This document shows positions 1-32,000 of a stretch of 32,000 nucleotides of DNA, piece by piece (the stretch's first letter is position 1; the number at the start of each line of letters is the position of its first letter). A program made the translations under genes and the position numbers. The stretch comes from Pyrococcus furiosus DSM 3638 (GTDB lineage: Archaea; Methanobacteriota_B; Thermococci; Thermococcales; Thermococcaceae): the NCBI RefSeq assembly GCF_000007305.1, contig NC_003413.1, positions 707,318-739,317 on the forward strand, written 5' to 3'. The notes below the pieces were generated by a model, which was not told the DNA's origin, ran no database searches, and saw only the letters and a program-made list of their open reading frames with translations.

Positions 1-423
1 GTATCCGTTGTCATAGGTGCCGACTGGAACCACTACTACGCCAACATGACGAGGTACTTCCCGATAGGCCAGATGAGCGAGAGGGCGAAAAACGCTATGG
101 ACGCGATGGAAGAAGCTTATGCCATCTCCGTCGAGAAAACGAGGCCCGGTGTGAGGTTTGCACAGGTGGAGCGGGAAATCCAGAAGCTCTACTCATCCAG
201 GGGGCTTGGGGAGTATTACATAACCGGCTACACCCACGGCGTCGGCCTTCTCATCGAAGAAGACCCGATAACGACCATAGTGGTTCCGCACAGGGCGATG
301 GAGGCCAAGGAGAACATGGTGCTGGCTATGGTTCACGCCCCGCTGATGATCCCCGAAGGGGCAGTAAAGAAGGAAGATACCTTCATACTGGGCAGAAAGC
401 TGGAGAACGTGACAAAGTATTAA
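1..423 (+). CDS. M24 family metallopeptidase (Xaa-Pro aminopeptidase/dipeptidase-like), C-terminal part; 5' end outside window
   Basis: Frame is open from base 1 (VSVVIGADWNHYYANMTRYF...); G-Y-x-H-G-V-G motif (TGYTHGVGLLIEEDP) typical of M24 enzymes; stop at 421-423. Confidence 0.85.
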   Translation, partial: VSVVIGADWNHYYANMTRYFPIGQMSERAKNAMDAMEEAYAISVEKTRPGVRFAQVEREIQKLYSSRGLGEYYITGYTHGVGLLIEEDPITTIVVPHRAMEAKENMVLAMVHAPLMIPEGAVKKEDTFILGRKLENVTKY

Positions 424-437
424 AAAGGCCGGGAAAC

Positions 438-1262
438 TCAGAAACTTCCGCTTCCAAGGCCGCATATCTTCGCGAACGGACAGATAGAGCAGTCTTCCGT
501 GTACGGCTCCAACGGCGGCTCTCCTTTGACTGCTTTCGTTATTTCCTTGGCCTTCTCCATGTTCTCGTCGTCCCCCTCAAGGACGAGGGTCACGCTCCCT
601 TCGGCCCCTCCAGCGCCTCCAGCGGCTATCGGTATCGCTTCAACACCTGCAAGAATCCTGTAAGCTTCTACCTCCGTAACCGGGTGCGCGTGAGGTATCG
701 GGACGAGCGCAGCGTAGAGCCCGGTTCCCCAGTTGAAGGAATAAATCCCGGTCAGCTTTGCGCTCTCCTTGACAGGAGTGGGCACGAACTTCTCAAGGCT
801 TATGGGCGTTATCGTGAAGACTCCCTTGGTTATCGTCCAGCCGAAGGTTTTCCCTATCGTTCCTCCATCGGGAGCCGCCGCAAAAACAGCGACGTTCCAG
901 TTTATGTCTATCGCGTTGCCACCCTTGATGAAAACGTCTTCCGGCCCCATCTCCTTCAGGGCCTCAAGAGGCTCCCCTTCGAAGAGCTTTCCCTTGTAGA
1001 GAACGAGGTGCTTTGGCCAGGTTGTCTTTGGAGTAACGCACGTCCTCCCCTTGCTTATCGTCCCCACCGTCCACTTCTCTTTCTCTATCTTCTCACCAAG
1101 AAGCTCCTCTGCTATGTAGGCCGCAGTCGTTCCGGTCGCTATGTAGATGAAGCCGTTCTTGAGTGCCTTCTGAACCTCATCCATCGCGACAACGGCTTTG
1201 GCTATCAAACGTTTGCTCTCTGAAGGTGTCAGAGTAACGAGGGCCCTCTGCATGAGAATCAC
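438..1262 (-). CDS. Conserved hypothetical protein, about 270 aa, with a C-terminal Cys motif (CSICPFAKICG)
   Basis: Long intact ORF with glycine-rich segments and C-terminal CxxCxxxxxC; function not recognised. Confidence 0.75.
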   Translation of the reverse strand: MILMQRALVTLTPSESKRLIAKAVVAMDEVQKALKNGFIYIATGTTAAYIAEELLGEKIEKEKWTVGTISKGRTCVTPKTTWPKHLVLYKGKLFEGEPLEALKEMGPEDVFIKGGNAIDINWNVAVFAAAPDGGTIGKTFGWTITKGVFTITPISLEKFVPTPVKESAKLTGIYSFNWGTGLYAALVPIPHAHPVTEVEAYRILAGVEAIPIAAGGAGGAEGSVTLVLEGDDENMEKAKEITKAVKGEPPLEPYTEDCSICPFAKICGLGSGSF

Positions 1263-1324
1263 CTCGTTAAAATTTACCTCTCACTCTTATTAAAATTGTG
1301 AAAAAGGCGGAAAAAGCAGGGGCC

Positions 1325-1678
1325 TCAAAGCGATTCAATAGCGGCTTTAACGTCCTCAAGCGGCTCTTTGATGACCTCAACTATGTCGTCGGCAGTGTTT
1401 ATTGCGATGTAAGTTTCTCTACCCTTCTCGTATAGGAGCACTGGGCAGGGAGCGAAGGAGCCAATCTCGTACTCGACCTTGGTCATCTCGTAGAACTTCT
1501 TCGGGTTGCAGACATAGAGAATCTTGTAAGGTTCCATCTCAACGCCAAGCTTTGCCTTAACCACGTCGCTCGGCGTGAACTCAAGCACTACCTTATAGCC
1601 CTTCTCCTCAAGCCTTGCCTTAAGCTTCTCCTCGGCCTCCTTCAAGGACATTTCAACTTTTCTCCTGTACCTGAACAT
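1325..1678 (-). CDS. DUF302-family protein
   Basis: 117 aa ORF with YKILYVCNPKKFYEM...FAPCPVLLYEKG...YIAINT, the DUF302 pattern. Confidence 0.75.
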   Translation of the reverse strand: MFRYRRKVEMSLKEAEEKLKARLEEKGYKVVLEFTPSDVVKAKLGVEMEPYKILYVCNPKKFYEMTKVEYEIGSFAPCPVLLYEKGRETYIAINTADDIVEVIKEPLEDVKAAIESL

Positions 1679-1691
1679 TCAACCACCCCCC

Positions 1692-3002
1692 TCAAAGTTT
1701 TGAGAGCGATTCGAAGAGCGCACTCCACAACTTCAGCGGCGTAATTTCGGTCAGCATGAGAATCCCAAGGACTATGAGGACAACGCCGAGGGTTACCTCC
1801 CACTTTGCACTCCTTGAAGCCCCCAGCGACAGCTTGTTAGAGAGGAACTTCCTGTTGACCCACTCTGCGAGATCTTTCGAGGATGTGAGGAGATAAACCG
1901 TGAGACCCATCCCGAGGCCGTACGTGCCCATAACCACGACTCCACTTAGGATGTCTCCACTAAGGGCCGCTGTGAGGACTGCAAAGCCCACGTAGGGAGC
2001 TATACATCCCAACCAAGTTGCCCCGAGGGCAGAGCCGAGGGCGAAGTCATAGATAAGGCCGCTCTTTTTTAAGACCCTGTCCGAGAGCGAGAAGCTCAAG
2101 ATGCGCTCAAGCCCTGTCCTGACGTCCTCGCTGATGAAGCTGAGGCCGACTACTATGAAGCCCGCTCCGCCGATTAGGTATAGCGCCCCCTGGATTCTCG
2201 AAGCATACTCCCCGAGACTACCAACGAGGGCACCGAGGAGGGCAAACGAAGCTACCATTCCCGTTACTATGGCCTCCACGCTCCTCTTTGCAAAGGTGAG
2301 CGAGAGCGTGCCCACGATTATAGGGAGGACGCAGGGAGAGAACACGCTCACGATTCCCGCGGAAAATATGGGAAGGAGAACGGCAAGACTCAGGTTTGTG
2401 TTGAGGTTCTCCTCCGAAGCTCCCTTTTCTGCCATCTCGCTTTGAGTGCCTGTACTCTCTGTAGGGCTTTGCAGATCGTCTCCTATAGCAGTCTTTACGA
2501 AAAATTCAAGGCCATCGGGGTTCAGCGCCCCAACGGCCACTCCCTTAAGAACCTTCGTCCCGTTAACAACTTTGAATATAACCATCGTTGGCGTTCCGGG
2601 AACCCCGACGCTGATCTCTTCCCCTGGCTTCTTGGGCGTGTAGTAGCCGAAGTTGTCTGGCTGAAGCACGATAACCTTATCCTCCACGCGGTAGCGGAGC
2701 GTCGTTATCTCCCTCCCCCTGTAAACGTCAACCGCCACCAAGTTCAGGCTTTTGAGAGCCTGTTTGGCCTTCTCCGTCGGGAAAACGCTCTCCTTCATAT
2801 AGCTACACGCGGGACAGCTCTCGGAGTGGTAGAAGATGAAGAAGTACTCTCCCTCGTGGGCGGATATCAGGGAATTGAGCTCTTCCTCGGTCGAAACGTC
2901 GTGGAACTTTAGCCCTCCGTAGGAGACCTCTCTCCCAGTAACGAGGCCTGCAAAGAGCAGTAAAACGATAAATGTTAGAAGCGCCCTCCTCACCCTGTTC
3001 AC
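1692..3002 (-). CDS. Thioredoxin-fold domain fused N-terminally to a CcdA/DsbD-like transmembrane electron-transfer domain
   Basis: 436 aa: signal/TM, YHSESCPACSYMKESVF redox motif, then polytopic region FSPCVLPIIVGTLSL...LGATWLGCIAPYVGF typical of CcdA. Confidence 0.85.
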   Translation of the reverse strand: MNRVRRALLTFIVLLLFAGLVTGREVSYGGLKFHDVSTEEELNSLISAHEGEYFFIFYHSESCPACSYMKESVFPTEKAKQALKSLNLVAVDVYRGREITTLRYRVEDKVIVLQPDNFGYYTPKKPGEEISVGVPGTPTMVIFKVVNGTKVLKGVAVGALNPDGLEFFVKTAIGDDLQSPTESTGTQSEMAEKGASEENLNTNLSLAVLLPIFSAGIVSVFSPCVLPIIVGTLSLTFAKRSVEAIVTGMVASFALLGALVGSLGEYASRIQGALYLIGGAGFIVVGLSFISEDVRTGLERILSFSLSDRVLKKSGLIYDFALGSALGATWLGCIAPYVGFAVLTAALSGDILSGVVVMGTYGLGMGLTVYLLTSSKDLAEWVNRKFLSNKLSLGASRSAKWEVTLGVVLIVLGILMLTEITPLKLWSALFESLSKL

Positions 3003-3054
3003 CTAAACTGCCTTTTCCCAGGGCTTAAAAAGGCTTTTTTTGAAGCGTTTTTCA

Positions 3055-3384
3055 TTAAAATGTCATCGGAACGTAGTCCTTCTCAAGGTATTTTGCTATG
3101 ATTTTTCCGACGTACTCTATTTTGGCATATCTCTGCAGAGAAACCTCAAACCCCTCAAGCTCTGCGATTCTCTTGCAGGCTATCGGGAATTTTCCAAGCT
3201 CTTTAAGCTTCTCAATCCATGGAAGGAAGCGCTCATCCCCATTAGCTATCGCTCTCTCTATAGGACCGAAGAGTATAACCTCAACATCTTCAACCCATCT
3301 GTGCTTAATTGCATTCACTGCCCACATGAAGCCCGGTAAGGCACTCTCGTTGTCGCTTGATATTATAACCAATACTTTGACCAT
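3055..3384 (-). CDS. DsrE-family protein
   Basis: MVKVLVIISSDNESALPGFMWAVNAIKHRWVEDVEVILFGPIERAI...: DsrE/peroxiredoxin-like fold pattern; immediately follows the 72-aa Cys-rich protein. Confidence 0.6.
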   Translation of the reverse strand: MVKVLVIISSDNESALPGFMWAVNAIKHRWVEDVEVILFGPIERAIANGDERFLPWIEKLKELGKFPIACKRIAELEGFEVSLQRYAKIEYVGKIIAKYLEKDYVPMTF

Positions 3385-3386
3385 CT

Positions 3387-3605
3387 TTACTCCTCCAGGG
3401 CCTTTATCAACTCCTCGAAGCTCCCGACAGATATCTCCTTTTCTCCCGCTATGACGTTTATATTACCACAACCGTACTTTGCGCAGAGTCCTATGCACTC
3501 CTCAATGCTTACCTTGTATCCCTTCTCTTTGAGGAGCTTCACAACGTCATCGAGTCTCTCTCCGGCGCAAAACTTGCACACCTTAGCCTCCATTAGTATC
3601 ACCAA
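3387..3605 (-). CDS. Small Cys-rich protein (72 aa), putative redox/sulfur relay
   Basis: VCKFCAGERLDDVVKLL...CIGLCAKYGCG; tight spacing with the DsrE-like gene. Confidence 0.6.
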   Translation of the reverse strand: MVILMEAKVCKFCAGERLDDVVKLLKEKGYKVSIEECIGLCAKYGCGNINVIAGEKEISVGSFEELIKALEE

Positions 3606-3750
3606 TCTGTGCTTAATGAAGCAGACTTATGGCTCTTATCCTTTTCAAAATGGAAAAATTCTCCTGGGAAAGCTTGACACTCCTGCTCCATGTAAGGTCC
3701 TCCAAGAACTTTTTAAGACAAATCAGTGGAAAATAATTCTGGTGATACCC

Positions 3751-3945
3751 GTGCCGATGGTGATAATTGAGGGCCCAAAGGCAGATGTTGAGACAAAGAG
3801 GGAGCTCGTAAGGAGGATAACCGAGGTTGTTAGAGAAGTCTACAAGGTCCACCACGTGAGCGTCATAATCCATGAGAACGAGACGGAAAACGTTGGCTAC
3901 GATGGCGAGCTTCTCTCAGACATAATAGCGAGGAGAAGGGGGGTA
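3751..3945 (+). CDS. 4-oxalocrotonate tautomerase family protein, possible 3' frameshift
   Basis: GTG start at 3751 after GGTGAT (3741-3746) gives (M)PMVIIEGPKADVETKRELVRRITEVV..., with the catalytic-type Pro directly after the initiator Met. Annotated ORF runs on to 4134 antisense to the MATE gene; removing one G from G6 (3938-3943) gives an immediate TAA. Confidence 0.65.
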
Positions 3946-3957
3946 AGCCCCTTCCCT

Positions 3958-5343
3958 TTACCTTTTACCCCCTGTAGCGGAGGTTTTCTTCAAAGCGCTT
4001 ATCCTCATCCGACCCCACAGGAATCCAACGATAGCAGCAACCATGTTTCCAATTACTATTCCAATCCACACTCCCCTGAGGCCCAGGGTCGTGTAGTGGA
4101 CGAAGATGTAGGCAAAGCCTACCTGCATCACTAGCGTCCTGAATATTGTGAGGATTAGGGACTTCTCGCCCTCCCCTATGCCCTGGAACATCGCCGAAGT
4201 CATCATTCCGAAGGGCGTGAGGACGAGAAAGACCGGGAGGGTTCTTAGAGCGCTTATGAGATCTCCCTTTATCACCTGGGCAGATTCCGAGTACGTGAAG
4301 AGGTATGCCACCTGGGGCGCGAAGAGCATTATGAATGCAACAACGGCAAGCTCTATCATGAAGGCGATCTTGATGGCATAGAGATAGGCAGTTTCAAGCT
4401 TCTCTACGTTTCTCTCCCCGTAGGCCGCTCCAGTGACGGATGTGGTCGCGGCCGCCATTCCGAGTATTGGAACTATGCCGAGCATCGTGATTCTCCACGC
4501 GCTCGTGAAGACTGCAACTCCGTTCTCCCCTCCAGCAGTTATGGCGACGCTGTTGAGGAAGAACATCGCTATGGACATCGAGAGCTGGGAGAGCGAGGAA
4601 GGCAGGCCAACCCGGAGGATGTCCTTTAGGATCTCCCTACTCGGTGAGAAGTCTCTAAGGGTTATGTCCACGTAGGTGTCCCGTTTTACGAAGAGCCAGT
4701 AGGCGATGAAGAGAGAGGTCACCACCATGGAGAGCAGCGTCGCGTAGGCCGCTCCGACGACGCCAAAGCCGAGGGTGTAGATAAATATCGGGTCAAGGAC
4801 TATGTTGAGGCCCGAGCCGAGCACCATAGCTAACATGGCCCTGTTGGCGTCTCCCTCTCCCCTAAGGATGCCGTTGCCGACGTTGTTGAAGACTATGATG
4901 AACGCCCCGGCAAGGAGAACCCTAGCATACTCTATGGCCAGCTCGACGGCTTCTCCTTTTGCGCCCATGGAGCGGAAGAGGGAATCTATAGCCGGGAGCA
5001 TTGTGATAGTTATCGTAACTCCAAGGATGAGGGAGAGGATGAGGGAATGGACGGCAACGTTGTCAGCTCCTTCCTTGTCCCTCGCGCCTATCCTTCTCGC
5101 TATCGCGGAGCTCGTGCCCACTCCCAGGCCGGCAGCGAGCGCTATTATGCCCATGAAGACCGGGAAGAAGAGGCCGACAGCCGCAAGCGATTCCGGGCCT
5201 AGGCCCGAGACCCATATTCCATCGGCGAGGTTGTATAGGGTCTGAACCGACATGCCTATCATCATGGGAATCGAGAGCCTGACTATGGCCTTTTTGGGGT
5301 CGCCCCTCAAAAGCTGGACGCCCTTGGTGGTTTTTTCACTCAT
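3958..5343 (-). CDS. MATE family efflux transporter
   Basis: 461 aa, 12-TM-like; LSIPMMIGMSVQTLYNLADGIWVSGLGPESLAAVGL and central repeat VGLPSSLSQLSMSIAMFFLN. Confidence 0.9.
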   Translation of the reverse strand: MSEKTTKGVQLLRGDPKKAIVRLSIPMMIGMSVQTLYNLADGIWVSGLGPESLAAVGLFFPVFMGIIALAAGLGVGTSSAIARRIGARDKEGADNVAVHSLILSLILGVTITITMLPAIDSLFRSMGAKGEAVELAIEYARVLLAGAFIIVFNNVGNGILRGEGDANRAMLAMVLGSGLNIVLDPIFIYTLGFGVVGAAYATLLSMVVTSLFIAYWLFVKRDTYVDITLRDFSPSREILKDILRVGLPSSLSQLSMSIAMFFLNSVAITAGGENGVAVFTSAWRITMLGIVPILGMAAATTSVTGAAYGERNVEKLETAYLYAIKIAFMIELAVVAFIMLFAPQVAYLFTYSESAQVIKGDLISALRTLPVFLVLTPFGMMTSAMFQGIGEGEKSLILTIFRTLVMQVGFAYIFVHYTTLGLRGVWIGIVIGNMVAAIVGFLWGRMRISALKKTSATGGKR

Positions 5344-5382
5344 TCTTCTCCCCCAGTCCTTTTATGGCCTTTCTCAGTAGCT

Positions 5383-5763
5383 TTACAAAACAATCCTTTC
5401 ATCTACACTCATTTCGGCGAAAATCTTTTCATCAAGCTCCTTTCCAGCCTTTGATATTTCTTCGAGCAACTCAAGGCCTTTATTTGTGAGCCTTACCAGG
5501 TAGGTCTTCCCCCTGCGCTCCCTCTCAACAATACCTTTATTTTCAAGAGAGCGGAGAACCTTTGAGGCGGTCGCTTTGGAGACCTTCATGTTTTTTAAAA
5601 GCTACGCCCTGGGTTTTAGCCCTCTCCGAGGTGGATAAGGGCCTTAAACTCCAGGAAGGTTATCCCGATTTTTTCAAGCCTCCCTTCGAAGGCTTTTCGC
5701 ATGAGCCAGTAGAGCTCCGAAATCAGGTCGCAGGGTCTTTCGCTTTTCTGCATGAGTTTCAAT
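5383..5763 (-). pseudogene. MarR-family transcriptional regulator, disrupted
   Basis: Two minus-strand ORF pieces join as ...RKAFEGRLEKIGITFLEFKALIHLGEG/LKPRA*LLKNMKVSKATASKVLRSLENKGIVERERRGKTYLVRLT; one frameshift plus an in-frame TAG. Confidence 0.65.
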
Positions 5764-5835
5764 TGAAACCCATGACTTAAAAGTGTTTCTCCAAAGTCCT
5801 CCGCCAGGCTTATAAACCAGTTCTTACACAGGCGC

Positions 5836-6924
5836 TTCGGTGGTGCAGGAAAGCTCACGGAACTGGTCAGGCGTGAATGGTTTCTCTCACTCCTTGTAGC
5901 CCTTTATGTTGCCCTCTCTATAGTCGATCCCTCCCTCATATCGAACACGCCGCGCTTTATTGACTGGGAAAGCCTGACCTTCATAATGGTCCTCCTCCTC
6001 ACGAGCCGGGCCATTGAGCTCTCGGGAGCTTTCGAATGGGCATCCCTGAAGGCCCTGAAGTTCCCAGGCGGTTCGGAGAGAAGACTTCTCGCACTCTTCA
6101 TCCTCGTAATAGCAGTTTCGTCGGCCATCATAATGAACGACACCGCGATGTTCGTCTTCGTACCGATAGTAGCCATGACGGCGAGGGCCGCAGGGGTGAA
6201 CGTTGCCAAGGCCACAGCCCTCTCAGCCGGTTCCCCCTTACTCCCATGGGCAATCCCCAGAACGTCATCATCTGGCAGACTTACAAACTCGGATTTTTCG
6301 AGTTTGTGTCCTCGATGGCCCCCCCTTCGTGGCTCTCTGGCTGGCTCTTCTCTTACCCTACGTTCTCATAGTCAAAAAGAGGCCCTAAGAAGCCCGCGAG
6401 GAACTCACGATGCACGTCGATAAACCCCTCCCTGCCCTCTCAACGGATCTCCTCGTCCTCAACGTCCTCTTTGCGGAGCTCCACATACAGTACGTGGGAC
6501 TTGCCCTCACGCTAACCTTGGTTTTCCTCTTCGGAAGAAGAGCTTTCTTTGGCTTCGACTGGGCGCTGATACTCACGTTTGCTCTCATCTTCGTGGACTT
6601 CCGGGAACTGTCCATCCTGCTTTCAAAGGTAGGCATCCTTCTCCCGAGGAAAGGAGTGGAGCTCATGCTCTTCTCAGCGGGCATAAGTCAGGTTATCAGC
6701 AACGTTCCGGCCACGGTTCTCCTGCTTCCCTCCGAGCATGAATGGCTCCCCTCTCCCTTGGCGTTAACCTCGGGGGAAACGGAATAATAGTGGGCTCGCT
6801 CGCGAACCTGATAGCCGTGAGGATTGCAGGGGTGAGTATAAAGGACTTTCAGAGGTACTCTCTCCCCTACTTTTTCTTGTCCACGGCAGCAACCGCCGTT
6901 GCTCTTATCCTCATCCCCTTTTGA
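5836..6924 (+). pseudogene. ArsB/NhaD-type (ion transporter superfamily) membrane transporter, multiply disrupted
   Basis: Fragments in successive frames: ...MVLLLTSRAIELSGAFEWASLKAL..., LTPMGNPQNVIIWQTYKLGFFEFVSSMAP, FVALWLALLLPYVLIVKKRP*EAREELTMHVDKPLP, ISQVISNVPATVLLLPSEHEWLP, LSLGVNLGGNGIIVGSLANLIAVRIAG. Three frameshifts and one TAA (6386-6388). Confidence 0.75.
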
Positions 6925-7032
6925 GGGGCCAGCAATCAAAAGCATCGAGATCAAGTCGGGGATTTGCCTTTCAGTATGCGTGATCTTGAGAAAACCCTAT
7001 TAACCCTGCCGGTGAAATTAAAAGGGGATATT

Positions 7033-7497
7033 ATGAAAACGCTCGTCGTTTTCTATTCCCGAAGCGGGACCACTAAGAGAGTGGCTCAAGAGCTCGCGAA
7101 AGCCCTTGGTGCCGACATCGATGAGGTTATAGACAAGAAGTCCCGTAAAGGCATCCTGGGATTTCTTAGAGCTGGTTATGATGCTACGAGAGGCAGGACT
7201 ACTAGAATTGAGTTCACAAAAGATCTCTCAGAATATGACGTGGTTATTATAGGGACTCCGGTATGGAACGGACGAGTAACACCGGCAATTAGGACATATC
7301 TTCTGGAGAATAGAGAAAATATAAAACAAGCTATTTTCTTCGCAACATGTGCTGGGAGACCTGGGAAATGTCTTAAACAGATGGAAGAGATATATGGGGG
7401 CAAAGTCCTCTTAAGGAAGGTCCTCCTAAGAAAAGAACTAGAAAAAGGAATAGAAGAGTTGAAGAGGAATATTGAAAATCCTTATCTTTTGTTGTGA
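7033..7497 (+). CDS. Flavodoxin family protein
   Basis: MKTLVVFYSRSGTTKRVAQELAKALGADIDEV...VVIIGTPVWNGRVTPAIRTYL; internal ATG at 7033 preferred over 6964. Confidence 0.9.
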   Translation: MKTLVVFYSRSGTTKRVAQELAKALGADIDEVIDKKSRKGILGFLRAGYDATRGRTTRIEFTKDLSEYDVVIIGTPVWNGRVTPAIRTYLLENRENIKQAIFFATCAGRPGKCLKQMEEIYGGKVLLRKVLLRKELEKGIEELKRNIENPYLLL

Positions 7498-7763
7498 TTA
7501 AGCCAATTAAGCCCCAGGAGATTATTGCAGTTGTTGATAGGACTATGGCCACAATTTGTCTACTACTCAGTAGCTTTCCGGAGAATGTTTTCAAGCAAGT
7601 CCTTTTCTTTTGTATCTTTCTCCTCCTTCCGAAGAAGGGGGTTCAAAAATATTAACAAAGAAATCAAAATCAGGTGTCCCAACTTCCGTGTTCATATATT
7701 TTCCTTCCCTATGGACCGTCTATACTTCAGACAAAGTAAAGAAGACTCAAAAGTACAGGATTC

Positions 7764-8309
7764 TCATTTGAATCTTTTTCCGAACTCATTATAACTTACT
7801 TTCTCCCACTCAAAGACTTCATTCCCATGAGGTGGCTTATCCTCTGCTGGATAACCTACTCCAATTATACACAGTACTCGGTAGTTTTCGGGAATGTTCA
7901 ACAGTTCCCTTACATACTCTTCAGCCGTTTTGGTTTCATTGTGCATTCTATTCCTTATCTGAACCCAAAAAGAGGCAAGGCCTAGAGCATAAGAAGCTAG
8001 GTGAATATGTTCTGCTGCAATACTTGCATCCTCAATCCACACATCACTTTTGCTCTCATCAGCTGTAACAACTATTGCTACAGGGGCAGTTTTTAGTCCT
8101 GAAGCTCCAAGTTTAGATTTAGACAGGGCCTCAAGCTTTTCCCTGTCATCAACAACTATGAAGTGGCAAGGTCTTTTATTGTAAGAGCTTGGAGAGAGGA
8201 AAGCCGCCTCAAGGAGTTTTTCTATAAGTTCTCTTGGTACAGGTTTATCTTGAAAGCGTCTTATGCTCCGCCTCTTTTTGAGTACTTCAAAGAACTCCAT
8301 CTTCACCAC
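7764..8309 (-). CDS. Nitroreductase family protein
   Basis: EVLKKRRSIRRFQDKPVPRELIEKLLEAAFLSPSSYNKRPCHFIVV...ASYALGLASFWVQIR. Confidence 0.9.
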   Translation of the reverse strand: MVKMEFFEVLKKRRSIRRFQDKPVPRELIEKLLEAAFLSPSSYNKRPCHFIVVDDREKLEALSKSKLGASGLKTAPVAIVVTADESKSDVWIEDASIAAEHIHLASYALGLASFWVQIRNRMHNETKTAEEYVRELLNIPENYRVLCIIGVGYPAEDKPPHGNEVFEWEKVSYNEFGKRFK

Positions 8310-8361
8310 CGCTAAGATTTATAGCATAACGATTATAAGACTTTTTGAGAACCGATAGACT

Positions 8362-9198
8362 ATGATAGGGTGGATTGGTCTAGGACACATAGGTAGAGCC
8401 ATGGCGGAGAGGTTATCAGAGGAGTATGAACTTCTTGTTTGGAATAGAACAATAGAGAAAGCTAACGGATTCAAAACTGTCGCTAGAACCCCAGAAGAAG
8501 TTGCTGAAAAATGTGATGTGATTTTTCTCTCCCTCTACGACAGCGAGGCAGTGCGGCAAGTTTCCGAGAGACTTCTTAGTGTTAATCTTAGAGGAAAGAT
8601 AATCGTAGATACTACAACGAACCATCACGAGAAAGTCTTGGAGTTCCATGAAATATATAGGAACGTTGGAGCTTTCTACCTCGAAAGCCCTGTTATTGGG
8701 AGCGTCATTCCGGCGAGAAACGGCCAACTGACGATTCTCGTAAGTGGGGAAAGAGAGGCCTTTGAGAGAGTTCGTCCATACCTTCAGAAGCTTGGAAAAA
8801 GGATATTTTACTTTAATGAACCTGGGAAGGCTACTAAGCTTAAGCTAATAAACAACTTTGTGCTTGGAGCCTTCATGGCTGCACTCGGTGAGGCGATAGC
8901 TCTAGGTGAAAAAGCAGGACTATCAAGGGAAGAAATTATAGAAATCCTTGAGAATGGGGCTGGCAATTCAATGGTATTGAGTGCAAAAAAGACTAAGCTT
9001 CTCAATGATGACTACTCGACGCACTTCTCCGTGAAGAACCTCGTCAAGGATCTTTCTTACGCTTACGACTTAGCTGTGGCCTCGAGAAAAGCAGTACCAC
9101 TTAATGCAACGGTGAGGGAGATTTACAGGCTTGCTTTTGAGAAAGGTCTTGAGGAGCTCGACTTTTCGGTGGTGTACAGGCTATTCAGGGAGCTTTAA
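8362..9198 (+). CDS. NAD(P)-dependent beta-hydroxyacid dehydrogenase family protein (3-hydroxyisobutyrate/glyoxylate reductase-like)
   Basis: N-terminal IGWIGLGHIGRAMAERL nucleotide-binding motif; TTTNHHEK, ESPVIGSVIPARNGQLTILVSG; LKLINNFVLGAFMAALGEAIAL. Confidence 0.85.
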   Translation: MIGWIGLGHIGRAMAERLSEEYELLVWNRTIEKANGFKTVARTPEEVAEKCDVIFLSLYDSEAVRQVSERLLSVNLRGKIIVDTTTNHHEKVLEFHEIYRNVGAFYLESPVIGSVIPARNGQLTILVSGEREAFERVRPYLQKLGKRIFYFNEPGKATKLKLINNFVLGAFMAALGEAIALGEKAGLSREEIIEILENGAGNSMVLSAKKTKLLNDDYSTHFSVKNLVKDLSYAYDLAVASRKAVPLNATVREIYRLAFEKGLEELDFSVVYRLFREL

Positions 9199-9328
9199 TC
9201 TCCTTTCATATTTTTAAATAAATAACGTAGAGGGACTAGTATTCTTGGAGGTTAAGAAGTTTATTTCCTCCGTAAACTAGAAAATTGATTCAAAAGACCT
9301 AGAAATTTTAGGGTAGAGAGTGATCTCA

Positions 9329-9582
9329 TGGATGAGTGCAACTTCAGGATACATAAGAGTGTCCCTGTGGCGATGAAGATTGGAAAGTATAACTTCCCGG
9401 AAGAAGTGAGAGATATATGACTCCCTCTGCCAGCTCCTCGACCTTATCTGGAGTTCTTTGACTCAAGCTCGAGCCTGCTAGATAAATGGTATCATGCAGA
9501 AAGGTTTATTGGGACTGTTGTCTCTATGGCAAGAAGGGTTACAGCTGTCCCGCTCCGGTTATTTCTAGGGGTTGGGGGTGAG
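9329..9582 (+). pseudogene. Degraded small gene of unknown function
   Basis: MDECNFRIHKSVPVAMKIGKYNFPEEVRDI*LPLPAPRPYLEFFDSSSSLLDKWYHAERFIG then, after a one-base shift, DCCLYGKKGYSCPAPVISRG; in-frame TGA at 9418-9420. Confidence 0.4.
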
Positions 9583-9585
9583 TAG

Positions 9586-10110
9586 ATGTACTACCTCCAC
9601 AACGAATTTAGGAAGAAAATTCAGCCGATTGAACCCCTGGTGGAGCTTATAAGGGAGAGGATTCCAAAAAGGGACATTCTCGTAGATTTTGGAGCTGGGA
9701 CGGGATACTTTACTCTTCCCCTTGCGAAGCTCTTCAGAGAAGTCTATGCAATTGATATAAACGCTGAGAGACTGGAATACCTTAGGAAGAGGCTTAAGGA
9801 AGAGGGGATAACGAACGTAAAGCTAATCCTCGGAGATAAACTACCCGACGTGAAGGCTGATCTGATACTACTCTCAAATGTTATCCACGAGCTCCCAGAG
9901 CCCGAAAAATTCCTTAGAGAAGTGGCTGAAAGGGCTGACTATGTCCTCGTGCTCGACTGGAGGAAAACCTCCACTCCCTGGGGGCCGCCGTTGGAGGAGA
10001 GGATAAGCGAAGAGGAAGCGAGGAAAATGATGGAAGAATACTTTATTGTTGAGGTCTTTAACCTCTATCCCTACCACTACTGCCTACTTGGAACCCGTCG
10101 TTTCCGTTAA
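9586..10110 (+). CDS. Class I SAM-dependent methyltransferase
   Basis: ILVDFGAGTGYFTLPLAKLFREVYAIDINAERLEYL motif I and post-I; LLSNVIHELP. Confidence 0.88.
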   Translation: MYYLHNEFRKKIQPIEPLVELIRERIPKRDILVDFGAGTGYFTLPLAKLFREVYAIDINAERLEYLRKRLKEEGITNVKLILGDKLPDVKADLILLSNVIHELPEPEKFLREVAERADYVLVLDWRKTSTPWGPPLEERISEEEARKMMEEYFIVEVFNLYPYHYCLLGTRRFR

Positions 10111-10159
10111 TTTTTTATCTGTTCAGATGGGAAGGGTCCTTCACGTATCTCACACAGAA

Positions 10160-10420
10160 AAAACACCTTCGAGTGGACAAAAAAACCTATAATCACCCTC
10201 TACACCAAACAACACTACGAGCTGAACGGGATCTTCCTACCCTATGCTAAAGCATGCCCCATAGTCAAGGATACTGAGCCATACAAACTCCTATCAAGCT
10301 AAGTCGCACAGCAAACGATGAAAATCGTTGAGAGAAACTCCCGCTACATGCTCAACGAGAGAAAGAAGGGAAACTTTTCCGCGACTTCAGACTGTTTAAT
10401 GTCAGAGGTGTAAGGTTCAG
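10160..10420 (+). other. Coding-like remnants without an intact ORF (possible decayed gene or mobile element)
   Basis: Open short segments TFEWTKKPIITLYTKQHYELNGIFLPYAKACPIVKDTEPYKLLSS* and EKEGKLFRDFRLFNVRGVRFSV in different frames; identity not established. Confidence 0.3.
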
Positions 10421-10685
10421 TGTTTAATTCTGACACTAAGCCGTATTCTGCTTCTAAGGGTGGTCTCTGGTACTAACGCACTCTAGAGACTTCGCGTTGG
10501 AAGAAGTCAAAGCTGTGCTCCGAGCCAAAGTTAAGACCCATAGATCATGAACAGCATCCAGCTGGAAGGGTTGGAGACCCAATGGACATAGCCCACTTTA
10601 GCTGACAACGAAAAAGCTGGCATAATAACTAAAACAAAAAACTATAAAAATATGTTATTGTGTTATATTAAATTATGTGATTTAT

Positions 10686-11429
10686 ATGGGGGACAAGTTC
10701 AAGTCTCTGAAAAGGCTCAACATGATAGCGGGAGTGTTCCACCTGATACAGGGAGTCCTCATACTCCTGCTTTCCAGCGATTTCACCGTTACCATAACCC
10801 GAAACTACCTTAAGTTTGACGAGGCCACGAGGAGCCTCGTGACGGTAACGGAGAACCTCTTTGAGGTCAAGCTGGTGTACCTCATAGCCCTCTTCCCGTT
10901 CCTAACCGCTTTATCCCATCTCGCGGTTTCAACGGTGCTCTTTGAGTCCTACAAGAAGAACCTCTCCAAAGGCATCAATCCCTACCGCTGGGCCGAGTAC
11001 TCAGTGACCTCCTCGATCATGGTGGTCATAATAGCCCTCCTCGTCGGCATCTCGGACATAGGGACTCTCATGCTCATGTTCTCCATCAACGCGGCAATGA
11101 TATTCTTCGGCTACCTCATGGAGCTCCTTAACCAGTACACCGAGAAGGTCAACTGGAGCCCCTTCATCTTCGGCTCCTTCGCGGGGATAATGCCGTGGAT
11201 AGTCATCTTCATGATAATTCTCCGCTCAAACCCGCCGAGCTTCGTGATATGGATATTCGTCAGCATAGCGGTGTTCTTCAACCTCTTCCCGCTCAACATG
11301 GTGCTCCAGTACAAAAAGTGGGGCAAATGGGCGGACTACCTCTACGGAGAGAAGGTTTACATAATACTGAGCTTTGTCTCGAAGACCATACTCGTGTGGC
11401 AGGTCTACGCCGGAACGCTCCAGCCGTGA
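10686..11429 (+). CDS. Heliorhodopsin-like 7-TM protein (ORF also open from GTG at 10677)
   Basis: TM3-like NPYRWAEYSVTSSIMVVIIALLVG with Glu107 (ORF-track numbering), TM7-like GEKVYIILSFVSKTILVWQVYAGTL with Lys236, and His22/His81 in TM1/TM2. GTGAT sits upstream of ATG 10686 and an AT-rich TATA-like box at about 10641-10655. Confidence 0.88.
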   Translation: MGDKFKSLKRLNMIAGVFHLIQGVLILLLSSDFTVTITRNYLKFDEATRSLVTVTENLFEVKLVYLIALFPFLTALSHLAVSTVLFESYKKNLSKGINPYRWAEYSVTSSIMVVIIALLVGISDIGTLMLMFSINAAMIFFGYLMELLNQYTEKVNWSPFIFGSFAGIMPWIVIFMIILRSNPPSFVIWIFVSIAVFFNLFPLNMVLQYKKWGKWADYLYGEKVYIILSFVSKTILVWQVYAGTLQP

Positions 11430-11464
11430 GATTTTTACCCCTTCTTATTTTTGGGTGATTACCG

Positions 11465-11689
11465 ATGGAAGATGAGTACGTTATAAAAGACCTCGACCAG
11501 TTCGTGGAGCTGTGGACGAGCATCTACAACACAGGAGGAAAGCCCGACTGGTCCCACATTCTGCCCTACTACAGCGAGAACATCCACTTCAGGGATAGCA
11601 TACAGGAGATACACGGCATAGAGGAGTTCAAAAAGATGGTGGAAAGACTCACAAAGCGCTCCAAGGAGCTCAAGTTTGTCATAAAGTAA
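11465..11689 (+). CDS. NTF2/SnoaL-like protein, probably truncated
   Basis: DLDQFVELWTSIYNTGGKPDWSHILPYYSENIHFRDSIQEIHGIEEFKKMVERLTKR: N-terminal half of an SnoaL-like domain; 74 aa versus the usual 110-150. Confidence 0.55.
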   Translation: MEDEYVIKDLDQFVELWTSIYNTGGKPDWSHILPYYSENIHFRDSIQEIHGIEEFKKMVERLTKRSKELKFVIK

Positions 11690-12129
11690 TCCTCCTCGGC
11701 CTTGCGTTCGCCCACATGGCGCCAATAAAGGTGGAAAACCCCGACGTGCTTGGCGTCCTCCTTACGGCCCTCCTTTGGGCACCCGCCAACGCCTCAAGCG
11801 AGCAGCTCCTCTGGCTCTATATATTCGACTCGTGGGGTCTCTACTCGGAAAAGCCGAAGCTCTCCTACAGACTAATCGGCCTCCTGCTCTTCTCGGCCTA
11901 CGTTAGGATCATACACACCCTGTTCTGGACGAAGTTCCTGCAGGTTGTCGATCCTAAGAGCGTCTTTGGAGTTATCTTCGTGCTCCTCACCACAATATCC
12001 GGCTACCTCCACATTATCGTGTGGCGCAGGTCGGGATAGATGGTGTTCACGTTCATACCCCACCTGCTTCTCAACATCGGCCCGCTCCTTTGGACGGGCT
12101 ATAGCATCCTGCCCTATCTCTGGAGGTGA
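11690..12129 (+). pseudogene. Polytopic membrane protein fragment with no clear start and an in-frame TAG
   Basis: Continuous frame VILLGLAFAHMAPIKVENPDVLGVLLTALLWAP...VVDPKSVFGVIFVLLTTISGYLHIIVWRRSG*MVFTFIPHLLLNIGPLLWTGYSILPYLWR*; TAG at 12037-12039. Confidence 0.5.
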
Positions 12130-12133
12130 TTTT

Positions 12134-12375
12134 ACGTGCCTCTGGTCCCTCCACCCCAAATACCTCGACTCCAAAGGCCTCGTCGCCCTATGGAGGGAGG
12201 GCTTGCTCGCCAAGAAGGTGCTCGAGGGGAAGACGAGGAGCTACAGGAACCATCCCCCAGCTCGAGCGCTTCAAAAACCATCCTGAGCCCCTGAGGGCTA
12301 TAAATGCCTACCTCTACGAGGTGTGGAAGGAGTTGCATAGGGGGCTACCGTTTTGACATTAGGAAGATGAGGAGA
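12134..12375 (+). pseudogene. Pyrimidine-dimer DNA glycosylase (archaeal/bacterial endonuclease V-like) remnant
   Basis: Merging frames gives CLWSLHPKYLDSKGLVALWREGLLAKKVLEGKTRSYRNHPQLERFKNHPEPLRAINAYLYEVWKELHRGYRFDIRKMRR. Two one-base shifts at C5 (12254-12258) and G5 (12340-12344); no canonical start after the GGAGGTGAT site (ACG where ATG is expected). Confidence 0.6.
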
Positions 12376-12390
12376 AGCCTCGTGGAGAAT

Positions 12391-12957
12391 TCAGAGACCT
12401 TCCTCGTTCTCCTTCAGATTTTTCCTCACCTCATCCCTTATCGGCTTTAAAGCCTTCGTGTACTTCTCAAGAGTTTTGAGGAGTCTTTCAACCCTCTCTC
12501 TGTATTTCTCGTCTTTAAGCTCCTCACTCTCAAAGAGATCATCGACGTTGTAAAACAGAACTTGCCCTACGGGGAGCATTTTGTAATTTACTGCCGCTAA
12601 CCTTAACTCTTGGAGAAGTCTTACTCCACCTGTAACTGACGACACTGTGACTATTCCAACAGGTAAGCTCTCATACTCGTCAAATATTGTGTCGAGGAGT
12701 ATCTTGAGCTCTCCTGGATAACTTCCATTATATTCGGGGGCAACTATGGCAAGGGCATCGGCTTCAAGGATTTTTGCCCTATAGCGTTCTATTTCCGGTG
12801 TTACATTCCAGCGGTGGGTATAACAGAGGAGGTAGTCCTTCACATCTATAAGCTCAGCATCCCAACCAAGTTCTTTGGCCTTTTTTGTCAAATATCGAGC
12901 AACTTTCTCACTTTGTCTTCCTTTTCTTGCCGTTCCGAGAATAACTTTGAGCTTCAT
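12391..12957 (-). CDS. NADPH-dependent FMN reductase family protein
   Basis: MKLKVILGTARKGRQSEKVARYLTKKAKELG...ADALAIVAPEYNGSYPGELKILLDTIFDEY. Confidence 0.88.
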   Translation of the reverse strand: MKLKVILGTARKGRQSEKVARYLTKKAKELGWDAELIDVKDYLLCYTHRWNVTPEIERYRAKILEADALAIVAPEYNGSYPGELKILLDTIFDEYESLPVGIVTVSSVTGGVRLLQELRLAAVNYKMLPVGQVLFYNVDDLFESEELKDEKYRERVERLLKTLEKYTKALKPIRDEVRKNLKENEEGL

Positions 12958-13098
12958 GTTATCACCATATGAAATTTCTGATTTTTGAACTTTAAATTTA
13001 TCCTCTCGAAATGAAAAGTTTCGAAATTAAAAACTTTACACTTTGTTAGGACAACCTTTTTAAATTAGGGGAACCTAATTAATGATGGGGTAAACCAA

Positions 13099-13668
13099 AT
13101 GATAAGGGTTGGAGAAGTGGTTCCTGATTTCGAGGCCGATGCTTACTTTCCGGAGAAGGACGAAATAGGAAAGCTCAGGATTTCGGACTACAGAGGCAAA
13201 TGGGTCGTTCTGGCCTTTTATCCAGCGGACTTTACGTTTGTCTGCCCAACGGAGCTTGAGGAGCTCGCTGAGTATTATGAGGAATTCAAGAAGGAAGGAG
13301 CTGAAATAATAAGCGTTTCAACGGACACAGCTTATGTTCACAAAGCTTGGCATGATACTTCACCCGCTATAAAGAAAGTGAGATTTCCGATGCTTGCTGA
13401 TCCTGCTGGAAAGATATGTAGGCTCTTTGGAACATACATTGAAGATGAGGGCATCTCCTGGAGAGCTACCTTCATAATAGATCCTGATGGAAAAGTTGTT
13501 CACATGGAAATGCACGACAACAGCATAGGTAGAAGTGCTAAAGAGATACTCAGAAGGCTTAGGGCCGCTAAATTCGTTCGCGAGAATCCTGGAGTGGTCT
13601 GTCCAGCAAGCTGGGAACCTGGCAAGGAAGCCTTAAAAGTTAGCCTTGATCTTGTTGGGAAAATATGA
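13099..13668 (+). CDS. Peroxiredoxin (AhpC/TSA family)
   Basis: YRGKWVVLAFYPADFTFVCPTELEELAEYYEEF peroxidatic Cys motif and later VVCPASWEPGKE resolving Cys. Confidence 0.93.
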   Translation: MIRVGEVVPDFEADAYFPEKDEIGKLRISDYRGKWVVLAFYPADFTFVCPTELEELAEYYEEFKKEGAEIISVSTDTAYVHKAWHDTSPAIKKVRFPMLADPAGKICRLFGTYIEDEGISWRATFIIDPDGKVVHMEMHDNSIGRSAKEILRRLRAAKFVRENPGVVCPASWEPGKEALKVSLDLVGKI

Positions 13669-14002
13669 TTTTCTTTTCTTATTTCTCTTTATCGCAAAGA
13701 TGTGTACTTCCAAAGGAAAAACTATTTTGGAGCTAATTTTTAGATCTTGTAAAACGATTTTCCTCCCATATTTTCACTTTTGAAAGTATCATTTTTTAGA
13801 ATATTCAAAATTGGGCATTTTGTTTGGATTAAGTTCTGTAGATGTTCGATATTCGAATTTTAAATATTTGACATGTGAAATTTGTAGGTATTTTAAAAGA
13901 AACCTTTGACTGAGTGGCTCAAAATTTCGAATGTGAAATAGTAGCGTTAATAAACTACCCTAATTATTTTAGAATGTCCTAATAAATTTAGGAGGTGCAA
14001 AA

Positions 14003-14839
14003 ATGATAGGACAGTTTCTAATTACATTTAGAGAAGCATTAGAAGCAGCGATAATTGTTGCTATTATAATTGCCTACCTTAAACGTACTGATAGGGAAGA
14101 GCAAATCAGAGACGTATGGATAGGAGTTGGGTTATCGGTACTTGCTAGCGTAGTTCTAGGTGCAATAATCCTTGGACTTTACGGGGGAATTGAAGAGAAG
14201 GAGCTCTTTGAAGGCATTGCCTCTTACTTAGCTGTTATAGTTTTAACAAGCATGATCTACTGGATGGCTACCAAGGGAAGAAACATTAGAGCTGAAATAG
14301 AAAGGAAGGTAAGCAAGGCTATAAATCCTCTTGCCTTAGTGGGGTTTACCTTTATAGTAGTTTTTAGGGAGGGTCTTGAAACTGTGTTATTCCTTACACC
14401 TTTCGCTATCCAGGACTTGGGAGGAACTTTAATGGGACTTGTAAGTGGTATTATAGGTGCTTTGATTTTAGCGTATCTCATCTACGGTGTTGGGATGAGA
14501 ATAAACCTAAGGACGTTCTTCTACTACAGCTCGATACTGCTCGTTTTCGTTGCTGCTGGATTGGCTGGCTATGGAACTCACGAGCTCATTGAGTGGGCCG
14601 AAGAGGAGGGGATGAACCTCGGCTTTATTGAGGAGACAGCCTACAACCTTGGCATTCCTGAGGATAGTGTGTTCCATCACAAGGGAGTTATTGGTTCAAT
14701 CTTTGCAGTACTCTTTGGCTATTCCGTAAAGATGGAATGGGGAAGAGTGATAGTTCAATTCGGGTACTTAATAGTTACCCTATACCTCGTGCTTAGGGCC
14801 TATGGGCAGGAAACTCCAACCGCAAAGGCCGAGAAATGA
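14003..14839 (+). CDS. FTR1-family iron permease
   Basis: Two REx(G/A)LE motifs (TFREALEAAIIVAI and VFREGLETVLFL) in a 7-TM-like 278 aa protein. Confidence 0.9.
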   Translation: MIGQFLITFREALEAAIIVAIIIAYLKRTDREEQIRDVWIGVGLSVLASVVLGAIILGLYGGIEEKELFEGIASYLAVIVLTSMIYWMATKGRNIRAEIERKVSKAINPLALVGFTFIVVFREGLETVLFLTPFAIQDLGGTLMGLVSGIIGALILAYLIYGVGMRINLRTFFYYSSILLVFVAAGLAGYGTHELIEWAEEEGMNLGFIEETAYNLGIPEDSVFHHKGVIGSIFAVLFGYSVKMEWGRVIVQFGYLIVTLYLVLRAYGQETPTAKAEK

Positions 14840-14937
14840 TTGATAATTTCTGAATGAACTCTTTTTCTAGTTTTTTCATTTTGAAATAATAACCCTTATA
14901 GTTTTCTTTTGTAAGAGTTGTTCTGGAGAGTGAAACA

Positions 14938-15522
14938 ATGAAGCTGAAAGCCTTATTTTTATTGCTGGCTTTGGGTAGTTTAATCGTTCCCAGGATAGAG
15001 GCAGAAGAATTTGAGTCATCTAAGGTGCACTTCTACATGTACGGTGCCTACTGGTGTCCCCACTGCCGTAACGTTAAGGAAAGTATAAAGGAACACTTCG
15101 GAGAGGAAACACTAACGTATTATGAAATAGAGGGGGTGGAGCACAACAAAAACAAGTTTGAAGAACTCTATCTGCTAACGGGTATAAGCGGTATTCCTGC
15201 TACGGCTATATTCTATGAGGGGGAAATCTATGCGGTGATAGAGGGAGAATTTGACGTCTCCAAAACATGGCAGATTATAACAGAGGCCAAAAACCAAGGT
15301 GGAGTGATTCTAGTGACCAGCGGTAAAGCATACATTTTGAAATGGGACAGTCAGGAAGTGCAGAAGTTAAAGGAAATCTTTTTGAGTGGAAAAGTGAATG
15401 AAACACAGAAAAAAGCAGAAGAAAAAAGCATATGTGGGCCTGCGAGCGTGCTTCTCCTATCCATGGGTGCGATCTACCTTAGAAAGCGTAATTATTCAAC
15501 AGAAGTGTCCAGTAATGTATAA
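14938..15522 (+). CDS. Secreted thioredoxin-fold protein with CGP-CTERM-like anchor
   Basis: N-terminal signal peptide, MYGAYWCPHCRNVKES active site, C-terminal CGPASVLLLSMGAIYLRKR. Confidence 0.8.
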   Translation: MKLKALFLLLALGSLIVPRIEAEEFESSKVHFYMYGAYWCPHCRNVKESIKEHFGEETLTYYEIEGVEHNKNKFEELYLLTGISGIPATAIFYEGEIYAVIEGEFDVSKTWQIITEAKNQGGVILVTSGKAYILKWDSQEVQKLKEIFLSGKVNETQKKAEEKSICGPASVLLLSMGAIYLRKRNYSTEVSSNV

Positions 15523-15557
15523 AAAGATAAAAACTGATTTATCATTGGTGAGAAAAT

Positions 15558-15950
15558 ATGAATTCAAAAGAATTCAGGAAGATAGCTCTTGTTGGAGCAA
15601 GCAAAAATCCAGCTAAGTATGGTAATATAATTCTAAAAGACCTTCTAAGCAAAGGCTTCGAAGTCCTCCCAGTGAACCCGAACTATGATGAGATTGAAGG
15701 CTTGAAGTGCTACAGAAGCGTGAGGGAGCTTCCGAAGGATGTGGACGTCATCGTCTTCGTTGTCCCACCCAAAGTAGGCTTGCAGGTGGCCAAGGAAGCT
15801 GTTGAAGCAGGCTTCAAAAAACTCTGGTTCCAGCCGGGGGCAGAAAGTGAAGAGATAAGGAGATTCTTAGAGAAAGCTGGAGTTGAGTACAGTTTCGGGA
15901 GATGTATAATGGTAGAAACTAGCAATAAGAAGATTTTTCTGGAGGTATGA
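15558..15950 (+). CDS. CoA-binding protein (Rossmann fold)
   Basis: KIALVGASKNPAKYGNIILKDLLSKGFEVLPVNPNYDEIEGLKCYRSVRELP...VVPPKVG...WFQPGAES. Confidence 0.88.
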   Translation: MNSKEFRKIALVGASKNPAKYGNIILKDLLSKGFEVLPVNPNYDEIEGLKCYRSVRELPKDVDVIVFVVPPKVGLQVAKEAVEAGFKKLWFQPGAESEEIRRFLEKAGVEYSFGRCIMVETSNKKIFLEV

Positions 15951-15953
15951 AAA

Positions 15954-16328
15954 ATGTTCTATTACGTGAGAAAGTTCAAGGAAGATCTTGACTTTTTATG
16001 GGAGCGCTTCAAGAAAAGGCTTGAAGAGGAGGGCTTTCTCATCATAGGGGAGAGAATTCCTGTGGCGATAGTAGAAAGAGAAGACGGCATTGTCGCGGAT
16101 TATCATCTATTGTTTATATGTGACAAAGAACTCGTGGCAGAGCTCGTGAAGATAAATCCAAATATAGGAGCTCTGCTACCCTGTACGGGCTTTGGTTACC
16201 GGAGAGAGGACGGAAACTACCTCGGGGTTACTTTACCCAGTGTGGCGTGGAAGATAGCGGGTGAGGAAGTGGCTGAGCTCATGAAGCCAATGGAAGAGAG
16301 GATCATCAGAATTATTGAGTCGCTGTAA
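15954..16328 (+). CDS. DUF302-family protein (second copy in window)
   Basis: 124 aa; YHLLFICDKELVAELVKINPNIGALLPCTGFGYRREDGNYLGVTLPSV. Confidence 0.7.
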   Translation: MFYYVRKFKEDLDFLWERFKKRLEEEGFLIIGERIPVAIVEREDGIVADYHLLFICDKELVAELVKINPNIGALLPCTGFGYRREDGNYLGVTLPSVAWKIAGEEVAELMKPMEERIIRIIESL

Positions 16329-16412
16329 TTTCAATTTTCAAAGCTTCCTTCCCTTTTTCTTTCCACTTTGGAAAAGGTAAGGACAATAAGCAATTCTCTC
16401 TAATAAATTCTG

Positions 16413-16640
16413 GTGATGCAAATGGTGAAGGCCGTATTGAGGATACCCAACATGAGTTGCCAGCACTGCGTTATGAGGATCAAAAAGGCCATCGAGAGCG
16501 TTGGAGCCAAGGGCGAGGTCAGCCTTGAGAAGAAGACCGCTGTTGTTGAGTTCGAGCCGGAGAAGGTGAGCCTAGACGATATCATTAATGCAATAAAGCG
16601 CTACGGTTACGAGGTCGAGATTGGAGGAGAAGGCTGCTAA
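16413..16640 (+). CDS. Heavy-metal-associated (HMA) domain protein, CopZ-like
   Basis: [23 protein letters not shown]...VEFEPEKVSLDDIINAIKRYGYEVE. Confidence 0.9.
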   Translation: MMQMVKAVLRIPNMSCQHCVMRIKKAIESVGAKGEVSLEKKTAVVEFEPEKVSLDDIINAIKRYGYEVEIGGEGC

Positions 16641-16753
16641 GCCTTTTTAATCTTTTCTGCGTTATGATTGCCTAATGAAACCAGCCAATTCTGGAGAAGC
16701 TTAAAAGAGAGGAGAACAATATCCCATTGGGAGCCTGATGCCGTTTTTATGTT

Positions 16754-17398
16754 TTGATGAAAGTCCTCGAATCTGCACCGAGCAGGTACGATAGGGGGAT
16801 CCGGATCATCACACTGGGGAAGCTCGATGAAGCATACGACCGGCTGACCTCCCGCATAAAGCCCGGCCAAAGGGTTCTTGACGTTGGATGCGGTACGGGG
16901 GCATTAACGCTAAGGGCCGCCCTGAGGGGTGCGAGGGTTAAGGCCATTGATATCAACCCCCAGATGCTTGAAATCGCACGAAAGAGGGTTGAAGAGGCGG
17001 GAGTCACGGGAATGGTCGAGCTGTGCGAGATGGGGGTTGCCGAACTCAACACCGAAGCATCGGAGGGCTACGATGCCGTGATGGCGGGCCTCTGCTTCTC
17101 CGAGCTGACCGAAGATGAGTTAAGCTACGCCCTTAGGGAGATTAAAAGAGTGTTAAAGCCCGGGGCACTCCTCCTTATTGCGGACGAAGCGGTGCCAGAG
17201 AGCCCCGTAAAGAGAGTTCTTTCGTGGCTGATAAGGGCCCCGCTCGCCGTTATCGCCTACCTCCTAATCCAGACCACAACGAGGGCCGTAAAGAACCTGC
17301 CCGAAAAGCTTGGGGAAGAGGGATTCCTGATAGAGTCCGTGAGACGGAGCTTTATGGAAGATTTCGTGGAGATTGTGGCGAGAAAACCCGGGAGATGA
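16754..17398 (+). CDS. Class I SAM-dependent methyltransferase
   Basis: RVLDVGCGTGALTLRAALRGARVKAIDINPQMLEIARKR; ends 3 nt before the HgcAB-like gene. Confidence 0.9.
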   Translation: MMKVLESAPSRYDRGIRIITLGKLDEAYDRLTSRIKPGQRVLDVGCGTGALTLRAALRGARVKAIDINPQMLEIARKRVEEAGVTGMVELCEMGVAELNTEASEGYDAVMAGLCFSELTEDELSYALREIKRVLKPGALLLIADEAVPESPVKRVLSWLIRAPLAVIAYLLIQTTTRAVKNLPEKLGEEGFLIESVRRSFMEDFVEIVARKPGR

Positions 17399-17401
17399 GC
17401 C

Positions 17402-18568
17402 GTGCTCCGCTACATCCTTGTTAACGTTGTGGGAACCCTCCTGCGGGCCTTTCCAATGCCGTGCAGGACGGGACTGGTTAAAATAGGGAACCCCGATGAG
17501 AACTCCCCCGTTTTCCTCACGGGCAACTACTGCGTGACGGTAGAGCGCGTGAGAAGGGTTCTCGAAAGGGAAGGGATTGACTGCTACCTCCTCGTTGCCA
17601 ACAGCAGGGACATCAACGTCTGGTGCTCGGCCGCAGGGGGCCATTTCACCAACCACGACGTCGTATCGGCACTGAAAACGAGCGAGATTGAAAAGCTCGT
17701 GAGGCATAGAAACGTAATACTCCCCCAGCTCGCCGCTGTGGGCATCGAGGCGAGGAAGGTGAGGGAGAAGACAGGGTGGAACGTCATATGGGGGCCCGTC
17801 TATGCCAGGGACATCCCGGAGTTCCTCAGGAACGGCTATAAAAAGACCCCGAAGATGAGAAGGGTGGAGTTTCCCCTCACCCAGCGGGTCGAGATGGCGA
17901 CCATGTGGGCATTTCCCTTTTCGTTGATAGCGGCTTTCATGGCGTTTTTTCTCTGGCGCAGTGCCCTCATTCCGCTGTTCCTCCTCAGCTGGCTGCTGCC
18001 CTACGCAATATTCGTTTCGTTTCCCCTGTACTCCAGGTTCCTGGACTCAAAGAAGAGAGGGCCGGGCGTAAGCAGGTACACAGTCATCTTTGATTTTGGT
18101 AAGATTCCTCTAATTTTCAAGGCGGCGTTTATTCTCCTCCTCGTTGCGTATGGAGCGCTCACTGGAGGGCTTAACCTCGAATTCGTCCTCCGTTGGGGCT
18201 TTGCTTCGCTGCTCATAATACTCATGATAAGCATCGACCTGATGGGGAGCACCCCGGTTTACAAGAGCGGCCTCCATGAAGAGCGCCTTTTGAGGGTTGC
18301 GCTCGACGGTGAGAGGTGCACGGGGTGCGGAGTGTGCGTGGACGTGTGCCCCAGGGCCTGTTATGAGGTCGATGGAGAGAATCACACCGTCATGATGCCG
18401 CGGGCGGACAAATGCGTTCAGTGTGGGGCATGCATCGTCCAGTGCCCCTTTGAGGCTCTCCGCTTTGAAGCCCCAGATGGGAGGGCTATTCCGCCGGAGA
18501 TTGTAAGGAGGTTCAAGCTCAACCTCATGGGGAAGAGGCTCGTGAGGGTGGATGAAGGGAGAGTTTAA
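17402..18568 (+). CDS. Fused HgcA-HgcB-like protein: corrinoid-binding domain, TM region and dicluster ferredoxin domain
   Basis: IGNPDENSPVFLTGNYCVTVERVRRVL; cap-helix-like DINVWCSAAGGHF; HRNVILPQLAAVGIEARKV..GWNVIWGPVYARDIPEFLRNGYKKTPKMRRVEF; TM helices; CTGCGVCVDVCP and CVQCGACIVQCP. Confidence 0.85.
   Translation: MLRYILVNVVGTLLRAFPMPCRTGLVKIGNPDENSPVFLTGNYCVTVERVRRVLEREGIDCYLLVANSRDINVWCSAAGGHFTNHDVVSALKTSEIEKLVRHRNVILPQLAAVGIEARKVREKTGWNVIWGPVYARDIPEFLRNGYKKTPKMRRVEFPLTQRVEMATMWAFPFSLIAAFMAFFLWRSALIPLFLLSWLLPYAIFVSFPLYSRFLDSKKRGPGVSRYTVIFDFGKIPLIFKAAFILLLVAYGALTGGLNLEFVLRWGFASLLIILMISIDLMGSTPVYKSGLHEERLLRVALDGERCTGCGVCVDVCPRACYEVDGENHTVMMPRADKCVQCGACIVQCPFEALRFEAPDGRAIPPEIVRRFKLNLMGKRLVRVDEGRV

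Positions 18569-32000: not shown

Follow-up and report, generated by a model that had tools for sequence, protein, structure and literature searches.

An intact heliorhodopsin gene in a decayed, laterally acquired cassette of Pyrococcus furiosus DSM 3638

Heliorhodopsins closest to PF0718

Among the closest described systems is the heliorhodopsin (HeR) of Thermococcus sp. 2319x1 (TcHeR, also NTH; Kim et al. 2021), which is reported to form a 530-nm pigment with retinal (PMC7807009). Its host is an isolate from a tidal-zone hot vent (PMC4853606) and grows at 85 °C, versus ~100 °C for Pyrococcus furiosus. TaHeR, from Thermoplasmatales archaeon SG8-52-1, is represented by the structures 6is6 and 7u55; uptake of retinal through a fenestration has been proposed for this protein, whose host lacks retinal synthesis (PMC9385722). 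The family prototype is the actinobacterial HeR 48C12 (6su3). Several HeRs lie in an operon with the enzyme that they modulate, as in the pairs TfHeR and photolyase, AbHeR and glutamine synthetase, and OcHeR and the OmrDE ABC transporter. SDRs form one published group of HeR neighbours. Links to light damage have also been described, namely the pairing of HeR with photolyase (PMC9769723) and the flanking of HeR by carotenoid and UV-repair genes (PMC8612252; PMC9585477).

Here we describe the HeR gene PF0718 (PFDSM3638_03560) of P. furiosus DSM 3638 and its surroundings, within a stretch of 32,000 nucleotides referred to below as the window. A literature search on PF0718 gave false matches only, and no paper directly linking heliorhodopsin with Pyrococcus was found. 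New here are the high-GC3 transferred cassette in which the gene lies, the operon of its relatives, and the finding that the P. furiosus partner genes are all remnants or pseudogenes while HeR alone is intact.

Identity and chromophore site of the protein

PF0718 occupies positions 10686..11429 of the + strand and encodes 247 amino acids, from an ATG at 10686 to the stop codon at 11427-11429; an alternative GTG at 10677 would give 250 amino acids. The reading frame contains both motifs quoted in the earlier note, ILSFVSKTILVWQ and NPYRWAEYS. The protein was matched by Pfam PF18761 over the complete profile (positions 1-242 of 242, E=1.8e-97, 325.9 bits against a cutoff of 26.7) and by the NCBIfam equivalog NF038020 (positions 1-244 of 244, 335.4 bits against a cutoff of 100), and its best PDB match was TaHeR (E=2e-75). 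These scores exclude a chance match, and the HMM search places the protein inside the heliorhodopsin family, as had been claimed from the sequence. The identification is right but not new, since RefSeq and UniProt already label this exact protein "heliorhodopsin HeR" and a retinal spectrum has been published for the 92%-identical orthologue; public annotation gains nothing from the identification itself.

The AlphaFold2 model (pLDDT 92) contains seven transmembrane helices, in agreement with the seven segments previously noticed, together with a beta-hairpin in the AB loop (strands 34-45 and 50-62) and a helix in the BC loop (86-94). Foldseek superimposed the model on TaHeR 6is6 with a TM score of 0.94 and an rmsd of 1.5 Å, and on 6su3 with a TM score of 0.89.

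Numbered from the ATG, the chromophore site consists of the Schiff-base Lys K233, the counterion E104, the His pair H19/H78 and S229, the Schiff-base partner Ser. K233, E104, H19 and H78 align exactly with K241, E107, H23 and H80 of 48C12, and S229 with its Ser237, adjacent to the Schiff-base Lys. The earlier note had proposed that the key Lys, Glu and His pair are retained, and had numbered them K236, E107, H22 and H81; the residues are correct, whereas the numbers count from the GTG at 10677 and not from the ATG at 10686 at which the note itself began the gene. Conservation of the Lys was checked in 40 aligned homologues, in which K233, S229, E104 and both His are invariant.

With 48C12, to which PF0718 is 44% identical, all 17 polar or charged residues listed as conserved (PMC7049168) are matched or conservatively replaced. 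Those kept are K233, E104, H19, H78, S229, N12, N98, R101, W102, Y105, E146, Q208, Y218 and E222, and Ser has become Thr at positions 74 and 108. The Schiff-base cavity residues N16, N101, R104, Y108 and E230 of 48C12 correspond to N12, N98, R101, Y105 and E222. The two Thr replace Ser76 and Ser111, which hold the counterion in 48C12, so that the hydroxyl is kept; Thr is found at both positions throughout the Thermococcales sequences and in a Pseudothermotoga MAG. M145, M205 and S232 make up a blue-shifted colour-tuning set, and relative to 48C12 a blue shift is predicted from the replacements Q213M, A240S and Q148M, and a wider fenestration from F203A. The residue concerned, Ala195, corresponds to Ala200 in TaHeR and to the bulky Phe203 in 48C12.

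TaHeR, the best match among solved structures, is ~50% identical to PF0718 and shares with it the Lys, the Glu, the His pair, a Met at the site of 48C12 Gln213 and the small Ala of the fenestration. It differs in having Ser at the counterion-holding positions 74 and 108, Thr and Asn in place of Asn135 and Ile139, and Ala in place of Ser232 beside the Lys. TcHeR is nearest of the three, at 92.3% identity over 247 amino acids in both proteins, without indels and within the same 90% cluster. All pocket and tuning residues are common to the two (FDEA at 44-47, M145, M205, S232, K233), and none of the 19 substitutions falls at the key positions checked; at position 177 (Tyr179 in 48C12) PF0718 has Ile and TcHeR has Thr.

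Type-1 microbial rhodopsins, the bacteriorhodopsin family, likewise have seven transmembrane helices and a Lys in the last one. Assignment to this family was rejected: no Pfam Bac_rhodopsin match was obtained at E<=1, the Foldseek TM scores reached only 0.54-0.67 at 9-16% identity, the counterion is Glu and not Asp, and the second Asp is replaced by Ser. In contrast to the type-1 proteins, the charge distribution of PF0718 fits an inverted topology, with 13 Lys and Arg predicted to face the cytoplasm and 5 the opposite side, a count that favours N-in by a sequence rule and is not a measurement. By its full length, HeR fold and complete chromophore site, PF0718 is a bona fide, intact heliorhodopsin.

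A putative archaeal promoter can be read at 10634..10652 (+ strand), in which an A-rich BRE-like stretch is joined by the TATA-like box cTATAAAAAta; these elements precede the two candidate starts by 25-40 nt. From this position a leaderless or very-short-leader mRNA would be expected. The A(C/T)ATAA core of the box aligns upstream of the orthologous genes in relatives L007 and L017. Scans of the window for tRNAs and with Rfam found nothing.

A transferred cassette and the decay of its genes

The relatives carry HeR in an operon followed by genes for an NTF2-like (SnoaL_2) protein, an SDR, a CrtI-like flavoenzyme, a Rieske oxygenase, a membrane protein and a pyrimidine-dimer glycosylase. It is complete on the contigs L018/L022 (accession LDZR01000081.1), and the downstream genes are intact only in relatives L018/L022, L017, L007, L008 and L016. 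We found no description of the partner set (NTF2-like, SDR, CrtI-like, Rieske, CPBP-like, Pyr_excise) in the literature searched. Three of its members have a light, UV or oxygen context: the pyrimidine-dimer glycosylase, the O2-dependent Rieske oxygenase and the CrtI-like flavoenzyme. The recurring UV-repair link is a photolyase for TfHeR and a pyrimidine-dimer glycosylase in the ancestral operon of PF0718.

PF0718 lies in a laterally acquired cassette of high GC3. HeR and the adjoining remnants have GC3 values of 0.73-0.79, versus 0.35-0.47 in the neighbouring native genes, and the cassette DNA is 93-95% identical to that of a Thermococcaceae MAG of 53% GC, to which the flanks are unrelated. 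The HeRs of the Pseudothermotoga MAG and of Fervidobacterium are 80% and 69-71% identical to PF0718, respectively. A scan of contigs by exact peptide patterns yielded 9 loci and covered neither P. furiosus nor the named Thermococcus genomes; the distribution of HeR was taken from the protein search, because the scan needs exact patterns and some stretches are masked.

Unlike the regulatory HeR operons, that of P. furiosus has only pseudogenes as partners. Upstream, a decayed SDR gene at 10339..10599 (+ strand), recognised by tblastn with the L017 and L018 SDRs and by blastn, carries in-frame stops and internal deletions; it derives from a 261-amino-acid SDR that in L017 is located past the Pyr_excise gene, and the annotation PFDSM3638_03555, 'oxidoreductase', covers part of the remnant (table in PMC6640164). 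Downstream, PF0719 (11465..11689, + strand) retains codons 1-74 of the 148 of the NTF2/SnoaL_2-like gene and is 91% identical to residues 1-74 of the L018 protein, the Pfam assignment being made through the intact homologue. Its TAA stop at 11687-11689 is the product of the junction, at 11686, of a deletion of ~4 kb that removed the 3' half of the SnoaL gene, the SDR, the CrtI-like oxidase, the Rieske oxygenase and the 5' end of the membrane-protein gene X230.

The X230 remnant (PF0720, 11686..12129, + strand) has lost its first 83 codons and has an in-frame TAG at 12037-12039. Intact X230 (230 amino acids) gives a weak CPBP/Rce1-like signal (Pfam BT1 E=0.005, Rce1-like E=0.43); a Blh-like carotenoid oxygenase was considered for it and found no support. 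The Pyr_excise pseudogene at 12134..12372 (+ strand) gives tblastn matches in three frames and is truncated at its 3' end, with an inserted C in the C-run at ~12253-12257 and a 2-bp deletion after 12340. Both indels are seen in the DNA alignment with the intact L007, L017 and L018 genes, and the intact homologues match Pfam PF03013. No intact partner gene is thus present beside HeR in P. furiosus, all downstream operon genes being truncated or frameshifted. P. furiosus, T. zilligii and L017/L018 also have adjacent genes for a peroxiredoxin (PF0722 in P. furiosus) and an FMN reductase (PF0721).

Purifying selection has maintained HeR through the decay of all the genes that once shared its operon. 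Its pairwise dN/dS is 0.06-0.13, and the P. furiosus branch carries 13 synonymous and 3 non-synonymous changes, where neutrality predicts ~1:3 (binomial P=4e-6); the three replacements all affect loops or the N-terminus. This selection argues for a real function, as the earlier note had suggested. The signal may in part predate the decay, since on the same branch the X230 pseudogene has acquired, besides its stop, 5 synonymous and 5 non-synonymous changes, a ratio not significantly different from that of HeR (Fisher p=0.19), and its pairwise omega is also low (0.19).

The same two results, together with the pseudogene debris on both sides of PF0718 and a window without a retinal pathway, are what an unused relic would leave: an idle passenger of a decaying transferred island, never loaded with retinal and intact only because transfer and decay were recent. 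We regard this as unlikely. Besides the departure of the branch counts from neutrality, the 744 bp of HeR contain neither frameshift nor stop, whereas a single large deletion, a stop codon and two indels have accumulated in the adjoining ~950 bp; two orthologues share the A(C/T)ATAA core in their upstream regions; and HeR is intact in every lineage examined, although the partner genes lost differ from lineage to lineage. That HeR was never lost while its partners were variably lost suggests that its benefit is independent of any single encoded neighbour.

Chromophore source and proposed function

The earlier note had regarded P. furiosus as a presumed dark-living organism, a premise that its isolation from beach sediment contradicts. 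Isolation sites were checked for two other hosts of the HeR clade, the tidal-zone Thermococcus sp. 2319x1 and Fervidobacterium pennivorans from terrestrial hot springs in the Azores. The retention of HeR across lineages that lost different partners is taken to connect its clade with defence against UV and oxidative damage in hot places reached by sunlight.

We consider it fairly probable, taking the model as a whole, that PF0718 is a green-light sensor which uses scavenged retinal and takes part in protection against damage by sunlight, UV and oxygen. All-trans-retinal would be bound at K233, with E104 as the putative counterion, and absorption near 530 nm may be expected from the 92%-identical Thermococcus orthologue. 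Judging from the nearest characterised relatives, the protein would not transport ions. Like other characterised HeRs, it would probably be a sensor of light with a slow photocycle, and would modulate a partner by way of its cytoplasmic loops, which are positively charged. Since none of the candidate partners from the operon survives intact in P. furiosus, any output pathway is conjectural. Its role would probably be in shallow hot sediments, as part of the protection named above.

Retinal and carotenoid genes were absent from the 32-kb window, and no Blh, CCD or CrtB was seen in any locus compared. P. furiosus most likely has no retinal synthesis of its own, and retinal is probably taken from decaying phototroph material through a lateral fenestration of the kind known from TaHeR. 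Scavenging, one of the possibilities raised in the earlier note, was judged the most plausible source.

With no retinal source identified in the window, a function independent of retinal may also be envisaged, in which the apo-protein, or a form bound to another polyene aldehyde, a carotenoid or zinc, acts without light, for example as a membrane scaffold or regulator. Zinc binding by HeRs has been reported (cited in PMC8612252), and a conserved carotenoid site has been proposed according to a preprint (bioRxiv 10.1101/2025.11.27.691015). We find this improbable: the whole retinal pocket and the Schiff-base network are invariant, which is hard to explain without a chromophore, and TcHeR is reported to bind retinal (PMC7807009).

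Could the chromophore instead be made by the hosts? Some Thermococcales might produce or process retinal, or a retinal-like compound, from isoprenoids by means of the NTF2-like protein, SDR, flavoenzyme and Rieske oxygenase, P. furiosus having an unrecognised substitute. The gene order HeR-SnoaL-SDR-CrtI-like is common to Thermococcales and the Pseudothermotoga MAG, and in L018 the genes are separated by 0-43 nt; the flavoenzyme aligns over its full length, weakly, with the carotenoid isomerase TIGR02730 (CrtISO/RetSat-like), and the operon SDR is closest to LPOR-type SDRs (LPOR/RDH-like). All flavoenzyme and SDR scores are, however, far under the family cutoffs, and the loci compared lack the genes named above. 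A dedicated retinal pathway was downgraded because the SnoaL-SDR-CrtI-like trio is also encoded at loci with no HeR close by (L023/L024), and because four lineages that keep HeR (P. furiosus, L007, L017 and T. zilligii) have deleted the trio and so can dispense with it; we hold this origin of the chromophore to be very improbable. Use of PF0718 as a light-gated proton channel or pump aiding energy supply is scarcely credible, for although the viral V2HeR3 is cited as transporting protons (in PMC11109279 and PMC12873467), PF0718 falls in the archaeal and bacterial clade nearest TaHeR and 48C12, the residues common to these three are the conserved sensor-type set, and the abstract of the 48C12 structure paper (PMC7049168) describes no ion translocation.

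Returning to the light sensor with scavenged retinal, a wider reading can be put forward tentatively, as a possibility that we would not yet back. In surface hyperthermophiles, HeR may be the first gene of a mobile 'sunlight damage' operon, exchanged between Thermococcales and Thermotogota and in part processing scavenged retinoids or carotenoids, of which P. furiosus would retain HeR, still under selection, as an autonomous light sensor working at ~100 °C. Strain COM1 of P. furiosus takes up DNA by natural competence and is engineered routinely, and through this tractability PF0718 offers a native-host genetic test of HeR function, an open question since 2018. If the proposal is true, no rhodopsin system would be more thermophilic than this autonomous HeR at ~100 °C, and its host can be manipulated genetically. 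A retinal protein belonging to an organism that grows at 100 °C would also be an extreme case for the stability of chromophore and photocycle, and possibly a robust scaffold.

PF0718 is a complete heliorhodopsin

PF0718, the heliorhodopsin (HeR) of Pyrococcus furiosus, belongs to its family, has the HeR fold and possesses a complete chromophore site. It is encoded on the forward strand by a single open reading frame that starts at ATG 10686 (or three codons earlier, at GTG 10677) and ends with the stop codon at 11427-11429, with a product of 247 aa. The protein matched Pfam Heliorhodopsin (PF18761) with full profile coverage (E = 1.8e-97; 325.9 bits, cutoff 26.7) and the NCBIfam equivalog NF038020, 'heliorhodopsin HeR' (335.4 bits, cutoff 100), which confirms, far beyond chance, the heliorhodopsin gene proposed at 10686-11429 in the earlier note and places its product inside the family. 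The top solved structures by sequence were TaHeR (6is6, E = 2e-75) and the family prototype 48C12 (E about 6e-54). An identical protein is encoded on CP003685.1, which we take to be the P. furiosus COM1 chromosome; the accessions are AAL80842.1, AFN03506.1, QEK78405.1 and WP_011011843.1, and RefSeq and UniProt already use the name 'heliorhodopsin HeR [Pyrococcus furiosus]'. In the 2019 re-annotation (PMC6640164), PF0718 is PFDSM3638_03560, labelled 'hypothetical protein' and placed in one transcription unit with PF0719. A candidate promoter at 10634-10652, made up of an A-rich stretch and a TATA-like box, lies 25-40 nt 5' of the start codons, and the A(C/T)ATAA core of the box aligns in two orthologues; as read from the sequence, these elements would fit an active promoter whose mRNA has a short leader or none.

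The residues conserved across HeRs, as listed in PMC7049168, were checked by alignment of PF0718 with 48C12, TaHeR and 12 close relatives, numbering from ATG 10686. All were present, namely N12, H19, Q22, F70, H78, Y89, L93, N98, R101, W102, E104, Y105, M112, N135, M138, I139, G142, E146, W171, F198, N199, Q208, Y218, L219, E222, S229, K233, W238 and Q239. K233, E104, H19 and H78, which are Lys236, Glu107, His22 and His81 in the earlier note because it counted from GTG 10677, align with K241, E107, H23 and H80 of 48C12, so the correspondence of the key Lys, Glu and His pair to characterised HeR residues held; these four and S229 were invariant in a 40-sequence alignment, the Schiff-base Lys included. 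The serine pair holding the counterion is Thr in PF0718 (T74, T108), as it is at both positions in all Thermococcales sequences and a Pseudothermotoga MAG, while Fervidobacterium pennivorans and P0007 have Thr at the first position only. An AlphaFold2 model from the 40-sequence alignment (mean pLDDT 92) shows seven TM helices, an AB beta-hairpin and a helical BC loop, and compares with TaHeR at TM 0.94 (rmsd 1.5 Å) and with 48C12 at TM 0.89; type-1 rhodopsins reached only TM 0.54-0.67, at 9-16% identity. The Lys plus Arg split of 13 to 5 favours, by a sequence rule, an N-terminus-inside orientation.

In Kim et al. (PMC7807009), the HeR of Thermococcus sp. 2319x1 was expressed with retinal and had its absorption maximum at 530 nm, the bluest among 13 HeRs; M205 and S232 were identified as colour-tuning residues, and the FDEA44-47 loop and M145 were also studied. 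PF0718 matches this orthologue in length and in residue numbering, shares 92.3% identity with it and has all four features. Since the orthologue is so close and shares the tuning features, the HMM placement, Lys conservation and pigment formation raised in the earlier note are answered, directly or by very close proxy. PF0718 is already known as a heliorhodopsin: it carries the annotation, its family is established and an almost identical orthologue has been characterised.

The operon in relatives

The 90% cluster of PF0718 also contains the HeRs of Thermococcus sp. 2319x1, T. stetteri and a Thermococcaceae MAG; T. zilligii and Thermococcus sp. P6 have more distant copies, and no other Pyrococcus occurred among the best 120 protein-search matches. 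A full operon is found on metagenome contig L018 (identical to L022), which has the P. furiosus flanks (peroxiredoxin, FMN reductase, FTR1, CoA-binding and DUF302 genes, 80-86% DNA identity) and a tight co-directional row in which, wherever the gene starts are defined, 0-43 nt separate neighbouring genes. The row comprises, in order, HeR, a SnoaL_2/NTF2-like protein (148 aa), an SDR nearest to LPOR-type SDRs (315 aa), an FAD amine-oxidase/CrtI-superfamily protein whose full-length match to carotenoid isomerase is weak (527 aa), a Rieske/VanA_C oxygenase (321 aa), membrane protein X230 with only a weak CPBP/Rce1-like signal (230 aa), and a Pyr_excise pyrimidine-dimer DNA glycosylase. Subsets are kept elsewhere: HeR-SnoaL-SDR-oxidase in the Pseudothermotoga MAG L008, HeR-Rieske-X230-Pyr_excise in the Thermococcaceae MAG contig L007 and a relative's locus L017, HeR-Rieske in T. 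zilligii, and HeR alone, after priA, in Fervidobacterium.

On L018, HeR directly follows two co-directional genes (4348-5262), whose products are a small membrane protein resembling YgaP and a membrane protein that carries DUF4405 and cytochrome b5 domains, and an AsnC/Lrp-type regulator is encoded divergently; P. furiosus has none of these genes. The HeR-adjacent Pyr_excise genes share a conserved in-frame N-terminal stretch, (T/L)RLWSLHPKYLD (L018 10781-10870; L007 12500-12555; window 12130-12180), which sits immediately next to the TGA that ends the membrane-protein gene before it. After the upstream stop there is no ATG, GTG or TTG, and gene callers placed the starts 20 residues too late. 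In the L007 X230 gene, an in-frame TGA at 12185-12187 stands in place of the Trp codon of P. furiosus and L018, reflecting either independent decay or an assembly error. The SnoaL-SDR-CrtI-like trio is a separable module: on contigs of 35% GC it occurs at L023 6549-9599 and L024 2912-5874, 63-69% identical to the HeR-linked trio, with no HeR within the 4-8 kb of flanking DNA on each side, and on the annotated L023 it lies between radical-SAM and 4-alpha-glucanotransferase genes in a bacterial context (FtsW/RodA).

A block of peroxiredoxin, FMN reductase, CoA-binding protein and DUF302 genes adjoins the cassette in P. furiosus (window 12391-16328), T. zilligii (L016) and L017/L018, with rearranged orientations and fragmentary peroxiredoxin and FMN reductase calls in T. 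zilligii; the locus resembles either a hotspot of recombination or a neighbourhood conserved as an insertion site. At window 27963-31107, genes for a regulator with a TRASH domain and for a P-type ATPase carrying HMA domains are arranged divergently; the pair matches the P. furiosus CopR/CopA copper system, and the T. zilligii HeR also has a homologous ATPase region nearby.

Transfer of the cassette and decay of its partners

The PF0718 cassette was acquired by transfer. GC3 is 0.73-0.79 in HeR and the adjoining remnants, against 0.35-0.47 in the native neighbours (nitroreductase, FMN reductase PF0721, peroxiredoxin PF0722 and FTR1). The cassette shares 93-95% DNA identity with L007 (53% GC, GC3 0.61-0.82), which has no flanks in common with the window. 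The L008 HeR is 80% identical to PF0718 in protein, and HeR DNA identity is 85% between L008 and T. zilligii and 77% between T. zilligii and P. furiosus. The GC3 contrast, the unrelated L007 flanks and the L008 similarity thus indicate that the gene has passed between members of the Thermococcales and across the Archaea-Thermotogota boundary. A flavodoxin of L008 (6496-6963), 3 kb upstream of its HeR, is 69% identical in protein to that of P. furiosus (window 6964-7497), so that sharing in this region extends beyond HeR. Two further compositional islands, at 1325-5343 (DUF302, DsbD-like and MatE genes, GC3 0.66-0.70) and 16754-20639 (methyltransferase, CdhD/Fer4 protein, 304-aa protein and ABC ATPase, GC3 0.60-0.74), stand against the native-looking GC3 of 0.35-0.47 and make the window a patchwork of probable transfers.

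P. furiosus has lost every partner gene to decay; HeR, the one cassette gene left intact, has been selectively retained. The SnoaL gene ends after codon 74 at a deletion junction at 11686 that leads straight into X230 codon 84, about 4 kb having been lost there (SDR, oxidase, Rieske gene and two gene ends). The X230 remnant, PF0720, has an in-frame TAG at 12037-12039. Two indels disrupt Pyr_excise, a +1 insertion near 12255 and a 2-bp deletion after 12340, and its 3' end is missing; of a second SDR gene, only fragments remain, 5' of HeR (10339-10599). Pairwise HeR dN/dS within the thermophile clade is 0.06-0.13. Differences between P. furiosus and L007, polarised against the outgroup L017, place 13 synonymous and 3 non-synonymous HeR changes on the P. 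furiosus branch (the latter at G2, E87 and N156, all in loops or a terminus), a ratio that neutrality makes very unlikely (P about 4e-6). The adjacent X230 remnant had 5 synonymous and 5 non-synonymous changes plus the stop, the difference from HeR being non-significant with this small pseudogene sample (Fisher p = 0.19). PF0718 is rather unlikely to be an idle relic of a decaying island.

Habitat and proposed role

P. furiosus was isolated from beach sediment, and Thermococcus sp. 2319x1 from a hot vent in the tidal zone (PMC4853606). The HeR of F. pennivorans, isolated from Azores hot springs, is 69-71% identical to PF0718. T. zilligii originates from a hot pool on land in New Zealand, and T. 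stetteri from a shallow Kuril solfataric field. These isolation sites indicate that the clade inhabits places with sunlight and phototroph debris, a retinal/carotenoid source, and the premise of a dark-living host, from which the earlier note drew its surprise, is wrong for P. furiosus.

By analogy with the 92% orthologue, TaHeR and 48C12, PF0718 would bind retinal at K233 and form a pigment absorbing near 530 nm, with a slow photocycle and no ion transport. Context and published HeR biology suggest a green-light sensor that may modulate a putative partner through the Lys-rich cytoplasmic BC and FG loops, possibly within the defence against sunlight-associated UV and oxidative damage. Published partner cases join TfHeR with photolyase (PMC9769723), and HeRs with an ABC transporter (PMC11109279) and glutamine synthetase (PMC9529153); Thermoplasmatota HeRs adjoin carotenoid and UV-repair genes (PMC8612252; PMC9585477), and links with peroxiredoxin and catalase have also been published. 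No carotenoid/retinal genes occur within the 32-kb window, and P. furiosus most probably scavenges its retinal. For TaHeR, whose host is unable to make retinal, scavenging via a lateral fenestration has been proposed (PMC9385722); its small Ala is also present in PF0718 (A195), whereas 48C12 has Phe.

A role that is chromophore-independent or uses an alternative ligand appears improbable beside the invariant Lys and the retinal-binding orthologue. The host's own processing of a chromophore, by the trio of NTF2-like, SDR and CrtI-like proteins from the operon, is more doubtful still: the trio is also found away from HeR in low-GC bacterial contigs, and four HeR-bearing lineages do without it. 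Ion channel or pump activity is barely credible.

With PF0718 best read as a retinal-based light sensor of a known family, the remaining interest is secondary: the movement of the HeR cassette between domains, the decayed remains of a 'sunlight damage' operon, and a selectively maintained HeR in a genetically tractable hyperthermophile.
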